DNA from: an uncultured Gammaproteobacteria bacterium
GTDB taxonomy: Bacteria > Pseudomonadota > Gammaproteobacteria > Competibacterales > JAHEDQ01
Direction: 5' to 3'
Assembly: GCA_963783675.1 (NCBI GenBank)
Contig: CAWAOU010000027.1
Location: forward strand, 13,221-77,220
DNA length: 64,000 nt
Shown: one piece after another, positions 1-64,000 of the stretch
How the letters are laid out: each line of letters opens with the position of its first letter
Position numbering within the stretch: the first letter of the stretch is position 1
The notes under the pieces: model-generated
What the model was told of the DNA's origin: nothing
The model's input: the letters and a program-made list of their open reading frames with translations, nothing else
Database searches by the model: none
Position numbers and translations under genes: made by a program

Positions 1-144
1 TACACAAAGGGCTCGGCGCGAACAATGTCAAGCACATGCGCCCGGCAAAGCCATTCGGCGCCTTTGCATTATACGCGACCCTGACCGTATCCGGCGACGC
101 ACCTGAGGCCTTTACCCTTAAAGACATTCCAAGGCCGCAAGAAC

Positions 145-927
145 ATGACATCAGGTGCTGTACCGTCGATAGCCCTTATCCCATGCGCAGGGAAGGCCGT
201 TCGACTCGGCAAACTTGGCCGAAGTAAGGAACTCCTGCGGGTATCAGAGCTGCTGCCGGGACGGCCGGATGCGCCTGGCATCGATACCTTGCTCGATCTC
301 ACTCTTCAGAATTGCTCACGAGTGGGCGTCCGCCGGGCAGTGGTTCCAATTCGCAGCCAAAAACAGGACCTGTTAGATAACCTGGCTCATGACAGGCGCT
401 TGGATGTCTGTCTGAGCGTGGTATCGATCGAGCAGACGAATTCTGTCATAGAAACCGTGAGGGCAGCGCTTCCCTGCATTTCGGGCCAGCATACGCTGCT
501 GATGTTCCCAGACATACTGTTTCTTCCGATCGACGCACTCGCCCAAACCGTAGACGCTTACGCCAGCTCTGCCGCGGATGTGGTCCTGGGCTTGATCCCA
601 ACGGATCGACCGGCCAAATACGACATGGTTTCTCTGGGCCCGACGGGCAGAATTCTGGATATTCACATCAAGGATCCGGCGGCCGGCCACCTGCGGTTCG
701 GCTGGTCGTTTGCCATCTGGTCGCCCAGGTTTACCCAATACTTCGCAGCGCAGCTCAAGCGACACGGGACACCGGATCCCGAAAGCACGCATATCGGGCA
801 TCTGATAAGAGACGCCATGCAAGGGGGCATGGTGGTGGATGGCATCACATTTCCAGACGGAGTCCAGCTAGATCTGGGCACTTGGGATGATCTGAGGCGG
901 GCACCGGCGATGTTCTCCGGTGAATAA
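145..927 (+). CDS. sugar-phosphate nucleotidyltransferase (NTP_transferase family)
   Basis: 260-aa ORF. N-terminal LIPCAGKAVRLG...SKELLRV resembles the GxGxRL / PKxLLP signature of RmlA/GalU-type enzymes. Lies in a glycan-modification cluster. Confidence 0.6.
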   Translation: MTSGAVPSIALIPCAGKAVRLGKLGRSKELLRVSELLPGRPDAPGIDTLLDLTLQNCSRVGVRRAVVPIRSQKQDLLDNLAHDRRLDVCLSVVSIEQTNSVIETVRAALPCISGQHTLLMFPDILFLPIDALAQTVDAYASSAADVVLGLIPTDRPAKYDMVSLGPTGRILDIHIKDPAAGHLRFGWSFAIWSPRFTQYFAAQLKRHGTPDPESTHIGHLIRDAMQGGMVVDGITFPDGVQLDLGTWDDLRRAPAMFSGE

Positions 928-949
928 TATCGGTCGATTGCTCTCTCTG

Positions 950-2125
950 TCAGACCTGCACGGGCAGAAGTACGTCATCCACAAAATCGGCAAATGCCTG
1001 AGCGAACGCCGGCCGGGTATGATGATTTCGGGCCTGCTCCCAGGCAGATCGGGCAAGCCCTTCCAACTCATCCGCCGGCCGATGCGCAAGGTCGCGAACA
1101 ACGGCTTGAACACGCTCGACACTACAATTGTCGAGCACAACGCCGCCGGCGCCGAGATCCACGCTGGCTTCACGGGGCAAAACGGGTATGGTTGCCGCGT
1201 GCATGCAGGAGATCGCGCTGCCCCCACCACCCTCGGCGCAGGTGGGATAGATCAAGCCAAGCGTATTCCGCATCAATCCGTGGAAAGACTCGCTTTCCAC
1301 ATCGATCCAGCCATATGCGTGAATATTGGGCGTGTCATACAGTTCTCGCCGATAGGCTGAGCAGAACTCTGGTTCCTGATCCAGCGGGCCGCATACGGTC
1401 AGGTGATGATCCGGCAAGCCGGCAAAGGCATCGAGCACCAGGTCCAAACCCTTGTGCACAAATCCGGCACTGCCAAACCAGACAAATCGGTTGCGACAAA
1501 CATCAAAGTCTTTCCCCGTCGGCCAGTCATACACCGCCGGCGCGGAAATCGGGATTCTGTAAAGCGGCTTCCCGGCGTAGCGGTAGGTCTCCAGTGTGTA
1601 ATCATTGCCGAGCACAGTGCCAAGATCCGCGCACTCGATGGCGAGATTCGACTCCACAAGTTTTGGATCGGTCAGGCTTACCTGCTTTCGCAGCTGCAAC
1701 CCCAGGAGCCTGTCGTAGGCCGCCGCGTTGTTCACGATCCAGTGGGCCGTGTCCAGATGGGCGACCTTGACGCAGTCCGAGGGCAGGTATTGCGAAAGTC
1801 GCTGCAGGTCGGTGCGTGCAGCCACTAGAAACCGGTAGGGCTGTTGCGGCACGAACCTGTGATTGAGGTAGCTTACAACATCGACGCAATAGCCCCTGTC
1901 CAGGAAGGTCTGTGCAATCTGCAAAGACTCCCAGTGATGAGTATGGGCATTCGAGGCGCCTTCACCAGGACTTGCCAGAAACGGGTCTATGACATAGGAC
2001 AACAAAACCCTTCCGACTTCCCGCCCATCCGGTGACAGTGACACGACACGCCGATGTGGCGATCGGTCGTCTTGGGCCGACAGACCGCGCCGAAACGCCC
2101 GCCGAAATTGTCTCAACACGCCCAT
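950..2125 (-). CDS. glycosyltransferase (GT-B fold, family 1/4-like)
   Basis: 391-aa ORF. C-terminal half (FVWFGSAGFVHKGLDLVLDAF...PTCAEGGGGS) resembles the GT1/GT4 donor-binding domain. Confidence 0.7.
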   Translation of the reverse strand: MGVLRQFRRAFRRGLSAQDDRSPHRRVVSLSPDGREVGRVLLSYVIDPFLASPGEGASNAHTHHWESLQIAQTFLDRGYCVDVVSYLNHRFVPQQPYRFLVAARTDLQRLSQYLPSDCVKVAHLDTAHWIVNNAAAYDRLLGLQLRKQVSLTDPKLVESNLAIECADLGTVLGNDYTLETYRYAGKPLYRIPISAPAVYDWPTGKDFDVCRNRFVWFGSAGFVHKGLDLVLDAFAGLPDHHLTVCGPLDQEPEFCSAYRRELYDTPNIHAYGWIDVESESFHGLMRNTLGLIYPTCAEGGGGSAISCMHAATIPVLPREASVDLGAGGVVLDNCSVERVQAVVRDLAHRPADELEGLARSAWEQARNHHTRPAFAQAFADFVDDVLLPVQV

Positions 2126-2145
2126 CTACGGACCACACCTTCCAT

Positions 2146-3027
2146 TCAGCGGCGCCTGCCCAATCGGGCCCAAATGCTGCGCAGCCGCGTTTTCCCGCCG
2201 TCTGGCCGGCGAAAATCGACTCGAAGGGCTTGGACCGGGAAATTGCCTCCTCTGCCAGCAACGGCGACGTTGGTTTGAATCGGCCCATCCCGCAGCAGGG
2301 TCTCAGTCTCCGGCCACCGATAGTCCTTGTACCAGGTCCAGCAACGATTCTGCTGATATAGCCGCCCGAGAGCGCCTGCCAGGGTCGCGTTGGTGTTCAG
2401 GGTCCGGTATCGATGATCGAATCCCTCCAAATGCATCATCATCAGCGGCCACGAACGATTGCTTGCATAGTTGGAGTACCAGAGCTCGAATCCGTACCTG
2501 GACTGCAGCGCTTTCACCGCCCGGTAGACCTGGACGTGATCCTCGTGACCGTATTCGCCCCAGGGATTGTGGGTGAGCACGACCGGCGCGGTGCTCAGTA
2601 TGGGATCAAGCCGGTGGATCAGGGTTTCGAAGGTGGCTTCATAAGTCCTCCGAACCGAATTGGGTGCCCTCAACTGTAGGCCGTACCGGGTGGGCTCAGG
2701 ATTGCTCCAATCGGCAAAATCAAACGATCCACTTTCGGCCACGTCCAGAGTCTGCGCCGTCGTCAACGGGTATTGGGCGATTGCTGCCGTTCGACCTGCG
2801 CCCAGTTCCGGCACTGCCGGGTAGTCATTGAAGCAAAATATCACCTTATGTACGGCGGCCAGAGCGGAACTCAGCCACAACACCTCATCGTCGGGGTGGG
2901 CAACCACCATCACAGCCCGGGACAACCACGCAGTGGCGTCGTCCGCCTCGGCCGGACCGTTCCCGCCCGCCAATTCGATGTTCTCGCGATTCAAATCAAC
3001 CTGGGTGGCGTTCAATTCAGCTCTCAC
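2146..3027 (-). CDS. PIG-L/LmbE family deacetylase
   Basis: VVAHPDDEVLW and GHEDH motifs typical of LmbE/PIG-L zinc deacetylases. The maximal ORF runs to 3216 but would overlap the upstream sulfotransferase by 200 nt. A GTG at 3027 overlapping that gene's stop (GTGAGAGCTGA) is my preferred start; the start is uncertain. Confidence 0.6.
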   Translation of the reverse strand: MRAELNATQVDLNRENIELAGGNGPAEADDATAWLSRAVMVVAHPDDEVLWLSSALAAVHKVIFCFNDYPAVPELGAGRTAAIAQYPLTTAQTLDVAESGSFDFADWSNPEPTRYGLQLRAPNSVRRTYEATFETLIHRLDPILSTAPVVLTHNPWGEYGHEDHVQVYRAVKALQSRYGFELWYSNYASNRSWPLMMMHLEGFDHRYRTLNTNATLAGALGRLYQQNRCWTWYKDYRWPETETLLRDGPIQTNVAVAGRGGNFPVQALRVDFRRPDGGKTRLRSIWARLGRRR

Positions 3028-4105
3028 GGATTGGGCGTAGCTGATCGCGCAGGCTATTTTTGGCCATGCGCAGGGCGCGCCGCAGCCCCCTGATTTCCCC
3101 TCGGACGCTGCCAAACATGCGCCAAGAATAGTAGCGTTCCGCCTGTACCCGTTCCCAATACGACCATTCTGAGCGATCCCTGATTGCCGTTCGCCATGGG
3201 AAAATGCGCGAACCACCCCTCATGCTGCGGTTGCGCTGGCTGAACTCTTGGATCAGCGACTCATAGGGGTAGCCGAACGCATTCAATGTATCGGGACCCA
3301 GATCCCGCAAATAGGCCTCGGCAAAGTGGCATGCCTGAGGATCGTCGAGCATCCACCGCCACTTTTCGACGCTGGATTGGCTTGGCGCCTGATGCTTGTG
3401 TATGCCAACAGGGTCATTCATGCGTCCAGTCGGTGCAGGCGTCTTGGCATAATCCAGCATAGCCGGCAGAAAACTCAGGCCCAGGCGATCACACAGCGAC
3501 CTGAGTTCGGATTCCGGATTGGTGACAAAGGACTCGTAGCGGACGGGGATCGCCGCATCATCTAGTTCGGACATTCCGGCCAACAAGAGATCCGGTGCCT
3601 GCCTTAAGTCCGGTTCGAACCGGGACAAAATTTCCCACCTGTCTTTGACGTAGGTCCTGAGTTCCGAGGCCAATACGGCCAGCGGGTTGCGAAGCAAAAA
3701 GACAAACTTCGCCTCAGGCAGTACCCGGGCCAGTTCGGGAACGATGAAAAAATATCGGGGCGTCTTGTCAATAAAATGCACCTTGCCAGAGCGATGCAAG
3801 GCGTTGCCATAAATCTCGCCCGCCCAGTTGCGCAGCGCACGGATGTAGACCTCATCACCGTCCGTGTAGTGGGTCAGGAAATCCTGTACACCGCGCCGGG
3901 CCCAACGATGATTGAACTCGGACTTGATGCCCGACTCTTTGAGCGCGTAGAGTGGATGCAACATCAGCCAGGTCTCGGCCGACGTCTGTACCGTAGGATG
4001 CCCAGCCAGAACGCGCTGCAAAAGGGTCGAGCCCGACCGCGGTTGCGAGATGATGAAAATGAGTCCCTGGCCGAGAAACTGGTCACTCATGCGCGTTTGG
4101 CCCAC
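3017..4105 (-). CDS. sulfotransferase family protein
   Basis: 362-aa ORF with IISQPRSGSTLLQRVL (PAPS 5'-phosphosulfate-binding loop, PxxGS/TT type). An alternative ATG start is at 4090. Confidence 0.75.
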   Translation of the reverse strand: MGQTRMSDQFLGQGLIFIISQPRSGSTLLQRVLAGHPTVQTSAETWLMLHPLYALKESGIKSEFNHRWARRGVQDFLTHYTDGDEVYIRALRNWAGEIYGNALHRSGKVHFIDKTPRYFFIVPELARVLPEAKFVFLLRNPLAVLASELRTYVKDRWEILSRFEPDLRQAPDLLLAGMSELDDAAIPVRYESFVTNPESELRSLCDRLGLSFLPAMLDYAKTPAPTGRMNDPVGIHKHQAPSQSSVEKWRWMLDDPQACHFAEAYLRDLGPDTLNAFGYPYESLIQEFSQRNRSMRGGSRIFPWRTAIRDRSEWSYWERVQAERYYSWRMFGSVRGEIRGLRRALRMAKNSLRDQLRPIRES

Positions 4106-4313
4106 TCCAAATGGTTAAAGTCAGTCATCGCATCGCACGGGCTCAACCCAGCCGGACAAAAAGTCGCCAACACCTGCGCTCCAAACCCAGACTGCGGAGT
4201 TCATCCCGCGCAACTGCAGTCAGCAATTTTCGAGCCCGCCCGGCTCGGTGCGGAACTTGCTTCAGTCTCGCCAGGCAAAGGATTGAAACAACAAAGCTGG
4301 GGCATCCTAAACC

Positions 4314-5252
4314 ATGACCAAGACCCTGTGGCAAACTTTGGACCGCAAACTGCGTCGCCGAAGTCACCATTACTTCAAATGGTCAGCAAACCGTGCCTAC
4401 CGTACCCGACGCGAGGCCCACCTAGAGCCCCTGATCATCTATCAAATGGGTAAAGTGGGTTCCTCCACGCTCATGCGCACCTTCGAAGCGCTGGACCACC
4501 CCTACGAATTGTTTCAGGTGCATGCCTTGACCTGGCCCTGGATTCGAAAAATCGAAGAGCAGTATCGTCATGCCTCAAGCGTCAGAGGCCGCCCGATTCT
4601 AGATGAACACATACTGGCCAGCCGGTACCTTCGCCAACTCATGGACAGGTCCAAACCAGGCGCTCGCTGGAAGATCATTACGCTGGTTCGCGACCCTATC
4701 GCACGGAACATCTCGACGTTTTTCCAGGGGTTCCCCATCTACTTCCCGCATCTGCGCGGCCTGATCGAGGACAGCGGCGATATGGAGACGCGGCTCAACC
4801 GCGTCATCGACGTTTTTCTCAATCAGTACGCGGAACACGATTCACCCTTGATCTGGTATGACGAGCACTTCAAGCCCGTGTTCGACGTGGACGTGTTCGA
4901 CACGCCTTTTGACACAAGCAAGGGTTATCAAGTTTATCGCACTGATCGCGCGGATGTACTGCTGATGCGCCTGGAAGATCTCGATCGCATCTTTCCCCAA
5001 GCCATTCATGAGTTTGCCGGGCTGCGCGTCAACGATATCAAGTCAGCGAACATTTCCTCGCAGAAACCCTATTCCAGCACCTATGGGGCTTTCAAAAAGC
5101 GCATCGAGCTACCGATCGCCTATGTGGAACGCAGCTATGGATCTCGTTTCGCAAGACACTTCTACTCACCGACCGAACTCGCCGACTTCAGCGCCCGCTG
5201 GTGCGCAAGTTATCGTCACCAAGGTGCGATCCGAATGGCGACTCAACGCTAG
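4314..5252 (+). CDS. sulfotransferase-fold protein (capsular-polysaccharide-synthesis-like)
   Basis: 312-aa ORF with IIYQMGKVGSSTLMRTF, a P-loop-like PAPS-binding motif, followed by an RDP...NxS segment. Confidence 0.5.
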   Translation: MTKTLWQTLDRKLRRRSHHYFKWSANRAYRTRREAHLEPLIIYQMGKVGSSTLMRTFEALDHPYELFQVHALTWPWIRKIEEQYRHASSVRGRPILDEHILASRYLRQLMDRSKPGARWKIITLVRDPIARNISTFFQGFPIYFPHLRGLIEDSGDMETRLNRVIDVFLNQYAEHDSPLIWYDEHFKPVFDVDVFDTPFDTSKGYQVYRTDRADVLLMRLEDLDRIFPQAIHEFAGLRVNDIKSANISSQKPYSSTYGAFKKRIELPIAYVERSYGSRFARHFYSPTELADFSARWCASYRHQGAIRMATQR

Positions 5253-5375
5253 CGCGGTGTCGAAGGGGTAGGTATCGCGAGTGATTAGCGTCACCTAACC
5301 AGTGTCCCGCGGTCCAGCCCATGCCCCAGTCAATTGTTCAGCTCTTGCCTGAGACCAAGCAACACCAGTTGCCCG

Positions 5376-5419
5376 TTTCGGCCTCTAATCTGCTTCGTCC
5401 GGAGTAACTCAGAGGCTCC
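5376..5419. repeat. partial copy (one-end module) of the dispersed structured repeat family
   Basis: tttcggcctctaatctgcttcgtccggagtaactcagaggctcc aligns with the end of the copy at 15812-15969 (tttcacccttcgatctgcttcatccagaacagatcagaggctcc). Confidence 0.4.
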
Positions 5420-5615
5420 TGAACACCCCTTCGAACTTGTCCACCTGCGCCTACGTGGCGACGGTGGCATTGGCCGGGAACGGACGACGTCCGCAGCATA
5501 GAACGGCAGCGTCCCCACGTCCGCCCAGAAAATGCTTTGAAATTCCAGTCTGAATCGGGTATCTACTGCGCCGACTCCAAATTCGCCACACACAACATGA
5601 CCTTTTGGGGGTTTT

Positions 5616-6200
5616 GTGCAAGACCTGCCCACCGAACGGCCCGCGGCTGACTCGGTGGACCTGGGGCGCCGCCGGGCGCTCAAGGCCGCCATCTGCCTGG
5701 GCACGATTGCGATCGCACCTGTTTCGATCGCCTCAACAACCACGACCTTATCAGCTCGAAACCTGGCCCTGGTGAATATGCACACCGGGGAGAGCCTGGA
5801 AATCACCTACTTCGACGGGGATGACTATATCCCGGCCGCGCTAAGACGCGTAAACGAACTCATGCGCGACCATCGGGCCGAGCAAGTACACAACATGTCA
5901 ACCGTGCTGCTGGACGCGCTCCACGATCTTCGCACCAACATCGGCGCGGACCAGCCGTTTCAACTCCTGTCTGGTTACCGTTCGCCGCAGACCAATGCCA
6001 TGCTCCGGTCAAAGCGCGCTGGAGTGGCCAAACGCAGCTATCACATGCAAGGACTGGCCGCGGACATTCGGCTGCAGGGATTCAAACTGAGTGCGGTGCG
6101 CAAACAGGCGCTGGCATTGAAGGCCGGCGGGGTGGGCTACTACCCGAAGTCCGGCTTTATTCATGTGGATGTTGGGCCGGTGCGGGCCTGGCGGGGCTGA
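5616..6200 (+). CDS. YcbK/DUF882 family peptidase M15A-like protein with Tat signal
   Basis: N-terminal GRRRALKAAICLG twin-arginine signal. SYHMQGLAADIRL and GGVGYYPKSGFIHVDVGPVRAW are typical of the YcbK family. Confidence 0.8.
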   Translation: MQDLPTERPAADSVDLGRRRALKAAICLGTIAIAPVSIASTTTTLSARNLALVNMHTGESLEITYFDGDDYIPAALRRVNELMRDHRAEQVHNMSTVLLDALHDLRTNIGADQPFQLLSGYRSPQTNAMLRSKRAGVAKRSYHMQGLAADIRLQGFKLSAVRKQALALKAGGVGYYPKSGFIHVDVGPVRAWRG

Positions 6201-6235
6201 AACCCGGGTCAGCGAACCTCTTCGCTATGCCAATA

Positions 6236-6508
6236 CCTAGTGTCCCGTCCCATAAGTTCGTAGCGTTTCAGAGCGCCCCAGATACACCAATGCAAGGCGC
6301 AGGTGCGAAGGCATAGCCAGCTCTGTCAAGCAGCTGCAACGCCGCAGTGGCGTATCTGGGGCGCTCCCGACGGGCAAGGCGATAAGCGCCCATTCGCGGT
6401 GTTGGGCGCGCTTGAATGAGCGCAGGCTAGTCCTGCGCCCGCCCGCCTAGCGCCTGGGCGCTTCTCGCCTTGCTGATATGCAACGAACTTGTGGGACGGG
6501 ACACTAGG
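6236..6508. repeat. 273-bp MITE-like / highly structured element with 25-bp terminal inverted repeats
   Basis: cctagtgtcccgtcccataagttcg (6236-6260) is the reverse complement of cgaacttgtgggacgggacactagg (6484-6508) with 1 mismatch. There is an internal perfect 15-bp inverted repeat (6271-6285 / 6352-6366) and further 7-bp hairpins. No ORF. Confidence 0.65.
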
Positions 6509-6517
6509 GACACTCGC

Positions 6518-7180
6518 TCAAAAGCTCCAGAGCGGTTTGCGCGTCGACAAACTGGACGCGCAGGCTTGCAGTTGTGAGCGGTAGTCGTTGGACCGATTCT
6601 GGACTCTGCGCGCGGCCTGAAGCAGCCATTGCTTGTTGCGGTAGGTCCTACGCTCGTAGCCGCCGTGCCCTTCGTGGAATGCCAGATACTGGTTGTAGGC
6701 ATCGGATTTTGAGATGCCCAATCGTCGATTGCTTTGATGCCCATACCAACCAATGAAATCCACCGCATCGTCAAAGTCGTCCCGATCTGCGCCACTGTTT
6801 CCTGTGCTCTCTATGTACCATTCCCAGGTTCCGTCAATTGCCTGGGCATATCCGTAGGCCGAAGACGGTCGTTTCCACGGAATCACCCACAACAGTTTGC
6901 GCCGCTCCGGGCGCGCGTCGTCCTCGAACGAGGATTCCTGGTAGACAATGGCCATTTGCACATGGACCGGCACGCCCCATCGTTGTTGGCTGTCCAGCGC
7001 AGCGCGATACCAACCGGTTTTCTCCTCGAATATTGCACAACTGTTGTTGGGATTACGGGGCGGATTGCTGCCACAGGCGCTAAGCCACACAAGCGCGACC
7101 AACGATGCCGAAACCGCCAGGGCGATTTTCCCTGCACTCATTGGGCGCCAGCGCTTGGCTTTGTTTCCGTTTCGACGCAT
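6518..7180 (-). CDS. lytic transglycosylase-like lipoprotein
   Basis: Lipobox LVWLSAC. WGVPVHVQMAIVYQESSF resembles the SLT catalytic Glu-Ser motif. An alternative start is at 7141. Confidence 0.65.
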   Translation of the reverse strand: MRRNGNKAKRWRPMSAGKIALAVSASLVALVWLSACGSNPPRNPNNSCAIFEEKTGWYRAALDSQQRWGVPVHVQMAIVYQESSFEDDARPERRKLLWVIPWKRPSSAYGYAQAIDGTWEWYIESTGNSGADRDDFDDAVDFIGWYGHQSNRRLGISKSDAYNQYLAFHEGHGGYERRTYRNKQWLLQAARRVQNRSNDYRSQLQACASSLSTRKPLWSF

Positions 7181-7377
7181 GACCTCAGTCGGTTCCCCGG
7201 AGAAATTCAGTTGTTGACTGGGGGGCCATCATAGCAAGCAAGCAGCAAAGACCGAATCCATGACGACGGTTCGCGAAAGTCTGTTGTCAGCGGAAGCAAC
7301 CGGTTGCAGCTCGAACGTTAATCAGCACCCCACATGCGGTTGACGAACGCGACCTGAAAACATGCAAGAAGGGGCGG

Positions 7378-8799
7378 TCATCCACGGACACTTTGATACG
7401 CCTCCAACGCAGACTGCCGGCTCATTTTCAGATCCACCAGCGGTGGCGGGTATCCTGATGGCGGTGAACCGTGAACCCAGGGCGCATGGCAAACGGCCGG
7501 TGCCTGGTCAGCCAGTTCGGGGATCCACCGCCTGATGTACCGACCCTCGGGATCGAATCGTTCGGCCTGTGTCACGGGATTGAATATCCGGTAGTAGGGC
7601 GCGGCGTCGGCACCGGTTCCCGCCACCCACTGCCACCCCATGGTGTTGCTGGCCAAATCGGCATCCACCAGCGTATCCCAAAACCAGCGCGCGCCCGCGA
7701 CCCACGGCACCCTGAGATTCTTGGTGAGAAAGGACGCGACCAGCATGCGAACCCGGTTGTGCATCCAGCCCGTCGCCCATAACTCCCGCATCCCGGCATC
7801 GACGATCGGGATGCCTGTCCGCCCCTGCTGCCAAGCCTCCAAATCCAACTCATGACCTTCACGCCAGGGGAAATCGACAAAACGCGGGTTCAGGGGCTGA
7901 TCGGGTGTGTCCGGGTAGTGAAACAGGAGATGATGCGCAAACTCACGCCAGCCGATCTCCGACAAGTAGCGTTCCGCACCCCCATGCCCCGAATCGAAGT
8001 CCGCTTGGCGTTCCAGGGCGTCCCGCAGTGACCAGAGTACTTGCCGTGGGCTGATCTCACCGAAATGCAGGTACGGCGACAGTCGTGAGGTACCCGCGGT
8101 CGAAGGAATGTCACGGCCGATCTCGTAGCCAGCCAAGGCCTGAGACAGGAAATCAGCAAGGTGGGCCTGGGCACCGATCTCGCCCGGCGTCCACATGGGA
8201 CGAAAATCGCTGTGCCAAGGGATTTTGGGCTCAAGTCCCAGCGCCGCCAGCTCTGTCTCGCGCTCGGCTTCGACAGTGAAATCCGTAAGTCGGCCAGGTG
8301 GCGCATGTGGTGCTTGCTCGGGCAACCTCGTGCGACACCATCGCCAGAACGGCGTGAACACCCGGTAGGGCCCCCCCGCCTTCTTGGTTGGCTGCCAAGG
8401 CTCGAACAGTAGATTTCCCGGATGACTCTCCACCGCTACGCCCACGTCGGACAACCCTGTCTTGATCTTGGTGTCGCGTTGGATCGTGGCGGGTTCATAG
8501 AGCCGATTCCAGTGCACCTCGTCCACATGAAAACGGCGAACCATCGACATCAATGTCGCCTGGGTCGGACCCTGTGCTATCAGCAGGTTACCCCCAAGCC
8601 TTCTCAGGGCCGCCTGCAGCGCCGCAAGGCTGTGATGAAGCCACCAGCGACTGGCCGCACCGGGTTCCCAGGGTGACTCCTCAGACGGTGAGTGGATGTA
8701 CACCATGACGACCCGCTCACAGTTTTGCAGAGCTGCTTGAAGCGCAGGATTGTCCGCCAGTCGCAGATCGCGCCGAAACCAGACCAATGCCGTTTTCAT
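7378..8799 (-). CDS. phrB: deoxyribodipyrimidine (CPD) photolyase, class I
   Basis: 473 aa. LVWFRRDLRLADNPAL N-terminus and TGIPIVDAGMRELWATGWMHNRVRMLVASFLTKNL FAD-binding signature. Confidence 0.9.
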   Translation of the reverse strand: MKTALVWFRRDLRLADNPALQAALQNCERVVMVYIHSPSEESPWEPGAASRWWLHHSLAALQAALRRLGGNLLIAQGPTQATLMSMVRRFHVDEVHWNRLYEPATIQRDTKIKTGLSDVGVAVESHPGNLLFEPWQPTKKAGGPYRVFTPFWRWCRTRLPEQAPHAPPGRLTDFTVEAERETELAALGLEPKIPWHSDFRPMWTPGEIGAQAHLADFLSQALAGYEIGRDIPSTAGTSRLSPYLHFGEISPRQVLWSLRDALERQADFDSGHGGAERYLSEIGWREFAHHLLFHYPDTPDQPLNPRFVDFPWREGHELDLEAWQQGRTGIPIVDAGMRELWATGWMHNRVRMLVASFLTKNLRVPWVAGARWFWDTLVDADLASNTMGWQWVAGTGADAAPYYRIFNPVTQAERFDPEGRYIRRWIPELADQAPAVCHAPWVHGSPPSGYPPPLVDLKMSRQSALEAYQSVRG

Positions 8800-8853
8800 A
8801 ATTTCACAGCCCGGTCCTATGAAAATAACGAGAGCGGTCGATCATACATCGCG

Positions 8854-10410
8854 TCACAGAAGTTCACCCCGTGAGAACCTGGATTTCAGGTCGGCGGCCT
8901 GACGCCGGATCTCCGTCTGCGTCGACACGGTGAGGCGATCCAGACTGCGCCACTGGAGGGCAGCACGAGGATGCCGGGAGAAGCGCGTCCGATGCTCCAG
9001 CAGAAAATCCCAGTACAGCGTGGTGAACGGGCACGCCCTTTCGCCAGTGGCTTGACCAGGATCGAAGCGACATCCCTGGCAGTAGTTGCTCATGCGTTGG
9101 ATGTACTTGCCACTGGCGACATAGGGTTTGGATGCCATACGCCCTCCGTCCGCATACTGTGACATGCCCAGGGTGTTGGGCAACTCGACCCACTCCACCG
9201 CATCCACGTACACCGCCAGGAACCACTCGTGTACAGCCCGTGGCCGGACACCCAGCAAGTTCGCGAACAGTCCGGCCACCATCAGTCTTTGTATATGGTG
9301 CGCATAGCCGGTTCGCAACGTTTGTTTGATCACTTCACTCAGGCAACGCATTTGAGTCTCGCCCGTCCAGTACATGGCGGGCAATGTGGCATGGGCACCC
9401 AACGCATTGTCGTCCAGATAGCCAGGCATGTGGCGCCAGTAAAGCCCTCGGACATACTCCCGCCATCCCAACACCTGGCGAACAAACCCTTCCACCGCCT
9501 CGATCGGTGCACGACCGGCTCGATGCGCTTCCACCGCCGCCTCCACCACTTCCCGGGGCGAAATCAACTTGAGATTGAGGGAACTGGACAAACGCGCATG
9601 GTAAAGATATGTCTCGCCCTGCCACATAGCGTCTTGATAGCGCCCAAAACCGCTGAGGCGGAAGTCGACGAAATCATCGAGCGCTATCCGGGCCTGGGCG
9701 GGTGAGACAGGCCAATCGAAAGCGACCTGTTTGCCGGGATGGCCGGGAAAACGCCTTTCCACCAGATCCAACACCTGGCGGGTGGTTTGATCCGGCTCGA
9801 ACGGAACAGGCCGTGCAATCTGCCCTGGCCCATCGCGCCCGAACGTGCCTCGATTTTTCCGATCAAAGTTCCACATGCCCCCTGCCGGCGTCTTACCATC
9901 GGGCTCCATCAGGATGCTGAGACGGACCCGCAAATGGCGATAGAAATGCTCCAAACGGGTGGATTTCCGCCGCTCGGCCCATAGATTGAAGTGATTTATC
10001 GAGATCAGGAAATGCCGATCGGGCACCCGCTCGCAATGGACGCCAGAGTCCGCGAACACGGCTTCGAGCATGGCTTTGACCCGGTAGTCACCCGGTCTGA
10101 CCATACGCACATCGCGGGGTGCAAACGCGCGTAAATCCGCCCTCAAAGCGTCCCCTAGTGTCGATTCGGGGTGCGAATCCAGGGTCCTGTACGCCACCCT
10201 GCGACCCAGTCGCCTCTGATCGTCGCGGAAGCGGCGCATGGCCGCCAGGAACAGGGAAATGCGTTGTTTGTGACTCCAGACGTGAGTGGATTCGCTCGCC
10301 ACTTCCGCCATCCAGATGCAATCTTGATCAGAGTCGAATCCGTCCAGCGCGGCGCTTTCTCGATCGAGCTGGTCGCCCAGGACGACAACCAATGTCCGAA
10401 CAGCATTCAT
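8854..10410 (-). CDS. cryptochrome/photolyase family protein, FeS-BCP / (6-4) photolyase-like
   Basis: 518 aa. The architecture and C-terminal Cys pattern (MRC...NYCQGCRF...ACPF) match the 4Fe-4S-binding CryB/PhrB group. Confidence 0.8.
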   Translation of the reverse strand: MNAVRTLVVVLGDQLDRESAALDGFDSDQDCIWMAEVASESTHVWSHKQRISLFLAAMRRFRDDQRRLGRRVAYRTLDSHPESTLGDALRADLRAFAPRDVRMVRPGDYRVKAMLEAVFADSGVHCERVPDRHFLISINHFNLWAERRKSTRLEHFYRHLRVRLSILMEPDGKTPAGGMWNFDRKNRGTFGRDGPGQIARPVPFEPDQTTRQVLDLVERRFPGHPGKQVAFDWPVSPAQARIALDDFVDFRLSGFGRYQDAMWQGETYLYHARLSSSLNLKLISPREVVEAAVEAHRAGRAPIEAVEGFVRQVLGWREYVRGLYWRHMPGYLDDNALGAHATLPAMYWTGETQMRCLSEVIKQTLRTGYAHHIQRLMVAGLFANLLGVRPRAVHEWFLAVYVDAVEWVELPNTLGMSQYADGGRMASKPYVASGKYIQRMSNYCQGCRFDPGQATGERACPFTTLYWDFLLEHRTRFSRHPRAALQWRSLDRLTVSTQTEIRRQAADLKSRFSRGELL

Positions 10411-10665
10411 ATGCTCAAGTTGTGTAAGTGCTTAGCGCGCAAACTACCTGACTCGTCAGGCTTGACGTTTCTTCCACCCTCATTGGGGGTCTGATCCCAC
10501 ACCGGAGTGGTCTTGCGTCGCTCAAGCCGGTCTCCGGCAGCACTGTATTTGGAAATAATCAATTGCATCGAAGAGGCCAGCGCGCCAAGTCCACAACCCT
10601 ATCCGCACACCTGCGACTTACGGCCCACGTGTTCCAGAACGTTCTGAACGCCATATCGGGCACGG

Positions 10666-11451
10666 TCAGTCAGGCTGTAGACCTGGGCTACGCTCGTAAA
10701 GCGCCATATAGTTGACCTGAAGGTTGCGGCTAAGGTGGAAGCTGCGGTTGAACGGATTGACCCGAACGCCAACCTGGCGCTTCAGATGGAGTCCCGAATC
10801 TTCCAACCAGTCCTTCAGCTCGTCTGGTTTGACGAATCGCGGCCACTGGTGGGTTCCGCGCGGCAGCCAACGCAATACATATTCAGCGCCGAAGATTGCG
10901 AACAGCCATGCCAGAGCAGTGCGGTTGATGGTTGAAACCACCATCTGGCCACCGGGGCGGACCAGCTCGGCACACGCCTCGAGGAAGCCGCCAAGATCGC
11001 TGACATGCTCAACCACTTCCATGTTGAGCACGATATCGAAACGTTGGCCGGAGGCCGCCAGTTGTTCTGCCGTAGAGTTCAGGTAGTCAATACACAGTCC
11101 GGACTCGTTGGCGTGTCGGCGGGCGATCTCCACGTTGCGTCCGACCACGTCTATGCCGGTAACTTGAGCGCCGGCCCTGGCCATTTCCTCACTGAGCAAG
11201 CCGCCGCCGCATCCTATGTCGAGAACGGTGCGACCGACTAGAGAGCCGGGAACTTTCGCGTCTGTAAGAACATCGAGAAGGTAGCTACTGCGAAATCGGT
11301 TCAGCCCGTGCAGCGGCCAGAATACGCCCTGTGGGTCCCACCAAGCACTGGCGAGCCGTTCAAACCGAGCGACTTCCTCCGGATCGACCGAGGTTGACGC
11401 TGAAACATTGCGATTGGCTTTGAATCCCACAGTTGCGGCAGACTGGTTCAT
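10666..11451 (-). CDS. ubiG: ubiquinone biosynthesis O-methyltransferase
   Basis: 261 aa. WWD...PLHGLN...VLDIGCGGGLLSEEMARAGAQVTGID SAM motif and overall UbiG-like layout. Confidence 0.85.
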   Translation of the reverse strand: MNQSAATVGFKANRNVSASTSVDPEEVARFERLASAWWDPQGVFWPLHGLNRFRSSYLLDVLTDAKVPGSLVGRTVLDIGCGGGLLSEEMARAGAQVTGIDVVGRNVEIARRHANESGLCIDYLNSTAEQLAASGQRFDIVLNMEVVEHVSDLGGFLEACAELVRPGGQMVVSTINRTALAWLFAIFGAEYVLRWLPRGTHQWPRFVKPDELKDWLEDSGLHLKRQVGVRVNPFNRSFHLSRNLQVNYMALYERSPGLQPD

Positions 11452-11546
11452 TCTATTACCTACTGCTCTCTAATCGAGACCGTACTGGAGTTTCGGCGTC
11501 TTCTCGTGCATTGAAAGCCCGGAATGCATGTGCTCGACCATGAGCG

Positions 11547-11801
11547 TCAGATCCAAGAGGCACCCGGAGCTGCACTCTCTACCGTGTCACACTGTTCTAT
11601 GCCCGCCGCGGCGCCGCCAATCTCCATCAGATTATCTCCTGACGGTACTGACCTGAAAGCGCGCTGTCCCGCATCCGTATTCGTGTTGGAGTCGACATAC
11701 ACCACGACGGTTTTAGTGGGTAACACCAGCGACAGCGTGACGATAATCAGAGCGGAGAGCGCGATGCCAAGGGGTGCGATGCGAAAGAGAATGTGGAGCA
11801 T
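11547..11801 (-). CDS. hypothetical small membrane-anchored protein
   Basis: Third-position GC bias favours the minus-strand frame. One N-terminal hydrophobic helix (APLGIALSALIIVTLSLVL). No recognisable family. Confidence 0.3.
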   Translation of the reverse strand: MLHILFRIAPLGIALSALIIVTLSLVLPTKTVVVYVDSNTNTDAGQRAFRSVPSGDNLMEIGGAAAGIEQCDTVESAAPGASWI

Positions 11802-11943
11802 GGGCCTGACCGTCCGGTTCTCGATCCGCCACAACGCGAACCTTATGCCTCGGAGAGGCTATGCATCCCTCAAAGCCATGTCAAGCTTTTGTATAGTTTT
11901 TGCGTAGCGTTTTACAAGTTTTTTCGATTTCGTCTAGCTTTGG

Positions 11944-12600
11944 CTAATGACGCAGTGACGAGCCTCCGGCGTCACAGGCCGTGGACATTTTGAGAATCTC
12001 GGTCAGAATCTGGGCGCGGGACGCCAAGTCGGGGGCTTCGAGCAGCACTTGCTTCTCTTCCGGTGACAGCGGCAGATTGCCTGCCAGACTGTTCACGAGT
12101 TGCCGATCCGACAGCTGGGTCAAGCCGGCACGTTCCAACTGCGCGGAGTGGCTGGAGCAAAAACTCGCCGCCTCCTCCAGAAGGTCGGAACGCTGGACTG
12201 TAATCTGTGCAGCATCATCGTAATCGTGCTCGAATGCGCTCCAGTCGATGGAAAAACGCCGATAGCCGCGCGTTGTCGCGAGGGATTCCAGCAGTCGGAA
12301 ACGGCAAACGCCCATCAATACGAGCAGGATCCGGCCATCACCTGTCTCGGTATACGCCGTGATCCGACCCGCACTGCCAACACCCGACAGTGGGCCGTCC
12401 GGCGACTTGGGATCCTCGGGCTGCACCATGCCGATCATATGATCGGTTCTCAGCGCGTCGGTCACCATGTTCAGATAGCGGGACTCAAAAATGTTGAGCG
12501 GGAGTTGGGCACCCGGCAACACGACCGCGCTGGTCAGGGGGAACACCGGGATTGCCGTCGGCAGATCGTCAAATGGGGCAATGAATGGATGAAGAGGCAA
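11944..12600 (-). CDS. LON peptidase substrate-binding (LON N-terminal) domain protein
   Basis: IPVFPLTSAVVLPGAQLPLNIFESRYLNMV is the classic LON N-domain start. I place the start at TTG 12600, preceded by AGGAGA. The maximal ORF to 12807 adds about 70 implausible residues. Confidence 0.7.
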   Translation of the reverse strand: MPLHPFIAPFDDLPTAIPVFPLTSAVVLPGAQLPLNIFESRYLNMVTDALRTDHMIGMVQPEDPKSPDGPLSGVGSAGRITAYTETGDGRILLVLMGVCRFRLLESLATTRGYRRFSIDWSAFEHDYDDAAQITVQRSDLLEEAASFCSSHSAQLERAGLTQLSDRQLVNSLAGNLPLSPEEKQVLLEAPDLASRAQILTEILKMSTACDAGGSSLRH

Positions 12601-12771
12601 GTCAGTCTCCTGGATTACGGCACAAGCACTTAGACGCCTTTGGGCAACATAGTTTCCTGTTGATACCGAGTTTGCGGTACCTGCACAACAGTATCGGCGC
12701 CCGCACCGGGCGCCATACGGCGTCTGAATCTCTGATAAGGTGCTCGCCTCGCGCTCTGGAGGGGTATTGGG

Positions 12772-14136
12772 ATGGTCGGTAATTGGCATCCGGCACTGTG
12801 GCGGCAATTCGAGGCGGAACAGATACCAGATTATTCAGATTCCACCGGGCTTGCCGAAGTCGAAGCGCGTCTTCGCCGCGCCGCACCGCTGGTTTTCCAG
12901 GGTGAGGTGGAAAGCCTGCGACGCCATCTGGCACGAGTCGCCCAAGGTCAAGCTTTTGTGCTGCAGGGCGGCGACTGCGCAGAGAGCTTCAATGAGTTCA
13001 GCACCGAGCACGTGCGCGACATATTCAGGGTCTTGCTGCAAATGTCCGTGGTGCTGACTTTCGCAGCGGCGTGCCCAGTGATCAAGGTCGGGCGTATCGC
13101 AGGTCAATTCGCCAAGCCACGCAGTCAAGCGACAGAGACCCGAGACGGGGTGACGCTGCCGAGCTATCGCGGCGATATCATAAACGGCCCGGAGTTTTCG
13201 CCGTCCGCCCGAACCGCAGATCCTCAGCGGCAGCTGCGGGCCTATTCCCAATCCGCCGCAACCCTGAATTTACTTCGGGCGCTCTCCTATGGAGGCTACG
13301 CTGATCTGCACGAAGTCCAGCAGTGGACCATGGGATTCGTTCGGAACAGCCCCCAAGGTGATCGTTACCTGGATATGGCCGAGCGCATTGCGGACTGTCT
13401 GCGCTTTATGGAGGCATGCGGCATCAATGCCGACTCAAATCCACAGATCCGCCAAACCGAGTTTTATGTTTCCCACGAGGCGTTATTGCTGGGTTACGAG
13501 GAATCGCTTACCCGGCGCGAGAGCCGCAACGGCGACTGGTACGCGGCATCGGCCCACATGTTGTGGGTGGGCGAGCGCACCCGTCAGATCGACGGTGCAC
13601 ATGTCGCCTTTCTGGCCGGCCTCGCCAATCCAATAGGCGCCAAGGTGGGGCCGGGCCTGGAACCGGACGCACTGCTCAGACTCATCGACCGCCTTGACCC
13701 TGAACGGGTGCCGGGACGGCTCACGTTGATTACCCGGATGGGCGCCGACACCCTGCCGCAACGCCTACCCGCCCTGGTGCGGGCACTACAGCGCGAAGGG
13801 CATATGCCGGTCTGGTCATGCGACCCGATGCACGGCAATACGGTAAAGACCGCCAGCGGTTACAAAACCCGGCCATTTGACCGCATCGTGCAGGAGGTGC
13901 AGGCGTTTTTTGAAATTCATGCGGCTGAGGGCAGCCATCCGGGCGGACTGCATCTGGAACTGACCGGCCGGGACGTCACTGAATGCACGGGTGGAGCACA
14001 GGCGATTGCGGACCAGGATCTTTCCAATCGGTACGACACTTACTGCGACCCGCGACTGAATGCCTCCCAGGGCCTTGAGCTTGCGTTCAGGGTCGCGCAG
14101 TATCTCAAGGCACGCAGGCCCCTCAACCTGGGCTGA
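12772..14136 (+). CDS. class II 3-deoxy-7-phosphoheptulonate (DAHP) synthase
   Basis: 454 aa. W.P..WR...A.Q.P.Y.D N-terminus, KPRS motif, and length typical of class II DAHPS. Confidence 0.9.
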   Translation: MVGNWHPALWRQFEAEQIPDYSDSTGLAEVEARLRRAAPLVFQGEVESLRRHLARVAQGQAFVLQGGDCAESFNEFSTEHVRDIFRVLLQMSVVLTFAAACPVIKVGRIAGQFAKPRSQATETRDGVTLPSYRGDIINGPEFSPSARTADPQRQLRAYSQSAATLNLLRALSYGGYADLHEVQQWTMGFVRNSPQGDRYLDMAERIADCLRFMEACGINADSNPQIRQTEFYVSHEALLLGYEESLTRRESRNGDWYAASAHMLWVGERTRQIDGAHVAFLAGLANPIGAKVGPGLEPDALLRLIDRLDPERVPGRLTLITRMGADTLPQRLPALVRALQREGHMPVWSCDPMHGNTVKTASGYKTRPFDRIVQEVQAFFEIHAAEGSHPGGLHLELTGRDVTECTGGAQAIADQDLSNRYDTYCDPRLNASQGLELAFRVAQYLKARRPLNLG

Positions 14137-14140
14137 CAAC

Positions 14141-15070
14141 ATGCTGCCCGTGGTCAACGCGCTGGGGCCGGTAATCGTAATGACGATGATCGGCCTGGTG
14201 CTGCGCTGGCGCGGATTCCTCACCGCTAACGACCTGCACGCCACCACCCGCCTGGTTTACTGGGTCGGAATTCCCGCCCTGTTGTTCATCAAGGTGTCAA
14301 CGGCCCCCGCCTCCCTGGCCCAGACCTCGGCGTTGCTCACTGTATTGCTGCTGAGCACATTGATTGGGGTCGCCGTTGCCGGCTGGGTCGCCACCCTGCT
14401 TCGGATACCCTGGAGGGAAGTCGGCACCTTTGTGCAAGCGGTCTACCGGGGCAATCTTGCCTTCGTCGGGGTTCCGGTAGTGGCCTACGCCGCTGCCGAT
14501 CTTGGCCAGAATGACGCAGCCGGCATCGCCCTGTTGGCATTGGGCCCGATGGTCGTCCTATACAATGTGCTCGGGGTTCTGGTCCTATTGCTCAGCCGTG
14601 GGCGATTGAGCACACGCAACGCTTTGCCGATCGTCCGGGGCATGGCGCTCAACCCCCTGCTGTTATCCTGTGCGCTGGGGCTCCTTTACCGGTCGACCAA
14701 CTGGCCTATACCCACCGTTGTTCAGCGCTCCCTGGAAGCGATCGGGCAGATGGCACTGCCCCTGGCACTGATCTGCATAGGCGGAGCTCTGTACGGAACC
14801 CGGCTCAAAGCCGTGCTATCGCGCACCGTCGCGGCGGCGTTGGGCAAGACCCTGATGATGCCGCTACTCGGGTTGGGGCTGGGGCTGCTGCTGGCATTGG
14901 ACAACGACGCCATGCGCACGGTGCTGATCTTCATGGCCTGCCCAACCGCTGGTGCCTCTTACGTGATGGTGCGACAAATCGGCGGCGATGCGGATCTGGC
15001 CTCCAGCGCAGTCGTGGCCAGCACCCTCCTGGCGATACCGGTTCTGGCCCTCATCATCGCCCTGGTGTGA
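14141..15070 (+). CDS. AEC (auxin efflux carrier) family transporter
   Basis: Polytopic hydrophobic protein starting MLPVVNALGPVIVMTMIGLVL. ATG at 14141, just after the DAHPS stop. Confidence 0.8.
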   Translation: MLPVVNALGPVIVMTMIGLVLRWRGFLTANDLHATTRLVYWVGIPALLFIKVSTAPASLAQTSALLTVLLLSTLIGVAVAGWVATLLRIPWREVGTFVQAVYRGNLAFVGVPVVAYAAADLGQNDAAGIALLALGPMVVLYNVLGVLVLLLSRGRLSTRNALPIVRGMALNPLLLSCALGLLYRSTNWPIPTVVQRSLEAIGQMALPLALICIGGALYGTRLKAVLSRTVAAALGKTLMMPLLGLGLGLLLALDNDAMRTVLIFMACPTAGASYVMVRQIGGDADLASSAVVASTLLAIPVLALIIALV

Positions 15071-15101
15071 CCACCTCCCCAAATGCGGAGACAGAGTTTC
15101 C

Positions 15102-15800
15102 ATGACCCCGAAACGATTTCTGCGACTACGGCAAGTCCTGGACAAAAGGCAACCCGATCTGACGGTGCTCACCGATCAGGTGCATAAACCGCACAACCTT
15201 GCGGCCATCTTGAGGACCTGCGATGCGGTGGGCATCATGACTGCACACGTGGTGCTTGAGAACACGCCCTACCGGTCCCGCCCCGGGACGTCGCTGGGCA
15301 GTGAGCGCTGGGTGGCGGTGGAGCCCCAGACTCGGATCGAGCATGCAATCCGACACCTGCATGACAGCGGGCACCAAGTGCTTGCCGCTCATTTTTCGCA
15401 GCGGGCAGTGGATTTTCGATCCCTGGACTACACCCGTCCGACGGCGCTGCTCCTGGGTGCAGAGAAACACGGTGTCAGCCAAACCGCCGCAACAGAAGCC
15501 GACGCCCATATTGTGGTGCCCATGATGGGCATGGTCGCTTCCTTCAACGTCTCCGTGGCCGCTGCAATCGTGCTAGCCGAAGCCCAACGGCAACGACAGA
15601 ACGCGGGTATGTACGATCGGGTTCGACTCGAACCCGATCGCTATAACGCCACGCTTTTCCGCTGGGCGCACCCGGTACTGGCAGAGTACTGCGATCGGCA
15701 TCACCTGGCCTATCCAGAGCTGTCCGACGAGGGTGATATTCTGGACCTCGCAGCCTGGAGACAGCGCACTGGGCAGACAGCTCGCATCTGTCCTCAGTGA
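15102..15800 (+). CDS. trmH: tRNA (guanosine-2'-O)-methyltransferase, SpoU/TrmH family
   Basis: RQPDLTVLTDQVHKPHNLAAILRTCDAVG and the C-terminal SpoU motifs (LLLGAEKHGVS, PMMGMVASFNVSVAAAI). Confidence 0.85.
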   Translation: MTPKRFLRLRQVLDKRQPDLTVLTDQVHKPHNLAAILRTCDAVGIMTAHVVLENTPYRSRPGTSLGSERWVAVEPQTRIEHAIRHLHDSGHQVLAAHFSQRAVDFRSLDYTRPTALLLGAEKHGVSQTAATEADAHIVVPMMGMVASFNVSVAAAIVLAEAQRQRQNAGMYDRVRLEPDRYNATLFRWAHPVLAEYCDRHHLAYPELSDEGDILDLAAWRQRTGQTARICPQ

Positions 15801-15811
15801 GCCTCCGATCG

Positions 15812-15969
15812 ATTCATGAACGTGCATCTTGGGACTCAAATGCACAGCTTCATCGTTGCAGATCTTGGCAACAGAACAACGATCACCCGCGATCTGCCCC
15901 GCGATCCGCCTCTTGAATCTGCACATTTCACCCTTCGATCTGCTTCATCCAGAACAGATCAGAGGCTCC
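15812..15969 (-). repeat. dispersed structured intergenic repeat, copy A (158 bp)
   Basis: Aligns over its full length with 19546-19681 and 33473-33605 (opposite orientation). Contains an extra 12-bp tandem duplication (ccgcgatctgcc / ccgcgatccgcc). The strand given is the one on which stems show G.U rather than A.C pairs. Confidence 0.75.
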
Positions 15970-15984
15970 ATAGCCAGATTGGCG

Positions 15985-16605
15985 TCAACTGCCGAGGGTT
16001 GCGACCACCAGCAGGTTCTCGTACTGCCCAAGCACCTTGTCGGCATAGGGTGAACGCGGATTCCGATGACTGCCGTTGTATCGCAACAGCGCCTTGCGAA
16101 GGTTGCCGTCTTGTGCGTCCAGATACTCGGCCAGGATCCGGACGCCGGCCTGGATGTTTTTGTTCGGGTCAAACAGGGCGTTGGCCCCCCCGATCTCGGC
16201 AATCGTATCCGGATGCCATTTGGGAATGATCTGCATCAGCCCGCGGGCACCTGCATGGCTTACCACGCGGGGCCTGAACGTGGATTCAACTGCGATGACG
16301 GCCAACACCAGTTCCGGCGCAAGATCTCCAGCCGATCCCTGTCGAAAGGCTTCGGAAACAATGCGCCGAGCCTGATTTTTGTTGACCGGAAAACGGTTGG
16401 CGATGTGTTCGACAAGACGACCCATACGCCGGGTCTGCACCAACAGATCCTGAGTATAGCGAGAGTTCCACCACTGCTCAGAGGTTGGCGTATTGGATGA
16501 CACAGGTGCCGAAAATACGAGCATGGCCATGATCGTGACGGTGACCAGTACGTAGTTTTTTTTGGGCGCGGGTTTACCACCCCGTGATATTTCAACGAGA
16601 CGCAT
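15985..16605 (-). CDS. lytic transglycosylase (SLT domain)
   Basis: AVIAVESTFRPRVVSHAGARGLMQIIP catalytic motif. N-terminal membrane anchor/signal. Confidence 0.8.
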   Translation of the reverse strand: MRLVEISRGGKPAPKKNYVLVTVTIMAMLVFSAPVSSNTPTSEQWWNSRYTQDLLVQTRRMGRLVEHIANRFPVNKNQARRIVSEAFRQGSAGDLAPELVLAVIAVESTFRPRVVSHAGARGLMQIIPKWHPDTIAEIGGANALFDPNKNIQAGVRILAEYLDAQDGNLRKALLRYNGSHRNPRSPYADKVLGQYENLLVVATLGS

Positions 16606-16802
16606 GCTTTTTGCCTCCTGGACCCTCGTCGACCGGCGTCCTCATGCCAGTAAGACGTTGCCATCTTGGCCCGACCAAGCTGTTTGCTGACGGTGGGCGC
16701 GACGTGGTCTTCTAATTTTTAGGTATTATACTTGTGCAGCGCATCATAGGCAGACTGTCGCCAATCCGCAACAGTGTCCGTCTGCCTCTATTGAAGACCC
16801 AA

Positions 16803-17243
16803 TCAGCGCGTCAGTTCAAGTAAAAAATGACAGTGGGCAACCGCCACGGGGCGGGAGCGGTCGTCCTGCCAGGCCTCGACGGTCACGTTTGCAATCCGCC
16901 GACCCCGCTTGGTTATGGTGCCACTGGCATAGGTCGTCACCGGACCCGCAGGCCGCAAGAAATCGACCGTAATGTTGATGATCTTTGGGATCATCTGGGT
17001 CTCGTGCGCCCACACCAACTCCAAGATCGCAGTGGTTTCGAGAAAGGCACCGACCACCCCCCCGTGCAGCGCGGGCAGGGCGGGATTGCCTATATTGCGG
17101 GGCCGAAAGGCCAGTTGGGACACAAACTCACCGGTCTCTTCCGACACACTGATCCCGAGAAACCGCGCGTACGGGATCGCCTCGCAAAGAGGGTTGTAGT
17201 CATGCTCGGCGCGACAACGCTCCGCCAAAGCCACAAGATTCAC
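16803..17243 (-). CDS. PaaI family (hotdog-fold) thioesterase
   Basis: 146 aa. ALHGGVVGAFLETTAIL motif of PaaI/YbgC-type thioesterases. Confidence 0.7.
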   Translation of the reverse strand: MNLVALAERCRAEHDYNPLCEAIPYARFLGISVSEETGEFVSQLAFRPRNIGNPALPALHGGVVGAFLETTAILELVWAHETQMIPKIINITVDFLRPAGPVTTYASGTITKRGRRIANVTVEAWQDDRSRPVAVAHCHFLLELTR

Positions 17244-17710
17244 GACCTGCGCCTGTCGGCCGCCAATCCACCGCCTTCACCCTTGATCACAAAGGTGGCC
17301 TGGGCGGCCGCAACGGGTTCCGCCGGATCCTGGTGGTAGGCCGTGCTGCGAACGAATGCAATCTGGTGAGTCAGCCGGAAACAATCCGCCCGTGCATGCA
17401 GTGGTTGGCCGACCCGCGCCGGCTTCAGATAGTCAATGCGCAAATCCAGTGTGGCGATAGGCCCCGGATTGCGCATGGCGGACAGCACGGAGAGACCGCA
17501 CACCGAGTCAATCAAGACCGTAACCGCCCCACCATGCAGAACGCCGGTATCCGGATCGCCGACCAGGTCGCTGCGATAGGGCAAGCGCATGGTCGCATCG
17601 CCGCACCCGACCTCCACCAGTTCCATACCCAATTCGCGGATATGAGGAATATCTCCAAGATAGAAGCGTGCCAGATCCATGACGCTCGCGTCGGATTGTA
17701 TGGCTGTCAT
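17240..17710 (-). CDS. PaaI family (hotdog-fold) thioesterase
   Basis: 156 aa. VLHGGAVTVLIDSVCG motif. 4-nt overlap with the downstream paralogue. Confidence 0.7.
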   Translation of the reverse strand: MTAIQSDASVMDLARFYLGDIPHIRELGMELVEVGCGDATMRLPYRSDLVGDPDTGVLHGGAVTVLIDSVCGLSVLSAMRNPGPIATLDLRIDYLKPARVGQPLHARADCFRLTHQIAFVRSTAYHQDPAEPVAAAQATFVIKGEGGGLAADRRRS

Positions 17711-17900
17711 GATCTCGGTCTCTTAGAATCCAGAAGCAGCGACCATAGCGATACAAGCCACGTCTGTGCAAAAGTTTGCATCCCAGCCTCTCCCAGATTA
17801 AGGCCGGAGCGGCCACACCGCCCCTGGAACCTGCGGTCAGGCATGGTCCTGCCCAGTCTGCGGCACGGCCGGGTGCGACGAAGCCAATGAAGCGGACATC

Positions 17901-18461
17901 ATGACCGCCAGAATGCCGACCCGACAGGAACAGATCGTCTCCGTTCATGCGTCCCTGATCATCAGCGTGGTCCGGGGCCGGACCGATCCGATCGCCGCAC
18001 GCGAGGCGAAAGATCTGATCGCCAAAGTATCGCGCGGCGGTCAGACCGCGCTGGCCCGGATTCTGGGACGGATAGTCCAAAGCGCCCGGCCGGATGGCGC
18101 CGATGAGACTGCGCTGTCAGATGATGAGCGAGTGGTGCTCGATGCGGTGTTACAGGGCATCGACAATCCTACTGAGCTGCCGCAAGCCGTTGCCTCGTTC
18201 GACCCGGGCGCGGCCGCGCCCGGGCTCGCATGCATGATCGACGCAGCCGCTCGCGGCGACCCGCGAGCTTTGCATACACTGTCTGGAATGGCAGAGGTCA
18301 TGGTCCAGGTGGGCGGAGACATGGGCCGCTTGGGAGGTCTTATGCGGCGCCTGGTCAACGGTGAGCGGGACGCGGAACGCCTGACCCGCAACATGGGGGC
18401 ACAGGGCATATCCCTGGTCCACGCGATTTTGGATCAGCTCGCAACCCTGTCGGAGCATTGA
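17901..18461 (+). CDS. hypothetical protein
   Basis: 186-aa ORF with coding-like composition and no family recognised. Confidence 0.45.
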   Translation: MTARMPTRQEQIVSVHASLIISVVRGRTDPIAAREAKDLIAKVSRGGQTALARILGRIVQSARPDGADETALSDDERVVLDAVLQGIDNPTELPQAVASFDPGAAAPGLACMIDAAARGDPRALHTLSGMAEVMVQVGGDMGRLGGLMRRLVNGERDAERLTRNMGAQGISLVHAILDQLATLSEH

Positions 18462-18693
18462 AACCGGGAATGTTCCGGCCGGAAAGAGGTCGTATGAGGT
18501 AAGCTCACGAGCGCTGGAAACGACATTGGTGGCGCACCCGTTGACCTGTGTCATCGAGTCAGGCAGCGTTCGTGAGGTAGGGTATTGCAGATCCCGGGCG
18601 CATCGGCAACGGCGAGAGCGGCTGCCGATGTTCATCGGCGATAACTTCTAGAAGGGGCGACACGCCCTCAATCACTGGAGATAGAGAGAAACC

Positions 18694-19038
18694 ATGGCAA
18701 AACAAGACATCGATGTTGGCCGCCGCAAGGCGATGAAGATGGCCATCGCGGGCGCGGCTGCTATTCCAGTCGCCAGCTTGATTGGCGGCGGCGTCGCCTA
18801 CTCCCAGGATCTGCCACACGTTGCGGAAGATGATCCTGCCGCCGTTGGCCTGAAGTACATGCACGACGCCACCCAGGCGCCGCGGGCCGACAAAGCCGGC
18901 ACCGCAGCGGCTGATCAGCTCTGCAGCAATTGTCAATTCATCGCCGCCGACAGCGGAGAATGGCGCGGCTGCGCACTGTTCCCAGGCAAAGCGGTCAATG
19001 AAAACGGATGGTGTTCCGCCTGGGCGCCCAAGGCCTGA
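18694..19038 (+). CDS. high-potential iron-sulfur protein (HiPIP)
   Basis: Tat signal (GRRKAMKMAIAGAAA). C-terminal CSNCQF...WRGCALFPGKAVNENGWCSAWAPKA has the four HiPIP cluster cysteines. GGAGA Shine-Dalgarno upstream. Confidence 0.9.
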   Translation: MAKQDIDVGRRKAMKMAIAGAAAIPVASLIGGGVAYSQDLPHVAEDDPAAVGLKYMHDATQAPRADKAGTAAADQLCSNCQFIAADSGEWRGCALFPGKAVNENGWCSAWAPKA

Positions 19039-19058
19039 ACAGCGGGCCCAACTCAAGC

Positions 19059-19094
19059 CACCCGGTTCCCGAACAGCGGAACCGGGTGTTTTGT
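19059..19094. terminator. bidirectional intrinsic terminator between convergent HiPIP and yciA-like genes
   Basis: 11-bp stem cacccggttcc / ggaaccgggtg with an 8-nt loop, followed by ttttgt. Confidence 0.6.
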
Positions 19095-19102
19095 CGGCTT
19101 GG

Positions 19103-19492
19103 TCAGCGATCGATCTGGCGTGGTCTTCGATCGACGCCAATGGCCACGTAGGTGAAAACGCCCTCGGTCACCTTGGCACGTTCGGATTGGCGCTCTGCCC
19201 GAATGGCCCAGGCCTGGATTCGGATGCTCATGGACGTCGTGCCAACCCGCTCGAGGTGAGCGTAACAGCACACCACGTCCCCAACGAACACGGGTTTGTG
19301 AAATATCATCCCGTCCACAGCGATGGTGGCCACCCGGCCCGCGGCCCGCTGCTTGGCCAGGATGCCACCGGCAATATCCATTTGCGCCAGCAACCAGCCC
19401 CCAAAAATGTCTCCGCTCGGATTGGTATCCGCCGGCATGGCCAGGGTTCTCAGCGTCAATTCGCCGATCGGTTCATCCGACTCAGAATTCAT
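19103..19492 (-). CDS. acyl-CoA thioesterase (YciA-like hotdog)
   Basis: LRTLAMPADTNPSGDIFGGWLLAQMDIAGG motif. Start ATG 19492 preceded by GGAG at 7 nt. Confidence 0.8.
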   Translation of the reverse strand: MNSESDEPIGELTLRTLAMPADTNPSGDIFGGWLLAQMDIAGGILAKQRAAGRVATIAVDGMIFHKPVFVGDVVCCYAHLERVGTTSMSIRIQAWAIRAERQSERAKVTEGVFTYVAIGVDRRPRQIDR

Positions 19493-19545
19493 GCATTGGC
19501 TCCAAATAATCCTCACCCCGGGCTCCACGCCCTGGGGAGCCGCTG

Positions 19546-19681
19546 ATTTATTCTGGGCGAAGCAGATTGGAGTCTGAAATGTGCAGATTCAAGGCGCAGA
19601 TTGCGGGTAATAGTTGCTCTATTGCCAAAATTTGCAACGATGAAGCTGTGCATTTCAGTCCCAAGATGCACGTTCACGAAT
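19546..19681 (+). repeat. dispersed structured intergenic repeat, copy B (136 bp)
   Basis: Full-length alignment to copies A and C. 13-bp outer stem 19574-19586 / 19646-19658 with two G.U-type pairs. Confidence 0.75.
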
Positions 19682-19773
19682 AGATCAGCGGTTCCCTAGG
19701 GCTACCCTAAACAACTGATGGGTAAATACAAGCTCACACCGGCGCTGCCAGGGTCGAGACCGAGTACGCATTT

Positions 19774-21219
19774 GTGAGCACGCTTTCGAACCATGCGGGC
19801 TTGAGCGATCTGGCGGCCTGTTTGCGCCGCGAACCACGTGCCGTCTATGACATTCTGGATCACATACTGGAACAACGCGCCGATGCCACCGATCCGGTCT
19901 CGCCATACACAGACTGGAGCGCCGTGCGGCTCGTGGCGTCGGCAGAATCCATCCGACATGCACTGAAATGCGGGAACCAGATCGGCCCGTTAAGCGGATT
20001 ACCAGTATCCATCAAAGACTTGTATGGATTGCCCGGCCTACACACCTATGCTGGAACGCCCAGACGCCTGCCGCCACAGTGGGAGACGGCGGGACCCATC
20101 GTAGCAGCGCTGATCAAACAGGGGGCATTGATCAGCGGCAAGACGTTGAGTGGGGAGTTGGCGCTGGGCGGTCTTGGCCTCAATCCCCACTGGGGAACGC
20201 CGTCCAACCCCTGGTCAAGGTTTGGGCGGCGGGTCCCGGGTGGTTCCAGCAGCGGCGCCGGGGCCAGCGTCGTCGAGGGTACTGCCTGGGCCGCGCTGGG
20301 CACCGATACTGGCGGCTCGGTCCGTGTCCCGGCCAGTTATCATGGTTTGGTCGGTCTGAAACTGACATACGGCCGCTGGCCCATGACGGGGGTTGTGCCG
20401 TTGGCCTCGATGTTCGACTCACCCGGTTTGCTCACCCGCACCGTAGACGATGCGGCGTACCTGTTCGCGTCCATTGACGCGGCCTTGGCGGGAGGCATCC
20501 AAAAGGCCTCACCGGTAGACCCGAGACCACTGGCAGGCTTGCGCATTGGAATCGGCTCTCCTCGGCTATGGGACGATTGCGATGCCACTATCCTGACCGT
20601 GTGCAATGATTTTTTGACCCAGCTTGGCGCGCTTGGGGTGCGGCTTATCGACGTCGCCTTTCCCGAATCGGTCAATGCGGCGCAGCATACCCGGGAACAC
20701 AGTTTCGTTGCCGCCGAATGCGAACAGTTCGTGCGCCTGGAACTGCCGGAGCTACGCACCCATCTGAGCCCGGCGACACTTAACATCCTGGCGGAAGGCG
20801 CGACCCTGCGAGACCGGGAAGTGCTGGCGCGGCAACGTCGCTTTGGACATCTGCTTCAGCGGGGCGTGACGGTGTTCGATCAGGTCGACCTGGTGGCCTG
20901 TCCAACAGTCCCGATACCCAGCCCAACCCTTGCGGAGGTCCAGGATTACGATCGGTACCGCATCCTCAACAGCGCCGCCCTGCGCAACACCGTGATCGCA
21001 AACCTGCTGGGTCTTTGTGCCTTGACCCTGCCCGTCGGATTCGACCGATACGGCCTGCCGGTGGGCCTTCAGTTGATGGCGCCAGCGGGCGCGGAAGCAA
21101 AGTTGCTATCGGCGGCACTGGCCATTGAAAAACGACTTGGCACACCCCTTGAAACCCTCGGGCGGCCCTCACCGATCAGCGCCACGGAGCACGCCCCTGA
21201 AAACTCAGTCAGACTTTGA
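19774..21219 (+). CDS. amidase (amidase-signature family, GatA-like)
   Basis: 481 aa. GGSSSGAGASV amidase-signature motif and Ser-cisSer-Lys context. Confidence 0.85.
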   Translation: MSTLSNHAGLSDLAACLRREPRAVYDILDHILEQRADATDPVSPYTDWSAVRLVASAESIRHALKCGNQIGPLSGLPVSIKDLYGLPGLHTYAGTPRRLPPQWETAGPIVAALIKQGALISGKTLSGELALGGLGLNPHWGTPSNPWSRFGRRVPGGSSSGAGASVVEGTAWAALGTDTGGSVRVPASYHGLVGLKLTYGRWPMTGVVPLASMFDSPGLLTRTVDDAAYLFASIDAALAGGIQKASPVDPRPLAGLRIGIGSPRLWDDCDATILTVCNDFLTQLGALGVRLIDVAFPESVNAAQHTREHSFVAAECEQFVRLELPELRTHLSPATLNILAEGATLRDREVLARQRRFGHLLQRGVTVFDQVDLVACPTVPIPSPTLAEVQDYDRYRILNSAALRNTVIANLLGLCALTLPVGFDRYGLPVGLQLMAPAGAEAKLLSAALAIEKRLGTPLETLGRPSPISATEHAPENSVRL

Positions 21220-21735
21220 CTCACTCCAACTCAGATCGATCATGAGTTCGTTGGCCAGAGCCTCCAGATCATCCCGAAGAGTCTCCTCGTTCAGGTCGTC
21301 CGGCGCCAATGCGGAGATCCGGGCCTGCAGCAGCTGACCGCCCGCCATGGATGCGCTTACCACCTCGGATTCCAACTCAAGCACACTGACACCGTGTTGC
21401 GCCAGCGCATGGGCAATGTCATGCACGATACCGGGGTGGTCCTGCCCCACAATTTCCAGCTCAAGCGTCCATCCCCGATCGGCAGAACCGCCGTCAGCAC
21501 CCCGCTCCACCACTATCCGCAGCCCAGCCTGCTCGAGCAGGCGCCAATCCCGAGTGACAGCATCCACAGCGTCGCTGGGAACACTGGCGCGCAGAATGCC
21601 GGCGAACTTGCCGGCCAGCGACGCCATATGGCTTTGTTCCCAGTTTCCACCGTGGTCGGCCAGCGACTGGGAAACGGCATCCACCAGACCGGGGCGGTCA
21701 TCACCGATCATGGTCAGCACCAGGGTGACAGGCAT
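21205..21735 (-). CDS. gcvR: glycine cleavage system transcriptional repressor-like (tandem ACT domains)
   Basis: VLTMIGDDRPGLVDAVSQSLADHGGNWEQSHMASLAGKFAG plus a second ACT repeat. ATG 21735 preceded by AGGAG. Adjacent to gcvP. Confidence 0.65.
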   Translation of the reverse strand: MPVTLVLTMIGDDRPGLVDAVSQSLADHGGNWEQSHMASLAGKFAGILRASVPSDAVDAVTRDWRLLEQAGLRIVVERGADGGSADRGWTLELEIVGQDHPGIVHDIAHALAQHGVSVLELESEVVSASMAGGQLLQARISALAPDDLNEETLRDDLEALANELMIDLSWSESKSD

Positions 21736-21876
21736 TTCGGTGACTCCTAATGAGCAAGGTCGGTATGGGCGCACCCACCGACGAGACTAGAAACCGCGGG
21801 TCGGTGAATCCGCAAGGCAAGTCCGGGCAGGCATGCGCTCACACAACTGGACCCGCCTTCGGTTCACCGAAGGTGT

Positions 21877-24771
<2,895 letters not shown>

Positions 24772-24881
24772 TCCCATACTCCGTCCAAGTAATTCGTCAG
24801 CCAGGTCTGGCAATTGTCGAGACCCGCTCAACCGGCCCGAGTCACCCGGGCCGCATCGGCGAACAACGCTGTGTTTGCCCT

Positions 24882-25259
24882 TCAGCCGAGATCGTCCACC
24901 ATTGCCTGGTATGCGTCTTCGTCCATCAGCCCATCCAGTTCATTGGGATCGGCCAGACGCAACCGCATAAACCAGCCGTCACCAGCCGGGTCAGTGTTCA
25001 CCAGGTTCGGCTCGTCGTTCAGCGCCTCGTTGACCTTCACCACTGTGCCGGCCACCGGTGCCTTCACCTCACCCGCCGCCTTCACCGACTCGATGACGAC
25101 GGTCTCTTCGCCCTGGGCCACGTCTCGGTCCAGTTCCGGCAATTCCACGAAAACCAGGTCGCCCAGCTGCTGTTGGGCATAGTTGGTGATGCCGACCGTA
25201 GCCAGTCCGTCCTCGTCCAGTCTGATCCATTCATGATCTTCAGTGTATTTAACGCTCAT
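24882..25259 (-). CDS. gcvH: glycine cleavage system H protein
   Basis: [14 protein letters not shown]...ESVKAAGEV lipoyl-lysine motif; 125 aa from ATG 25259. Confidence 0.95.
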
Positions 25260-25278
25260 GGTGCTCCCCCCGTCTTTG

Positions 25279-26406
25279 CTAACCCCGATAATAGCGTTGC
25301 GGTACAAACGGCATTTTAGCCACTTCCACAGCCAATGCTTTCCCCCGAACCATCGCCCCCAGCGCCGTACCCGTCGCAGTCAGATCGGAACGCAGATATC
25401 CCATAGCCACCGGACCATCCACGGTGGCGCCGTGACATCCGCTGGTGACCCGCCCGACCGATACCCCACCTGCATCCACCAGTTCCGCGCCCGCCCGCAC
25501 CGGTTGGCGACCCGTCGGACGAATACCCACTCGTAACAGGTCGGTGCCGTTGGCCAGCTGATCCAACACCCGGTCGGCGCCTGGAAAGCCACCGGCGCGG
25601 GCCCCACCAGCTCTACGCACTTTTTGTATCGCCCAGGTGAGGCCGGCTTCAACCGGTGTAGTGCGTTCGTCAATGTCCTGACCGTAGAGGCAAAGCCCCG
25701 CTTCCAGTCGCAAGGAGTCGCGTGCGCCCAGACCGGCCCAGGCCACACTTTCGGCAGCCAAGAGGTATTCGGCCAAAGCAACCGCGTCCACCGCCGCCAC
25801 CGAAATTTCAAACCCGTCCTCTCCGGTGTATCCGGATCGGGTGAGGAAACAGTCAATACCCCCGACACGGCAGGCCCGGGCATCCATGAAACGCATGTCG
25901 GAAACGCCTGGTGCGAGATCCTCCATCACGCCGCAGGCGGCGGGACCCTGCAACGCAAGCAGCGCCCTATCCGCCAGATAGGTGACGGTGCACTCTGCGT
26001 CGAGCCCCCCATGCAGCCGGGCCAGATCGGCCTCCTTCCTCGCGGCGTTCACCACGAGCATCAAATGATCGCCCGCATGGGTGATCATGAGATCGTCCAC
26101 AATGCCGCCGGACTCGTTTGTGAGCAGGGCATAGCGTTGCCGAAACGGCTGCAAGCCCTGCACATCCACCGGCACCAGCTTTTCCAGTGCTGCAGCAGCC
26201 GATCCACCCTCCAGCCGCACCTGTCCCATGTGTGACACATCGAACAACGAGGCCGCGGCGCGCGTGTGCAGATGTTCGTTGATGATGCCACCCGGATACT
26301 GCAGCGGCATCTGATAACCGGCAAACGGCACCATTCTGGCGCCTGCCAAGCGGTGCATGGCGTCGAACGGCGTAAGGGCGGTCACGCCCTGATCTTCTTG
26401 GCTCAT
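25279..26406 (-). CDS. gcvT: aminomethyltransferase, T protein
   Basis: TPFDAMHRLAGARMVPFAGYQMPLQY start, GcvT length, and operon context with gcvH/gcvP. Confidence 0.95.
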   Translation of the reverse strand: MSQEDQGVTALTPFDAMHRLAGARMVPFAGYQMPLQYPGGIINEHLHTRAAASLFDVSHMGQVRLEGGSAAAALEKLVPVDVQGLQPFRQRYALLTNESGGIVDDLMITHAGDHLMLVVNAARKEADLARLHGGLDAECTVTYLADRALLALQGPAACGVMEDLAPGVSDMRFMDARACRVGGIDCFLTRSGYTGEDGFEISVAAVDAVALAEYLLAAESVAWAGLGARDSLRLEAGLCLYGQDIDERTTPVEAGLTWAIQKVRRAGGARAGGFPGADRVLDQLANGTDLLRVGIRPTGRQPVRAGAELVDAGGVSVGRVTSGCHGATVDGPVAMGYLRSDLTATGTALGAMVRGKALAVEVAKMPFVPQRYYRG

Positions 26407-26452
26407 GAGTATCCCCCCAAAAAAACGCTTGGCGCAATCAAAGCGGTCGCGG

Positions 26453-27853
26453 TCAGCATTCAACCAGATTGACCGGCACTTCGATCACGTTCACGGCAAG
26501 GCCGCCGCGGGCCGTTTCCTTATACTTGGTCTTCATGTCCGCACCGGTGTCACGCATGGTCTTAATGACTTTGTCCAAGGACACGTAGTGAGTGCCGTCA
26601 CCGTGCAATGCCATGCGGGTCGCGTTGATGGCTTTGATGGAGGCCATCGCATTGCGTTCGATACAGGGCACCTGGACCAGACCGCCGACGGGGTCGCAGG
26701 TCAAGCCGAGATTGTGCTCCATTGCGATTTCCGCGGCGTTTTCGACCTGCGACGGGGTGCCCCCCAGGACCTCGGTCAGTGCCCCAGCGGCCATGGAACA
26801 GGCCGAACCCACCTCGCCCTGGCAACCCACTTCGGCACCCGAGATGGACGCATTTTCCTTGTACAACAGTCCGATGGCGCCGGCGGTCAATAAAAATCGA
26901 ACCACGCCCTCGTCGTTTGCCCCATGACAGAACCGCGTGTAGTAGTGCAGCACCGCGGGAATGATCCCGGCCGCACCGTTGGTGGGGGCAGTCACCACTC
27001 GTCCCCCCGCCGCATTTTCCTCATTGACCGCCAGAGCGTACAGATTGACCCAGTCCAGAATGGTCAGCGGATCACACAGAGCAGCCTCCGGGTGCGCGCT
27101 CAGTTTTCGAAACAGGTCTGCGGCTCGCCGCTTGACCTTCATTCCGCCGGGCAGAATACCCTCCTTGTGACAGCCCCGTTGTACACAGTCGCGCATCACC
27201 GACCACAGGGCCAGTAATTGCGCGTTAATCTCCTCCTCAGGCCGCCATACACGTTCGTTGGCCAGCATCACCTGACTCACCGGAATGCCCCGATTGTCGC
27301 AGTGCTGCAACAATTCCACCGCACTGGAGAAGGGCAACGGCAACTCGGTATCGTCCTGCTTGATCAATCCGCCGGAGGCGGCGGCTTCGTCCAGAACGAA
27401 TCCACCCCCCACCGAATAGTAAATACCGGCTCGGATTTCAGCATTGCTTTCATCGAAGGCGGAAAAACGCATGCCGTTGGAGTGGACCGGCAGCGCTTTG
27501 CGCCGATGCAACACCAGGTCGCGCTCCTCGTTGAATCGGATCGCATGTCGGCCCAGGAGTTGGATGCGCTTGTCTCGCCGGATCTCGGCCAGACGAGGCG
27601 GGACGGTCTCCGGGTCGATTTGATCCGGCAGGGCGCCCTCCAAACCCAGAATGACCGCCGAGTCGGAGCCGTGACCGCGGCCGGTGGCGCCCAGGGAACC
27701 GTATAGCTCGGTCTTCACACGAACGGTCGATTCAAGCACGCCGTCGTCAGCGAGCCCGTTAACGAAGGTGTTGGCAGCCCGCATCGGGCCAACCGTATGG
27801 GAACTGGATGGGCCAATTCCGATCTTGAACAGTTCGAAAACACTGGTGGCCAT
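26453..27853 (-). CDS. sdaA: L-serine ammonia-lyase (iron-sulfur dependent, single chain)
   Basis: 466 aa. [25 protein letters not shown]-terminus is diagnostic for SdaA/SdaB. Confidence 0.95.
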
Positions 27854-28038
27854 GCATGCTCCGTTCAGCCGTGACTCGGGACCTCACCGTTCCGGCGGGT
27901 GCCGGCCAACCGCGCTCGCCCTGCCAATACCTCATCTGTACCTATAGCGTCAGTGTAGGGTTCACCACGCCCTTTGGACACCGATTGTGGATTACTGATT
28001 ATCCAGGCAACGGTTTCGATTTATCCAGGACCGACCGT

Positions 28039-28902
28039 TCAGGGTCCGATGCCCCCTTCCATGTCCTCGAGCAAACCCAGTCCGTGTCGCATCAACAGGC
28101 GCACGTCGGCCCAAAGGTCCCGGCTGCCCAGCACCACCACGATGACCTGGTGCGGGCCCTGACGGGCCAGGCCGACAAAACAGTGGCCCGCCGCATTCGT
28201 ATAGCCCGTCTTGCCCGCCACCATAGCAGGGTCCGCCCCCAGCAGCCGGTTGGTTGTGCGCACGATCTCGGTCCGGGCGTTGGCGCCCTGGATAGGCACC
28301 CTATATGCGCGGGTGCCCATGATGAGGGTCAACCGTGGGATCTGCATGGCCCGGCGAAACAATCGCGCCAGGTCGAGTGCGGTGGAGAGATGACCGGCAG
28401 CAGGCAACCCGTCGGCGTTGACAAATCGGGTGTTGCGGGCCCCCAGCCAACGCGCCTGTTGATTCATGAGATTGACAAAATCGGCCACATTCCCGGCGGC
28501 GTTCTCGGCCAGCGCAGAGGCCACGTCATTCGCCGATGACAGCAACAGCGCGTAGAGCGCATCCTGCACCCGAAGACGATCTCCCGGCAGTAGACCCAGC
28601 TTCACCGGAGGTGTGCGACTGACCAAGTCGCTGGCCTGGATAATTGCGCCCAGCCCCAGGCGTTCCACCGCCACGATCGCAGTCATGATCTTGGTTGTGC
28701 TGGCGGGGGGCAGCCGCTCCTGGCCTCGGAAATGGTAGATCGCCAGACCGCTGGGCGGATACACCACGGCGGCTGCCCTTGCCGTGAGGCCCGGCAATCG
28801 TTCCGCCGCCGGCGCCGGGCCGACTAGCAACACAAGCAGCAACATCGCCCCAGGAATGCGCTGGGACCTAATCGGCTCGCTCCCCGCCCTTCCGTCTTGC
28901 AT
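28039..28902 (-). CDS. D-alanyl-D-alanine carboxypeptidase (serine type, S11/PBP5 family)
   Basis: SxxK (ASTTK), SxN (SSAND) and KTG (GKTGYT) motifs in the correct order. Start uncertain: the maximal ORF reaches 29046, but its first 48 aa look non-coding. Confidence 0.8.
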   Translation of the reverse strand: MQDGRAGSEPIRSQRIPGAMLLLVLLVGPAPAAERLPGLTARAAAVVYPPSGLAIYHFRGQERLPPASTTKIMTAIVAVERLGLGAIIQASDLVSRTPPVKLGLLPGDRLRVQDALYALLLSSANDVASALAENAAGNVADFVNLMNQQARWLGARNTRFVNADGLPAAGHLSTALDLARLFRRAMQIPRLTLIMGTRAYRVPIQGANARTEIVRTTNRLLGADPAMVAGKTGYTNAAGHCFVGLARQGPHQVIVVVLGSRDLWADVRLLMRHGLGLLEDMEGGIGP

Positions 28903-29164
28903 GCCCCATAATCTCGGACACACCGAAAAAAAATAACAAGAGGCCCAGCATGATTTGCATCCAGTGTAGTGTCCCATAGGTTCGCTGTGTCTCAGCAAGG
29001 CGAGGAGCGGGCAGGCGCATTCAAGCGCGCCCAACATCGTAATCACACAGCCGATGACAGTGGCTGCCGCAGATAGCTGAGGTGCGGTTTGAGGTGGATA
29101 TCTGAGTTGTATCCGGCTCGATCAACAACCTTCCATGGTCCACCGTTTCACCCTCGGACCGACC

Positions 29165-31420
29165 TCAGTAACGGGTGCCAAGAAAAATGTAGGCGGAAGA
29201 GGCGCCGCCCTCGGCTACGCCGTAGGCCAGATAGAACGGCCCGAGAAAGGTATCGACCCCCACAAACAGGCTGCCCGCTGCGAGCCAGTCATTGCCAAAA
29301 TCAGCGCGCTGCTGCCACACGTTGCCCAGTTCCGCAGAGCCTCCCAAATAAACCGGCATTTGAAGCGGTCCTGTAGAATCGTCTAGCCGGTAGTAATAGA
29401 CCATGCTTCCAAAAGCGAGTTGGCTGCCGCTTAACTCCCGCTCCGCGTAACCAGACAGATTCAAGAATCCACCCAGCTCGAATCGATCATAGACCGGCAA
29501 TTCTCTCTCGCTGAGCGCGCCCCCAGCTTCAAAGCCCCCCACCAGGGAATGCCGCCCCCAGGTACTCGCCATGGAAAACTCCCCAGCGAGGGTCTGATAG
29601 CTGTCGTCGGCGTTCAGCTTCTGGGTGGAATTGTAGTAGTCAAGAAAGCCACGATAGCCACGATGAGGGAAATCGACATTGTCCAGCGTATCCAATGAAA
29701 GCCGGGTATAGAACCCGCCAAAACTGAAATCCTCCTCCGGCAGGCCGGGGGCACCCACCCGGACCTTGTAGTTACCACGCCCGGCGCGCAGGCCTGCACG
29801 GACTTCGCCCCAGGTACTCAACTCACGGCCCAGAGCCAAGGCGCCGCCCCAGCGACCGATCCGATACTCAGCGGACTGTTGGTTGACGCTGCTGTAAATG
29901 CCCTGGTTGTATTTTTCGTAGATCAGCTGCGGTTCTACGAAGTACACGGCATTGGGATCAAACGGATAGTGATAGCGCGTTGCCAGCAGAGGGTCCTCAC
30001 CGATACGGATCTGCGTTCGCCACTCTGCACCGTAATCCGACAGCGCGGTCATGGTGTAGGCCGCACCGAAATTGAATTTACTGGATCCGTTCACGTCATC
30101 CTGCAATGACAATCCGAATTGCAGGTAGTTGGGCCCCCATTCCTTGGCCTTGGCGTCCACCACCAAAGCGGTTTCATTGCCTTCCTGTTCGAATCGGTAT
30201 GAGACGGTCTGGAACACGTCAAGACCATAAATCTGATCGATATCCTCCTTCAGCTCGTCGAGTTTCACCGGCTCACCCGTCTTGGCCCGCAGTCGGGCTT
30301 TGAGCGCTGCGTCCGACAGGCGACTGTCGTTCTCTATCCGAATGGCATCAACCACTGGACTCGACGGCACCGCTGCCGCCATATTGCCGACCCGATACTG
30401 AGCGTGGGCCGAATCGGTCAGGGCATAGCGCCGGAACTGACCGGCCGCAGCCTCAGCCGCCTCCACGCCGTACGCAACCGCGTCAACGGCCTCCGTGAAG
30501 TCGGCGGTTCCGACCTCGCGCAGGTCAGGCTCGATCAGAACGTCATCGGGACCCAGATTCGATATCTGTATCCGGGTATTCTGCTGGGTCATGATGGTGG
30601 TGAGCTGGTCGGTGATGGCAAGCACCGAGGTCAGATCCTCGGTCGGGCTGAGGGGCGTGCCTAAGCTGACCGCAATCACCACGTCCATACCTGCCGCCTT
30701 GACCACATCCACAGGCAGGTTGTCCGAGACGCCTCCGTCCACCAGCAACCGGCCTTCGATTTGCATCGGTTCAAGCGCCCCGGGAATACTCATGCTTGCG
30801 CGCATGGCGTCCACCAGACTGCCGGAGCTCAACACCACCGGCTCGCCGGTGGCGATGTCCGTTGCCACCGCACGAAATGGGATACGAAAATCGTCGAAAT
30901 TTGAGACCAGCGCGGTGCGCTGAGCGAGTTCCTCCAGCACCAGACTGAGTTTCTGACCCTGGACCAGGCCCTTGGGCAACTTCAGCTTGCCGTCACTGAA
31001 ACCCGGCCGTGCCTTGACCAGAAACGAGCTGTCATCCCGCTTTTTCAAGAAAGAACGCTGTTCCCGCGCTGGCCTGTCGGCAAACACATCGACCCAATCG
31101 ATCTCGGTCAGTGCCCGTTCCAACTCATCGGTGGACAAACCTGACGCGTATAGACCGCCGATGATGGCGCCCATGCTGGTACCGGCGATGAAATCGATGG
31201 GAATCCGGTTTTCCTCAAGTACACGCAGCACACCAATGTGCGCTGCCCCCCGAGCACCCCCGCCGCTCAATGCGAGCCCGATACGCGGTCGATCAGCCGC
31301 ATCGACGGCACCGACCCAAAACACAGAAGCAAGCATGATCACCAGCACAGGCCAAAGTCGACAGCGCACGCAGCGGCTCCCAGAAGATACGGTACCCAAT
31401 CCACTATGCAGCCTGCTCAT
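29165..31420 (-). CDS. patatin-like phospholipase fused to POTRA/Omp85 beta-barrel (PlpD-like)
   Basis: GGGARGAAHIGV oxyanion motif, GTSMGA (GxSxG), DGG catalytic Asp, then about 400 aa with a beta-barrel-like alternating pattern ending in aromatic ...FLGTRY. Confidence 0.85.
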   Translation of the reverse strand: MSRLHSGLGTVSSGSRCVRCRLWPVLVIMLASVFWVGAVDAADRPRIGLALSGGGARGAAHIGVLRVLEENRIPIDFIAGTSMGAIIGGLYASGLSTDELERALTEIDWVDVFADRPAREQRSFLKKRDDSSFLVKARPGFSDGKLKLPKGLVQGQKLSLVLEELAQRTALVSNFDDFRIPFRAVATDIATGEPVVLSSGSLVDAMRASMSIPGALEPMQIEGRLLVDGGVSDNLPVDVVKAAGMDVVIAVSLGTPLSPTEDLTSVLAITDQLTTIMTQQNTRIQISNLGPDDVLIEPDLREVGTADFTEAVDAVAYGVEAAEAAAGQFRRYALTDSAHAQYRVGNMAAAVPSSPVVDAIRIENDSRLSDAALKARLRAKTGEPVKLDELKEDIDQIYGLDVFQTVSYRFEQEGNETALVVDAKAKEWGPNYLQFGLSLQDDVNGSSKFNFGAAYTMTALSDYGAEWRTQIRIGEDPLLATRYHYPFDPNAVYFVEPQLIYEKYNQGIYSSVNQQSAEYRIGRWGGALALGRELSTWGEVRAGLRAGRGNYKVRVGAPGLPEEDFSFGGFYTRLSLDTLDNVDFPHRGYRGFLDYYNSTQKLNADDSYQTLAGEFSMASTWGRHSLVGGFEAGGALSERELPVYDRFELGGFLNLSGYAERELSGSQLAFGSMVYYYRLDDSTGPLQMPVYLGGSAELGNVWQQRADFGNDWLAAGSLFVGVDTFLGPFYLAYGVAEGGASSAYIFLGTRY

Positions 31421-31581
31421 GCCGCCCTCAAGCCCGAAAGGCTATCCCGATGGGCCCGATTCAAAGGTTTCCTTTTCTAACAGCACTTGTGAACTGGTTC
31501 ACAGAACCCGGCCCACCTTCCACGCACAATCGACACTGACCACACATGCAGAGGCCCACACACACGGGCTGGAGACACATC

Positions 31582-31722
31582 ATGACGTTCAAGCTCCGCT
31601 TTCCCCAATCACGCCGCCGTCGCTCGGACGTGGGACTGTTGGACCATTTCCTGGCTTGGACGGTGGCCCTGACCCTGGGCTTGCTGGTCTGGATGGCTGC
31701 CTATCTGGACGGCCCGTTTTGA
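31582..31722 (+). CDS. candidate 46-aa small membrane protein
   Basis: Below the ORF-track cutoff. ATG preceded by GGAGA at 6 nt. MTFKLRFPQSRRRRSDVGLLDHFLAWTVALTLGLLVWMAAYLDGPF has a basic N-terminus plus one TM helix. Confidence 0.3.
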   Translation: MTFKLRFPQSRRRRSDVGLLDHFLAWTVALTLGLLVWMAAYLDGPF

Positions 31723-31878
31723 GGCCGAGCATGCTTCCATCTGGAATGAGTGCGGGCCACGCCTGCGCATGATCAGCTTGCCGATGCGTGAATCCGACCG
31801 CGGGTTTTGAGAAGCCGCTGACATTCGCAGGCCAATGCGGGAAACTGCAGGCCTGCATTCACCGAGGCCCTCGAACCG

Positions 31879-32889
31879 GTGCGCGTCACAGAAAACGCTT
31901 CTCTCGAGCATCTCAATTCGTTTGGTGTCCAGGCGCGCAGCACGTTTCTGGTGGAACTGTTCTCAGAACAGGACATTCAGGCGTTTGCCGTCGACCAGCG
32001 ATTCCGCGATCTGCCTCGCTTGGTCATGGGGGGCGGGAGCAACCTCCTGCTGACCCGTGATTTCGAAGGCGTGGTACTTCGTCCCGCTCTGCGCGGAATC
32101 CAGTATCTGCACCAGGACCAGGAGGCCCATTACGTCCGCGCCTGCGCGGGCGAGCCCTGGCATCACCTGGTTCAGTGGACCTTGGGCCGCGGCTACGCCG
32201 GTCTGGAAAATCTGTCCCTGATCCCAGGTTTGTGCGGTGCCGCCCCGATCCAGAACATCGGAGCCTACGGTGTCGAGCTGAGAGATCGTTTCGCCGGCCT
32301 GACCTCCGCGTCCCCGTGCACCGGTGATTCGACCCATTTCGATGCGGACGCCTGCGACTTTGGCTACCGCCGTAGCCGGTTCAAAGACCAGCCCATCGGC
32401 AGCTGCCTGATTGTCGATATAACCCTGAAACTGCCGCGCAACTGGCAACCCAAACTGGACTACCCCGGTCTGGCGGAACGCCTGAAACATCTGCACGGGG
32501 AAGCGCCCAGCGCGATCGCTATCGGGGCCGCAGTCTGCTCCCTGCGGCGCAGCAAGTTGCCAGACCCGTCCGCCATCGGCAATGCAGGCAGTTTTTTCAA
32601 GAACCCGATCGTCACCCGGCACGGTCTGCGGGACAGCCGGCTGCACGGCCAGAACAATCACCCCCAGGAAGACGGCCGATTCAAGCTGTCCGCCGCCGCG
32701 TTGATCGAAGCCTGTGGCTGGAAAGGCTATCGTGAAGGCGACGCCGGGGTTTCCGATCGACATGCACTGGTTCTGGTCAACCACGGGCGAGCCACCGGAG
32801 CCCAGCTGTGGGCGCTGGCACGGCGCATTCAGGATTCGGTCGAATCCCGATTCGGACTACGTCTGGAGCCCGAGCCTCTGGTCATCTGA
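31879..32889 (+). CDS. murB: UDP-N-acetylenolpyruvoylglucosamine reductase
   Basis: LNSFGV...GGGSNLL FAD domain, NAGSFFKNP and KLSAAALIEACGWKG motifs. Confidence 0.9.
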   Translation: MRVTENASLEHLNSFGVQARSTFLVELFSEQDIQAFAVDQRFRDLPRLVMGGGSNLLLTRDFEGVVLRPALRGIQYLHQDQEAHYVRACAGEPWHHLVQWTLGRGYAGLENLSLIPGLCGAAPIQNIGAYGVELRDRFAGLTSASPCTGDSTHFDADACDFGYRRSRFKDQPIGSCLIVDITLKLPRNWQPKLDYPGLAERLKHLHGEAPSAIAIGAAVCSLRRSKLPDPSAIGNAGSFFKNPIVTRHGLRDSRLHGQNNHPQEDGRFKLSAAALIEACGWKGYREGDAGVSDRHALVLVNHGRATGAQLWALARRIQDSVESRFGLRLEPEPLVI

Positions 32890-32927
32890 CCGATGCACCA
32901 TCGCCGGCGCCATAGGCAAGGCCGCGA

Positions 32928-33368
32928 TCACTGCGTCATCACCCGCATGGCGCTGAGCAGGCGTTCGAGGCTCACATCCTCATCCCGCACCACCCAGCGA
33001 AGCAGGTCACCAATGGATACCAGTCCCAGCAACTGGTCAGACGAAACCACCGGCAAATGACGGCAGTGGTTCTCGGTCATGAATATCATCGTGTCCTCCA
33101 CAGTGGTGTTCGGACTGACGCATAATGGGCCCTCGGTCATCACGTCGCGAATCGGCGTATCCGCCGGGGCGCACTCCGCCTGAACCACCCGCACCAGGAC
33201 ATCCCGCTCGGTGAAGATCCCAATCAAACGGCCCTGTTCCACCACCGGCAGGCAGCCGATGGAGGCCGTGTTCATGCGCTGTACCGCATCCAGGACGGTC
33301 TCCGTGGGCTCCGCCGTCAGCAACCGTTCGCCCTTAGCGGCCAGCAATTCATGAATCCGATGTTGCAT
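32928..33368 (-). CDS. CBS domain pair protein
   Basis: 146 aa. Two CBS repeats (GCLPVV..G.L.GIFTERD; HLPVV....LLGLVSIGDL). Confidence 0.8.
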   Translation of the reverse strand: MQHRIHELLAAKGERLLTAEPTETVLDAVQRMNTASIGCLPVVEQGRLIGIFTERDVLVRVVQAECAPADTPIRDVMTEGPLCVSPNTTVEDTMIFMTENHCRHLPVVSSDQLLGLVSIGDLLRWVVRDEDVSLERLLSAMRVMTQ

Positions 33369-33472
33369 CTTGGCTCCCCCACCCTGTTTGTGGCGGCATT
33401 TGGCTGCACCAATCCGGCTGCAGCGATTTGCCGTCCCTGACCCCGAACTTTAGTGCAGCCGGCGCCATTAAG

Positions 33473-33605
33473 GGGCCTCTGGTTTGTTCTGGGTGAAGCA
33501 GATTGGAGGGTGAAATCTACAGATTCAAGGCGCAGATCGCGTGTGACCGTCGGTCCATTGTCAGGATTTGCGACGACGAAGCTGTGCATTTGAGTCCCAA
33601 GATGC
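33473..33605 (+). repeat. dispersed structured intergenic repeat, copy C (133 bp)
   Basis: Aligns with copies A and B. More diverged in the central part and carries a compensatory C-G pair where A and B have U-A in the inner stem. Confidence 0.7.
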
Positions 33606-33822
33606 CCCCCACCAGCGGATCGGACCTTATCTAAACGCCACGGTACGCCGATCGCGAGCGGAGCGGACAGCAAACTGCCGGACCCACCGATCAGCCGCGT
33701 ATTGAATCCAGGCAATATATCCAATAGCCATACGCTCATTTCTCATTATTCTTTTTTGATCTGATGCGACCGCTATACAGTGACTCATCGAAATCGGTCA
33801 GCCGGCGGGGGTGGTCCAGCGC

Positions 33823-35484
33823 ATGTACAACTACAACCAGGTGGACACTGCGCTGGTGGCTCAGCGGGTGGCCCAGTTTCGGGATCAGACCGCGCGCTTT
33901 CTGGACGGACGCCTCAGCGAAGAGGCGTTTCGCCCGCTGCGATTGATGAATGGCCTGTATCTCCAGCGCCACGCACCCATGCTCAGAGTCGCTATCCCAT
34001 ATGGTCTGTTGTCAGCCGCTCAGCTCCGCCGGCTGGCACTGATCGCACGTCGTTACGATCGCGGGTACGGACACTTCACCACCCGCCAGAACATCCAGTT
34101 CAACTGGGTTCGAGTCGCTGAAGTGCCGGACATACTCGCGTCACTGGCTGAGGTGGACATGCACGCCATCCAGACCAGCGGCAACTGCATCCGCAATGTA
34201 ACCGCCGACCATCTGGCGGGTGTGGCACCAGACGAGATCGAGGACCCGCGACCGCACTGCGAGCTGATACGCCAATGGTCGACACTGCACCCGGAGTTCT
34301 CGTTCCTGCCCCGAAAGTTCAAGATTGCCGTCACCGGCAGCCCCGGGGATCGAGCCGCCTCGCAGGTGCACGACATCGGACTGCACCTGGTGCGCGATTC
34401 AAATGGCAGGGTGGGATTCGAAGTGCTGGTCGGGGGCGGTCTCGGCCGGACCCCCGTAATCGGCAAAGTGCTGCGACCGTTTCTGGAAAAACGCGATCTG
34501 CTGTCCTACCTGGAATCTATCCTCCGGGTCTACAACCTGATGGGACGGCGGGACAATAAGTACAAGGCCCGGATAAAAATCCTGGTCAATGCCATGGGCA
34601 TCGACGCTTTCTCCCAGGCGGTTGAACGGGAATGGACCCTGACCCGCAGTCCGGAACTGGACCTGAGTGTGGCGAGGCTGGATCGATACCGGGCTCATTT
34701 CGCGCCACCCGCCTATGTAAAGGCCGGTGGCGACAGCGAGCAACATCGGGCATTGATCAACCGCAACCCCCTTTATCGCGCGTGGGCCCGGCAAAACACC
34801 CAGCGCCAAAGACAGCCGGGGTACCGCGCCGTCAGCCTGTCTCTCAAACCGCCGGGTGGCGCGCCCGGTGACTTAAACGCAGACCAGATGGACAGCGTCG
34901 CCGATCTGGCGGAGACCTATGCTTTCGGCGAAATCAGGGTCACCCACGAACAGAACCTGCTGCTGGCCAACGTGCACGAAAACGATCTGCCCGTCTTGTG
35001 GCGGGCTTTGAAAAGCCTGAACCTCGCCACCCCCAACGTGGGCACGCTGACCGACATGATCTGTTGCCCTGGCCTGGACTATTGCAGCCTGGCAAATGCC
35101 GGATCCATTGATGTGGCGGCGCAGATTCAGGCGCGCTTCGACGACTACGACCTGCTCTACGACCTGGGCGACATTCAAATCAACATCTCGGGATGCATGA
35201 ACGCCTGTGGACATCACCATGTAGGTCACATCGGGCTGCTCGGCGTCGATAAGAAGGGAGAGCAGTGGTACCAGATCACCCTGGGCGGGCAGTCCAGCGA
35301 CCAGGCCAGGCTCGGCAAGGTCCTGGGCCCATCGATACCCAAAGCCGAAGTCGCCGAAGTGATTGAAAACCTGCTCGAAGTCTACGTCGAACAGCGACGG
35401 GGAGACGAGCGCTTCGTCGACACCGTGCATCGGGTTGGCGTCACACCGTTTAAGGAGTCCATCTATGCCCTTGCTGAATCGTGA
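33823..35484 (+). CDS. cysI: assimilatory sulfite reductase hemoprotein-type (nitrite/sulfite reductase family)
   Basis: MYNYNQVD start as in Pseudomonas-type CysI. Two nitrite/sulfite reductase repeats. Siroheme/4Fe-4S cysteines (CCPGLDYC ... SGCMNACGHHH). The ORF track starts at GTG 33811. Confidence 0.85.
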   Translation: MYNYNQVDTALVAQRVAQFRDQTARFLDGRLSEEAFRPLRLMNGLYLQRHAPMLRVAIPYGLLSAAQLRRLALIARRYDRGYGHFTTRQNIQFNWVRVAEVPDILASLAEVDMHAIQTSGNCIRNVTADHLAGVAPDEIEDPRPHCELIRQWSTLHPEFSFLPRKFKIAVTGSPGDRAASQVHDIGLHLVRDSNGRVGFEVLVGGGLGRTPVIGKVLRPFLEKRDLLSYLESILRVYNLMGRRDNKYKARIKILVNAMGIDAFSQAVEREWTLTRSPELDLSVARLDRYRAHFAPPAYVKAGGDSEQHRALINRNPLYRAWARQNTQRQRQPGYRAVSLSLKPPGGAPGDLNADQMDSVADLAETYAFGEIRVTHEQNLLLANVHENDLPVLWRALKSLNLATPNVGTLTDMICCPGLDYCSLANAGSIDVAAQIQARFDDYDLLYDLGDIQINISGCMNACGHHHVGHIGLLGVDKKGEQWYQITLGGQSSDQARLGKVLGPSIPKAEVAEVIENLLEVYVEQRRGDERFVDTVHRVGVTPFKESIYALAES

Positions 35485-35989
35485 CGGTCATCTGGTCGCC
35501 AGTCCTTGGCGCCTCGCGTCGGAGCAGCCGGACGGGCCCCGTCCATACTCCGTGCTGACCCTAGAGCAGTGGCGCCTTCTGAAACACGTGTCTCCGGAGG
35601 TACTGCACCTGGGTCTGCGACTTGACGGCGATGCCGAGCCGGAACAAGCACTGCCTTGGCTGGATGCCAGCAAACTGGTGGAGATTCACTTCGCCAGTTT
35701 CATCGATGGCCGCGGGTTCAGCCTGGGGCGCAGCCTGCGAGCCCGATTCGGGTACAGCGGCACAATGCGGGCCTGTGGCGAGATCCTGCCGGACCAGCTC
35801 CAACTGCTGGCCCGTTGCGGTTTTGACCAATTCCTGCTGGAAGACACCGAGGCCGCCAACGATGGGCGGGCGGCACTTTCGGCTTTCGACGTCTGCTATC
35901 AACCCGGACTGAGGATCGCGAACGGGTTCGATGCACCTCAAAACTCGGGCAGTTCGACATCGGCAAACATTCGATCCACCGCCGCCTGA
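35465..35989 (+). CDS. DUF934 family protein (commonly coupled to cysI)
   Basis: ATG 35465 overlaps the cysI 3' end. IDGRGFSLGRSLRARFGYSG..RA.G.ILPDQL is typical of DUF934. Confidence 0.7.
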   Translation: MPLLNRDGHLVASPWRLASEQPDGPRPYSVLTLEQWRLLKHVSPEVLHLGLRLDGDAEPEQALPWLDASKLVEIHFASFIDGRGFSLGRSLRARFGYSGTMRACGEILPDQLQLLARCGFDQFLLEDTEAANDGRAALSAFDVCYQPGLRIANGFDAPQNSGSSTSANIRSTAA

Positions 35990-36912
35990 TCGGGTGCGTG
36001 TGCCGCCTGATCCACCGGTTTCAGTTTCAAGTGCGCGGCGAACAGGGATATGAAGTCATACATGTAGGCCCGCAGATAGGTACCCCGGCGAAAACCGATC
36101 TTGGTGGTGCTGGCCTTGAACAGATGTCCGGCATCGAGCTGCACCAAGTCCCCGTCGTGCTCGGGGTCATATGCCATACGCGCCAGAATGCCGACCCCCA
36201 GCCCGAGACGGACATAGGTCTTGATTACGTCGGAGTCCGCCGCCGTGAACACCACTCTGGGCTTTAAACCCTGGGCGTTGAACGCAATATCCAGTTGAGA
36301 ACGGCCGGTGAATCCGAATACATAGGTGACCAGCGGGTAGCGAGCCACCGCAGCCAGGTCCAGGTGCTCGACCCGGGCCAGGGGATGATCCGGCGGCACC
36401 ACCACGCAACGGTTCCAGCGGTAGCAGGGCAGCATCACCAGATCTTCGAACAGTTCCATTGCCTCGGTGGCGATGGCGAAGTCGACCTGCCCGGAAGCCG
36501 CCATCTCAGCGATCTGGGCGGGTGTCCCCTGTTGCATCTGCAGAGTTACATCGGGGTAGCGCTGGCGAAACGCCTGGACCACGGGAGGCAGGGCATAACG
36601 GGCCTGGGTGTGGGTTGTGGCGATACTTAAAGTGCCGCGATGTTCATCGCGGAATTCCGCCGCCAGGGCCTTGATGTTGCCCACCTCACCCATGATCGAT
36701 TCGGCCCTGGCAATGATCTGTCGGCCCGCCGGAGTGATATGGGTGAGCTGCTTACCGTTCCGATTGAACAGCAGTATGCCCAACTCCTCCTCCAGCAGTT
36801 TGAGCTGCTTGCTGACCCCGGGTTGAGATGTGTACAGGCTCTCGGCCGCAGCCGAGATGTTCAGGCCGTTGCGTGCGATTGCGATCAGATAGCGGAGTTG
36901 CTGGAGTTTCAC
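35938..36912 (-). CDS. cysB: LysR-family transcriptional regulator, CysB-like
   Basis: MKLQQLRYLIAIARNGLNISAAAESLYTSQPGVSKQLKLLEEELG is close to the canonical CysB/Cbl N-terminus; 324 aa. Confidence 0.85.
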   Translation of the reverse strand: MKLQQLRYLIAIARNGLNISAAAESLYTSQPGVSKQLKLLEEELGILLFNRNGKQLTHITPAGRQIIARAESIMGEVGNIKALAAEFRDEHRGTLSIATTHTQARYALPPVVQAFRQRYPDVTLQMQQGTPAQIAEMAASGQVDFAIATEAMELFEDLVMLPCYRWNRCVVVPPDHPLARVEHLDLAAVARYPLVTYVFGFTGRSQLDIAFNAQGLKPRVVFTAADSDVIKTYVRLGLGVGILARMAYDPEHDGDLVQLDAGHLFKASTTKIGFRRGTYLRAYMYDFISLFAAHLKLKPVDQAAHAPDQAAVDRMFADVELPEF

Positions 36913-37423
36913 ATTCGACTCCGGTGGGTCAACGGGAAGTTTCTTCCCATGTGCAGCATCTTCATGACCCGACTTGTTTTCAACAGCTATTCTTGACGAT
37001 ATCGACCCAACAATTCAGTCCTATCCATGGAACCCGACTGTGAGCCAATCCGGCCAAGACCCAAGCGCGGGCGTCGAGCCTGCCACAAAATAACAATATC
37101 GCATAAATATTTCCGATGATATTACCTTTGCGCATGGCAATATGCGGTCCAGCGCGCCCGCGCCCCGGAGTAAAAGTTCACCGGTTTCGGTGGGTGAACT
37201 CGAACTGGAAGCTTGATTTAATTAAACTGTCGTCTAACGTATTTAGAGTCTGAGTTCGGCCCCTTCGTCGGGCCTGCGGTATGGATGCTGCGGTGAACGG
37301 CGCGGGAAGCAAGGATTAAGAGTGAGCGTGATTCAGGCTGCTGTGACGGCTGAGGGTAGCGATCCGACTTAGAGATCCCACCCACCGGCCTAAGTCCTGA
37401 CAGCGGCCTTTCGGGGGGAAATC

Positions 37424-39762
37424 ATGCGCATTCTCGTGATGCTGCCGTTGCTGCTTTTCTGGGCACCGCTGATCGCGGCCCAATCCCACAATACCGTATC
37501 CGCTGAGTTGGCCGAGAGTAAGGGCTGCCTGTCCTGCCACGAGGGCATCGAGCGGTTTACCGACGGGCCCATGATGGACGCGATTGCGGCCATCGGATCA
37601 GCTCACAAAGATCCCGGTGGCTGCGTCGTCTGCCACGGTGGAAATCCCATTGCCACCGCAAAGGAGCAGGCGCATACCGGCGCACCGGATCTGCTGAAGC
37701 AAGGCGGCGGACCCTCCATGTTCTTCCCCGACCCGGGCAGTGTCTGGATCGCCGACAAGACCTGCGGCCAATGCCATGCAGGCTATGCCGACCGACTCAC
37801 TAAATCGCCTGATGAACACCGAGGCCGGCAAACTTCAGGGCAACCTGTGGTCCTGGGGCGTGATCGACACGCACAGTCGGTCTACGGCAACTACGACATG
37901 ACGATGAAGACGGTCTGACACCCGCGGTCGGTACCGAGGCCTACGAATCCTACATGGTGGCATTCATCGCCGCGCACCCGGAACAGATGCCGAGTCGAAT
38001 GGAGCAGGTTGCCGGAAGTCAACGTCGATGAAATCTCGGACCACCCTAACCTGGCCGGCATCACCTACTCGCGCCAGCAGTGCCAACGGTGCCACGTGGG
38101 CGTAACCGGGCGGGAGAAGCGGGGCGACTACCGCGGCACCGGCTGCTCGTCCTGCCACGTTCCCTACTCCAACGAGGGCCTCTACGAGGGCGGCGATCCC
38201 GACGATCGCAAAGATCAACCCGGCAAGCTGCTGGTCCACCGCATGCAGGCGACCCGCAAATCCAAGGTTCAGGTCGGCGACGTGACCATTACTCCGGTAT
38301 ACCGTCCGAGACCTGCAACTCCTGCCACAACCGCGGCAAGCGGATCGGCGTAAGCTACCAGGGCATCATGGAATTCCCCTACGGTCGCCCTATAACGCCA
38401 CCGGTGGCAAGCAGCCCAAGCTGCACACCAAGAACTATCTCTACATCAAGGACGACCTGCACCATCAGCAGGTGAGCCGGCCGGGCAACCCGGAAGGCGG
38501 AATGCTGTGCCAGGATTGCCACACCTCGATCGACATGCATGGCGACGGCAACCTGCCGGGCACCACGCTGGCGCAGGTCGAAATCGAGTGTGAGGACTGC
38601 CACGGCACCGTCGCGCAGTTGCCCTGGGATCTGCCGCTGGGTTACGGCGAAGAGCACGGCATGGACGCTTGCGGGCACGCCCGCGGGGTCTGGCCTCCAA
38701 CCGCCGAGCCTTCATGTTCGCGACCGAGTATCCGGCTGAGGACGGCTATCTGCTGACCGCCCGAGGCAACCCGTTCGGCAATGTGGTCGACAAGGTGACA
38801 AGGTGATCATGCACTCGGCCTCCGGTCTCGACTTCGAGGTGCCGGTGCTCAAGCAGCTCGCCGACGACGACACCTGGAAGTCACCCGACGCGAAGGTCGC
38901 GATGGGCCAGGTCGGCGCGCATATGGAAAGCATGGAATGCTATGCCTGCCATGCCGACTGGGCGCCGCAGTGCTACGGCTGCCACATCACCGTGGACTAT
39001 TCGGAAGGCAAGACCGACGTGGACTGGATCCACAACGCCAACGCCCGCACCGAAAACGGCCTCACCGCCGACAACGAGCTGGGCACCAACGGCCTGACCA
39101 GCGCGGGCAAGGTATCGGAGACCCGCTCCTACCTGCGTTGGGAAAGCCAATCCTCGGGATCAACGGTGAAGGCCGGGTCAGCCCGCTGATGCCAGGCTGC
39201 CAGGTGATCACCACGGTGATCGACAAGGACGGCAACACGGTGGCCGAGAACGAGACCTGGATGACGCCCGGAGCCGGGGACCAAGGGTCTGGACCACGCC
39301 GCGGTGCAGCCGCATACCGCGGGGCGCAAGGCGCGAAGCTGCGAGAGCTGCCATGACAACCCCAAAGCCCTGGGCTACGGGATCAGGGTGGCCGATTCAT
39401 GCAGGGCTATGACAAGGGCTTCGTGGTCGATCTGGAAACCGCAACCGGGCGAGACCATCCCCGGTCAATACGCAGGTCCAGTCGCAGCCGATCCCGTCGC
39501 TCGACCATGCGATCTTTGCCGGATCGTGACCGAGGACAACGTGCAACTGGTGACCGTGGGCTCGCATTGGCCGAACTGACCGGCCCGCTGCCGCAGGAGA
39601 TGCGGGACAAGATGGAACGCACCGGCCTGTGCATGGGTTGCCACCAGGAAATGACCGAACGAAGCCTTGTGGAGCAAAGTCAATCAGCCGGGCTGGGCCA
39701 CCAATGACGCCCACCGGGACGTGCTGAACAAGGCCCTCAAGGCCTATGCGGCCGAACAGTAA
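37424..39762 (+). pseudogene. multiheme c-type cytochrome (12 CxxCH motifs), disrupted by many frameshifts
   Basis: Signal peptide MRILVMLPLLLFWAPLIAAQ. CxxCH motifs CLSCH, CVVCH, CGQCH, CQRCH, CSSCH, CNSCH, CQDCH, CEDCH, CYACH, CYGCH, CESCH and CMGCH are spread over ORFs 37424 (f2), 38009 (f2), 38080 (f1), 38472 (f3), 38803 (f1), 38937 (f3), 39304 (f1) and 39399 (f3). Protein-like sequence continues when hopping frames. The final stop is at 39760-39762. Confidence 0.85.
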
Positions 39763-39783
39763 ACGGCGAAGGAGGACTGACAT

Positions 39784-40149
39784 ATGAAAGCCATCAGCCA
39801 ACTTTGCTGTGCCCTGGCCGCAGCGCTTGTTTTGTGTGTTCCGGCAGAGCAGGCGGCCGCTTACTCCGCCCAGGATCTGTACGAACCCTGTCACGAGGGC
39901 GATGCCGACTCGCGCTGGGGTGCGGCGGCCGAGGCGGAGTGCGAGCAGTACATACTTGGGTTCACCGATGCCTACCTGCTGCTCACCGACGGCGGCAAGG
40001 CCGACAACATCTGCCTGCCCGAGCAAAACCGCCTGGACGAAGTGCGCTGGGCCTTTATGCGCTGGTACCACCAGCACTTCGACGACCGGGCCCAACCTGC
40101 TGGCGAGGGGCTGCACAAAATGCTCAAAGCCGGGTTCGTCTGCGAATAG
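39784..40149 (+). CDS. small secreted cysteine-containing protein (Rap1a/Tai4-like motif, uncertain)
   Basis: Strong AAGGAGGA Shine-Dalgarno. Signal peptide ending AEQAAA. The DLYEPC...ECEQYILGFTDAY pattern is reminiscent of Rap1a/Tai4-type periplasmic proteins. Confidence 0.55.
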   Translation: MKAISQLCCALAAALVLCVPAEQAAAYSAQDLYEPCHEGDADSRWGAAAEAECEQYILGFTDAYLLLTDGGKADNICLPEQNRLDEVRWAFMRWYHQHFDDRAQPAGEGLHKMLKAGFVCE

Positions 40150-40176
40150 ACCGGCCCGATTTCGCCATCCGATCGA

Positions 40177-40205
40177 CCGCCGGCCAGTGTCCGGCGGTTT
40201 TTTTT
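40177..40205 (+). terminator. Rho-independent terminator
   Basis: ccgccgg-ccagtgt-ccggcgg stem-loop followed by a run of eight T. Confidence 0.8.
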
Positions 40206-40313
40206 GATACTTGCAAACTTCGCATCACCCCGTACCGCCTCACCCCGCCCATTTATTATATTAGAAAATCATAATATGATGAATAAACCACGCCCAACGG
40301 GTGAAGATGTGCC

Positions 40314-41120
40314 ATGAAACTCCGCTACCTGGTATGTGCCCTGCTGATTTCCAGCGCAGCGGGACCGGCCGCAGCCGATCTTCTGATCCTGGTGCACGGC
40401 TACCAATCCGACGCGGGGACCTGGGTCAGATCCGGTGTAGTCAACACCCTGGAACAAACCGGTTGGACGCCCGGTGGACTGTTGACCCCATCCGGGCCTT
40501 TACCCACCGCAGCCGGTATGGGCAACAACACCGTATGGCTTGCACAACTGCCCTCCGAAGCCCCCCTTTCGGTTCAGGCCGGGATTCTGCTGACCGGCGT
40601 GCAGAGCCTCCATCGCAAATGGCCGGATCAACCCATCGTTCTGGTGGGCCATTCCGCGGGAGGCGTTGTGGCACGCATGGCGCTGGTACTCGCCCGTCCG
40701 GCACTGCCCGACACAATGCTCATCACCATCGCCAGCCCGCATCTGGGCACAATCCGAGCCGCCCAAGCCCTGGAGGCCACGCGCCTCCCCTTCCCCGTGT
40801 CGTGGATGGCTGACGTTCTGGGCGGACTCCATTATCAATCCTTGAAGCGTTCCTGGCCCTTGCTCACCGAACTGGCCATGGCCCCCGGGTCGGCTCTGGA
40901 ATGGCTCAATCACCAGCCGCATCCCCAGGCGCACTATGTGTCCATCATCCGAGGCACCTCAACCGGCCGGGTCGGCGATGCCCTGGTACAGGGCTACAGT
41001 CAAGACCTGAACCAGGTGCCGTCGCTGCGGGGCCGTGCCCGGATAGTGGTGGTGCCGGGTGCCCACGATCTGGGACCCATGGACGGAAGCGTACTGCTGG
41101 GCATTCTCGCGTCGTCCTGA
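40314..41120 (+). CDS. secreted alpha/beta hydrolase (lipase/esterase-like)
   Basis: Signal peptide. LILVHGYQSD and VLVGHSAGG (GxSxG nucleophile elbow). Confidence 0.75.
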   Translation: MKLRYLVCALLISSAAGPAAADLLILVHGYQSDAGTWVRSGVVNTLEQTGWTPGGLLTPSGPLPTAAGMGNNTVWLAQLPSEAPLSVQAGILLTGVQSLHRKWPDQPIVLVGHSAGGVVARMALVLARPALPDTMLITIASPHLGTIRAAQALEATRLPFPVSWMADVLGGLHYQSLKRSWPLLTELAMAPGSALEWLNHQPHPQAHYVSIIRGTSTGRVGDALVQGYSQDLNQVPSLRGRARIVVVPGAHDLGPMDGSVLLGILASS

Positions 41121-41259
41121 TCATCATGTGCCGTGTCCACCGTACCTGCCTCAGCGGCTCTGTGTCGGGAAGGGAGTTTGCCGCGAGGGTTCAGCATCGC
41201 GCTGGAAACACTGGACGGACTGCTATGCTTGACAGAAATTCGGAGACATAGGCTCACGA

Positions 41260-41988
41260 GTGAAAGATCCATCTGCAACCCACCGCCGGAAAATCGATCA
41301 GTACAACACACCACAGGCAGCGAACCGGCTCATGAGACAGGTGTGCATGGTCTTAATCACGTGGCTGGCCTGGGCGCCGGTGGTGACGGCGGAGGCACCC
41401 GGCGTGCCGCGCTCCCCGGCCACAGGCGTTCTGCTGGTTGCGGATGAGGGTCTACGAGACCCCGGTTTTGCCCGCTCGGTGATTCTGCTCACTCAGTACA
41501 GCACGACTGACGGTGCGTTTGGTCTGATTCTGAATCAGCCCACGGGATTGCAGGTGCGCGACATCCTGGCGGATCCGGAGGCGGCACCAGGCTATGGGGC
41601 CCGGCTGTTCCGGGGCGGTCCGGTCTCACCCCAGCGAATATGGGTGCTGATCCGAGGCCAGACGCCGCACCCGCACGCGACCCAGGTGCTGGATGATATG
41701 CAAATCACTGCCAGTCGTGATGCGCTGCGAAGCGCGCTCGACCACGGCAACGCTGAGGACGTGCGCGTGTTCGCCGGATATGCCGGGTGGGCTGCCGGGC
41801 AGTTGGAGCAGGAAATCAAACGGGGTGACTGGCACCTGGCCCAAGCGAGCTCCCGGCAGGTACTTGCTCCCGACACGCCTGGCCTGTGGCGCCGGCTGCG
41901 GGACCGTGCACGCCAGCTTTGGGTGCAGCGTCTGCATCCGGACCAGGATCGGCGTATACACGGGACCGTCGGCCCGCAATCCACATGA
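41260..41988 (+). CDS. YqgE/AlgH family protein (UPF0301)
   Basis: LLVADEGLRDPGFARSVILL...GLILNQP...FRGGPV...VFAGYAGWAAGQLEQEI motifs. A possible later start at 41332 gives a signal-peptide-like N-terminus. Confidence 0.8.
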   Translation: MKDPSATHRRKIDQYNTPQAANRLMRQVCMVLITWLAWAPVVTAEAPGVPRSPATGVLLVADEGLRDPGFARSVILLTQYSTTDGAFGLILNQPTGLQVRDILADPEAAPGYGARLFRGGPVSPQRIWVLIRGQTPHPHATQVLDDMQITASRDALRSALDHGNAEDVRVFAGYAGWAAGQLEQEIKRGDWHLAQASSRQVLAPDTPGLWRRLRDRARQLWVQRLHPDQDRRIHGTVGPQST

Positions 41989-42677
41989 CCCCACTGCAAC
42001 CCGAAACCGCCGAGACTAAGCGGATGCTTGACGCCATCGAAGCCGATGTGCGGATGACGGCGCGGGAGACCGGACGCAACGCCTTGGGCCAAAGGGTCAT
42101 GGAGGCCATGGCCCGGGTCCCTCGACACCGCTTCGTACCGCCGGACTATCGCAGCCTGGCCTATGCAAACAGGCCGTTGCCCATAGGCCACGGGCAAACC
42201 ATATCCCAGCCCTACATCGTCGCCCTGATGACCGATCTGCTGAACCCGCAACCGCATCATCGGGTGTTGGAGATCGGTACCGGATGTGGGTATCAGACCG
42301 CGGTTCTGGCGGAGCTGGTAGCACAGGTCTATAGCGTGGAGATCGTATCCGAGCTGTCCCGGGTCGCCGGCGCGCGCCTCAGCGAACTCGGCTATGGCAA
42401 TATTCACCTGAGATCAGGCGACGGGTTCGGGGGATGGAAGGAACAGGCGCCCTTCGATGGCGTTCTGGTGACCGCGGCGCCAGACGCTGTTCCCCACTCC
42501 TTGCTGGAACAGTTGGCGCCGCACGGACGCCTCGTTGTGCCCATCGGTCCACGCTACGGAACTCAGATGCTGACCGTCGCAACCCATGGTCCGGGCGGCA
42601 CTGTGGAAACCGCGACCACCATCCCAGTGGTGTTTGTACCCATGATCGGCGGCGCTGGCCCATATCGAGCCACATGA
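41985..42677 (+). CDS. pcm: protein-L-isoaspartate O-methyltransferase
   Basis: VPRHRFVP, GHGQTISQPYIVALMTDLL and VLEIGTGCGYQTAVLAEL motifs. ATGA start/stop overlap with the upstream gene. Confidence 0.9.
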   Translation: MTPLQPETAETKRMLDAIEADVRMTARETGRNALGQRVMEAMARVPRHRFVPPDYRSLAYANRPLPIGHGQTISQPYIVALMTDLLNPQPHHRVLEIGTGCGYQTAVLAELVAQVYSVEIVSELSRVAGARLSELGYGNIHLRSGDGFGGWKEQAPFDGVLVTAAPDAVPHSLLEQLAPHGRLVVPIGPRYGTQMLTVATHGPGGTVETATTIPVVFVPMIGGAGPYRAT

Positions 42678-43070
42678 GAGCAGCCAGCCAGTGTTCCGTC
42701 CCATTCCATAGACGAATCAGCAGATGCCCGACCGGTAGGCATGTTAAAATTGTGGTTAAGGAAGGTCTGAACGATTGCTTCGATCGCGCCGGCATCTTTC
42801 CGCTCCCTCGTACAAGGGCACTAAGTGTAGTTGGCCCAGGGCCGATAAGTGAGTTGCCAATGAGCGAGGTGCAACGCGGTACCAGGGGCGCAAAGGCCCG
42901 GCCCCTCCGGGGTTTCGCCCACAAGGGCACATCTGCCGCGTTTCCCGGCTTGGCCATAGAATGACTATGGCGCTGCGCCGGGAGCCTCGCATCTGCGCCC
43001 TTGTGGACCGAAACGCGATTCGTATCAATTGTTCAGACCTTCCCTAAACTACCAACGGGAAAGAAAGCAA

Positions 43071-43853
43071 ATGCCAGCAGTGAATTTGAGGATACGCGGG
43101 GCCGCGCTGTTACTCGGTGCGCTCGTGCTTTCGATGACTCTGTCTACGCAGGTCCTCGCCCAGGCTCCCGCTGTGGACCCAGCCGCCACCCAGATCCTGC
43201 AACGTATGACCGAGTACCTTGATAGTCTGACGCAGTTCAGTGTCCACACCCAGAACGACGTCGAAGATTTGTTGGATTCGGGACAGAGAATCGACACCGT
43301 GGTGTCGGCAAGCGTTACCGTCAGCCGGCCGAACAAGTTGCTTGCAGAACGCCGCGGAGAGCAGGTCGACCAGGTGTTCTACTACGACGGAAAGTCCCTC
43401 ACGCTTTATAATACGGCGGGCATGGTATACGCGAGCGAGCCCGCGCCCGGGACCATCGAGGAGACACTGGATTTCGCGCGGGCATCTCTGGGACTGTTGG
43501 TACCGGCCGCCGACATGGTCTACCGCAACGCCTATCCGTTGATGATGCAAGACGTCACCTCCGCAATTGTGGTGGGGAAAACGGTCATTGGCGGAGTGCG
43601 GTGCGATCACCTGGCAGTCAGCCGTCCGGATGTGGATTTTCAGGTCTGGGTCGCAGACGGTGACCAACCACTGCCGTATATGTATGTCGTCACCGACAAG
43701 AGCACGCCGGCACTGGTGAGCGTATCCACGGTCATGAGCGAGTGGGACGTCTCGCCGGATATCGCAGACGAACGCTTCAGCTTCGTGCCACCGGAAGGGG
43801 TCTCCAAGATCGATTTCATGCCAGTCGACGTAAGCAGTGGCACCCAACCCTAG
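43071..43853 (+). CDS. DUF2092 (LolA-like fold) periplasmic protein
   Basis: Signal peptide. ILQRMTEYLDSLTQFSV...VTVSRPNKL...FYYDGKSLTLYN is typical of DUF2092. Confidence 0.7.
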   Translation: MPAVNLRIRGAALLLGALVLSMTLSTQVLAQAPAVDPAATQILQRMTEYLDSLTQFSVHTQNDVEDLLDSGQRIDTVVSASVTVSRPNKLLAERRGEQVDQVFYYDGKSLTLYNTAGMVYASEPAPGTIEETLDFARASLGLLVPAADMVYRNAYPLMMQDVTSAIVVGKTVIGGVRCDHLAVSRPDVDFQVWVADGDQPLPYMYVVTDKSTPALVSVSTVMSEWDVSPDIADERFSFVPPEGVSKIDFMPVDVSSGTQP

Positions 43854-43874
43854 AGACGCAACAGGAACGCGCCA

Positions 43875-44279
43875 ATGAAGACGAACCTCAAGTCCGCCAT
43901 TATCGGTGTGTGCACGGTTCTCATGTTCATGTTCGAACCGTCACCGCAGTTGCCGCTCCAAGTCGAACTGGTTCCCCAGGCTCATGCGGTCTTTGGCGTT
44001 CGACGCCGCGCTTTTCGCCGGGGCGTGATCATAGGTGGCAGCGCCGCAGCGGCAGAGACGGCCGCGGTCGCAGCCGACAGTCAGGCGGCGACCGCTCCGC
44101 CGCCCCCGGCTCCCGCAGCCTCCGGCGCGCCACTGCCGATCGGCACCGTCGTGCAGAGTCTGCCAGGGGGCTGCACATCGACACCCCAAGGTGGGGTGAA
44201 CTACTACTATTGCAGTGGGAATTTCTACCGAGCCGTGTTCCAGGGAAATCAATTGGTCTATGTCACGGCGAAGCCCTAA
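43875..44279 (+). CDS. hypothetical secreted protein with Ala/Pro-rich linker and C-terminal YYYC motif
   Basis: 134-aa ORF 22 nt after the DUF2092 gene. Hydrophobic N-terminus, low-complexity linker, C-terminal LPGGCTSTPQGGVNYYYCSGNFYRAVFQGNQLVYV. Confidence 0.5.
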   Translation: MKTNLKSAIIGVCTVLMFMFEPSPQLPLQVELVPQAHAVFGVRRRAFRRGVIIGGSAAAAETAAVAADSQAATAPPPPAPAASGAPLPIGTVVQSLPGGCTSTPQGGVNYYYCSGNFYRAVFQGNQLVYVTAKP

Positions 44280-44605
44280 ATCCAGTACCACAATCGGCTT
44301 CGCTGTTCGCTTCGTATCCACCGGCATCGGAAAGACCTGATAGCGCGGTCAAGCGCGGAGGCCGGGCCTTCCTAGCAGGTGGTGCGCCCCAGTTCATGGC
44401 AGGTGCAACGGATTGGGAATCCGTCTGCAATTGGGATCGAATCCGCACATGCTATGCCCTCCGTTTACCCACCCACCGCCTGGTGGTGCCCGACGGCGAA
44501 GCTTAATCCTTCCTCGAGTTCGACTCATCCCCGGTTTCCGGTTTACAGTCCTGGCTTGCGGACAGGGCATCAAACGTCGGTCCGAAGACTGACCCGCGTC
44601 CGGGC

Positions 44606-46009
44606 ATGGGTGTAGAGATGACTTCAATTCAGAGAACGGTGAGCCCGGTAAACGGCCAGGTCTATGTGGAGCGGCGCCAGGCAAGCGGCTCTGAAATCGA
44701 GCAATGTCTGGCGGCGGCCCACACGGCCCAGACCGAATGGCGTTGTACCGATGTATTGGAAAGGGCGGCGATCTGCAGCGCGTTCGCGGACGCATTGCTC
44801 GCCAACGGAGATGACATCGTCGAGGAGTTGAGCTGGCAAATGGGTCGCCCCATTGCCGCGGCGCCCGGGGAGCTGCGCGGCTTCGAGGAACGTGCCCGCC
44901 ATATGATCGGCATCGCCCCTCAGGCACTGGCCGACATCGAAGTTGCCCCGAACACCGGTTTCAGGAGGCGCATCCGGCGGGAACCCCTGGGTGTGGTGCT
45001 TACCGTAGCGGCCTGGAACTATCCCTATTTGATTGCCGTGAACAGCGTGGTCCCGGCACTCATGGCCGGAAACGCAGTGATTCTCAAGCACTCGGCGCAA
45101 ACACCGCTCTGCGCCGAGCGCTTCGCTGAAGCGTTTGCGACCGCGGGTCTGCCCGAAGGTGTGTTTCAGATATTGCATATGAGCCACGCCGCAACCGAAT
45201 CCGTCATCAAGGACCCACGCGTGGATTTTGTTGCCTTTACCGGTTCGGTCGAGGGCGGGCACGCCATCCAGCGCGCCGCATCGGATGGCTTTACCGGCAC
45301 CGGCCTGGAGCTGGGCGGCAAGGATCCGGCCTACGTCCGGGCCGATGCGGATCTGAACCATGCGGCGGAGAACCTGGTGGACGGCGCCTTCTTCAACTCC
45401 GGACAATCCTGCTGCGGAATCGAACGCATCTACGTTCACCAAAGCCTCTACAGCGGGTTCATCGACCAGTATGCGGACTTGACCCGGCAGTATCGGCTGG
45501 GAGATCCGCTGGATGCCGCCACCAATCTCGGACCCATGGTCCGCGCCGGCGCCGCCGACTTTGTCCGCGGGCAGATCGAACAAGCCGTTTCCCAGGGGGC
45601 CAACGCCCTGATCGATCCGGCCTCCTTCGCCGCTGACGCGCCGGGCACCGCCTATATGGCCCCACAGGTTCTGGTGGATGTCAGCCACGATATGCGGGTG
45701 ATGACCGAGGAGAGCTTTGGCCCGGTGGTGGGCATCATGCCGGTCGCCTCCGACGAACAGGCCCTGAGCCTGATGAACGACAGCCGATACGGCCTCACCG
45801 CGTCGATATGGACCCGGGACGCGGAGGCCGCCATGAGCTTGGCCGAGCGGCTCGACACCGGCACCTGTTTCATGAACCGCTGTGACTATCTGGACCCCGC
45901 TCTGGCCTGGGTCGGGGTGAAGGACTCGGGCCGCGGCTGCACGCTGTCCGCGGTGGGCTATGAGCATCTGACCCGGCCCAAGTCCTTTCACTTCAAAATC
46001 GAAATTTAG
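44606..46009 (+). CDS. NAD(P)-dependent aldehyde dehydrogenase
   Basis: ELGGKDP and FFNSGQSCCGIERIYV catalytic motifs. Alternative start at 44618. Confidence 0.9.
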   Translation: MGVEMTSIQRTVSPVNGQVYVERRQASGSEIEQCLAAAHTAQTEWRCTDVLERAAICSAFADALLANGDDIVEELSWQMGRPIAAAPGELRGFEERARHMIGIAPQALADIEVAPNTGFRRRIRREPLGVVLTVAAWNYPYLIAVNSVVPALMAGNAVILKHSAQTPLCAERFAEAFATAGLPEGVFQILHMSHAATESVIKDPRVDFVAFTGSVEGGHAIQRAASDGFTGTGLELGGKDPAYVRADADLNHAAENLVDGAFFNSGQSCCGIERIYVHQSLYSGFIDQYADLTRQYRLGDPLDAATNLGPMVRAGAADFVRGQIEQAVSQGANALIDPASFAADAPGTAYMAPQVLVDVSHDMRVMTEESFGPVVGIMPVASDEQALSLMNDSRYGLTASIWTRDAEAAMSLAERLDTGTCFMNRCDYLDPALAWVGVKDSGRGCTLSAVGYEHLTRPKSFHFKIEI

Positions 46010-46033
46010 CGTTTTGCGACTGAGGTAGCCCCA

Positions 46034-47212
46034 ATGACCGACCTCCAGCACCTATCGGGTAATTGGAATTATCCCACCACGGTTCGATTCGGCGTCGGCC
46101 GCATCCGTGAACTGCCCGATGCCTGCACCGAGTTGGGCATGCACAATCCACTGTTGGTCACCGACTCGGCTCTGGCTGAGTTGGCCATGGTGCAAACCGC
46201 AGTGGGGGCCTGCCGGGCGGCGGGCCTGGGCTGCGCCGTCTACTCCGAAGTGCAGGGCAACCCGGTGGAGAGCAACGTCAGCGGCGGCGTCAACGCCTAT
46301 CGGGAGGGCGGTCACGATGGCGTGATCGCTTTCGGCGGCGGCAGCGGTCTGGATGCCGCCAAAGCGATCGCTCTCATGGTAGGACAGAGTCGCCCGATCT
46401 GGGACTTCGAGGACAGGGAGGACTGGTGGACCCGGGTCGACACCCGCGCCCTGGCCCCGGTGGTGGCGGTGCCGACCACCTCCGGCACCGGATCCGAAGT
46501 AGGACGCTCCTCGGTGATCACCGACCAACGGGATCACACCAAGAAAATCATCTTCCACCCCCGTATGCTGCCGGCCATCGTCATCGCCGACCCGGCGCTC
46601 ACCACCGGGTTGCCACCCCATGTCACCGCCGCCGTGGGTATGGACGCCCTGTCCCACAACCTCGAGGCCTGGTGCAGTCCGATCTATCATCCCATGGCTC
46701 AGGGCATTGCGCTGGAGGGCATGCGGCTGGTCCACGATTGGCTTCTGGCCGCGTACCGTGGCGGCGACGACCTGGAGGCCCGGGCACACATGATGGTGGC
46801 CTCGACCATGGGCGCCACCGCATTCCAGAAGGGTCTTGGCGCAATGCACAGCCTGAGTCATCCCTGTGGATCCGTACTGGGCACCCACCATGGCCTGACC
46901 AATGCCGTGGTGATGCCCTATGTGCTGGCATTCAACCGCCCTGCCATCGAAGACAAGCTGACGCAGTTGGGGCGGTGTCTGGATTTGCCCGGGACCGGCC
47001 CCGATGCGGTAATCGACTGGGTTTTGAGACTGCGTGAGGATCTTGCTATTCCCAACACGCTGTCGGAACTGGGCGTCACTGATTCCCAGGTTGAGGCCCT
47101 GGCGCCCATGGCGGCACTCGACCCCACGGCGGCAACCAACCCGGTGCCGATGACGGTGGACTCCATGGCCTTACTGTATCGGCGCGCGATCGCGGGCGAA
47201 CTGGGCCTGTGA
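46034..47212 (+). CDS. iron-containing (group III) alcohol dehydrogenase
   Basis: 392 aa. GGGSGLDAAKAIA, PTTSGTGSEV and His-rich metal-site motifs (HNLEAW...HSLSHPCG). Confidence 0.9.
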   Translation: MTDLQHLSGNWNYPTTVRFGVGRIRELPDACTELGMHNPLLVTDSALAELAMVQTAVGACRAAGLGCAVYSEVQGNPVESNVSGGVNAYREGGHDGVIAFGGGSGLDAAKAIALMVGQSRPIWDFEDREDWWTRVDTRALAPVVAVPTTSGTGSEVGRSSVITDQRDHTKKIIFHPRMLPAIVIADPALTTGLPPHVTAAVGMDALSHNLEAWCSPIYHPMAQGIALEGMRLVHDWLLAAYRGGDDLEARAHMMVASTMGATAFQKGLGAMHSLSHPCGSVLGTHHGLTNAVVMPYVLAFNRPAIEDKLTQLGRCLDLPGTGPDAVIDWVLRLREDLAIPNTLSELGVTDSQVEALAPMAALDPTAATNPVPMTVDSMALLYRRAIAGELGL

Positions 47213-47258
47213 TTCCGGATCCCGAGGCGGGATTAGGCCGTCCGGGTGGAGCGCCGAC

Positions 47259-48098
47259 TTGAGCGAAATCCTGCCTCTGAGCGCGGCTGTGGTGGTGGAC
47301 ACAGACACCCTGAAGGGATATCTGGCTTTCGCCCACCGGCTGGTGAACGCCTCGGCCCAGGTGATAAAACCGCATTTCAGGGCCAACGGCAGGGTCGATA
47401 ACAAAGCCGGGCAAAGTGAGTACGACCCGGTCACACTCGCCGACCGGGATGCTGAAACAGCCATCCGGGCACTGATCCAGCAGCACCATCCCGACCACGG
47501 AATCTTCGGCGAAGAGCACGGTTTCGAAGCGGGGCGTTCGGGATTGACCTGGGTGATCGACCCCATCGACGGGACCCGAGCATTCATCACCGGTATGCCG
47601 CTGTGGGGCACGCTGCTGGCCCTGTTCGACGGCCAGCGGCCGCTGCTCGGAATCATGGACCAGCCGTTCACCGGCGAACGCTTTATCGGCAGCCGCCTGG
47701 GGGCCTGGCTGGAGCACGGAGGCCATCGCCACCCGCTGCGCACCCGCCCCTGTGACGACCTGGGGCACGCTGTCATGCAAACCACACATCCCGACATGTT
47801 TTCAGGCGACGCCGAGGCTGCGGCGTTCAATTCGCTGGTGAAGCGCGTCCAGCTCACCCGCTACAGCGGCGACTGCTATGCCTACTGCATGCTGGCCCAT
47901 GGTCTGATCGATCTGATTGTGGAGTCGAACCTGAAGCCGTATGACATCCAGGCGCTGATCCCGATCATCGAATCGGCAGGCGGGCGGGTGACGGATTGGC
48001 GGGGTAACGATCCGGTTCAGGGTGGACAAGTCGTTGCGGCCGGGGATGCACGACTGCATGCGCAAGCGCTGACGCTGCTGGCAGCGGGCGCGGTATGA
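47259..48098 (+). CDS. inositol monophosphatase family protein (histidinol-phosphatase HisN-like)
   Basis: WVIDPIDGTRAFITGMPLWGTLLAL and YSGDCYAYCMLAHGLIDL motifs. TTG start in the ORF track; the start is uncertain. Confidence 0.8.
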   Translation: MSEILPLSAAVVVDTDTLKGYLAFAHRLVNASAQVIKPHFRANGRVDNKAGQSEYDPVTLADRDAETAIRALIQQHHPDHGIFGEEHGFEAGRSGLTWVIDPIDGTRAFITGMPLWGTLLALFDGQRPLLGIMDQPFTGERFIGSRLGAWLEHGGHRHPLRTRPCDDLGHAVMQTTHPDMFSGDAEAAAFNSLVKRVQLTRYSGDCYAYCMLAHGLIDLIVESNLKPYDIQALIPIIESAGGRVTDWRGNDPVQGGQVVAAGDARLHAQALTLLAAGAV

Positions 48099-48113
48099 TC
48101 CCACCGACGGCGC

Positions 48114-48560
48114 TCAACCCCGCGGAAATCTCTGGGTGACCGGTCCATCCGCCGTCAGCAGCGTGTTGCTCAACACCCGTTCCTCGTGTTCCATACGCCA
48201 GCTCAGCAGTTTTTGCGCGTAGTGCAGCATTTGCTCCCGGTGGCCGGGGTCATTGGCGAGATTGTGAAATTCGTTGGGATCCCGCCTCAAATCGAACAGC
48301 AGCGGCGGCAGGGCGGTGAAGTGCACGTATTTGTAGCACGTGTCGCGGATCACGTTGAGCGCGCACTGGTCACTGGCCAAACCCAGTGCCACCTCGGCGC
48401 TCTGGGTCACAGGCTCGCGAAAATCAAAAGCCCAATGCACCTCTTCTCGCCAACGATCCGGCATCTCGCCCGCCAGCAGGGGGCTCAAAGACTGTCCGTC
48501 GCAGCCGGGCGGCGGCTGGATCCCCAGCCAGCATCTTGGTGTCGTTACATCCGGTTCCTG
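48114..48560 (-). pseudogene. sulfatase / alkaline-phosphatase-superfamily C-terminal fragment (5'-truncated)
   Basis: Only the C-terminal about 140 aa are present (...GIQPPPGCDGQSLSPLLAGE...LLFDLRRDPNEFHNLANDP...). The catalytic N-terminal domain is missing. Homology stops next to the lower-GC dsbA segment. Confidence 0.7.
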
Positions 48561-48592
48561 ATAAGAGGATTTACCGGTGTTTCAAACAAACA

Positions 48593-49249
48593 TCAACTTT
48601 CCCGGGCTTTTTCGGCTTTTTCTACGAGGAAGTTAATCACTTGGATCAGCGTTTCATGGCTTCCCGCCATGGATACCGAGGTTCGATATCGGCCGTCTAC
48701 GATGATCGCAGGTACTCCGGTGATGCCATATCGTCGGGACATGACGTGGGCGAAATTCAGTTTGTTTTCAACGGCGAAGGAGGAAAACGTATCTTTAACC
48801 GCTTGTCCGTCCGCTCCCATATCGGTTACCCATGCGGCTAATGCGTCGACGGTATCGATTCGTTTACGTTCTGCGTGGATGGCGTGGAAAAACTGGGCGT
48901 GGAATTCTTCGGTGAGTCCCAGGGCTTCGAAGGCGTAAAACGCTCTGGCGTGAAATGCCCACTGTTCATTAAGTACCGCTGGAATGGGAACAAATTCAAC
49001 GTTTTCTGGTTTGTTTTTTAGCCAATCAATGATGTATGGCTCAAGTCGGTAGCAATGAGGGCATCGGTACCAGAACATCTCAACCACTTCAATTTTATCC
49101 CCGGTTTGCACAGGCTGGATATCGGCGAGTAATTCATAATGCCCACCCTCTACGAAGGTGTTGTCTTGGGCCTGCAGAGGCGACAGAAAGAAGATGAACG
49201 CGAAAGCGAAGCTTCGCAATATTGAAGAGCGGGTGATCGTTTTTCTCAT
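48593..49249 (-). CDS. dsbA: thiol:disulfide interchange protein DsbA family
   Basis: Signal peptide MRKTITRSSILRSFAFAFIFFLSPLQA. CPHC active site (WYRCPHCYRLEP). Visibly lower GC than the flanks. Confidence 0.85.
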   Translation of the reverse strand: MRKTITRSSILRSFAFAFIFFLSPLQAQDNTFVEGGHYELLADIQPVQTGDKIEVVEMFWYRCPHCYRLEPYIIDWLKNKPENVEFVPIPAVLNEQWAFHARAFYAFEALGLTEEFHAQFFHAIHAERKRIDTVDALAAWVTDMGADGQAVKDTFSSFAVENKLNFAHVMSRRYGITGVPAIIVDGRYRTSVSMAGSHETLIQVINFLVEKAEKARES

Positions 49250-49254
49250 GATAG

Positions 49255-49817
49255 GAGTATAAGACGAACAAACGCCCTTTTCCGAAAGTTGATCGTGTAT
49301 CCCCAAGTCATCAAACAGTCGCCAAACCGCTTTTCAGTTTGGTGTCGGCCGTGATCGGCCCTTCTGGGCCGGCAGAAGCGGCCAAGATCGAGTAGTTCAG
49401 CCAATTTCTTAACGAATTCCCCGCATCGGGCCGAACGCGATCAAAGCCACAACGCTCAGCGTCGCAGTCGGGGGGTGTTACCGGGTAGCCCGGTTCAGTC
49501 GTCGAACCGTCCCGCCTGGGGCGGCGCCCGACACGGCGGCCGCCTCGTGGCTTGGGGCTCAACCGCTTTCGCATCCAGGTGGCTGAGGATCTTGTCGATG
49601 ACCTCCGGCTGCTCGATGCAGGCGATAATCCGCACCGCCCCACCGCAGGCCCGGCAGGTCTCAACGTCGATACCGAACACCCGCTTCAGACGCTGCGCCC
49701 AGGTCATTGAGGCGCGGCGTTCGGCCGGCGTCGCCTCCTCCCCATCCCCCGTCGCAGCACGCTGGCCTCCCCTGCCACGCTTGGCCGGTGTCACCCGCGC
49801 GCGGTATTTGCTGTTCG
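49255..49817 (-). mobile_element. IS91-family 3' (oriIS-proximal) fragment, copy 1 (563 bp)
   Basis: Near-identical to 59213-59775 and 62901-63463. Encodes only the last about 108 aa of the transposase (NSKYRARVTPAKR...). Ends exactly after an internal GTTC (ctgttcg) at 49817. Confidence 0.85.
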
Positions 49818-49975
49818 CAATCCTCGTCGGGAAGCCGCCATTCGTGATCGGTGCAGCAAAAGCCCGGAACAAGCCCGAAGTAATCATTCTATTTGCCTCA
49901 CTTCAACGGCCGATCCATAAACGGCCAACTCGAGGTGTAAAAGTGTGCCATGGGGAGCAAGCTTGGCTTTGCCAA

Positions 49976-50279
49976 CTAAGCTTGCGCCAAGACAGGCTGG
50001 ACTGCATTTGACCTGGTTGCCAAAGTCGTGGACGGGTATTCGCCGAACTCGCGTCTATAGGCGGCCGAAAACCTGCCGAGGTCGAAGAAACCAAACGAGA
50101 CAGCGACGTCGGTTACGGTTGTCCCGGACAAAGGAGCCGCCGAGAGTAGCCTCTGGCGCGCGCCGTGCAGCCTCTGCCGGCGCAACAGAGTGTAGACCGA
50201 GCAGCCGAACTCCGCCTGAACGCCGCGAGCCAGCGAGTTGACTCATAAAGAATGTAAGCGAAGGAGCGCGGCGGAGATT
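49976..50279 (-). pseudogene. AraC-family regulator C-terminal remnant
   Basis: SLARGVQAEFGCSVYTLLRRQRLHGARQRLL...VTDVAVSFGFFDLGRFSAAYRREFGEYPS is an AraC HTH-2 region. It has an in-frame TGA upstream and is cut by the IS at 50280. Confidence 0.6.
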
Positions 50280-51521
50280 GCGTTGCCTCATATCTTAGGT
50301 AACCGAAAGGAGACCAGGATATGGGCAAGAACGAGAGGCAGGCCTACCTGAAGGAGATCCGCTCTCGCTACCGGCGTTCCGGCCGCCAAGCGAAGGGTCG
50401 CATTCTGGACGAGTTCTGTGCCGTATGCGGCTACCATCGAAAGTACGCCATCCGGCTTTTGCACCGACCTTTGAAGCGGGCTCGGCGGCGCATCGGCCGC
50501 CCGCCGGTGTATGGCTCCAAGGAGCTGCTCACGGCGCTGAAACGGATCTGGTTCGCCACCGACCAGATGTGCTCGAAGAGACTGGTGGCGGTGTTGCCTC
50601 TGTGGTTGCCGTTTTACCGTGATGCCTACGAGCCTCTCAGCCCCGAGACCGAGCAGCAACTTCGCACCCTCAGCGCCGCCACCATCGATCGGCTGCTCAA
50701 AGCCCACCGCGTGCGGGCCGGCAAGGGCCGCTGCACCACCAAGCCCGGCACGTTGCTCAAGAACCAGATCCCGATCCGGACCGATCACTGGGACGTGCGC
50801 GAGCCCGGTTTTGTCGAGGCCGACACCGTTGCCCACTGCGGCAACAGCCTGGCCGGGGATTTCATCTGGTCGCTGACCCTGACCGACATCAACAGCGGCT
50901 GGACCGAGAACCGCGCCACTTGGAACCATGGCGCCCAGGGCGTCGTCACTCAGATCCGCGACATCGAAGCGCGCCTGCCCTTCGCCCTGCAGGGCTTCGA
51001 TTGCGACAACGGCTCGGAGTTTCTCAACTACCATCTGCTGCGCTACTTCACCAAACAGCGCGACAAACCCGTGCCCTTCACCCGTTCGCGCCCTTACCAC
51101 AAAAACGACAACGCCCACGTGGAACAGAAGAACTGGTCACACGTGCGCCAACTCTTTGGCTATGATCGACTTGAAAGACGCGAACTGCTGAGTCTGATGA
51201 ATGCGCTCTACGCCAATCACTGGTCGGCCTACCAGAACCACTTCTGCCCGACGCTCAAGCTGCTGGAGAAAACGCGTATCAACTCCAAATACCGCAAACG
51301 CTATGAGCCACCGAAAACACCCTATCAGCGCCTGCTCGAGTCAGAACACATCAGCGCTGAGGCTAAGGCTCAGCTTCGCACCGTCCACCAATCACTCAAC
51401 CCGTTCGAACTCAAACGCGCCATCGAACAGAAACTACGGGCAATCTTTAAGATCGTGAAAGTAACCACCAATGTGAGGCAACGTCTCTGACCTTCGGTAA
51501 CCTTTAGCAATGAGGCAACGC
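50280..51521 (+). mobile_element. 1.24-kb insertion sequence with DDE (integrase-core) transposase; family uncertain (ISNCY-like?)
   Basis: Terminal inverted repeats GCGTTGCCTCAT...AGGTaACCGAA (50280-) and the reverse complement at 51521 (12 of 12 terminal bp identical). There is an extra subterminal copy of tgaggcaacg at 51473-51482. It bounds a single ORF. Confidence 0.75.
50321..51490 (+). CDS. DDE-type transposase (rve/integrase core domain)
   Basis: 389 aa. Candidate DDE triad in FVEADTV, FDCDNGSEF and NAHVEQKNW. N-terminal HTH-like region. Confidence 0.8.
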   Translation: MGKNERQAYLKEIRSRYRRSGRQAKGRILDEFCAVCGYHRKYAIRLLHRPLKRARRRIGRPPVYGSKELLTALKRIWFATDQMCSKRLVAVLPLWLPFYRDAYEPLSPETEQQLRTLSAATIDRLLKAHRVRAGKGRCTTKPGTLLKNQIPIRTDHWDVREPGFVEADTVAHCGNSLAGDFIWSLTLTDINSGWTENRATWNHGAQGVVTQIRDIEARLPFALQGFDCDNGSEFLNYHLLRYFTKQRDKPVPFTRSRPYHKNDNAHVEQKNWSHVRQLFGYDRLERRELLSLMNALYANHWSAYQNHFCPTLKLLEKTRINSKYRKRYEPPKTPYQRLLESEHISAEAKAQLRTVHQSLNPFELKRAIEQKLRAIFKIVKVTTNVRQRL

Positions 51522-51657
51522 GCGAGTGTCAACTGCAACCGACCGGCTGTGACAGATCGTTTTGCGGCGGTGCGCTGCTGGAATCGACACGGTGTTCGGT
51601 AGACTTTCCGATTTTGCCGTGCATGTCATACATGTTCGAAAAACGCTATTTTACCTT

Positions 51658-54387
51658 ATGTCCATAATCCGCACGAAGCTTCACCGGCCCAGGACGTTGG
51701 CCGACGTCGTCAGCCGCGATCGGCTGAACGCACTTATGGATCGCGGGCTCAAGGCGCCGCTGACGCTGGTCTCAGCACCTGCCGGTTACGGTAAGAGCGT
51801 ACTCGTAAGTCGCTGGGCGGATTCCCTGGATTGTCCCTGCGCGTGGATCTCATTGGACGAGTCAGACAGCGATCTGACACAGTTTTTCGACTATCTCGTC
51901 ACCGCACTTGACGCGTCTATGCCGGGCTCATTCCCGGAGGCAGCGGATTTGGTGGGAGCCGGTCAACTTCCGCCCCCCTCTGTGCTGGCTGGCCCCCTGA
52001 TCAACGAGCTGGATACGATTGACGGGCCGTTCGTCCTGATTCTGGACGACTATCACCGCATTGAATTCACTTCCAAGGTTCACGTGCTTTTGTCGCACCT
52101 GCTGGAGCATCCACCACGGTATCTGCACCTGGTTCTGATTTCACGGCGTGACCCGCCGCTTGCACTGTGGGCGCTGCGTGCGGCGTCCATGCTCAATGAG
52201 ATACGGTTGGCGGATCTGCGGTTTCACGACGAGGAAGTTGTCGCGCTTCTCAATGCAAGCGCGTCGACCGAGGTCGGCGCGGAAGCGATTGCAGATCTGC
52301 AGCGGCAAGTCGAGGGTTGGGCAGTGGGTCTGCGTCTGGCGTGTTTGGCGTTGGGCCATGCACCGGATCCAACGAGTTTCCTTTCGACTCTCGAAGGAGG
52401 TATCCCGCACACCCAGGGCTATTTGCTGCGCGAGGTGCTCGCCCAGCAATCACCTGAGCTCGGGCGGTGCATGCTGCGCTCGTCAATCCTTGACCGCTTC
52501 TGTCCCTCGCTGATCGACGCCGTCTGTCTGTCCGATGCCCAGGCGACACCCGCAGCACCTGGCGATCGCAAGGACATGGATACGCATCTTTGGCAGGAAA
52601 TGTTCACCATCGGCCTCGATGACCATGGCGAATGGTTCCGCCACCATCACCTGTTCCGGAAGCTTCTTCGGGAGCAGTTGTCGCAAGTGGCGACAGATCG
52701 GGAGATTGCCACGCTGCACCTGCGAGCCAGCACGTGGTTCACCTCCCGAGGCCTCATCACGGAATCCATCGAGCACTGCCTGGCGGCCGACGATGTGCAG
52801 CTTGCGTCCGAGCTCGTCGAGCGTCACGCAGAGTCGGAATTCGCCTCTGACCATTGGTACGTCGTCGAGCGCTGGCTCGCGATGCTGCCGGTTGAAGCCC
52901 GACACGCGCGCCCAATGTTGTTGCTTGCCGAGGCATGGGTCAGGAATCTGCAATATCAGTTGGCCCGTGTGCCGCCCCTGATCGATGCGGCGGAGGCGCT
53001 GCTGTGCACGGAGGAGCCGACGCCCGCATCAGAGCGCGCGGCAATGGGGCAGATCGCCTTGTTTCGCGGCTACCTCACCTACTACGAAGGGCGAGGCGAG
53101 GCCAGTCTGTGCAGCCTGGAAGACGCCGTATCGAGTCTGTCTCAGACAGAGTCTCCATTCGTCGCCGACGCGCAGATGTTCCTCGGGCTGGCGCGCTGCA
53201 TGGTCGGTCGGCAAGATCAAGCGGTGGCGGCGCTGCGGGCCAGCTTGGATGCGGCTGATCCATCGCAGATCTACCTGCAAGGCCGCCTGATCGGGGGGCT
53301 GCTCTTTGGTCATCTGCTCGGCGGTGACTTACATGCGGCGCAAACGCAGGCGCTTCGGCTGTCCTATTTGTCGTCCGAGCATGACCTGCGCTTGAACCAG
53401 GCTTGGAGCCGCTACGCTCTCGGCTGGACGCGGCTCCAATCCGGGGAGTTCGGAGCCGCGTTGGACGACTTCGAAGAGGCGGTTGAGCTACGCTACCTCA
53501 TGGAGCCCATGGCGGCCGCCGACGCAATTGCGGGTCTCGCTCTAACGCGGCAACTCATGGGGCTCGAGGCTCAGGCGACGCGCGGTCGTGACCAACTGCG
53601 GGGGTTTGCTCAGGAGCTTAACGGCACCGCGTATTTCGCGATATCGCAATCGTGTTCCGCGAGGCTCGCGCTTCTGTGCGGAAACACTGCACAGGCGCGA
53701 CAATGGGCGCGCTCCGTTGAGGACAATCCAAAGCCTCACAGCCTTTTCATCTGGTTGGAAGTTCCGCAGATCACGGCTGCCCGCATTCTGATTGACGAAG
53801 GTTCTCCTACGTGTCTGGAACGGGCGTGCAAGCTGCTGGGTGCAGTGCGGGAATACAGCAGCGGATGTCGATTCCAATGCCAGATCATCGAAGTGGCCGT
53901 TCTGGACGCTCTTGCCCTGGAGCGGCAGGGCAAGCAGGACAGGGCGGCCGAGGCCCTCCGGGAAGCGATCTCCCAGGCGAGGCCAGGGAGTTGGCTGCGG
54001 CCGTTCCTCGAATCGGGTGCGCCCCTAGTGCGACCACTCGAGCGACTGCGCGAACAGGGTGATGAGAGCGACTTTATCGATCGGATCCTGCGCTCACTCG
54101 GGAACGCGCGACGGAGCGCGACTGTTCACCAGGATGCATCGGGCGTTCGCACTGAACCCTCTGTCACAGTCGATCGCTTGTATCCGGATGTCCTCACCAA
54201 CCGCGAGCTCGACATTATCGAGCTGCTCGCCCAGCGCTTGCCTAGCAAGGAGATCGCCGGCAGGTTGTTCATCTCCATACACACCGTCAACGCCCATCTC
54301 AAGCGCATCTATCGCAAGCTCGATGTCAACAGCCGTCGCCAGGCGGTGGAGCGAGCGGCCCGGGCCGGGCTGATCGATCGGCGGTAG
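51658..54387 (+). CDS. LuxR-family regulator with N-terminal STAND/AAA ATPase and TPR-like middle region (MalT/LAL type)
   Basis: Walker A LVSAPAGYGKS, Walker B FVLILDDYH, long helical repeat region, and C-terminal LuxR HTH (LTNRELDIIELLAQRLPSKEIAGRLFISIHTVNAHLKRIYRKL). Start at ATG 51658. Confidence 0.85.
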   Translation: MSIIRTKLHRPRTLADVVSRDRLNALMDRGLKAPLTLVSAPAGYGKSVLVSRWADSLDCPCAWISLDESDSDLTQFFDYLVTALDASMPGSFPEAADLVGAGQLPPPSVLAGPLINELDTIDGPFVLILDDYHRIEFTSKVHVLLSHLLEHPPRYLHLVLISRRDPPLALWALRAASMLNEIRLADLRFHDEEVVALLNASASTEVGAEAIADLQRQVEGWAVGLRLACLALGHAPDPTSFLSTLEGGIPHTQGYLLREVLAQQSPELGRCMLRSSILDRFCPSLIDAVCLSDAQATPAAPGDRKDMDTHLWQEMFTIGLDDHGEWFRHHHLFRKLLREQLSQVATDREIATLHLRASTWFTSRGLITESIEHCLAADDVQLASELVERHAESEFASDHWYVVERWLAMLPVEARHARPMLLLAEAWVRNLQYQLARVPPLIDAAEALLCTEEPTPASERAAMGQIALFRGYLTYYEGRGEASLCSLEDAVSSLSQTESPFVADAQMFLGLARCMVGRQDQAVAALRASLDAADPSQIYLQGRLIGGLLFGHLLGGDLHAAQTQALRLSYLSSEHDLRLNQAWSRYALGWTRLQSGEFGAALDDFEEAVELRYLMEPMAAADAIAGLALTRQLMGLEAQATRGRDQLRGFAQELNGTAYFAISQSCSARLALLCGNTAQARQWARSVEDNPKPHSLFIWLEVPQITAARILIDEGSPTCLERACKLLGAVREYSSGCRFQCQIIEVAVLDALALERQGKQDRAAEALREAISQARPGSWLRPFLESGAPLVRPLERLREQGDESDFIDRILRSLGNARRSATVHQDASGVRTEPSVTVDRLYPDVLTNRELDIIELLAQRLPSKEIAGRLFISIHTVNAHLKRIYRKLDVNSRRQAVERAARAGLIDRR

Positions 54388-54436
54388 TCAATCGCCGTCA
54401 TCACGCCTCCAGTCGTTGTCCAGCCCCACCACTTAC

Positions 54437-54468
54437 CCAGTTTCTACCCTGTTTTTAGCCAGTTTCTA
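54437..54468 (+). promoter_or_regulatory. direct repeat CCAGTTTCTA x2 (22-bp periodicity), candidate operator
   Basis: ccagtttcta at 54437-54446 and 54459-54468, between the LuxR-type regulator and the downstream hydrolase/porin genes. Confidence 0.3.
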
Positions 54469-54661
54469 GGGACGCCGGGAACGCCGGCGCGACGCATACT
54501 CCTACCCATCGCTCAGGGTAAACGCCTGAGTGCAGGACGCCCCAAACCGGATGCCCTGCTTGCGTTCCGAAACCGTGATTGAAAGGGTTCCGGATCGGCT
54601 GATGGCAGTGTCCCGTGGACGGGCGGAGTTGAATGTCTGTAGCGATGAGTAACGCCCTGCG

Positions 54662-54958
54662 ATGATCGCACCACCCCGAAAAGCGCGCATCGATTTCGGT
54701 CGTCCCGCGCACTATCGAATTGTCGTTGAAGGCAGCTTGGGTGCGCAGTGGCGTCACCGCCTGGGGGACCTGGCAATCGTCACCACAATCGAGGGAGACG
54801 GGGTACCCCGAACGGCGGTCTCTGGTCGATTCGCGGATCAGGCGGCGCTGAAGGGACTACTCGACATTCTGTATGACTTGCATCTTCCCATCGCGCTGAT
54901 CGAGCAGATCGAGGACGCGACCAACCCAACCCCAAACCCTCTGAGGACAGAAACATGA
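54662..54958 (+). CDS. hypothetical small protein
   Basis: 98-aa ORF whose stop overlaps the start of the next gene (ATGA). The HYRIVVEGSL...DQAALKGLLDILYDLHLPIALIEQI pattern recurs in small proteins next to hydrolases (from memory, unverified). Confidence 0.5.
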   Translation: MIAPPRKARIDFGRPAHYRIVVEGSLGAQWRHRLGDLAIVTTIEGDGVPRTAVSGRFADQAALKGLLDILYDLHLPIALIEQIEDATNPTPNPLRTET

Positions 54959-55848
54959 GCCTTCCAGGAAAGACGATGAAGATCGGCGGCTACACCTACC
55001 ACGTCAGCGATCAGGGCGAGGGCGACAAGGTCGCCATGCTGGTCCACGGTATGCCCGACGACGGCAGCTGCTGGAAGTACCAGGCCCCGGCACTGCTCAA
55101 GGCAGGCTACCGCGTGATCGTGCCGGACACCCTCGGCTACGGCGGGACCGACCGTCCGGTGGAGGTCGAGCACTACAAGCTCGAGAAGATCATCGACCAC
55201 ATGTTCGAGATCATCGAGAAGCTGGGCCTGAAGGACATCAATTTGATGGGCCACGACTGGGGGTCGGCCATCACCTGGCCCATGATTCTCCAGCGACCGG
55301 AACTGTTCCGCAAGTACATCTCCATGTCCGTCGGACACATAGGGTGCTTTTACGGCCAGGCCTTCTCTACCCCGGAGCGGATTTACGAGGTCCTGATGCG
55401 CAACTGGTACATGTACATGCACGCCCTGGACGGGATGGAGGAGCTTTACATGAGGGACGATTTTGCGTTCTTCCGAAATTTCTTCTGTCAGCACCCCGAG
55501 GCGGAAAAAGTCATAGCGGCCATCAAGGAGACCGGCCGCATCGAGTGGCTCAACTACGACAAGGCCAACCACGTCACCCAGGACTATCTGGCGTATGCCA
55601 AAGATCCCGAAGGCTTCGGTCCGAGATGCAAGGTACCGGTCATGGTGATGTTCCCCGAGGACGATATGTTCCTTTGGAAAACCCAGGCCATCGACACCCC
55701 CAAGCTCATGGACGCCGAGTGCCGCATCGAGATCATCCAGGGCGGCCACTGGTCCATGCTCGACCACCCGGACGACGTCAATAGGCTGATGCTGGAGTGG
55801 TTCGAGTCAGAGCCCAGCACGGCGCGTGCGGATGTGAAAGAAGCCTGA
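54955..55848 (+). CDS. alpha/beta hydrolase (epoxide hydrolase / haloalkane dehalogenase-like)
   Basis: LVHGMPDD oxyanion region, GHDWGS nucleophile (Asp) elbow, and C-terminal GGHW catalytic His region. Confidence 0.85.
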   Translation: MSLPGKTMKIGGYTYHVSDQGEGDKVAMLVHGMPDDGSCWKYQAPALLKAGYRVIVPDTLGYGGTDRPVEVEHYKLEKIIDHMFEIIEKLGLKDINLMGHDWGSAITWPMILQRPELFRKYISMSVGHIGCFYGQAFSTPERIYEVLMRNWYMYMHALDGMEELYMRDDFAFFRNFFCQHPEAEKVIAAIKETGRIEWLNYDKANHVTQDYLAYAKDPEGFGPRCKVPVMVMFPEDDMFLWKTQAIDTPKLMDAECRIEIIQGGHWSMLDHPDDVNRLMLEWFESEPSTARADVKEA

Positions 55849-55940
55849 TCTGTCTGGCAAGGTGGTGGCGGCCAGTGCACATGCACCGGCCGCCACGGCG
55901 ATCAGCAGCAGATTGCAACGATAAACTGGAGTCAATTGGA

Positions 55941-57251
55941 ATGATTGCGCGCTTCGAAAAACCCGGTGCGCGACTGCTGTATCGTTTTTGCGTTACAGGC
56001 GTATGGGCACTGACGTTGGCTCAGGCTGCCTTCGCTCAAGACTTGAACAGCGAAGGGCAGCCAAGGGCTTTCGGTGGGCCGGATGCCGTACAGAACAGGA
56101 TCGAATCAGACAGCGTTTCAACAGATGCACCTCTGAAGCTGGATTTCCTGAAGCCCTGGTACCAATGGAAAGACAAGCTCAAGGAGGAACACGGCCTGGC
56201 GTTCGGGGTGGAGTACAACTCGGTGTACCTGACGGCCAGCGACCGCCTACCCGGTGCCGACAAAGATGCGGCTGGCGGTATCTTTCGCTTCAGCGGTGTC
56301 TGGGAGGCGTTTGGCCGGGGCTCGGCTCACCCTGGCAACTTGAGCTTTCTTGTCGAGCGCACGGACGAATTCACCAGTACGGGACCGAGTTCGTTACTTG
56401 GCGAGAGCCTGGGCTATGCCGGAATCTCAAACATTCCCTACAACGACGAAGGGTGGCGGCTCAACACGCTCTACTGGGATCAGAAGTTCCAGGGTGGAAA
56501 GTATGAGGTGGTCGGTGGTTACCTCGATATCAGCGATTACGTCGATGTATTCCCGCTGGTCAGCCCCTGGACAGATTTTTTCAATTACGCCTTTAGCATC
56601 GGGGTCGGCGCCCTCGACCTTCCCAGCGATGGCGCACTGGGGTTTGCGGGGGCGGCCTGGTTGACAGATACGGTCTACGCAATGGCGGGCTTTGTCGACG
56701 AGAATGCGGATGCCACCGATCCCTTGGAAGGGTTTGATACATTCTTCAACGATAGGGAGTACTTCAAACACGTCGAGATAGGCTGGACCGGGGCTTCGCA
56801 GGAGGCCTACTACCTCAACAACGTTCATCTGACCCTGTGGCAGGCGGATGAACGCGATGAGTCGGGCGTGGAGGACGGTTGGGGGGGCGTGCTGTCATTT
56901 AACCACACCATCGGCGACAAATGGCTGGTGTTCGCCCGGACCGGGTGGGCGGAGGACAGCGGCAGCCTGCTGGAACGGTCGGTCAGCATTGGGGGCGGCT
57001 ATACGCCCGGCGGCATGGCAACGCTGGGGTCGGGAAGCCAGTTTGGATTCGGCCTCAATTGGGGCCGGCCGAACGATGCCCTGTTCGGTACGAATCTGGA
57101 TGACCAATACGCAACGGAGGTCTACTATCGCTGGCAATTGGCCGATGAAATCGCGATCACACCGAGTCTGCAACTACTGATCGACCCGGCGCTGAACCCG
57201 GAGGAAGATACGCTCTGGGTAGGTGGTCTGCGGGCACGACTGGCATTTTGA
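55941..57251 (+). CDS. OprB-family (carbohydrate-selective-like) porin
   Basis: Signal peptide ...LAQAAFAQD. FGGPDAVQNRIESD and alternating beta-strand pattern ending ...GGLRARLAF (aromatic terminus). Confidence 0.65.
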   Translation: MIARFEKPGARLLYRFCVTGVWALTLAQAAFAQDLNSEGQPRAFGGPDAVQNRIESDSVSTDAPLKLDFLKPWYQWKDKLKEEHGLAFGVEYNSVYLTASDRLPGADKDAAGGIFRFSGVWEAFGRGSAHPGNLSFLVERTDEFTSTGPSSLLGESLGYAGISNIPYNDEGWRLNTLYWDQKFQGGKYEVVGGYLDISDYVDVFPLVSPWTDFFNYAFSIGVGALDLPSDGALGFAGAAWLTDTVYAMAGFVDENADATDPLEGFDTFFNDREYFKHVEIGWTGASQEAYYLNNVHLTLWQADERDESGVEDGWGGVLSFNHTIGDKWLVFARTGWAEDSGSLLERSVSIGGGYTPGGMATLGSGSQFGFGLNWGRPNDALFGTNLDDQYATEVYYRWQLADEIAITPSLQLLIDPALNPEEDTLWVGGLRARLAF

Positions 57252-57395
57252 TCCGCCGTTTCGTCACAGTTGAGGAAGCTGTGATCTGCTCGACAATCCC
57301 GTCACACCGACCGAAGTGGAGGGATCCATCTATTGCCAGAAATCGCGCATTACACCCATGACAAACGGGCAGTAGCCGCAATTGAAGTGACAGCT

Positions 57396-58649
57396 ATGAC
57401 TCATACCAAGCCACAACTGCTGTTTCCGATTGCAGCAGCACTGCTGATAGCCGGGTGCGCCGGCAATACCCTGATCGAGACCCCCAGCGTTTACGAGAAG
57501 ACCGGAACACCTTTGTTCGTCGACCTGGAGCCCGCGCTACAGGGGGATACGCTCGAGGTGCTTTACGTAACCGACCGCCTGCCGCAAAAGGTGCAATCCG
57601 GCGTAGCCACGTACGGCAGCGGGCGCTCCATGTCGAGCGCGCTGGGCGTCGCCCAAGTGGCGATCGAGCCCGATAACGGCAAACCGAACACCACACGGAA
57701 AATCGAACTGATGGCAGTCGACGAACTGGTCCGCTTCCCGGAGACACCGTATCTGTATCGTGTCGCGGACGGTGGCCGCATCGAGATCGAGCCAACCGCC
57801 GTCCTAGAGCGCGAAACTGCCTGGCTGGAGGCACGCGAACAGATCGTCGAGCGTTTGGCATTGACGCCCAAGAAGGACGTCTTCCTCGATGTGCACGGAG
57901 TCGGAACCGATTTTGATGGAGCGGTGCTGGAGCTGGCGGCGTTCTGGCATTATCTGGGGAGAGAGGGCGTTCCCATAGCTTACACTTGGCCGGCGGGCAG
58001 CGAAGGGCTTCTGTTCTTTTACACCACCGATCGGGAATCGGGCGAGTTCACGATACTGCATCTGAAAGAGTTTCTGCGCCTTCTCGCTGAGATTCCGGAG
58101 GTGGAGCGCATTCATGTCACAGCCCACAGCCGCGGCACGGATGTCGTGATAACGGCGCTGCGCGAGTTGATCATCGAGGCAAGAGCCAAGGGACTCGATC
58201 CTCGCACGCACCTCAAGGTCGAAAACCTCGTTCTTGTCGCCGCGGATATCGATCTGGAAGTCGACATGCAACGCAACGAGGGTGAGGCCATTGCCCCCGC
58301 GTTCGGCCGTACGACCGTTTACACCAATGCCGAGGACAAGGCCCTGGCAGCTGCTTCGGGCCTGTTCAGCAGCCAGCAGCGTGTCGGCAGCGTGGATCTG
58401 AGCGAGCTGACCGATCGGCAGCGGGAATTCGTGCGTCGCTCCAGCGATCTCGATTTCATCGTATACGAGGGCATAGGCGGTGGCTTCTTTCGACACGGCT
58501 ACTACGAAGATCCGGTAGTGAGCTCGGACATCCTGATGCTGCTACGCTACGGCTGGGGGCCCAACGAGGGTGAGCGCCAAGGTTTGCAACAGCTTGACGA
58601 GAACACCTGGCGGATTGATTCAACCTACTGGAGTACCGCAGGCCGATGA
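57396..58649 (+). CDS. lipoprotein, alpha/beta hydrolase of DUF900 type
   Basis: Lipobox LIAGC. HVTAHSRGTDV nucleophile-elbow-like motif. Length and layout as in DUF900 esterases. Confidence 0.7.
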   Translation: MTHTKPQLLFPIAAALLIAGCAGNTLIETPSVYEKTGTPLFVDLEPALQGDTLEVLYVTDRLPQKVQSGVATYGSGRSMSSALGVAQVAIEPDNGKPNTTRKIELMAVDELVRFPETPYLYRVADGGRIEIEPTAVLERETAWLEAREQIVERLALTPKKDVFLDVHGVGTDFDGAVLELAAFWHYLGREGVPIAYTWPAGSEGLLFFYTTDRESGEFTILHLKEFLRLLAEIPEVERIHVTAHSRGTDVVITALRELIIEARAKGLDPRTHLKVENLVLVAADIDLEVDMQRNEGEAIAPAFGRTTVYTNAEDKALAAASGLFSSQQRVGSVDLSELTDRQREFVRRSSDLDFIVYEGIGGGFFRHGYYEDPVVSSDILMLLRYGWGPNEGERQGLQQLDENTWRIDSTYWSTAGR

Positions 58650-59212
58650 GAAGGCGGTTGCTGCCAGAGCCGCACCTGACTATGCAATCAACTCGGCCTT
58701 GCTGAGGTGCCGAACCGATCTGTTCGCTCTGTCTCCGCTGGCATCCGAACGTTCACGAGGCGTGCCCGGGGCCTTGTTCGCGACGCGGACGCAAGCATCC
58801 GGGCGATCAACAGAGGGTTTGCCGGTGAATCTGGGAAAACCGAGGTCGGTCTGCCGGCGCCGCATCGATGAGAGCAGGCGGGCCTGACCGCGGTCGACGC
58901 GGCGAAGTCCCTGGTGTCACTTACGGTTGGGCTGCGTGTTCTGGCTCGCGGTACGTTCGATGCGGTGGGCTTGTTGGCAATAAAGAACAACATCCTGAGG
59001 CTGATCGGACATTAGAACGACGTTTGATGGCCCTGGTCCCGCGTGCAGTGGAATTGTGGGTGTATTCCCACCGCCCCGCTGTTGAGGCTACACAGTACGT
59101 ATGGCTGGTTTTCAGAGCCTCGTGATTCAGGGCTGTTCAGTGCCATAATCCATCTATGGAAGACCTCGGCATGGACGAGAACATGAACATCGCCTACGGT
59201 GCGGCCGTATCG

Positions 59213-60745
59213 GAGTATAAGACGAACAAACGCCCTTTTCCGAAAGTTGATCGTGTATCCCCAAGTCATCAAACAGTTGCCAAACCGCGTTTCAGTTTGG
59301 TGTCGGCCGTGATCGGCCCTTCTGGGCCGGCAGAAGCGGCCAAGATCGAGTAGTTCAGCCAATTTCTTAACGAATTCCCCGCATCGGGCCGAACGCGATC
59401 AAAGCCACAACGCTCAGCGTCGCAGTCGGGGGGTGTTACCGGGTAGCCCGGTTCAGTCGTCGAACCGTCCCGCCTGGGGCGGCGCCCGACACGGCGGCCG
59501 CCTCGTGGCTTGGGGCTCAACCGCTTTCGCATCCAGGTGGCTGAGGATCTTGTCGATGACCTCCGGCTGCTCGATGCAGGCGATAATCCGCACCGCCCCA
59601 CCGCAGGCCCGGCAGGTCTCAACGTCGATACCGAACACCCGCTTCAGACGCTGCGCCCAGGTCATTGAGGCGCGGCGTTCGGCCGGCGTCGCCTCCTCCC
59701 CATCCCCCGTCGCAGCACGCTGGCCTCCCCTGCCACGCTTGGCCGGTGTCACCCGCGCGCGGTATTTGCTGTTCGGCGCAAACACCCCGTGGAAACGGGT
59801 CAGATTGACTCTCGGTTTCGGCACCAAAGCGGCCAGCCGGGCAATGAAATCCAGCGGCTCGAACATCACATGCGTAGTACCGTCGCGGTACGGGGTCTTC
59901 AGCTGGTAACGAACGTTCCCATTCGCCGTGAGCGACAGGCGCTTTTCCGACACCGCCGGGCGGCTGATGTAGCGGCACAGCCGCTCCAGCTTCCCTCTTT
60001 CATCCGCTCTCGCCGCCACGCCCGCGTGCAGCGAGAAACCGGCCACCTTGCCCACCCCGTCATCGAACCGATCATCGCAGGCCGGCAGCGTCCGTAGCGT
60101 GAATACCTTGCGCCCCTGCTGCGGCCCGACAGCGATGCGGTAGGTGATCGACGAACCCAGGAGTTGATGCATAGGCCCGGCCTCGAAGTGGTCGCCGGCC
60201 AGATAGCAGTTCTCCGCATCGCGCTCCAGCAGCCCCTGCCGTTCGAGGTAGCGGCCGATACGCAGCGCCAGGGTCTGCGCCAGCCGGCTGAGTTCGGTGC
60301 TCGTCGGCGCCTTCACCCAGCGGAATCGGAGCGAGCCGTCCGAGCCCTCCACGTACACCCCATCGAGGAACAGCATGTGAAAGTGGATGTTCAGGTTCAG
60401 CGCGCTGCCGAAGCGCTGGATCAGCGTGACCGCGCCGCTCCGGGCCGTCTTGCAGGAAAAACCGGCCTTCTTGGTCAGGTGTGTGGCGATGCAACGGTAG
60501 ACGATGCCCAGCACCCGGCCCATAACAGCAGGGCGGCTGGCGAACAGGAAACGTAAGGGATACGGAACGCTCAACACCCACTGGCGCACCGGCTGCTCGG
60601 CAAACACCTCGTCCACCAGCAATGCCGCGCTCTCGGCCATGCGCCGGGCACCGCAGCTGGGACAAAAGCCCCGGCGTTTGCAACTGAACGCCACCCATTG
60701 ATCGCCATGGCAACTGTCGCAGCGCAGCACCACGTGCCCTGCAAA
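59213..60745 (-). mobile_element. IS91-family element, copy 2 (oriIS end intact, 5'/terIS side missing)
   Basis: Left boundary GAGTATAAGACGAAC is shared with copies 1 and 3. The right boundary is approximate, where the transposase frame merges with a truncated dehydrogenase gene. Confidence 0.8.
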
Positions 60746-60781
60746 GCTGGACGACTCCTGATCCAACGCCTCCGGAGGCAC
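59453..60781 (-). CDS. IS91-family (Y2/HUH rolling-circle) transposase, N-terminally truncated
   Basis: VLRCDSCHGDQWVAFSCKRRGFCPSCGARRMAESAALLVDEV zinc-binding region and the rest of the IS91-type core. The usual about 55 N-terminal residues preceding this motif are absent. Confidence 0.85.
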   Translation of the reverse strand: MPPEALDQESSSFAGHVVLRCDSCHGDQWVAFSCKRRGFCPSCGARRMAESAALLVDEVFAEQPVRQWVLSVPYPLRFLFASRPAVMGRVLGIVYRCIATHLTKKAGFSCKTARSGAVTLIQRFGSALNLNIHFHMLFLDGVYVEGSDGSLRFRWVKAPTSTELSRLAQTLALRIGRYLERQGLLERDAENCYLAGDHFEAGPMHQLLGSSITYRIAVGPQQGRKVFTLRTLPACDDRFDDGVGKVAGFSLHAGVAARADERGKLERLCRYISRPAVSEKRLSLTANGNVRYQLKTPYRDGTTHVMFEPLDFIARLAALVPKPRVNLTRFHGVFAPNSKYRARVTPAKRGRGGQRAATGDGEEATPAERRASMTWAQRLKRVFGIDVETCRACGGAVRIIACIEQPEVIDKILSHLDAKAVEPQATRRPPCRAPPQAGRFDD

Positions 60782-61334
60782 CCGTTACCAAAACTCTTTC
60801 GCCTTCTGAGACCCGTGCTCTTCTGAGCATATGCTCCCCGGTGATATAAGCACAACAGAAGGTTGCAAGTTCGGTGTCTGTTAAGGATGTCTCAACACAG
60901 TGCGCATTCTCTGCGGGCACCGATACGTACTCGGCAAACCCGCCAGGTCGACCTGATCCAATATAATCGTGGCTTGGGATATCGTTTCCAGGGCCGGCAT
61001 ACATTCCAAAATCGACCATGACACGCCGGCCGATAAGGGAGGAATCAATATCTGTACCGCAACCAACAATAACACCCGCTATGTCGGCACCTTGGATTAT
61101 TGGGAATGCTAGCGGACTATCTCCAAAAGAGGCTACCGCATCCGGATCATCAGATACACCATAGGCACCTTCTCGAACCCGGATATCCGTATTATTAATT
61201 CCGCAGGCACCAACTCGAACAAGCACTTCGCCTGAACCAACGTCGGGGGTCGGCCAGTTATTCTCGAACACGAGCTTTCCTGGTCCGCCGTGCCCGGTTA
61301 ACAACATTGCTTTCATCGTCTTTGGAATGGGCAT
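60740..61334 (-). pseudogene. zinc-type alcohol dehydrogenase / quinone oxidoreductase (MDR family), 3'-truncated
   Basis: MKAMLLTGHGGPGKLVFENNWPTPDVGSGEVLVRVGACGINNTDI...VLVTGASGGVGS, then the reading frame runs into IS91 sequence. Only about 195 aa of an expected about 330 are present. Confidence 0.75.
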
Positions 61335-61403
61335 GGCTTAACTCGGGTTGGGAATTTAGTGAATTGGAAACGTGCCACATAACGTCAAAGTTGAGTGGGG
61401 GTT

Positions 61404-62312
61404 CTACCCCGTCTCCACGGACGGTTTTAAAATGGCTGAAAACTTCTGATCTTGTGCAGCAACTCTACGCCGCATTCTGGAATTGTGAAATCGCTCAATG
61501 TAGTCGAACACATCAGCCCTGGCTTCATTCCGGGTGCGGTACCGGCGATGGTGAATCCTTTCGCGTTTGAGTACCCCGAAGAATCCCTCACACGCGGCGT
61601 TGTCGCCGCAATGACCTACAGCACTCATACTGCTGATCAAAGTGTTCTGCCCCAGGAACCGCTGGTAGTCGCCGCTAGTGAATTGGCAGCCTCGATCGGA
61701 ATGTAAAATCACCTTTGTGGCCTCCTGGCGCTGCCAGATAGCCATCTCAACCGCTCGAATGACCATGTGCCGATCCTGTCGATGATGCATCGCCCAGCCA
61801 ATGACAAGCTTGCTGAACAGGTCGAGAACGACGCACAGAAACAGCTTCCCTTCTAATGTCTTGATCTCCGTGATGTCAGTGACCCATTTGCTTTCCGGCT
61901 CCAATGCCGTGAAGTCCCGGCGCAGATGATTCTCAACGCCCGCGGGACGCATACTGGAACCTTTCCAGCGCTTGGGCTTTTTCCGTGGCCAGCCTTGTAT
62001 GTTGTGAGATGCCATCAGGCGTGCAACACGGTTCAAACTGGCTGTCTCACCCTCGGCAGCCAAATCCTCGTGCATACGCGGCGCACCAATTACGCCACCA
62101 CTGTCGTCGTGGATCTCGCGTATGCGTACCAGCAGACGCGCATTGTCCGATTCACGAGGACTCGGCTTGCGTGATACCCAAGCGTAATACCCGCTGGATG
62201 AAACATTCAGGCAGCGGCACATAAGACGAACAGGAAAATCATCGCGACAACGTTGGATCGCCTGATACCTCAGGACGATTCCTTCGCAAAGAACGTTGCC
62301 GCTTCGCGTAAA
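61404..62312 (-). CDS. IS3-family transposase OrfB (DDE), expressed by -1 frameshift from OrfA
   Basis: [30 protein letters not shown]...[10 protein letters not shown]...[16 protein letters not shown]. The -1 frame is open back to a T TTT TTA heptamer at 62309-62315. The ORF-track ATG is at 62222. Confidence 0.85.
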
Positions 62313-62563
62313 AAATCCCGTTCCTTCTTCACCCGCGCCAACTCGCGCTTGAGCCGGGCAACCTCCTCATCCCGAGGTGTGCCGGAGCCGCTGAACGCTT
62401 TGCCAGATACCGCACCGGCTTCACGTTTCCAGCGGCTCAGCAGATTGGGATTGATCCCGATCTCAAGCGCGACCTGGCGGCAACTCACCCCTGGCTGGCG
62501 AGTCAATGCAACGGCTTCTTGCTTGAACTCCGGGCTGTACTTTCTTCGCTTAGACATGAACAC
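62270..62563 (-). CDS. IS3-family transposase OrfA (HTH)
   Basis: [46 protein letters not shown] is canonical IS3 OrfA. Confidence 0.9.
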
Positions 62564-62900
62564 TCCTTCGGCACATTGTGCCTCTTCTTGGAAGTGTCCG
62601 TGTTAACGGGGTAGAACCCGTCCTTCAGACAGGTCAGTCGCGGTCAGGTAGGCGAGGAGTTGGTACAGGTCGCCATGCTGCAGTCCTGGCGCCCTGAGGC
62701 CCTTGTATTTGACGTCGCCAATAAAGTGGCAGATGCCCGCCCTCCCCCCAGCCGATGTCCGGCCTAAGGCGCACTGATTCGCCCTGGTCGAGGGTCAGCG
62801 CATGGCCAACGCACTCCTGCGGGAACGATCGCTGTGTAAGGTTAAGTTCTTCTCCTTAGGGTAAGGGTCAACGACCAGATAAGATCCCCGGGCAGGCTGT

Positions 62901-63627
62901 GAGTATAAGACGAACAAACGCCCTTTTCCGAAAGTTGATCGTGTATCCCCAAGTCATCAAACAGTCGCCAAACCGCTTTTCAGTTTGGTGTCGGCCGTGA
63001 TCGGCCCTTCTGGGCCGGCAGAAGCGGCCAAGATCGAGTAGTTCAGCCAATTTCTTAACGAATTCCCCGCATCGGGCCGAACGCGATCAAAGCCGCAACG
63101 CTCAGCGTCGCAGTCGGGGGGTGTTACCGGGTAGCCCGGTTCAGTCGTCGAACCGTCCCGCCTGGGGCGGCGCCCGACACGGCGGCCGCCTCGTGGCTTG
63201 GGGCTCAACCGCTTTCGCATCCAGGTGGCTGAGGATCTTGTCGATGACCTCCGGCTGCTCGATGCAGGCGATAATCCGCACCGCCCCACCGCAGGCCCGG
63301 CAGGTCTCAACGTCGATACCGAACACCCGCTTCAGACGCTGCGCCCAGGTCATTGAGGCGCGGCGTTCGGCCGGCGTCGCCTCCTCCCCATCCCCCGTCG
63401 CAGCACGCTGGCCTCCCCTGCCACGCTTGGCCGGTGTCACCCGCGCGCGGGATTTGCTGTTCGGCGCAAACACCCCGTGGAAACGGGTCAGATTGACTCT
63501 CGGTCTGGGCACCAGGGCCGCCAGCCGGGCAATGAAATCGAGGGGTTCAAAGATGACGTGCGTCGTACCGTCGCGGTACGGGGTCTTCAGCTGGTAACGA
63601 ACGTTCCCATTCGCGGTGAGCGACAGG
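62901..63627 (-). mobile_element. IS91-family 3' fragment, copy 3 (727 bp, mosaic)
   Basis: 62901-63450 is near-identical to copies 1 and 2. 63451-63627 aligns with copy 2 with about 15 substitutions, mostly silent in the transposase frame. Homology ends at 63627. Confidence 0.8.
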
Positions 63628-63934
63628 GGGATGGATTCCGCATGGCGTTCCAGCTACGAGACCGCAAGTTTGTGATCGGCGGTAATGCCGGGTGGTGATC
63701 GCGAACGCTTAACCGCGCCGGGCTTTGCTTTGGTCATAGCGATGGGGCGTCTCCTCTTGCGGTTTTCCTCAATGCTCCACGTTTCTAGCCGGGGTCGCCG
63801 GACGCGCAACGGGCGGCCCGCTCCATTCGCTGCGCTCCCGTGTTGCCCGTTCCCCTGCGGTGCCCGTCCGGCTTGTCCCCCGTCTTCGATGTTTCGCGTG
63901 TTTCGGAAAAACCGCTTAACAGAGGAGACCAACC

Positions 63935-64000
63935 ATGACCAAGAACAGCGCACCCCGGCAGGACGTTTACACCCGCGTCACCGACAAGATCGTCGCCGAT
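63935..64000 (+). CDS. ArdC-like / DUF1738 N-terminal domain protein (partial, runs off window)
   Basis: GAGGAG Shine-Dalgarno, then MTKNSAPRQDVYTRVTDKIVAD, which resembles the N-terminus of ArdC/DUF1738 ssDNA-binding proteins of conjugative elements. Only 22 codons are visible. Confidence 0.45.
   Translation, partial: MTKNSAPRQDVYTRVTDKIVAD

What the first reader, a model, noticed from the sequence alone, without database searches (positions are those of the whole stretch)
6236..6508. 273-bp element with 25-bp terminal inverted repeats and nested hairpins between convergent cell-wall genes
Terminal inverted repeats match at 24 of 25 positions (6236-6260 versus 6484-6508). They enclose a perfect 15-bp inverted repeat (gagcgccccagatac 6271-6285 / gtatctggggcgctc 6352-6366) and at least two more 7-bp hairpins (gcgccca...tgggcgc; gcgcagg-ctagt-cctgcgc). 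There is no ORF and I can see no target-site duplication. It fills almost the whole gap between the YcbK-like gene stop (6200) and the convergent lipoprotein gene stop (6518). It could be a MITE, a large bidirectional terminator/insulator, or a structured ncRNA.
Basis: seen in the sequence. Interest (0 to 1): 0.65.

Follow-up and report, generated by a model that had tools for sequence, protein, structure and literature searches.

The report
IS630-type miniature transposon (MITE) insertion
The hairpin-rich 273-bp block is a 265-bp non-coding miniature transposon, moved by an IS630-family transposase, that recently landed between two cell-wall genes; it is a clean but ordinary example of a well-known kind of mobile DNA.

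Summary
The inverted repeats are at the stated coordinates and are far beyond chance.

The element proper is 6240-6504 (265 bp).

A strain about 99.4-99.9% identical in DNA lacks the element. Its gap between the two genes is 51 nt, against 317 nt in the window. A more distant relative has a 54-nt gap.

Exact-pattern scans found the same 19-nt terminus at 87 distinct flanking sites in Competibacteraceae MAGs and metagenomes:
- Most copies are 265-266 bp and 97-99% identical.
- Shorter deletion derivatives also occur.
- Flanks read (C/G)C-TA on both sides.

One metagenome contig carries a 2,359-bp insertion sequence with 37-bp perfect terminal repeats and TA flanks. Its first 21 nt are identical to the MITE's left end. 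It encodes a 440-aa protein that passes the NCBIfam IS630-transposase cut-off.

There is no Rfam match, promoter or terminator.

Verdict: a MITE mobilised in trans by an IS630-family transposase, and a new member of a known kind. One unresolved detail is that the empty allele reads CCTAAGGG, one A more than a precise TA duplication predicts.

The parts
6240..6504 (+). MITE proper: 265 bp, non-coding. It is 98.9% identical to the consensus of the young subfamily.
   Evidence: Boundaries come from the empty site in L001 and from alignment with 16 other full copies. Only the two 21-nt ends match the autonomous IS.
6238..6239 (.). Left flanking TA. This TA is present in the empty site and is one copy of the TA target duplication.
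6505..6506 (.). Right flanking TA, the second copy of the duplicated TA
6240..6260 (+). Left terminal inverted repeat GTGTCCCGTCCCATAAGTTCG. It matches both ends of the 2,359-bp IS630-family IS in L035 at 21 of 21 positions.
6484..6504 (-). Right terminal inverted repeat GTGTCCCGTCCCACAAGTTCG, read on the - strand. It matches the IS end at 20 of 21 positions, and the single T-to-C difference is shared by the whole young subfamily.
6271..6366 (+). Internal hairpin arm A. The stem is 6271-6293 / 6344-6366. In copies L028 and L057 the loop segment is inverted.
   Evidence: 5 of 35 pairs show compensatory changes across subfamilies.
6374..6473 (+). Internal hairpin arm B. The stem is 6374-6397 / 6450-6473. 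It contains the small hairpins 6386-6392 / 6403-6409 and 6420-6426 / 6432-6438.
   Evidence: 0 of 39 pairs show compensatory changes, and the copies differ little.
5616..6200 (+). Upstream neighbour: MepK/YcbK-type peptidoglycan L,D-endopeptidase gene. It is not part of the element.
   Evidence: NCBIfam NF053624, 216.5 bits against a cut-off of 185. Pfam Peptidase_M15_2/3 is recorded for the same gene in L001.
6518..7180 (-). Convergent neighbour: SLT_4 (transglycosylase-like) lipoprotein gene. It is not part of the element.
   Evidence: Pfam PF19489
28964..29039 (+). Decayed, truncated remnant of the same MITE family. It keeps one degenerate end (16 of 21) plus the base of arm B.

Best explanation
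Window 6240-6504 is a 265-bp miniature inverted-repeat transposable element (MITE). It encodes nothing.

Proposed mechanism: an IS630/Tc1-mariner-family DDE transposase, made by an autonomous insertion sequence elsewhere, recognises the 21-bp termini. It cuts the element out and pastes it into the TA of a CTAG-like site, and repair duplicates that TA.

In the window's lineage the element recently inserted into the short spacer between the convergent mepK-like and SLT_4 lipoprotein genes. That is a harmless landing place where it disrupts no gene.

The two long internal hairpins and the paired ends make any transcript or single strand fold into a Y shape. I regard this as a property of the element, not a host function.

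Shown here:
- The boundaries and the empty site.
- Many copies at different sites.
- The TA/CTAG flank signature.
- Termini identical to those of an IS that encodes an IS630-class transposase.

Inferred, not shown:
- That this particular transposase, or a close relative, actually mobilises the element.
- That such a transposase is present in the window's own genome.
- That the insertion has little effect on its neighbours.
For: 1. Insertion polymorphism.
- L001 (GCA_942492415.1) is 99.9% and 99.4% identical to the window on the two sides of the site.
- It has the same 220-aa lipoprotein.
- Its intergenic gap is 51 nt, against 317 nt in the window, and the breakpoint falls exactly at the ends of the inverted repeat.
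- A second sample also has a 51-nt gap.
- One Logan contig (L004) stops at the last base shared by the filled and empty alleles.
- A relative whose lipoprotein is 88% identical has a 54-nt gap and no element.

2. Many copies.
- The 19-mer GTGTCCCGTCCCAYAAGTT hits 7 contigs of two Competibacteraceae/Competibacterales MAGs and 92 metagenome loci.
- These give 87 distinct 12-nt flanks.
- I aligned 16 other full-length copies: 13 are 96.6-98.9% identical to the window's, and three divergent ones are about 85%.
- Many contigs end inside the element.

3. Target signature across the 87 flanks.
- Position -1 is A in 76.
- Position -2 is T in 73.
- Position -3 is C in 79.
- Position -4 is C in 50 and G in 21.
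- Because this holds at both ends, the target is the palindrome CTAG with TA on each side, the preference published for IS630. ISY100 likewise inserts at TA and duplicates it (PMC2170065, which cites Tenzen & Ohtsubo 1991).

4. Autonomous partner.
- L035 384-2742 is a 2,359-bp IS with 37-bp perfect terminal repeats and TA on both sides.
- Its first 21 nt equal the MITE's left end.
- Its 440-aa ORF scores 132.8 bits on NCBIfam 'IS630 family transposase' (cut-off 100) and matches Pfam DDE_3 and HTH_32.
- The same IS is 100% identical in an independent run.

5. Deletion derivatives of about 93, 124, 160, 178 and 230 bp keep the same ends.
Against: - The empty allele reads CCTAAGGG. A precise TA duplication predicts CCTAGGG, so the net insertion is 266 nt, not 267. 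The cause is not resolved.
- No autonomous IS with these ends lies in the 64-kb window or in any fetched Competibacteraceae contig. The one found comes from a different metagenome of unknown taxonomy.
- The MITE interior has no similarity to that IS, so it is not a simple internal-deletion derivative.
- Mobilisation has not been shown experimentally.
- Five compensatory pair changes in arm A hint that the hairpin is maintained, which a purely selfish, decaying element does not strictly require.
Confidence: 0.93

Rival explanations
1. It is a structured non-coding RNA gene or cis-regulatory RNA. The Y-shaped three-way junction would be the functional product, and mobility would be incidental.
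For: - The fold is extremely stable (z = -16 and -13).
- 5 of 35 arm A pairs show compensatory double changes between subfamilies.
- The consensus + strand folds about 13 kcal/mol better than the - strand.
Against: - No Rfam family matches, even at E up to 10; only chance microRNA-precursor hairpin hits appear.
- No promoter is predicted.
- It is present or absent between near-identical strains.
- Copies lie in either orientation within their contigs.
- Deletion derivatives that lose a whole arm persist.
- Arm B shows no covariation.
- Young copies accumulate uncompensated stem mismatches.
- Palindrome arms can also stay complementary through intramolecular recombination. The flipped arm A loop in L028 and L057 shows that such recombination occurs.
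Confidence: 0.04
2. It is a host bidirectional terminator or insulator that separates the two convergent cell-wall genes.
For: It sits exactly between two convergent stop codons. Long GC-rich hairpins could impede read-through or protect 3' ends.
Against: - No hairpin-plus-T-run terminator is found on either strand.
- The sister strain and a more distant relative manage with 51-54-nt gaps that lack it.
- The same sequence occurs at 87 unrelated junctions.
- Any terminator effect would be a by-product of the insertion.
Confidence: 0.02
3. The element is ancestral at this site and the short-gap strains lost it by deletion or excision. It might also belong to a different mobile class, for example a REP/BIME-type palindrome moved by a Y1 (RAYT) transposase.
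For: The empty allele carries one extra A (CCTAAGGG) compared with a precise pre-insertion site. That could be read as an imprecise excision scar.
Against: - The outgroup L110 also has a short gap of 54 nt.
[quoted passage not shown] I infer that an excision scar would then retain element-end bases (G..C), not an A.
- The termini are identical to those of an IS630-family IS, and the flanks are TA/CTAG, which is not RAYT/REP behaviour.
- Copies are 97-99% identical, which indicates recent spread.
Confidence: 0.03

Closest known systems
IS630 family insertion sequences (IS630 of Shigella sonnei, ISY100 of Synechocystis) within the IS630/Tc1/mariner superfamily
   Same: - The 21-bp termini equal those of an IS whose ORF passes the NCBIfam IS630-transposase cut-off.
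- Copies are flanked by TA.
- The flanks show a strong CTAG target preference, as published for IS630. ISY100 inserts at TA by cut-and-paste and duplicates the TA (PMC2170065 and references in it).
   Different: - The window element has no transposase and is 265 bp.
- The matching autonomous IS is 2.36 kb and carries an extra 261-aa HTH ORF. That is much longer than ISY100, which is 947 bp (PMC2170065), or the roughly 1.1-1.4 kb I recall as typical for the family (own knowledge).
Bacterial MITEs with TA duplication, such as Correia elements of Neisseria and the IS630-related Nezha MITEs of cyanobacteria (recalled from my own knowledge, not tested here)
   Same: - Small and non-coding, with terminal inverted repeats of about 20-26 bp and TA flanks.
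- Tens of copies, mostly between genes.
- Transcripts fold into long hairpins.
   Different: - There is no sequence similarity to any record in the plasmid or phage collections.
- The interior holds two extra roughly 100-nt hairpins that form a three-way junction, where a single hairpin would be usual.
- The hosts are Competibacteraceae.
Stowaway-type MITEs of eukaryotes, derived from Tc1/mariner elements
   Same: They share the superfamily logic: TA target duplication, short terminal repeats shared with a Tc1/mariner-class transposase source, and mobilisation in trans (PMC3814204 for the concept).
   Different: This one is prokaryotic, shares no sequence with them, and has a much stronger CTAG target preference.

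Membership tests
MITE (miniature inverted-repeat transposable element) | Small (well under 1 kb) and without coding capacity | tested here: met
   It is 265 bp. Only chance ORFs of 41-46 aa overlap it.
MITE (miniature inverted-repeat transposable element) | Terminal inverted repeats | tested here: met
   The 21-nt ends match at 20 of 21 positions and extend imperfectly to 32 nt. None is expected by chance.
MITE (miniature inverted-repeat transposable element) | Many copies at unrelated genomic sites | tested here: met
   There are 87 distinct 12-nt flanks in MAGs and metagenomes. A decayed second copy lies in the window itself. The copy number in the window's own genome could not be counted.
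MITE (miniature inverted-repeat transposable element) | Target-site duplication and an identifiable empty site | tested here: met
   TA is on both sides in the window, and on both sides in 21 of the other 24 short full-length copies. The empty site in L001 breaks exactly at the element ends. Caveat: the empty allele has one extra A compared with a precise TA duplication.
MITE (miniature inverted-repeat transposable element) | Ends shared with an autonomous element that supplies the transposase | tested here: met
   The IS at L035 384-2742 has a first 21 nt identical to the MITE's left end.
MITE (miniature inverted-repeat transposable element) | Actual mobilisation in trans by that transposase | not testable with these tools
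   This needs a transposition assay. The only indirect support is the insertion polymorphism and the 97-99% identity among copies.
IS630 family (for the autonomous partner, and so for the MITE's mobilisation class) | DDE transposase of the IS630 type with an N-terminal HTH DNA-binding region | tested here: met
   NCBIfam NF033545 scores 132.8 bits against a cut-off of 100. Pfam DDE_3 (E = 1.6e-11) and HTH_32 also match.
IS630 family (for the autonomous partner, and so for the MITE's mobilisation class) | Insertion at TA with a 2-bp TA duplication | tested here: met
   The IS in L035 and nearly all MITE copies are flanked by TA on both sides.
IS630 family (for the autonomous partner, and so for the MITE's mobilisation class) | Preference for 5'-CTAG-3' targets (IS630 itself) | tested here: met
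   C is at -3 in 79 of 87 flanks, read from either end. CTAG is itself about 8-fold under-represented in the window (29 observed, 228 expected).
IS630 family (for the autonomous partner, and so for the MITE's mobilisation class) | Typical length of about 1-1.4 kb with a single transposase gene | tested here: not met
   The IS is 2,359 bp and has an additional upstream 261-aa HTH ORF. Homologues at 45-61% identity also sit on contigs of about 2.4 kb. This looks like a long sub-group and does not affect the MITE assignment.
Rfam RNA families | A score at or above a family's gathering threshold | tested here: not met
   There are no hits at gathering thresholds across the window. Only sub-threshold microRNA-precursor hairpin matches appear.

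The most novel reading that the evidence does not exclude
The interior is kept folded because it matters. It consists of two roughly 100-nt hairpins plus the paired ends, which form a three-way junction.

The hint is that arm A keeps its stem through compensatory changes across subfamilies, and can flip its loop by recombination between its arms.

Two forms of function are conceivable:
- The junction acts as an RNA that stabilises or processes the 3' ends of the flanking convergent mRNAs.
- It is a DNA or RNA structure that promotes the element's own transposition.

On this reading the family would be a mobile structured-RNA module and not inert junk.
Probability: 0.08. Interest if true: 0.5.

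Novelty: new member of a known kind. Interest (0 to 1): 0.22.

Why it matters
This is mainly a matter of correct annotation. The block is mobile DNA, not a regulatory RNA or a terminator.

It does have some practical uses:
- It marks very recent strain-level variation in an uncultured Competibacteraceae-like wastewater or sediment bacterium.
- The family breaks metagenome assemblies; many contigs end inside it.
- Filled and empty alleles could serve as strain markers.
- Its strict CTAG targeting, in a genome where CTAG is about 8-fold depleted, gives a tidy natural data set on IS630-type target choice.

It opens no long-standing question.

Tried and rejected
- Rfam at gathering thresholds over the whole window, and at E up to 10 over 6000-6800, gave only chance microRNA-precursor hairpin hits.
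- blastn of the element against the plasmid and phage collections found nothing.
- The promoter and terminator scan found none.
- I looked for a transposase next to the MAG copies L008, L010, L011 and L013 and found none.
- tblastn of the L035 transposase against every fetched locus and the window hit only L035 itself.
- I tried to settle the 1-nt discrepancy at the empty site with outgroups L109, L110 and L111. Their spacers are too diverged to align at the target.
- I considered a strand asymmetry in G-U pairs as evidence for an RNA. I dropped it because the two strands of the consensus have 6 and 5 G-U pairs.
- A 30-aa C-terminal peptide from a second IS type with the same terminus (L052, L083, L093, L095) gave no NCBIfam hit. 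Its IS630 identity rests only on my recollection of the family's C-terminal motif.
- A literature search for a described Competibacter MITE found nothing.

Full report
**1. The observation**

The sequence is as described.
- 6236-6260 and the reverse complement of 6484-6508 differ at one position. No such match occurs in 100 shuffles of the window.
- The repeat finder extends this outer pair to 36 nt at 89% complementarity (6236-6271 / 6473-6508).
- It also finds two long nested pairs: arm A (6271-6293 / 6344-6366) and arm B (6374-6397 / 6450-6473).
- Folded as one strand, the region forms a Y-shaped three-way junction. Energies are -187.7 kcal/mol (z = -16.3) on the + strand and -178.8 (z = -13.0) on the - strand.
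- Only chance ORFs of 41-46 aa overlap it.
- The neighbours are a MepK/YcbK-type L,D-endopeptidase gene (NCBIfam, 216.5 bits against a cut-off of 185) and a convergent SLT_4 lipoprotein gene.

**2. Empty site**

I looked up contigs that encode exactly the same 220-aa lipoprotein. This returned L001 (GCA_942492415.1), where the two genes are 51 nt apart, against 317 nt in the window.
- L001 is 99.9% and 99.4% identical to the window on the two sides of the site.
- The alignment breaks exactly at the repeat ends:
  - empty: ...AATACCTA|AGGGACACTCGC...
  - filled: ...AATACCTA[GTGTCCCGTCCC...GGGACGGGACAC]TAGGGACACTCGC...
- The mobile unit is therefore 6240-6504 (265 bp), flanked by TA on each side.
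- A second sample has the same 51-nt gap.
- Logan contig L004 stops at the last base shared by the filled and empty alleles, so both alleles probably coexist in that sample. L002 and L003 stop 26 nt inside the element.
- A relative whose lipoprotein is 88% identical (L110) has a 54-nt spacer and no element. The short gap is therefore the older state.

**3. Other copies**

A scan of one genome per species with GTGTCCCGTCCCAYAAGTT gave 11 loci. Seven lie in two Competibacteraceae/Competibacterales MAGs. They include:
- a 98.9%-identical copy at a contig start (L016);
- an 87.6%-identical copy at a contig end (L012);
- a 230-bp copy, 74% identical by BLAST across an internal deletion and 85.7% over the aligned positions (L007);
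- a 93-bp mini-version (L009);
- truncated copies.

The same pattern in metagenomes gave 92 loci.
- In all there are 87 distinct 12-nt flanks.
- I aligned 16 other full-length copies. Thirteen are 96.6-98.9% identical to the window's copy. The other three are about 85% (L007, and L028 and L057 with a flipped arm A segment).
- L066 is the window's own locus, recovered from a metagenome.
- Many contigs end inside the element, as expected for a dispersed repeat.
- A decayed fragment also lies in the window at 28964-29039.

**4. Target and family**

Across the 87 flanks, read towards either end, the counts are:

| Position | Base | Count of 87 |
|---|---|---|
| -1 | A | 76 |
| -2 | T | 73 |
| -3 | C | 79 |
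| -4 | C / G | 50 / 21 |

This means insertion into the TA of a CTAG site, often CCTAGG or GCTAGC. CTAG is about 8-fold under-represented in the window, with 29 observed against 228 expected.

TA duplication is the established behaviour of IS630 and ISY100, and the CTAG preference was reported for IS630 (PMC2170065, citing Tenzen & Ohtsubo 1991).

**5. The autonomous partner**

L035 has two hits on opposite strands that bracket a 2,359-bp element.
- It is an IS (384-2742) with 37-bp perfect terminal repeats and TA on both sides.
- Its 440-aa ORF passes the NCBIfam IS630-transposase cut-off (132.8 bits against 100) and matches Pfam DDE_3 and HTH_32.
- The MITE's left 21 nt are identical to the IS ends, and the right 21 nt match at 20 of 21. 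The interiors are unrelated.
- The same IS is 100% identical in an independent sequencing run.
- A second IS type with the same terminus is multi-copy in another metagenome.
- I found no such IS in the window or in the fetched Competibacteraceae contigs. The in-genome transposase source is therefore inferred.

**6. Mechanism**

This is cut-and-paste transposition of a non-autonomous element by an IS630-family transposase supplied in trans, with integration at TA in CTAG and duplication of the TA. The spacer between two convergent stop codons is a neutral landing site.

The internal hairpins:
- Arm A keeps its stem through compensatory changes in 5 of 35 pairs between subfamilies.
- Arm B shows none in 39 pairs, and its copies differ little.
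- Young copies carry uncompensated mismatches.
- Derivatives that lack a whole arm persist.
- In L028 and L057 the loop of arm A is inverted. Recombination between the arms therefore occurs, and this alone can keep palindrome arms complementary.

I therefore treat the fold as an element property. A host RNA function is not excluded, but nothing supports one: there is no Rfam hit and no promoter or terminator.

**7. Unresolved detail**

A precise TA duplication predicts an empty site of CCTAGGG. The observed empty allele is CCTAAGGG, so the net insertion is 266 nt, not 267.

Three possibilities remain:
- A 1-nt deletion created the rare CTAG target before insertion. I favour this, because the element is so strongly CTAG-specific that observing an insertion here already selects for such a site.
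- The junction was repaired imprecisely. [quoted passage not shown]
- The empty allele is an imprecise excision scar. [quoted passage not shown]

The outgroup spacers are too diverged to decide.

**8. Verdict**

This is a MITE of the IS630/Tc1-mariner class. It appears to be an undescribed family in Competibacteraceae-like bacteria, since a literature search found no report. It is a new member of a well-known kind.

- Confidence is about 0.93.
- Interest is low, at about 0.2.
- It is a tidy, recently active example with a very clean target signature, but it is not surprising.

Noticed in passing
window 28964-29039: A decayed, truncated remnant of the same MITE family. One degenerate end matches at 16 of 21 positions, followed by the base of arm B (81% identity over 48 nt and 92% over 25 nt).
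   Followed up: partly
window 42756-43047: A second, unrelated MITE-like block of 292 bp in an intergenic region. It has 28-nt terminal inverted repeats (TTAAGGAAGGTCTGAACGATTGCTTCGA, 86% complementary) and internal GC-rich hairpins. A similar CAGACCTTCCC motif lies downstream of the lipoprotein orthologue in L109.
   Followed up: no
window 61399-62619: A 1.2-kb insertion sequence with 24-nt terminal inverted repeats. Its 272-aa ORF (61404-62222, - strand) scores 285 bits on NCBIfam 'IS3 family transposase'.
   Followed up: partly
L028 3829-4094 and L057 1788-2053: In these two copies the loop and distal part of arm A are the exact reverse complement of the arrangement in all other copies. This is a flip by recombination between the arms of the internal inverted repeat.
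   Followed up: partly
L035 384-2742: The autonomous IS630-family element is 2.36 kb and has an extra upstream 261-aa ORF with weak HTH matches, which is unusually long for the family. Homologues of its transposase (45-61% identity) are common and mostly sit on contigs of about 2.4 kb, which suggests a distinct long sub-group.
   Followed up: partly
L052 14028, L083, L093, L095 (metagenome Ga0247727): A different multi-copy element shares the terminus (GTGTCCCGTCCCATAAGTTCA) with TA flanks. Its sequence reads straight into what looks like the C-terminus of a transposase (…PFVWTKSADDILASIARF…). The contigs end about 100 nt inside it.
   Followed up: partly
L011 2088-2118 and L008 430-456: The same terminus with a TA flank also occurs once each in an Acidobacteriota MAG and a Terracidiphilus MAG. 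It extends beyond the 19-mer searched (30 nt at 93% in L011). No transposase or second end is nearby. This could be a solo end, horizontal spread or bin contamination.
   Followed up: partly
window, whole 64 kb: CTAG is about 8-fold under-represented: 29 observed against 228 expected from base composition. Four of the 29 are created by or lie inside the MITE.
   Followed up: yes

What the first reader, a model, noticed from the sequence alone, without database searches (positions are those of the whole stretch)
15812..15969. Undescribed-looking dispersed structured repeat family, copy A (with 12-bp internal duplication)
A non-coding element of about 135-158 bp occurs three times in this window (15812-15969, 19546-19681, 33473-33605), with a partial fourth copy at 5376-5419, always in intergenic DNA. 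The consensus in the orientation of copies B and C runs GGAGCCnCTGAT..TTCTGG..GAAGCAGAT.G.AG..TGAAATGTGCAGATTCAAGG...GCAACGATGAAGCTGTGCATTT.AGTCCCAAGATGCACGTTCA.GAAT. Copy A lies 16 bp downstream of the stop of the minus-strand SLT gene and carries an extra tandem 12-mer (ccgcgatctgcc / ccgcgatccgcc). The central part is variable and the arms are conserved. Translations differ by non-synonymous changes, so it is not a gene. Candidates are an sRNA family, a REP/MITE-type mobile repeat, or a protein-binding scaffold.
Basis: seen in the sequence. Interest (0 to 1): 0.7.

Follow-up and report, generated by a model that had tools for sequence, protein, structure and literature searches.

The report
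IS5-type miniature transposon (MITE) family
The repeated 160-base element is real, but it is a small non-coding "hitch-hiker" transposon (a MITE) that is moved by an IS5-type transposase: a new family of a well-known kind, not a new RNA gene.

Summary
Three full copies and one fragment of a ~160-nt element lie in the window.

The element is a long imperfect palindrome with three MITE hallmarks:
- It ends in 18-nt terminal inverted repeats, GGAGCCTCTGATYTATTC.
- It is flanked on both sides by a 4-nt Y-T-A-R duplication, the known IS5 target.
- Copy B is missing, exactly at the repeat ends, from two nearly identical metagenome contigs, so an empty site exists.

The same 18-nt ends bound two full-length 1.2-kb IS5-family insertion sequences and several unrelated short elements in metagenomes.

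Twenty-four more copies were found, all in one Competibacteraceae MAG among 185,579 species genomes. There was no match in Rfam, in viral contigs or in plasmids.

The RNA hairpin is much more stable on one strand: the consensus has 6 G·U pairs and no A·C pairs. Copies next to gene ends are mostly co-oriented with the gene (12 against 3). However, substitutions since insertion show no strand bias (66 G·U against 60 A·C), so no RNA function is demonstrated.

Verdict: a new member of a known kind, of low interest.

The parts
15798..15969 (-). Copy A, full-length MITE (172 nt), lying between the convergent SpoU-methylase and SLT genes. In element orientation its termini are GGAGCCTCTGATCTGTTC ... 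GAATCGATCGGAGGCTCA.
   Evidence: nhmmer 180 bits; alignments; sequence; flanking genes by Pfam.
15887..15910 (.). Tandem 12-nt duplication inside copy A (ccgcgatctgcc / ccgcgatccgcc). It is private to this copy and lies at an internally reiterated GCAGATY motif.
   Evidence: 12-column insertion relative to 25 other copies; sequence.
15794..15797 (.). Flanking tetranucleotide of copy A (TCAG on +, CTGA in element orientation). It is a decayed YTAR target-site duplication.
   Evidence: Flank table.
15970..15973 (.). Flanking tetranucleotide of copy A (ATAG on +, CTAT in element orientation). It is a decayed YTAR target-site duplication.
   Evidence: Flank table.
19536..19695 (+). Copy B, full-length MITE (160 nt). 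It sits in the divergent region between a 4HBT thioesterase gene (-) and an amidase gene (+). Its presence varies within the population.
   Evidence: nhmmer 185 bits; RNA fold -101 kcal/mol, z -12.7; absent from L023 and L026 at exactly these ends; gene calls.
19532..19535 (.). Left target-site duplication of copy B (CTGG).
   Evidence: The empty allele has a single CGAG here.
19696..19699 (.). Right target-site duplication of copy B (CTAG).
33472..33630 (+). Copy C, an older MITE copy with a degenerate 3' terminal repeat, flanked by TTAA (33468-33471) and CTAA (33631-33634). It lies between the divergent CBS-domain and sulfite/nitrite-reductase genes and is present in all 10 population contigs examined.
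   Evidence: nhmmer 171 bits; alignments; present in L072-L081; genes.
5370..5419 (-). Fragment D: only the 5' terminal repeat and 5' arm (GGAGCCTCTGAGTTACTCCGGACGAAGCAGATTAGAGG...). It is a truncated relic.
   Evidence: the repeat finder D5/I5; pattern match with 3 mismatches; nhmmer model positions 3-55, E 3e-7.

Best explanation

It is about 160 bp long and encodes nothing. It carries 18-bp terminal inverted repeats (GGAGCCTCTGATYTATTC) that an IS5-type DDE transposase, supplied in trans, would recognise. That transposase would insert it at 5'-YTAR-3' sites and duplicate those four bases.

YTAR is about four times rarer inside genes of this 60% G+C genome than between them, and it contains the stop codons TAA and TAG. 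Surviving copies therefore pile up between genes, often exactly on a stop codon that the duplication regenerates.

What is shown:
- the repeat family;
- the terminal repeats;
- the YTAR duplication;
- presence/absence polymorphism of copy B;
- identity of the ends with those of complete IS5-family elements.

What is inferred:
- that an IS5-type enzyme in this organism moves it (no partner was found in the DNA held);
- that, when co-transcribed, its roughly 65-bp hairpin may affect the stability of neighbouring mRNAs, as reported for ERIC and Correia elements.
For: 1. Structure. The whole element is one long imperfect palindrome. The RNA fold of copy B is -101.2 kcal/mol, z = -12.7. Across 26 copies, 65 pairs are 90% paired.

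2. Ends. In all 24 full copies from the window and the MAG, the termini are GGAGCC...GGCTCC.

3. Target duplication.
- The four bases just outside each end read Y-T-A-R on both sides, and composition is random beyond them.
- Direct left/right agreement is 56 of 96 bases against 44.2 in permutations, p = 0.0012.
- Non-palindromic cases are direct, not inverted: TTAG/TTAG in L014a and L008b, and CAAG/CAAG in L016; TTAG/TTAG in L047.
- IS5 makes a 5'-YTAR-3' duplication (PMC5009759).

4. Empty site. L023 and L026 are 99.8% identical to the window. They read ...CCACACCCGAGGGCTACCC..., where the window has ...CCCTGG[160-nt element]CTAGGGCTACCC....

5. Autonomous relatives.
- The same 18-mer bounds a 1193-bp element in L060. 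It encodes a 320-aa IS5-family transposase (NF033581, 330.9 bits against a cutoff of 140; PF01609).
- The same 18-mer forms the left end of a 1165-bp element in L033, which has CTAG/CTAG flanks; its right end is more diverged (5 of 18 positions differ).
- An annotated IS5-family element on a Rhodanobacter plasmid has ends GGATGCTCTGATTTATTC, matching 16 of 18 positions, and CTAA/CTAA flanks.

6. Other short elements with unrelated interiors share the ends and the YTAR flanks (L038, L069, L051, L063, L047).

7. Multicopy and lineage-restricted. The core 20-mer gave 21 exact matches, all in one Competibacteraceae MAG, among the genomes of 185,579 species.

8. No match in Rfam, in viral contigs for the 18-mer, or in plasmids for the element.
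Against: - No IS5-family transposase with these ends was found in the window or in the 160 kb of the MAG that I hold. Current mobility in this organism is inferred only from the polymorphism of copy B.
- The three versions of the copy B target differ from one another: CGAG (empty), CTGG (left) and CTAG (right).
- The L060 insertion sequence has TTAG/CTAA flanks rather than a perfect direct repeat. A 2-bp TA duplication with palindromic G...C ends is therefore not formally excluded for every copy.
- The marked strand asymmetry of the hairpin (6 consensus G·U pairs, no A·C pairs) is not something a pure DNA transposon needs.
Confidence: 0.93

Rival explanations
1. A family of small-RNA genes or cis-acting structured RNAs, selected for a strand-specific hairpin and only secondarily repeated.
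For: - The forward strand folds better in 24 of 24 copies (mean -75 against -57 kcal/mol). The same holds for diverged relatives from other metagenomes.
- The consensus has 6 G·U pairs and no A·C pairs.
- Nineteen pairs show changes on both sides against 7.6±2.2 in shuffles.
- Copies within 30 nt of a gene's stop codon are co-oriented with that gene in 12 cases and opposed in 3.
Against: - Terminal repeats, target duplication and the empty site already explain the dispersal.
- No promoter-like site was found in 15600-19900, and no terminator-like site in or beside copies A or B. There is no Rfam match.
- Copies lie after genes, before genes, and between convergent or divergent genes.
- Substitutions since insertion give 66 G·U against 60 A·C cells, so individual copies decay without regard to RNA pairing.
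- The 24-of-24 asymmetry is inherited from one master copy and is not independent evidence.
- Most of the double changes come from two diverged sequences.
Confidence: 0.04
2. A MITE of the IS630/Tc1-mariner type (like Correia, RUP or ERIC) that duplicates only TA, with element ends GGGAGCC...GGCTCCC.
For: - T and A are the most conserved flank positions.
- The L060 insertion sequence reads ...TTAGGGAAGC...GGCTCCCTAA..., which fits TA/TA better than a 4-bp direct repeat.
- An IS630-family (DDE_3) transposase gene lies next to the L012 copy.
Against: - The position next to the end is G in 13 copies and A in 10. The outermost position is T in 12 and C in 11. That is target-like variation, unlike the conserved terminal repeat.
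- Direct agreement peaks at 4 nt (p = 0.0012) and is absent at 2 nt (p = 0.78).
- Non-palindromic flanks are direct: TTAG/TTAG three times, CAAG/CAAG once, and CTGA/CTAA twice after adjusting for indels at the 3' ends of L015 and L005.
- The complete elements that share the ends encode IS5-family (DDE_Tnp_1) transposases, not IS630-family (DDE_3) ones.
- The IS630-type gene in L012 truncates the MITE rather than bounding it.
Confidence: 0.02
3. A REP/BIME-like extragenic palindrome spread by a RAYT (Y1) transposase, or a protein-binding scaffold (for example for IHF or gyrase) conserved for a DNA-level function.
For: - It is palindromic, largely intergenic and multicopy.
- The motif GCAGATY recurs three times in the 5' arm, which could be a binding site (sequence).
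Against: - From my background knowledge, REPs are 20-40 nt, carry a conserved 5' GTAG and make no target duplication.
- This element is 160 nt, has IS5-type ends and a YTAR duplication.
- Copy B is dispensable in sister strains.
- Binding of a host protein was not tested.
Confidence: 0.01

Closest known systems
IS5-group insertion sequences of the IS5 family (E. coli IS5; annotated relatives such as ISPst7 and ISPssy; the unnamed IS5-family element on Rhodanobacter denitrificans plasmid NZ_CP088981.1)
   Same: - The terminal repeat is of the GGA-NN-CTCTGA... type. It matches the Rhodanobacter element at 16 of 18 positions. It is identical to one end of each of the metagenomic elements in L060 and L033.
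- Both make a 4-bp YTAR target duplication.
   Different: The MITE is 160 bp instead of about 1.2 kb, has no transposase gene, and has an interior unrelated to the insertion sequences. That interior forms one long hairpin.
Bacterial MITEs derived from IS5-family elements (P. gingivalis BrickBuilt, MITE293 and MITE700; Neisseria ATR from ISNme1; PMC4596501)
   Same: These are also short non-coding elements whose terminal repeats match those of IS5-family insertion sequences.
   Different: The IS5 subgroup, the terminal repeat sequence and the hosts differ. The present family has a clear 4-bp YTAR duplication and a nearly complete internal palindrome.
ERIC/IRU and Correia/NEMIS elements (PMC2229807)
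   Same: - They are of similar size (about 100-200 bp) and their transcripts fold into one long 5'-end/3'-end stem-loop.
- They are mostly intergenic and co-transcribed with neighbouring genes.
- Orientation-dependent effects on mRNA stability (ERIC) and RNase III processing (Correia) have been reported.
- The strand asymmetry and the 12-to-3 co-orientation seen here resemble that picture.
   Different: Those elements have TA at their termini and different repeats. No sequence similarity is apparent and Rfam gives no match. No transcript data exist for the present family, so any similarity in how it works is only a hypothesis.

Membership tests
[quoted passage not shown] | Short (50-1000 bp), multicopy, no transposase gene | tested here: met
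   154-172 nt. There are 3 full copies and a fragment in 64 kb, plus 21 full and 2 partial copies in the loci from one MAG. The element has no gene-sized ORF of its own, and copy B is dispensable.
[quoted passage not shown] | Terminal inverted repeats | tested here: met
   The 18-nt repeat GGAGCCTCTGATYTATTC is present at both ends.
[quoted passage not shown] | Target-site duplication | tested here: met
   YTAR flanks on both sides. Direct 4-nt agreement is 56 of 96 against 44.2 expected, p = 0.0012.
[quoted passage not shown] | Evidence of mobility (insertion polymorphism) | tested here: met
   Copy B is absent from L023 and L026 precisely at the repeat ends, while the flanks are about 99.8% identical.
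IS5 family, IS5 group (as the mobilising partner) | Ends shared with a full-length element that encodes an IS5-family DDE transposase | tested here: met
   L060 (1193 bp; NF033581 330.9 bits; PF01609), L033 (1165 bp) and L085 (annotated IS5 family, 16 of 18 positions identical).
IS5 family, IS5 group (as the mobilising partner) | 4-bp duplication of a YTAR target | tested here: met
   for the MITE. L033 has CTAG/CTAG and L085 has CTAA/CTAA. IS5 itself: PMC5009759.
IS5 family, IS5 group (as the mobilising partner) | A partner transposase present in the same genome | tested here: inconclusive
   None in the 64-kb window or in the 160 kb of MAG loci. The rest of either genome could not be searched.
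Rfam RNA families (sRNA or cis-regulatory) | Match to a curated covariance model | tested here: not met
   No hits at gathering score for the whole window. Nothing relevant at E≤10 across copies A and B.
REP/BIME elements | 20-40-nt palindrome with a conserved GTAG, no target duplication, an associated RAYT gene (from my background knowledge) | tested here: not met
   The element is 160 nt, has IS5-type ends and a 4-bp duplication. No RAYT gene was looked for beyond the ORFs scanned.
ERIC / Correia-type elements | TA at the termini and family-specific terminal repeats (PMC2229807, Table 1) | tested here: not met
   The ends are GGAGCC...GGCTCC, and the duplication is 4-nt YTAR.
ERIC / Correia-type elements | Co-transcription and RNA-level processing that affects neighbouring mRNAs | not testable with these tools
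   No expression data. Only indirect hints exist: strand asymmetry and co-orientation of 12 to 3.

The most novel reading that the evidence does not exclude
This MITE family may have been taken over by the host as an orientation-dependent 3'-UTR RNA element. On this reading, its G·U-rich hairpin of about 65 bp forms only on the strand co-oriented with the upstream gene. It would then act as an mRNA 3'-end stabiliser or an RNase III site, giving the bacterium a mobile way to tune expression. This would be an ERIC-like role arising independently from an IS5-type element in an uncultured gammaproteobacterial lineage.
Probability: 0.12. Interest if true: 0.4.

Novelty: new member of a known kind. 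Interest (0 to 1): 0.2.

Why it matters
Mostly for annotation.
- These 160-nt palindromes, and at least two other MITE families in the same window, break metagenome assemblies.
- They can be mistaken for sRNA genes.
- They create or replace stop codons at gene ends, as with the SpoU gene here.
- Presence or absence of copy B in front of the thioesterase and amidase genes is a ready-made strain marker and a possible source of differences in expression.
- The 18-nt end shared by many unrelated short elements across environments shows that one IS5 subgroup feeds a broad set of MITEs.

None of this changes what is known about how such elements work.

Tried and rejected
- Rfam at gathering score over the whole window, and at E≤10 over 15600-20000, gave nothing relevant.
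- The 18-mer has no match in viral contigs.
- blastn of copy B against 72,556 plasmids gave no match.
- A text search for the terminal repeat found only unrelated primer sequences. No paper holds both 'Competibacter' and 'miniature inverted-repeat'.
- I looked for a partner insertion sequence in the DNA held. No extra repeat-like site with ≤5 mismatches lies outside known copies, and tblastn with the L060 transposase hits neither the window nor the MAG loci.
- I wondered whether the window's large repeat (three copies of 560-730 nt) was the partner. It is the 3' end of IS91-family (Y2_Tnp) elements, which is unrelated.
- Enrichment at stop codons as a special targeting mechanism is rejected. 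About 16% of YTAR sites outside gene interiors contain a stop codon, so 7 of 24 insertions there is close to expectation.
- RNA-level selection on individual copies is rejected on the G·U against A·C count of 66 to 60.
- Promoter and terminator scans over copies A and B found nothing in or next to the element.
- I could not name the window's organism. Exact-sequence look-up shows only that its proteins occur in NCBI assembly GCA_942492415.1 and in several ENA and JGI metagenomes.

Full report
**1. Observation**

The sequence at 15812-15969 belongs to a real dispersed repeat. A 20-base core from the 3' arm (GCTGTGCATTTNAGTCCCAAG) occurs three times in the window (15828-15848 -, 19645-19665 +, 33581-33601 +) against 0.01 expected. 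A 5'-arm pattern occurs four times, including the fragment at 5375-5396, against 0.00 expected. The repeat finder and a self-BLAST give pairwise identities of 78-86%. The 12-nt tandem duplication in copy A is a private 12-column insertion relative to 25 other copies.

**2. True anatomy**

A profile built from the three copies also matched its own reverse strand. This shows that the element is one long imperfect palindrome. Aligning all copies with their flanks shows termini GGAGCCTCTGATYTATTC...GAATAGATCAGAGGCTCC.

The corrected coordinates are:

| Copy | Coordinates | Strand | Length / note |
|---|---|---|---|
| A | 15798-15969 | - | 172 nt |
| B | 19536-19695 | + | 160 nt |
| C | 33472-33630 | + | 3' end decayed |
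| D (fragment) | 5370-5419 | - | 5' arm only |

Copy B as RNA folds into a single hairpin of -101.2 kcal/mol (z = -12.7).

**3. Distribution**

I scanned one genome from each of 185,579 species for the exact 20-mer. It gave 21 matches on 20 contigs, all in one MAG, Candidatus Competibacteraceae bacterium Ww208. The profile search over these loci found 21 full-length and 2 partial copies.

The window itself is not syntenic with those loci. It does share two further repeat families with them.

The element has no Rfam match and no plasmid match. Its 18-nt end has no match in viral contigs.

**4. Target-site duplication**

Immediately outside GGAGCC...GGCTCC, both flanks read Y-T-A-R:
- Left flank, counts per position: T12/C11, T19, A14, G13/A10.
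- Right flank, counts per position: C13/T9, T16, A15, G15/A5.
- Composition is unremarkable beyond 4 nt.

Left/right direct agreement peaks at 4 nt: 56 of 96 bases against 44.2±3.8 in permutations, p = 0.0012. Non-palindromic pairs are direct rather than inverted (TTAG/TTAG, CAAG/CAAG, CTGA/CTAA). 5'-YTAR-3' is the documented duplication made by IS5 (PMC5009759).

**5. Mobility**

Contigs carrying the identical SLT protein come from the same population and are 99.8-99.98% identical to the window.
- L021, L022 and L024 carry copy B.
- L023 (ENA ERZ27251198) and L026 (Logan ERR15966672) do not. They read ...CCACACCCGAGGGCTACCCTAAAC..., where the window reads ...CCACGCCCTGG[160 nt]CTAGGGCTACCCTAAAC....

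The break falls exactly at the terminal repeats, and one tetranucleotide becomes two. Copy A is present in all five of these contigs that reach it, and copy C in all ten contigs examined for it. That fits C's decayed 3' end and greater age.

**6. The partner family**

I scanned metagenome contigs for the 18-nt end while excluding the MITE's own interior. This gave 45 loci.
- L060 holds a 1193-bp element. It is bounded by GGAAGCTCTGATCTATTA... and ...GAATAGATCAGAGGCTCC. It encodes a 320-aa protein that scores 330.9 bits (cutoff 140) on NCBIfam transpos_IS5_4 and matches Pfam DDE_Tnp_1.
- L033 holds a 1165-bp relative. Its transposase is 54-56% identical, and it has CTAG/CTAG flanks.
- Annotated IS5-family elements on plasmids are 54-59% identical at protein level.
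- The Rhodanobacter denitrificans element has ends GGATGCTCTGATTTATTC / GGATGCTCTGATCAATGA and CTAA/CTAA flanks.
- Several other short elements (89-290 nt) with unrelated interiors carry the same ends and YTAR flanks.
- Three loci (L054, L040, L068) hold diverged members of the present family.

No IS5-type transposase or extra repeat-like site occurs in the window or the MAG loci. A partner in this organism is therefore inferred, not shown.

**7. Where it sits**

By an ORF and GC3 heuristic, copies lie after genes, before genes, and between convergent or divergent genes. In 7 of 24 copies the stop codon of a gene is the last three bases of the left duplication. Five of these genes were confirmed by Pfam: ETF-alpha, Slt, an ABC permease, pyruvate kinase and AhpC.

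This needs no special mechanism. YTAR occurs at 1.0 per kb in coding DNA against 3.9 per kb in intergenic DNA. About 16% of YTAR sites outside gene interiors contain a stop codon.

**8. Is there an RNA-level function?**

Hints in favour:
- Every copy folds better on the strand of copies B and C (mean -75 against -57 kcal/mol). So do the diverged relatives.
- The consensus has 6 G·U pairs and no A·C pairs.
- Nineteen of 65 pairs show changes on both sides against 7.6±2.2 in shuffles, and 8-15 in slid controls.
- Genes whose stop codon lies within 30 nt of a copy are co-oriented with the element 12 times and opposed 3 times (my count).

Evidence against:
- The asymmetry is inherited from one master copy.
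- Substitutions that arose after insertion in Watson-Crick pairs give 66 G·U against 60 A·C cells. Copies therefore decay without regard to RNA pairing.
- No promoter-like or terminator-like site lies in or beside copies A or B.

I therefore treat an ERIC- or Correia-like effect on neighbouring mRNAs (PMC2229807) as a possibility, not a finding.

**9. Comparison and verdict**

All four defining MITE features were tested and met. Two of the three features tying it to the IS5 group were met. The third, a partner in the same genome, is inconclusive.

It is not a REP, not an ERIC or Correia member, and not a known Rfam family. IS5-family-derived MITEs are already described in other bacteria (PMC4596501). 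It is of low general interest.

Noticed in passing
window 6241-6503 (partial relative at 28963-29039); L014 1825-2096: A second MITE-like family of about 263 nt, with terminal repeats TGTCCCGTCCCATAAGTTCG and CTAG/CTAG flanks. It is 86% identical to a copy in the Competibacteraceae MAG, where it lies directly beside copy L014b of the family studied here.
   Followed up: partly
window 42760-43043; L017 69-351: A third MITE-like family of about 284 nt, with IS5-type terminal repeats GGAAGGTCTGAACGATTGC / GGAAGGTCTGAACAATTGA and TTAA/CTAA flanks. It is 84% identical to a copy in the MAG.
   Followed up: partly
window 49251-49817, 59209-59939, 62901-63627: Three 97.5-99.6% identical copies of the 3' end and downstream region of an IS91-family (Y2_Tnp plus Zn_Tnp_IS91) element. 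Only the copy at 59453-60781 (-) has an intact 442-aa ORF. An IS3-type integrase-core ORF lies at 61404-62222 (-).
   Followed up: partly
window 15795-15800: The stop codon TGA of the SpoU-methylase ORF (14988-15800) is made of the last three bases of copy A, whose terminal base differs from the consensus (GGCTCA instead of GGCTCC). By my reading of the sequence, without that change the frame would read on through the rest of the element.
   Followed up: partly
window 19492-19774: The polymorphic copy B lies in the shared upstream region of a divergent gene pair, a 4HBT thioesterase (-) and an amidase (+). Strains with and without it may express these genes differently. The 50 nt to the left of the insertion also carry several SNPs between filled and empty alleles.
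   Followed up: no
L012 473-1113: The MITE copy in L012 has lost its 3' terminal repeat where an IS630-family (DDE_3) transposase ORF abuts it. One mobile element has inserted into the other.
   Followed up: partly
L005 79-250 and L007 90-262: Two MAG copies share an 8-nt insertion in the 3' terminal repeat (ATCAGA-TGGCATGG-ACTCC), which marks a subfamily. Both lie within about 100 nt of contig ends, showing that these repeats break the assembly.
   Followed up: partly
L038 973-1262, L069 766-1055, L051 4865-5134, L063 1619-1773, L050 8351-8460, L047 2343-2431: Soil, sediment and water metagenomes hold several unrelated short elements (89-290 nt). All are bounded by the same 18-nt IS5-type end, mostly with CTAG or other YTAR-like flanks. 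One IS5 subgroup seems to feed many MITE families.
   Followed up: partly
Element consensus; window 19559-19605: The motif GCAGATY recurs three times in the 5' arm (GAAGCAGATTGG, GTGCAGATTCAA, GCGCAGATYGCG), with imperfect mirror images in the 3' arm. The 12-nt duplication in copy A adds a fourth. It could be a set of subterminal binding sites or a trace of slippage.
   Followed up: no
window 19059-19088 (+): A strong terminator-like hairpin (11 pairs, 8 of them G-C, followed by TTTTGT) lies just downstream of the HiPIP gene (18694-19038 +).
   Followed up: no

What the first reader, a model, noticed from the sequence alone, without database searches (positions are those of the whole stretch)
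19546..19681. Repeat copy B: 13-bp long-range stem whose imperfections are G.U-type on one strand only
In copy B, ctgaaatgtgcag (19574-19586) pairs with ctgtgcatttcag (19646-19658) over all 13 positions if two T-G juxtapositions are read as G.U wobbles. On the opposite strand the same positions would be A.C mismatches. The same arrangement is present in copy A, on its minus strand. This asymmetry is the signature expected of a transcribed RNA structure rather than a DNA cruciform. It assigns a sense strand: plus for B and C, minus for A. Copy B lies in the divergent spacer between the yciA-like gene and the amidase, 93 bp upstream of the amidase start.
Basis: seen in the sequence. Interest (0 to 1): 0.6.

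Follow-up and report, generated by a model that had tools for sequence, protein, structure and literature searches.

The report
Mobile hairpin repeat (MITE), not RNA gene
The 13-bp stem is one segment of a 160-bp mobile palindromic repeat (a MITE) that recently jumped into this spacer; its G·U strand bias is real but inherited from the family's founder, with no sign that this copy is a selected RNA.

Summary
The stem exists exactly as described, but it is only part of a hairpin of about 66 pairs that spans a 160-bp element (window 19536-19695). The element has terminal inverted repeats GGAGCC…GGYTCC and a 4-bp YTAR target-site duplication. At least 102 distinct copies were found in related MAGs and metagenomes. 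Near-identical strains have the same spacer without copy B (117 vs 281 nt), so it is a mobile MITE, probably moved by an IS5-type transposase. No such partner was found.

The strand asymmetry is real and family-wide. The consensus RNA folds at -94 kcal/mol on one strand and -72 on the other, and 99 of 102 copies favour the same strand. Of 13 non-Watson-Crick positions in the founder, 12 put a G on that strand.

Three results argue against an RNA under selection:
- Later substitutions are unbiased: 56 G·U-type vs 51 A·C-type events, and 16 vs 16 among private ones.
- Orientation relative to neighbouring genes is random (20 vs 20).
- There is no promoter, terminator or Rfam match, and the bias also holds with ssDNA parameters.

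Verdict: a new member of a known kind (ERIC/Correia-like bacterial MITE). If transcribed it would form a long dsRNA hairpin, more stable in one orientation. Nothing shows that copy B is a functional RNA.

The parts
19536..19695 (+). Copy B of the MITE (160 nt, GGAGCCGCTGATTTATTC…GAATAGATCAGCGGTTCC). It folds end to end into one hairpin.
   Evidence: It is absent from the same spacer in sister strains. It is 94% identical to the family consensus.
19532..19535 (.). Left copy of the 4-bp target-site duplication (CTGG, a decayed CTAG/YTAR).
19696..19699 (.). Right copy of the 4-bp target-site duplication (CTAG).
   Evidence: The empty site reads CCC-GA-GGG at this point.
19574..19586 (+). 5' arm of the 13-bp stem named in the finding (a segment of the long hairpin).
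19646..19658 (+). 3' arm of the 13-bp stem named in the finding.
15798..15969 (-). Copy A (172 nt). It belongs to the 175-nt-type sub-family with a 12-nt tandem duplication in the left arm. It sits between convergent SpoU-methylase and SLT-transglycosylase genes and is present in all sister contigs.
33472..33630 (+). Copy C, an old copy (79% to consensus) with a degenerate right end. It lies in the divergent spacer between a CBS-domain gene and the sulfite reductase gene and is fixed in all sister contigs.
5328..5419 (-). Copy D, a decayed left half of the element.
19103..19492 (-). Neighbouring 4HBT (YciA-like) thioesterase gene. Its start lies 43 nt from the element's left end.
   Evidence: PF03061, 1.7e-17.
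19774..21219 (+). Neighbouring amidase gene. Its start lies 78 nt from the element's right end.
   Evidence: PF01425.

Best explanation
Copy B is one insertion of a non-autonomous transposable element, a MITE. It is 160 bp long, has about 19-bp terminal inverted repeats, and is an imperfect palindrome over its whole length. It inserts at YTAR (mostly CTAG) tetranucleotides and duplicates them. This is the target signature of IS5-group DDE transposases, so it is most likely moved in trans by such an enzyme encoded elsewhere in the genome (inferred; no partner was found).

Copy B entered the 117-bp divergent promoter spacer between the thioesterase and amidase genes recently, and the site is still polymorphic among strains.

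The G·U/G·A strand bias is a property of the family's founder sequence that every copy inherits. Dispersed copies then decay neutrally. If RNA polymerase reads through a copy, the transcript would fold into a hairpin of about 66 pairs. That hairpin is about 20 kcal/mol more stable in one orientation and is a plausible RNase III substrate, as in Correia and ERIC elements. This is a by-product, and nothing shows it is selected at this locus.

Shown: element structure, copy number, target duplication, insertion polymorphism, inherited asymmetry, lack of later bias and lack of orientation bias.
Inferred: the IS5-type partner and any effect on RNA.
For: - Repeat family: 4 copies in the window, 23 full copies in two MAGs, and 143 full copies at 102 unique loci after the metagenome scan.
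- TIRs and ends.
- Empty vs filled site with an identical amidase protein: 117 vs 281 nt, +164 nt.
- Second filled/empty case: a copy nested inside another MITE at a CTAG.
- YTAR on both flanks, with the outer positions matching between left and right in 58/78 and 64/78 loci, against about 40 and 35 expected. IS5 makes YTAR duplications (PMC5009759).
- No coding signal: 74/79/74 changes per codon position, with frameshifts in several copies.
- All copies are intergenic.
- Age structure: polymorphic B is 94% identical to the consensus, fixed C is 79%.
- Conservation is uniform along the arm that was not used to find the copies.
- Asymmetry is inherited: consensus -94.0 vs -71.8 kcal/mol, and 99/102 copies favour the same strand.
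- Later changes are unbiased and orientation is unbiased.
- Known bacterial MITEs share all of these traits (PMC2229807, PMC10969869).
Against: - No autonomous IS with matching TIRs was found in the window or in 1.3 Mb of harvested DNA. The transposases in the window are IS91- and IS3-type.
- The founder's bias is stronger than a symmetric null predicts: 12 of 13 non-WC positions carry G on one strand (p about 0.003, a post hoc test). The four highest-copy derived variants are all G·U-type (MWU p = 0.15). Some strand-specific constraint on source copies therefore cannot be excluded.
- Gene orientation was judged with a crude GC3-based ORF caller.
- No transcript data were available.
Confidence: 0.85

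Rival explanations
1. One reading: the repeat is a structured RNA (an sRNA or cis-regulatory RNA) with a defined sense strand, kept by selection at the RNA level.
For: The plus-strand RNA fold is far more stable. The non-WC positions are G·U and G·A, which RNA tolerates. B and C are co-oriented with the downstream gene.
Against: - It has TIRs, a target duplication and an empty site, so it is a transposon.
- Later substitutions show no G·U over A·C excess.
- Orientation relative to genes is 20:20.
- There is no promoter, terminator or Rfam hit.
- Double changes do not exceed the slid control.
- The asymmetry also holds for ssDNA.
- B and C sit in divergent spacers, where co-orientation with one neighbour is automatic.
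Confidence: 0.05
2. The element spreads through a single-stranded intermediate: an ssDNA hairpin (as in IS200/IS605-type or HUH-mediated systems, or lagging-strand extrusion) or an RNA copy. Source copies would then be selected to fold on one particular strand, which would explain the founder's G-rich mismatches.
For: In the founder, 12 of 13 non-WC juxtapositions carry G on one strand. ssDNA folding is equally asymmetric. The highest-copy variants are G·U-type whereas private variants are unbiased. An IS91-family (rolling-circle, ssDNA) transposase is present in the window.
Against: - Long TIRs plus a 4-bp YTAR duplication are the footprint of a DDE cut-and-paste enzyme (IS5-type). IS200/IS605 and IS91 elements make neither TIRs nor such duplications.
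- The founder-vs-private contrast is not significant (Fisher p about 0.11).
- Counting G·U vs A·C alone, the founder is 6-7 vs 1 (p = 0.07-0.13).
Confidence: 0.08
3. The repeats have been adopted by the host as REP/BIME-like elements (mRNA stabilisers, terminators or binding sites for nucleoid proteins), and the hairpin is kept for that role.
For: All copies are intergenic. The hairpin is very stable. ERIC and Correia elements are documented to affect mRNA stability.
Against: - Conservation is uniform, with unbiased disruptive changes: 143 'other' events vs 24 compensatory ones.
- Copy B is present or absent among near-identical strains.
- There is no T-run after the stem.
- At 160 bp with no GTAG/CGTC head, it does not fit REP elements (sequence; abstract).
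Confidence: 0.05

Closest known systems
ERIC / IRU (enterobacterial repetitive intergenic consensus) MITEs
   Same: About 130-170 bp, intergenic, and an imperfect palindrome over the full length. TIRs and TA-containing termini. An open frame through the element. Transcripts fold into long stem-loops whose effect depends on orientation (PMC2229807).
   Different: No sequence similarity: a blastn search of 5,426 E. coli genomes found nothing. The host lineage differs (Competibacteraceae-like MAGs). The duplication is a 4-bp YTAR. No RNase E effect or orientation effect has been shown here.
Correia / NEMIS elements of Neisseria
   Same: A 100-155 bp MITE with TIRs and a TA-centred target duplication. 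Hundreds of copies, often next to promoters. The hairpin RNA is cut by RNase III when co-transcribed (PMC10969869, PMC2229807).
   Different: Different TIR sequence and host. No IHF site or outward promoter was detected. RNase III processing has not been tested.
IS5-group insertion sequences (DDE transposases)
   Same: A 4-bp target-site duplication with consensus 5'-YTAR-3' (vs PMC5009759). The ends begin with GG(A).
   Different: No transposase gene lies inside the element, and no full-length IS with these TIRs was found. The link rests on the target signature alone.
YPAL / RU-2 palindromic elements of Yersinia
   Same: About 165-170 bp repeats that fold as a single long hairpin, with target duplication and open frames (PMC2229807, Table 1).
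   Different: YPAL is listed without classical TIRs and without terminal TA. No sequence relationship was tested directly.

Membership tests
Bacterial MITE (non-autonomous class II element) | Small size (under about 300 bp) and no coding capacity | tested here: met
   160-175 nt. The only open frame (antisense) shows no codon-position signal (74/79/74 events) and is frame-shifted in several copies.
Bacterial MITE (non-autonomous class II element) | Terminal inverted repeats | tested here: met
   GGAGCCTCTGATTTATTC … GAATAGATCAGAGGCTCC in the consensus and in most copies.
Bacterial MITE (non-autonomous class II element) | Target-site duplication flanking the element | tested here: met
   YTAR on both sides, with left and right copies matching at the outer positions in 58/78 and 64/78 loci. 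Two filled/empty comparisons agree.
Bacterial MITE (non-autonomous class II element) | Many dispersed copies, and presence/absence between close strains | tested here: met
Copy B is absent in L019, L020, L024 and L025, which encode an identical amidase.
Bacterial MITE (non-autonomous class II element) | A related autonomous IS with matching TIRs | tested here: inconclusive
   None was found in the window or in 1.3 Mb of harvested loci. Only fragments of the host genomes were available.
IS5-group-mobilised element | 4-bp duplication of a YTAR target | tested here: met
   The reference pattern for IS5 comes from PMC5009759.
IS5-group-mobilised element | TIRs shared with an IS5-family transposase-bearing element | tested here: inconclusive
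   No partner was found. The window's transposases are Y2_Tnp (IS91) and rve (IS3) types.
Structured non-coding RNA gene or cis-regulatory RNA | Match to a curated RNA family | tested here: not met
   Rfam at gathering thresholds gave 0 hits in the window. A search at E<=10 around copy B gave only a noise hit outside the element.
Structured non-coding RNA gene or cis-regulatory RNA | Strand-specific evolutionary support (G·U-type and compensatory changes exceeding A·C-type changes) | tested here: not met
   56 vs 51 events (p = 0.70), and 16 vs 16 among private events. Double changes are similar on both strands (18 vs 16 pairs) and fall within the slid-control range on 102 copies.
Structured non-coding RNA gene or cis-regulatory RNA | Own transcription signals, or a consistent orientation relative to host transcription | tested here: not met
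   No promoter-like or terminator-like site in 19400-19850. Orientation is 20 same vs 20 opposite in co-directional contexts.
Structured non-coding RNA gene or cis-regulatory RNA | A detectable strand-specific transcript | not testable with these tools
   No expression data are available.
ERIC / IRU | Sequence similarity to the ERIC consensus | tested here: not met
   No blastn match (word size 11, E<=0.01) in 5,426 complete E. coli genomes, which carry ERIC copies.
REP / BIME | A 20-40 bp palindrome with a GTAG or CGTC head, associated with RAYT | tested here: not met
   The element is 160 bp, begins GGAGCC and carries a target duplication. The REP definition is taken from the PMC3733652 abstract.
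IS200/IS605-derived PATE | No TIRs and no target duplication; subterminal hairpins instead | tested here: not met
   TIRs and a 4-bp duplication are present. The family definition is from general knowledge.

The most novel reading that the evidence does not exclude
The founder's one-sided mismatches (12 of 13 non-Watson-Crick positions carry G on one strand) and the G·U character of the highest-copy sub-family variants, set against unbiased private mutations, may mean that selection acts on source copies to fold on one specific strand. That would imply that this YTAR-targeting MITE, and perhaps IS5-type MITEs in general, depends on a single-stranded hairpin intermediate (ssDNA or RNA) for mobilisation or for regulating its transposase.
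Probability: 0.08. Interest if true: 0.6.

Novelty: new member of a known kind. Interest (0 to 1): 0.25.

Why it matters
- It replaces a candidate RNA gene with a simpler reading: an undescribed MITE family in Competibacteraceae-like Gammaproteobacteria from wastewater and sediment. No match was found in Rfam, in plasmids or in E. coli genomes.
- The family is recently active. Copy B is polymorphic in a divergent promoter spacer, so filled and empty strains form a natural experiment on how a 160-bp hairpin insertion affects two neighbouring genes.
- It is a caution for genome scans. G·U asymmetry shared by the copies of a repeat is a single inherited observation, not replicated evidence of RNA selection.
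- The founder-level bias is a small open question about how fully palindromic MITEs arise and spread.

Tried and rejected
- Small protein on the antisense strand (MNVHLGTEMHSFIVA…). The frame is open through the consensus, but there is no codon-position signal, several copies are frame-shifted, and there is no stop inside the element. Rejected.
- Known RNA family. Rfam at gathering and permissive thresholds found nothing.
- Intrinsic terminator or promoter carried by the element. None was detected around copy B.
- Autonomous partner. I looked for TIR pairs 0.6-3 kb apart, orphan TIRs and half-copies. These turned up only truncated or internally deleted copies, plus one shorter element sharing the TIR (L044:4659). 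The window's D1 repeats are IS91 transposase fragments without these TIRs.
- TA (2-bp, IS630/mariner-type) duplication. I considered this first. The left/right correlation of the outer Y and R positions favours a 4-bp YTAR.
- Similarity to annotated plasmid or E. coli sequence. None.
- A second empty site at copy C. All sister contigs carry the copy.
- RNAalifold consensus. It was too conservative (33 and 18 pairs), so I used the fold of the consensus sequence as an explicit structure.
- The apparent GC/AU covariation at the outermost pair is target-site sequence (CTAG vs TTAA), not RNA covariation.

Full report
OBSERVATION. The sequence at 19574-19586 (CTGAAATGTGCAG) pairs with 19646-19658 (CTGTGCATTTCAG) over 13 positions. 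That is 11 Watson-Crick pairs plus an adjacent U·G/G·U tandem, which would be A·C/C·A on the other strand. It is only a fragment of the real feature, though. RNA folding of 19530-19705 gives a single hairpin that pairs the two ends of the region. Its energy is -103.6 kcal/mol on the plus strand (z = -11.75) and -68.8 on the minus strand.

WHAT THE UNIT IS. BLAST and repeat searches inside the window find the same roughly 165-nt sequence at 15796-15969 (minus) and 33472-33605 (plus), and a decayed left half at 5328-5419 (minus). Copy B is also about 70% self-complementary. A degenerate left-arm pattern hits all four copies and none by chance.

The same pattern found 18 loci in the genome collection: 17 in a Candidatus Competibacteraceae MAG (Ww208) and one in another proteobacterial MAG. 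A profile search of the harvested DNA gave 143 full-length copies at 102 distinct loci, with median identity to the consensus of 94%.

Alignment with flanks shows sharp ends, GGAGCCTCTGATTTATTC … GAATAGATCAGAGGCTCC. These are terminal inverted repeats.

MOBILITY AND TARGET SITE. A look-up of the exact amidase protein returned sister contigs of two kinds. Some have the window's 281-nt thioesterase-amidase spacer. Others, including NCBI GCA_942492415.1, have a 117-nt spacer. Their alignment shows a clean 164-nt difference. The empty site reads …CCACA-CCC-GA-GGGCTACC… and the filled site reads …CCACG-CCCTGG[GGAGCC…GGTTCC]CTAGGGCTACC….

Across 78 loci with intact ends, both flanks read Y-T-A-R directly outside the element. 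The outer Y and R positions agree between the left and right copies in 58 and 64 of the 78 loci, where about 40 and 35 are expected; an offset control gives 15-25. The duplication is therefore 4 bp, YTAR, most often CTAG.

A second filled/empty pair came from a nested insertion. In L038 and L106, a copy of another 273-bp MITE family is split by this element at a CTAG that is intact in other copies. The window itself carries a copy of that second family at 6236-6508.

IS5 is documented to make 5'-YTAR-3' duplications (PMC5009759), so an IS5-group transposase is the likely mobiliser. None with matching ends was found in the window or in 1.3 Mb of harvested DNA. The window's transposase genes are IS91 (Y2_Tnp) and IS3 (rve) types.

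Copy C (79% to consensus) is present in all sister contigs, while copy B (94%) is polymorphic. This fits old and young insertions.

THE STRAND ASYMMETRY. The asymmetry is real and family-wide. The 102-locus consensus folds at -94.0 kcal/mol on one strand and -71.8 on the other. Individual copies average -76.5 vs -55.4, and 99 of 102 favour the same strand.

In the 23-copy founder consensus, the 72 hairpin juxtapositions are 59 WC, 7 G·U, 5 purine·purine (G·A or G·G) and 1 A·C. So 12 of the 13 non-WC positions place a G on the 'sense' strand. The binomial p is about 0.003 for G-type vs C-type, a post hoc grouping, and 0.07-0.13 for G·U vs A·C alone.

Every copy inherits this pattern, so copies A, B and C are not independent evidence.

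TESTS FOR RNA-LEVEL SELECTION.
(a) Substitutions relative to the consensus at WC pairs. G·U-type changes keep pairing only on the sense strand, and A·C-type changes keep it only on the antisense strand. There are 56 vs 51 distinct events (p = 0.70), 16 vs 16 among events private to one copy, and 40 vs 36 after removing the pairs covered by the search pattern. The 23-copy set gave 42 vs 32 (p = 0.30). Disruptive changes dominate: 143 'other' events against 24 compensatory ones.
(b) Formal pair counts on 23 copies. The sense strand has 89.3% of cells paired and 18 pairs with double changes (shuffle mean 8.0). The antisense strand has 87.3% and 16 (shuffle mean 8.5). On 102 copies, 92.1% of cells are paired and 29 pairs show double changes, against a shuffle mean of 14.0. 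The slid-partner controls, which keep relatedness, give 23-32. Of the 63 double-change cells, 23 lie in the outermost pair, which is target-site sequence (CTAG vs TTAA).
(c) Orientation. With a simple GC3-based gene caller, copies that lie between co-directional genes have the sense strand on the transcribed strand 20 times and on the other strand 20 times. There are 18 divergent and 10 convergent contexts, and no copy lies inside a gene. The 23-copy set gave 7 vs 8. B and C are in divergent spacers and A in a convergent one, so their 'sense' assignment cannot be checked against context.
(d) There is no promoter-like or terminator-like site around copy B and no Rfam family match.
(e) With DNA parameters the same strand is favoured, -27.9 vs -16.6 kcal/mol. 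The bias therefore does not separate RNA from single-stranded DNA.
(f) Conservation along the right arm, which was not used to find the copies, is roughly uniform at 0.88-0.94.

A residual hint remains. The four most frequent derived variants (46, 19, 18 and 13 copies) are all G·U-type, while the most frequent A·C-type variant has 8 copies. This is not significant (MWU p = 0.15), and the largest of them is a G·U/G-C toggle whose ancestral state is unclear.

OTHER READINGS TESTED. An antisense frame is open across the consensus (…VNVHLGTEMHSFIVANLGNRTTITRDLRLESAHFTLQSASSRINQRLP). Changes are spread evenly over codon positions (74/79/74), there are 59 synonymous against 168 non-synonymous changes, several copies are frame-shifted, and the frame has no stop inside the element. 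Open frames are a known, incidental trait of bacterial MITEs (PMC2229807).

COMPARISON WITH KNOWN ELEMENTS. Reviews describe bacterial MITEs (Correia/NEMIS, ERIC/IRU, RUP, YPAL) as 100-200 bp elements bounded by TIRs and flanked by TA. [quoted passage not shown] Correia transcripts are processed by RNase III. ERIC shows an RNase E effect that depends on orientation (PMC2229807 and PMC10969869).

The present family meets the class definition on every feature that could be tested except the unidentified autonomous partner. It has no sequence similarity to E. coli genomes, which carry ERIC, or to plasmids. It is therefore a new family of a known kind.

MECHANISM AND CONFIDENCE. Most likely (about 0.8-0.9): a MITE moved in trans by a DDE transposase that targets YTAR. 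My confidence that the transposase is IS5-group is about 0.6. Copy B is a recent insertion 43 nt from the thioesterase start and 78 nt from the amidase start. Any RNA hairpin is a by-product of read-through transcription, more stable in one orientation. It might affect mRNA processing as in Correia or ERIC, but nothing shows selection at this locus. The founder's one-sided mismatches remain mildly unexplained. They could be chance, strand-biased mutation in the source copy, or a constraint on single-strand folding of source copies. The last is the novel reading, at probability about 0.08.

LIMITS.
- No expression data were available.
- Gene calls for the orientation test are heuristic.
- Copies were found through a left-arm pattern; this was controlled by excluding those pairs.
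- The host genomes are fragmentary, so failing to find a partner IS is weak evidence.
- The host taxon of the window is inferred only from sharing the family with Competibacteraceae MAGs.

Noticed in passing
window 6236-6508 (TIR remnant at 28963-29018); L038:5113-5544; L106:235-666: A second, unrelated MITE family. It is 273 bp with 36-nt TIRs (TGTCCCGTCCCATAAGTTCG…), is bounded by CTAG, has an RNA MFE of -186 kcal/mol, and has many copies in the same metagenomes. In L038 and L106 one copy is interrupted by the element studied here (a nested insertion).
   Followed up: partly
window 15798-15969 and many loci (e.g. L043, L082, L142): An abundant 175-nt sub-family carries a 12-nt tandem duplication (GGGGCGGATCGC-like) in the left arm. 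This makes an asymmetric bulge in the hairpin. Copy A belongs to this sub-family.
   Followed up: partly
L121:8250-8424 and 8426-8588: Two copies of the MITE, one from each sub-family, lie head to tail with 1 nt between them.
   Followed up: no
window 59453-60781 (-), 49251-49817, 62901-63627, 61404-62222 (-), 50321-51490 (+): A cluster of other mobile-element genes: an IS91-family Y2 transposase (Pfam Y2_Tnp 1.7e-35) with two further 97-99% identical 3' fragments, an IS3-type OrfB (rve), and a weak rve-like ORF. None carries the MITE's terminal repeats.
   Followed up: partly
window copy B; L083, L136, L071: A small sub-family has a matched change in both terminal repeats (GCCTCTGA…TCAGAGGC becomes GCCGCTGA…TCAGCGGT). 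It also carries the GG-to-TC change that makes the 13-bp stem of the finding perfect at its outer end. This could reflect a need for matching ends for the transposase rather than RNA pairing.
   Followed up: no
L044:4659-4770: A shorter sequence begins with the same terminal repeat (GGAGCCTTTGATTTATTC) and follows a TTAG, but continues differently. It may be a related short element.
   Followed up: no
L004:6948-7055; L016:3061-3135; L076:264-395: Internally deleted derivatives of the MITE (about 75-130 nt) that keep both ends.
   Followed up: no
window 19480-19530 vs L019:9871-9920: The filled and empty haplotypes differ at 5 of about 50 positions on the thioesterase side of the insertion point but at only 1 of about 85 on the amidase side. 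The amidase protein is identical. This may be a recombination breakpoint at or near the insertion.
   Followed up: no

What the first reader, a model, noticed from the sequence alone, without database searches (positions are those of the whole stretch)
37424..39762. A 12-heme cytochrome gene shattered by a dozen or so frameshifts while every other gene in the core region (1-48.1 kb) reads through
Seen directly: one continuous protein-like reading path (signal peptide, 12 CxxCH motifs, final stop at 39760) can only be followed by switching frame repeatedly. The approximate switch points are 37806, 37880, 37898, 38003, 38290, 38388, 38660-38700, 38790-38805, 39140, 39275, 39385, 39455, 39570 and 39655. 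I saw no obvious internal nonsense codons along the reconstructed path, and the conceptual protein still looks well formed. Ordinary decay would also leave substitutions, stops and deletions. This pattern points to very recent or indel-specific decay, local sequencing/assembly error confined to this 2.3 kb, or a collapsed paralogue. The gene sits divergent from cysB, next to cysI, and is followed by an intact co-oriented small secreted protein gene and a strong terminator. It was therefore probably a periplasmic sulfur-compound redox enzyme operon, though its function is inference only.
Basis: partly seen in the sequence, partly recalled or inferred. Interest (0 to 1): 0.8.

Follow-up and report, generated by a model that had tools for sequence, protein, structure and literature searches.

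The report
Chimeric, frameshifted cytochrome gene: assembly artefact
The shattered 12-heme cytochrome gene is really in the sequence, but it is a base-by-base blend of the organism's own intact gene and a related gene from a different bacterial group, with the frameshifts sitting at the badly joined seams, so it is most likely a consensus or assembly error and not a decaying gene.

Summary
Window 37424-39762 (+) carries 12 CxxCH motifs spread over three frames.

The decay reading does not hold. A conspecific MAG contig (L003/L093) is collinear with window 27.4-55.0 kb. It has 61 SNPs and no coding indels in the flanks, and it carries the gene intact (P0081, 775 aa, the same protein on 14 contigs).

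All the extra divergence (269 substitutions) and all 16 frameshifts lie in one block, about 37.72-39.66 kb. In that block, 245 of the 269 differences from the conspecific allele equal the base found in Rhodobacteraceae-type homologues (L079, L009, L070, L040). The window lies almost on the line between the two parents: 86.0% identity to one, 82.6% to the other, and 72.0% between the parents.

Allele switches occur every few bases. At least nine frameshift sites keep 1-2 nt of both alleles. The poorly conserved ends of the gene are purely the resident allele. 83 of 85 homologous loci are uninterrupted.

Best explanation (about 0.8): a collapsed or chimeric consensus of two alleles in a metagenome-derived assembly. 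The underlying gene is an ordinary member of a widespread, uncharacterised family of ExtM-like 12-heme cytochromes paired with a Rap1a-like gene.

The parts
37424..39762 (+). 12-heme c-type cytochrome gene (ExtM-like family). In this window it is broken by 16 net frame switches.
   Evidence: 12 CxxCH over three frames. Frameshift-aware alignments give 16 switches and 0 stops. The intact conspecific orthologue is P0081, 775 aa.
37424..37723 (+). 5' end of the gene (signal peptide, hemes 1-2). Pure resident allele, in frame.
   Evidence: The first 100 aa are identical to P0081. All 133 informative sites equal L003 and none equals L079. Identity between the two parental types here is only 37-65%.
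37724..39660 (+). Hybrid block: a fine-grained mosaic of the resident (L003-type) allele and a Rhodobacteraceae-type (L079/L009-like) allele. It holds all 16 frameshifts and 269 substitutions.
   Evidence: Mismatch and gap profile against L003. Informative sites split 289 A to 224 B. 224 of 269 differences equal L079 and 245 of 269 equal one of four Rhodobacteraceae-type loci. Identities are 86.0%, 82.6% and 72.0%. The copying model finds segments 97-100% identical to L079 alternating with L003.
37808..37808 (+). Frameshift 1 (+1). TC[G][C]CTG keeps two alternative third-position bases of one Ser codon.
   Evidence: Five-way nucleotide alignment.
38282..38287 (+). Frameshift 5 (+2). A B-type GACGTGACC is joined to an A-type (C)ATTACTCC, two bases out of register.
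38786..38801 (+). Frameshift 8 (-1). An 8-nt tandem duplication, GACAAGGT GACAAGGT, replaces three codons.
   Evidence: Read directly from the alignment.
39447..39450 (+). Frameshift 12 (+1). GG[G][C]GAG keeps both the A and the B third-position bases of one Gly codon.
39500..39506 (+). Frameshift 14 (+2). B-type ...GACCA, then A-type TG, then B-type CGATC. It is followed by a hybrid codon TGC (Cys), made of A's T and B's GC, where 119 of 120 relatives have Ser.
39568..39575 (+). Frameshift 15 (+2). The B codon CCG is followed by the last two bases (AA) of the A codon GAA.
   Evidence: A metagenome scan allowing 0-2 inserted bases at this site found only the un-shifted form.
39654..39658 (+). 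Frameshift 16 (+1). The B codon ACC is followed by the last base (G) of the A codon GCG. This is the 3' edge of the hybrid block.
39661..39762 (+). 3' end of the gene. Resident allele, in frame, with TAA stop.
   Evidence: The last ~34 aa are identical to P0081. All 34 informative sites from 39658 to 39761 are A-type.
39784..40149 (+). Intact co-oriented gene for a small secreted Rap1a-like protein (121 aa), the conserved partner of the cytochrome.
   Evidence: PF18602, 51 bits against a cutoff of 27.7. The same 121-aa product is on 17 contigs. A homologue follows the cytochrome in 74 of 79 loci.
40175..40209 (+). Terminator-like hairpin (9 pairs, 7 of them G-C) followed by a T run, ending the two-gene unit.
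35938..36912 (-). Divergently oriented cysB (LysR-type regulator), intact.
   Evidence: NF009326 CysB, 531.9 bits against a cutoff of 436.
33811..35989 (+). Sulfite/nitrite-reductase-type hemoprotein gene (557 aa ORF) and an overlapping DUF934 gene. Both are uninterrupted ORFs here.
   Evidence: NirA/CysI-type hits, all below the equivalog cutoffs. PF06073 DUF934.

Best explanation
The window's 37.72-39.66 kb block is not a sequence that exists in a cell. It is a per-column consensus built from two kinds of reads or contigs.

- One kind is the organism's own, intact 12-heme cytochrome allele (P0081 type).
- The other is a homologous allele about 72% identical to it, of the type found in Rhodobacteraceae (L079/L009-like). 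It came from another community member, a co-assembled strain or a paralogue.

The foreign reads can align only across the conserved core of the gene. The poorly conserved gene ends and everything outside the gene therefore stay clean.

Inside the core, the majority vote flips between the alleles every few bases. Where the two alignments place gaps differently, the consensus keeps one or two bases of both alleles or of neither. That gives 16 net frameshifts.

Shown: the hybrid composition, its boundaries and the anatomy of the joins. Inferred: that the mixing happened in silico, during assembly or polishing, and not in vivo.

The real gene most probably encodes an intact secreted multiheme electron-transfer protein that works with the downstream Rap1a-like protein.
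For: 1. A conspecific contig (GCA_942492415.1) is collinear over 27.4-55.0 kb. It has 61 SNPs and no coding indels in the flanks, but about 190 blastn mismatches and 54 of the 56 gap openings fall within 37.5-39.7 kb.
2. That contig and 13 others encode the identical intact 775-aa protein.
3. In the block, id(win,L003) is 86.0%, id(win,L079) is 82.6% and id(L003,L079) is 72.0%, so the window sits on the path between the two. 224 of 269 differences equal L079, and 245 of 269 equal one of four Rhodobacteraceae-type loci. Against L009, only 18 sites differ where both parents agree.
4. There are 179 A/B switches in 1.94 kb, including isolated B bases inside A-type stretches, although the A parent is otherwise about 99.7% identical to the window. 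Segments 97-100% identical to L079 alternate with L003 segments.
5. At least nine frameshifts retain bases of both alleles at a variant position: 37808, 38011, 38285, 39447, 39472, 39503, 39571, 39657, and 38789 as an 8-nt duplication. Others drop a base at a variant position.
6. The gene ends, where the parents are only 37-65% identical, are 100% A-type.
7. There are no in-path stops, all 12 heme motifs are intact, and differences are enriched at third codon positions (62/50/140). The substitutions are therefore borrowed from functional alleles and are not random decay.
8. 83 of 85 homologous loci are a single uninterrupted HSP.
9. Identical flanking proteins sit on a 609,933-bp contig, while short-read contigs of this species reach 78 kb at most. 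This suggests a long-read or hybrid metagenome assembly as the source.
10. A B-type allele occurs in a JGI metagenome numbered close to the one that carries the A allele (Ga0316201 and Ga0316196).
Against: - No reads are available, so the in-silico origin is inferred, not observed.
- The exact second parent was not found. The best donors are 91-100% identical per segment, and 24 of 269 differences are unexplained.
- Standard pipelines should not recruit reads that are 72% identical when the donor genome is also in the reference. The artefact therefore needs a particular practice, for example polishing a bin alone with all community reads, or correcting noisy long reads.
- No other conserved gene in the 27.6 kb that can be compared shows the same effect.
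- The source assembly and its sequencing technology are unknown.
Confidence: 0.8

Rival explanations
1. This is a genuine in-vivo mosaic pseudogene. The resident gene recombined patchwise with homeologous DNA from an alphaproteobacterial-type allele, taken up from outside or present as a second copy in the same genome. Error-prone or out-of-register joins, or later mutations, left it frameshifted.
For: The mosaic composition is real. The family looks horizontally mobile, with 70-79% aa identity between Gammaproteobacteria and Rhodobacteraceae. Mosaic genes made by transformation are known in other bacteria (own knowledge).
Against: - Homologous recombination joins sequences in register and does not leave 1-2 nt of both alleles at a junction.
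- About 180 allele switches in 1.9 kb between 72%-identical partners is far denser than natural conversion tracts.
- Isolated single B bases lie inside A-type stretches.
- There are no nonsense or private substitutions, despite 16 or more indels.
- The broken form is not on record elsewhere, while the intact allele is on 14 contigs.
Confidence: 0.1
2. This is ordinary pseudogene decay, or indel-biased decay, of the resident gene in this strain.
For: There are many frameshifts in one gene while its neighbours are intact.
Against: - The block is 14% diverged from the conspecific allele while the flanks are 0.3% diverged. Neutral decay cannot outrun neutral sites in the flanks by more than 10-fold.
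- 91% of the differences copy another lineage's allele.
- Differences are enriched at third codon positions, there are no stops, and all 36 Cys/His heme-motif residues are intact.
- The indels are not concentrated in homopolymers.
Confidence: 0.03
3. This is random read error in a locally low-coverage or unpolished stretch, for example a gap filled by a single noisy long read, with no second allele involved.
For: Errors are confined to about 2 kb. Other low-coverage long-read contigs show this gene in pieces, for example L097 ('2.71x', five fragments) and L001 (one frameshift).
Against: Random errors would not reproduce another lineage's bases at 245 of 269 sites. They would not prefer third codon positions or avoid stops and heme motifs. 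The ratio of substitutions to indels (about 269 to about 20) is unlike raw long-read error.
Confidence: 0.04
4. The frameshifts are functional recoding (programmed ribosomal frameshifting or transcriptional slippage), so a full-length protein is still made.
For: A clean stop-free path exists and all heme motifs are preserved.
Against: - 16 shifts of both signs share no slippery motif.
- None is conserved: 83 of 85 homologous loci and all conspecific contigs read straight through.
Confidence: 0.01

Closest known systems
Inter-genome chimeric or collapsed consensus in metagenome assemblies (interspecies misassembly at conserved genes; mis-polishing by cross-mapped reads)
   Same: It is confined to the stretch where two genomes are similar enough to co-align. 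The flanks are clean. The consensus flips between haplotypes. Indels appear where the two alignments disagree. Interspecies misassembly is a recognised problem in metagenome assembly (PMC8682757, abstract, seen). The rest of this comparison rests on my own knowledge.
   Different: It is usually described for rRNA operons, mobile elements or strain-level variants. Here the partners are only 72% identical protein-coding alleles from different bacterial classes, and the blend is unusually even (289 to 224). The pipeline that produced it is unknown.
ExtM (GSU2935), the 12-heme c-type cytochrome of the Geobacter sulfurreducens extHIJKLMNOPQS cluster (NCBIfam NF040943; PMC5877670)
   Same: Both have twelve CxxCH motifs. 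The real orthologue P0081 matches the ExtM model over residues 196-651 (E 1.6e-73). ExtM is described as a 12-heme cytochrome found in the periplasm and membranes.
   Different: The score of 248 bits is far below the equivalog cutoff of 800. P0081 is 775 aa, against a 599-position model. No ext-cluster neighbours are present (no porin, Rieske protein or cytochrome b). The conserved partner here is a Rap1a-like protein. The hosts are mostly marine Alpha- and Gammaproteobacteria.
MtrC/OmcA/MtrF outer-membrane decaheme cytochromes
   Same: The Pfam MtrC/MtrF domain II/IV model matches residues 216-395 above its threshold (48.7 against 30).
   Different: The OmcA/MtrC family model TIGR03507 scores 21.8 against a cutoff of 209. 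The protein has 12 hemes, not 10. No MtrAB-type partners are adjacent. No solved structure matches by sequence.
Mosaic genes made by natural transformation (for example penicillin-binding protein genes of Streptococcus and Neisseria; own knowledge)
   Same: Blocks of foreign allele sit inside a resident gene with identical flanks.
   Different: Natural mosaics are in frame, have tracts of tens to thousands of bases, and involve donors that are usually less than 25% diverged. Here switches occur every few bases and the junctions are out of register.

Membership tests
Chimeric/collapsed consensus artefact | The anomaly is confined to a stretch homologous between two sources, with clean flanks. 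| tested here: met
   All excess mismatches and all frameshifts lie within 37.72-39.66 kb. The flanks have 61 SNPs and 2 indels outside annotated coding sequence in about 25.7 kb. The poorly conserved gene ends are pure resident allele.
Chimeric/collapsed consensus artefact | Nearly every difference from parent A is the state of parent B, with almost no private changes. | tested here: met
   224 of 269 differences equal L079, and 245 of 269 equal one of four related loci. The distances are additive along the A-B path. Only 18 sites differ where L003 and L009 agree.
Chimeric/collapsed consensus artefact | Joins are out of register and carry bases of both parents. | tested here: met
   At least nine of the 16 sites show this, for example CCG+AA at 39571, GG[G][C] at 39447 and ACC+G at 39657.
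Chimeric/collapsed consensus artefact | The read pile-up shows two haplotypes, and no single read carries the hybrid. | not testable with these tools
   No reads are available. The source assembly was not retrievable.
Pseudogene by in-vivo decay | Disruptions are accompanied by random, lineage-private substitutions, including nonsense changes and loss of essential residues. | tested here: not met
   There are 0 in-path stops. All 12 CxxCH motifs are intact. Codon-position differences are 62/50/140. 91% of the differences are copied from another allele.
Pseudogene by in-vivo decay | The same lesions are reproducible in independent samples of the lineage. | tested here: not met
   The 164-aa broken ORF is not on record. 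The junction scan found only un-shifted alleles. 14 conspecific contigs carry the intact gene.
Programmed frameshifting / recoding | Shift sites are conserved in homologues and have a slippery motif. | tested here: not met
   83 of 85 loci are uninterrupted. The contexts of the 16 sites share no motif.
ExtM (NF040943 equivalog) | The whole-protein score reaches the curated cutoff (800 bits). | tested here: not met
   P0081 scores 248 bits.
ExtM (NF040943 equivalog) | Twelve heme-binding motifs. | tested here: met
   There are 12 CxxCH motifs, all invariant across 31 family members. ExtM is a 12-heme protein (PMC5877670).
ExtM (NF040943 equivalog) | The gene lies in an ext-type cluster (porin ExtI, ExtKL, ExtN, Rieske ExtO, cytochrome b ExtP). 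| tested here: not met
   The neighbours are cysB, the Rap1a-like gene and a hydrolase.
OmcA/MtrC decaheme family (TIGR03507) | The family model score reaches its cutoff (209 bits). | tested here: not met
   The score is 21.8 bits. Only the domain-level PF22113 hit passes, at 48.7 against 30.

The most novel reading that the evidence does not exclude
The hybrid is real DNA. In this reading, a gammaproteobacterial cytochrome gene was overwritten in vivo, patch by patch, by an alphaproteobacterial-type allele about 28% diverged. The process would leave out-of-register joins, for example microhomology-mediated template switching between two homeologous copies during repair. The gene would have been destroyed in a single event that produces indels and borrowed substitutions but no random ones.
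Probability: 0.08. Interest if true: 0.65.

Novelty: not a real feature. Interest (0 to 1): 0.12.

Why it matters
This matters mainly as a caution. A gene that looks like spectacular indel-only decay, or heavy recoding, turns out to be a two-allele consensus blend. It would be annotated as a pseudogene and could mislead analyses of gene loss, selection or recombination in this lineage.

The diagnostic used here can be reused:
- Compare the region with a conspecific contig.
- Ask whether the differences are private or borrowed from another allele.
- Inspect the junctions.

The biology is ordinary. The organism almost certainly has an intact gene from a widespread but uncharacterised two-gene module: an ExtM-like 12-heme cytochrome and a Rap1a-like periplasmic protein. 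That module, conserved in 74 of 79 loci across several phyla, is more worth studying than the breakage.

Tried and rejected
- **First protein search with the 158-aa N-terminus.** It returned only hits of 276 aa or less, many of them frameshifted. This briefly suggested a family-wide interruption (recoding or selenocysteine). I rejected that idea because the full-length query found 2994 relatives of about 780 aa, and the short hits came from short or low-coverage contigs such as L097 at '2.71x'.
- **L002 in-frame stop.** It is TAG at an invariant Trp codon, not a conserved recoding site.
- **Plasmid collection megablast.** No match.
- **PDB sequence search.** Nothing significant.
- **AlphaFold2 model of P0081 from 31 sequences.** Mean pLDDT was 37, so I did not attempt a fold search.
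- **Finding the source assembly.** The broken 164-aa ORF and the 751-aa patatin/Omp85 protein are not on record. Identical flanking proteins point to a 609,933-bp contig that the tools did not return.
- **Genome-contig scan.** Neither the window's genome nor its species was found. L086, reported at '99%', is a different species, 86-89% identical at the nucleotide level.
- **Majority-base test.** The window moves towards the family consensus, but this was only modestly different from real homologues, so I gave it little weight. The two-parent test discriminates better.
- **Runs test.** The window gives z = -6.6, but real homologues also give -1.9 to -4.2. This is supportive only.
- **tRNA scan of the window.** None found.
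Full report
**1. The observation**

ORF listing and three-frame translation of window 37300-39900 show no ORF longer than 164 aa on the + strand. There are twelve CxxCH motifs, distributed 5/4/3 over the three frames.

I wrote a protein-to-DNA dynamic-programming aligner that allows frame switches. It gives the same result with each of three references: 16 frame switches, no stop codon on the path, start at ATG 37424 and stop at 39760-39762. The references were:
- a homologue reconstructed from L001 (75.7% aa identity);
- the conspecific protein P0081 (88.8% over aligned codons);
- a 120-sequence family profile at frameshift penalties 7-12.

Two more are found, at 39472 and about 39505. Other large ORFs across the window are uninterrupted.

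**2. The family is normally intact**

A search with the 158-aa N-terminus returned only short proteins, many of them frameshifted. This briefly suggested a family-wide interruption.

The full-length conceptual protein then retrieved 2994 relatives. The top 120 are about 765-842 aa. A scan of one genome per species gave 80 loci. Of the 85 loci then in hand that matched P0081, 83 carry the gene as a single uninterrupted tblastn match; L086 and L001 are split.

The short hits come from short or low-coverage contigs. L097, named '2.71x', has the gene in five pieces. L001 has one frameshift.

**3. Comparison with a conspecific genome**

The best relative, P0081 (775 aa), is encoded identically on 14 contigs from NCBI, ENA and JGI.

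One of these is a 78-kb MAG contig (GCA_942492415.1, loci L003 and L093). It is collinear with window 27426-55010. Outside the cytochrome gene there are 61 scattered SNPs (about 0.3%). There are only two indels, both outside annotated coding sequence: 37156 lies between cysB and the cytochrome gene, and 49470 is in a G run.

Between about 37.5 and 39.7 kb the blastn alignment holds about 190 mismatches and 54 of its 56 gap openings. The first 100 aa and the last ~34 aa of the gene are identical to P0081.

The shattered gene is therefore also a hyper-divergent block with sharp edges, inside an otherwise near-identical genome.

**4. Where the substitutions come from**

Codon-position counts of 62/50/140, zero stops and twelve intact heme motifs show that the differences are not random.

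In a nucleotide alignment with other homologues, 224 of the 250 sites that differ from L003 are matched by one of three other loci.

*Against L009, over the whole gene.* Where L003 and L009 differ, the window equals L003 at 429 sites, L009 at 206 and neither at 26. Only 18 sites differ from both when the two agree.

*Against L079, in the block (1921 columns).* L079 is a Rhodobacteraceae MAG, UBA9292.
- id(window, L003) = 86.0%, id(window, L079) = 82.6% and id(L003, L079) = 72.0%.
- 224 of 269 differences equal L079. 245 of 269 equal one of L079, L009, L070 or L040.

The window has almost no branch of its own and lies on the line between two alleles. It is a hybrid.

A copying-model segmentation finds stretches 97-100% identical to L079 (37824-37894, 38517-38619, 38794-38863) alternating with L003-type stretches.

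The mixture is also very fine-grained. There are about 179 switches among 513 informative sites. Single B-type bases sit inside A-type stretches, even though the A parent is otherwise about 99.7% identical to the window.

The first 300 nt of the gene, where the two parental types are only 37-65% identical, are purely A-type. The last ~100 nt are also purely A-type.

**5. Anatomy of the frameshifts**

| Site | Sequence in the window | Reading |
|---|---|---|
| 37808 | TC[G][C]CTG | Two alternative third-position bases of one Ser codon are both kept |
| 38011 | GTT+G+CCG | First base of A's GAG, then B's CCG |
| 38285 | B-type GACGTGACC joined to A-type (C)ATTACTCC | Two bases out of register |
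| 39447 | GG[G][C]GAG | Both the A and B third-position bases of one Gly codon are kept |
| 39472 | CAA T+ACG | A's T, then B's ACG |
| 39503 | ...CCA+TG+CGATC | A-type TG inserted between B-type bases |
| 39571 | CCG+AA | B's codon, then the tail of A's GAA |
| 39657 | ACC+G | B's codon, then the tail of A's GCG |
| 38789 | GACAAGGT GACAAGGT | 8-nt tandem duplication replaces three codons |

- The remaining sites lose one base at a position where the alleles differ, for example 39145 (GAA A-G CC).
- A hybrid codon TGC (Cys), made of A's T and B's GC, replaces a Ser found in 119 of 120 relatives.
- Short compensating indel pairs give 'DDR' and 'NRR', residues never seen at those positions in the family.

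These are the marks of merging two misaligned pile-ups. They are not the marks of polymerase slippage, because the sites are not homopolymer-biased. They are not the marks of homologous recombination either, because that joins sequences in register.

**6. Independent occurrences**

- The broken 164-aa ORF is not on record among 153 billion gene positions.
- I scanned JGI metagenomes for the 39571 junction, allowing 0-2 inserted bases. Only two un-shifted, B-type alleles were found (L091 and L092).
- L092 comes from Ga0316201. The A allele, L008, comes from Ga0316196. The close numbering hints that both allele types occur in related samples. This is inference only.
- Exact copies of three flanking window proteins lie on a 609,933-bp contig that the tools did not return. 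Short-read contigs of this species reach 78 kb at most, which suggests a long-read or hybrid metagenome assembly as the source. This is also inference.

**7. Interpretation**

The best explanation (about 0.8) is a collapsed or chimeric consensus.
- Reads or contigs of a second, 72%-identical allele were co-aligned with the resident allele across the conserved core of the gene.
- The consensus was then called column by column.
- The second allele could come from a Rhodobacteraceae-like community member, from a co-assembled strain carrying a transferred allele, or from a paralogue.

Rival explanations:
- A genuine in-vivo mosaic pseudogene (about 0.1).
- Random error in a low-coverage patch (about 0.04).
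- Ordinary decay (about 0.03).
- Recoding (about 0.01).

The first rival is disfavoured by the out-of-register joins, the density of switches and the absence of any private or nonsense change. Only reads can exclude it.

**8. The underlying gene**

P0081 has 12 invariant CxxCH motifs and a Sec-type signal peptide (read from the sequence).
- It shows distant but clear similarity to the Geobacter 12-heme cytochrome ExtM: NF040943, 248 bits, far below the cutoff of 800 (ExtM is described in PMC5877670).
- It has an MtrC/MtrF domain II/IV hit above the Pfam threshold.
- No solved structure matches by sequence.
- The AlphaFold2 model was too poor to use, with pLDDT 37.

A Rap1a-like gene (PF18602) follows the cytochrome in 74 of 79 loci, and the pair ends with a strong terminator.

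CysB is confirmed, and a sulfite/nitrite-reductase-type gene and a DUF934 gene lie upstream. This neighbourhood is not seen in the three other lineages whose gene neighbourhoods I looked at, so a role in sulfur metabolism is only a weak inference.

The most that can be said is that the module encodes a secreted multiheme electron-transfer protein with a small periplasmic partner. It is widespread in marine Alpha- and Gammaproteobacteria and in some Deinococcota.

**9. Verdict**

The feature is real in the file, but it is most probably not real in the organism. Interest is low (0.12). Its value is as a diagnosed artefact and as a pointer to an uncharacterised cytochrome module.

Noticed in passing
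window 49255-49820, 59209-59775, 62901-63463: A repeat of about 565 bp occurs three times in direct orientation at 99% or higher identity. One copy is also present in the conspecific MAG contig (L093 13646-14211), where it overlaps a 130-aa ORF on the minus strand. It may be part of a mobile or repeated element.
   Followed up: partly
L002 6430-6432 (Deinococcota bacterium DY0809b, CP179936.1): In a complete genome, the orthologous 12-heme gene has an in-frame TAG exactly at an invariant Trp codon (TGG; W144 of P0081). This splits the gene into 143-aa and 610-aa calls. It is either a real nonsense mutation or a base error. The gene lies among ccm cytochrome-maturation genes.
   Followed up: partly
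window 39784-40149, and L011-L090 downstream of the cytochrome: A small secreted Rap1a-like (PF18602) gene follows the 12-heme cytochrome on the same strand, within 600 nt, in 74 of 79 loci from several phyla. This is a conserved two-gene module of unknown function. Rap1a is otherwise known as a type VI immunity-protein fold.
   Followed up: partly
window 33811-35989; L003-L007 around 6.4-8.6 kb: Gene calls for the sulfite-reductase-type gene and the DUF934 gene differ among conspecific contigs: 553 + 174 aa in L003, one fused 721-aa call in L004, and 669 aa in L005-L007. The window has 11 SNPs in 35.0-35.5 kb, the densest cluster in the flanks. This may reflect real variation or small errors at the junction of the two genes.
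   Followed up: no
family-wide: Cytochrome orthologues from Gammaproteobacteria (Competibacteraceae-like, Woeseia, Beggiatoa-like) and from Alphaproteobacteria (Rhodobacteraceae, Rhodospirillales, Kiloniellales) share 70-79% aa identity. This is unusually high across classes and suggests horizontal spread of the module.
   Followed up: no
window 37156 and 49470: These are the only indels against the conspecific contig outside the cytochrome gene. One is a 2-nt CT difference in the cysB-cytochrome intergenic region. The other is a 1-nt difference in a G run inside the first repeat copy.
   Followed up: no
P0027, P0035, P0053: Some database proteins fuse the N-terminus of this cytochrome directly to the C-terminus of the Rap1a-like protein (P0027, P0035) or to a later part of the cytochrome (P0053). 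This implies internal deletions or misassemblies of the module in other metagenome assemblies.
   Followed up: no
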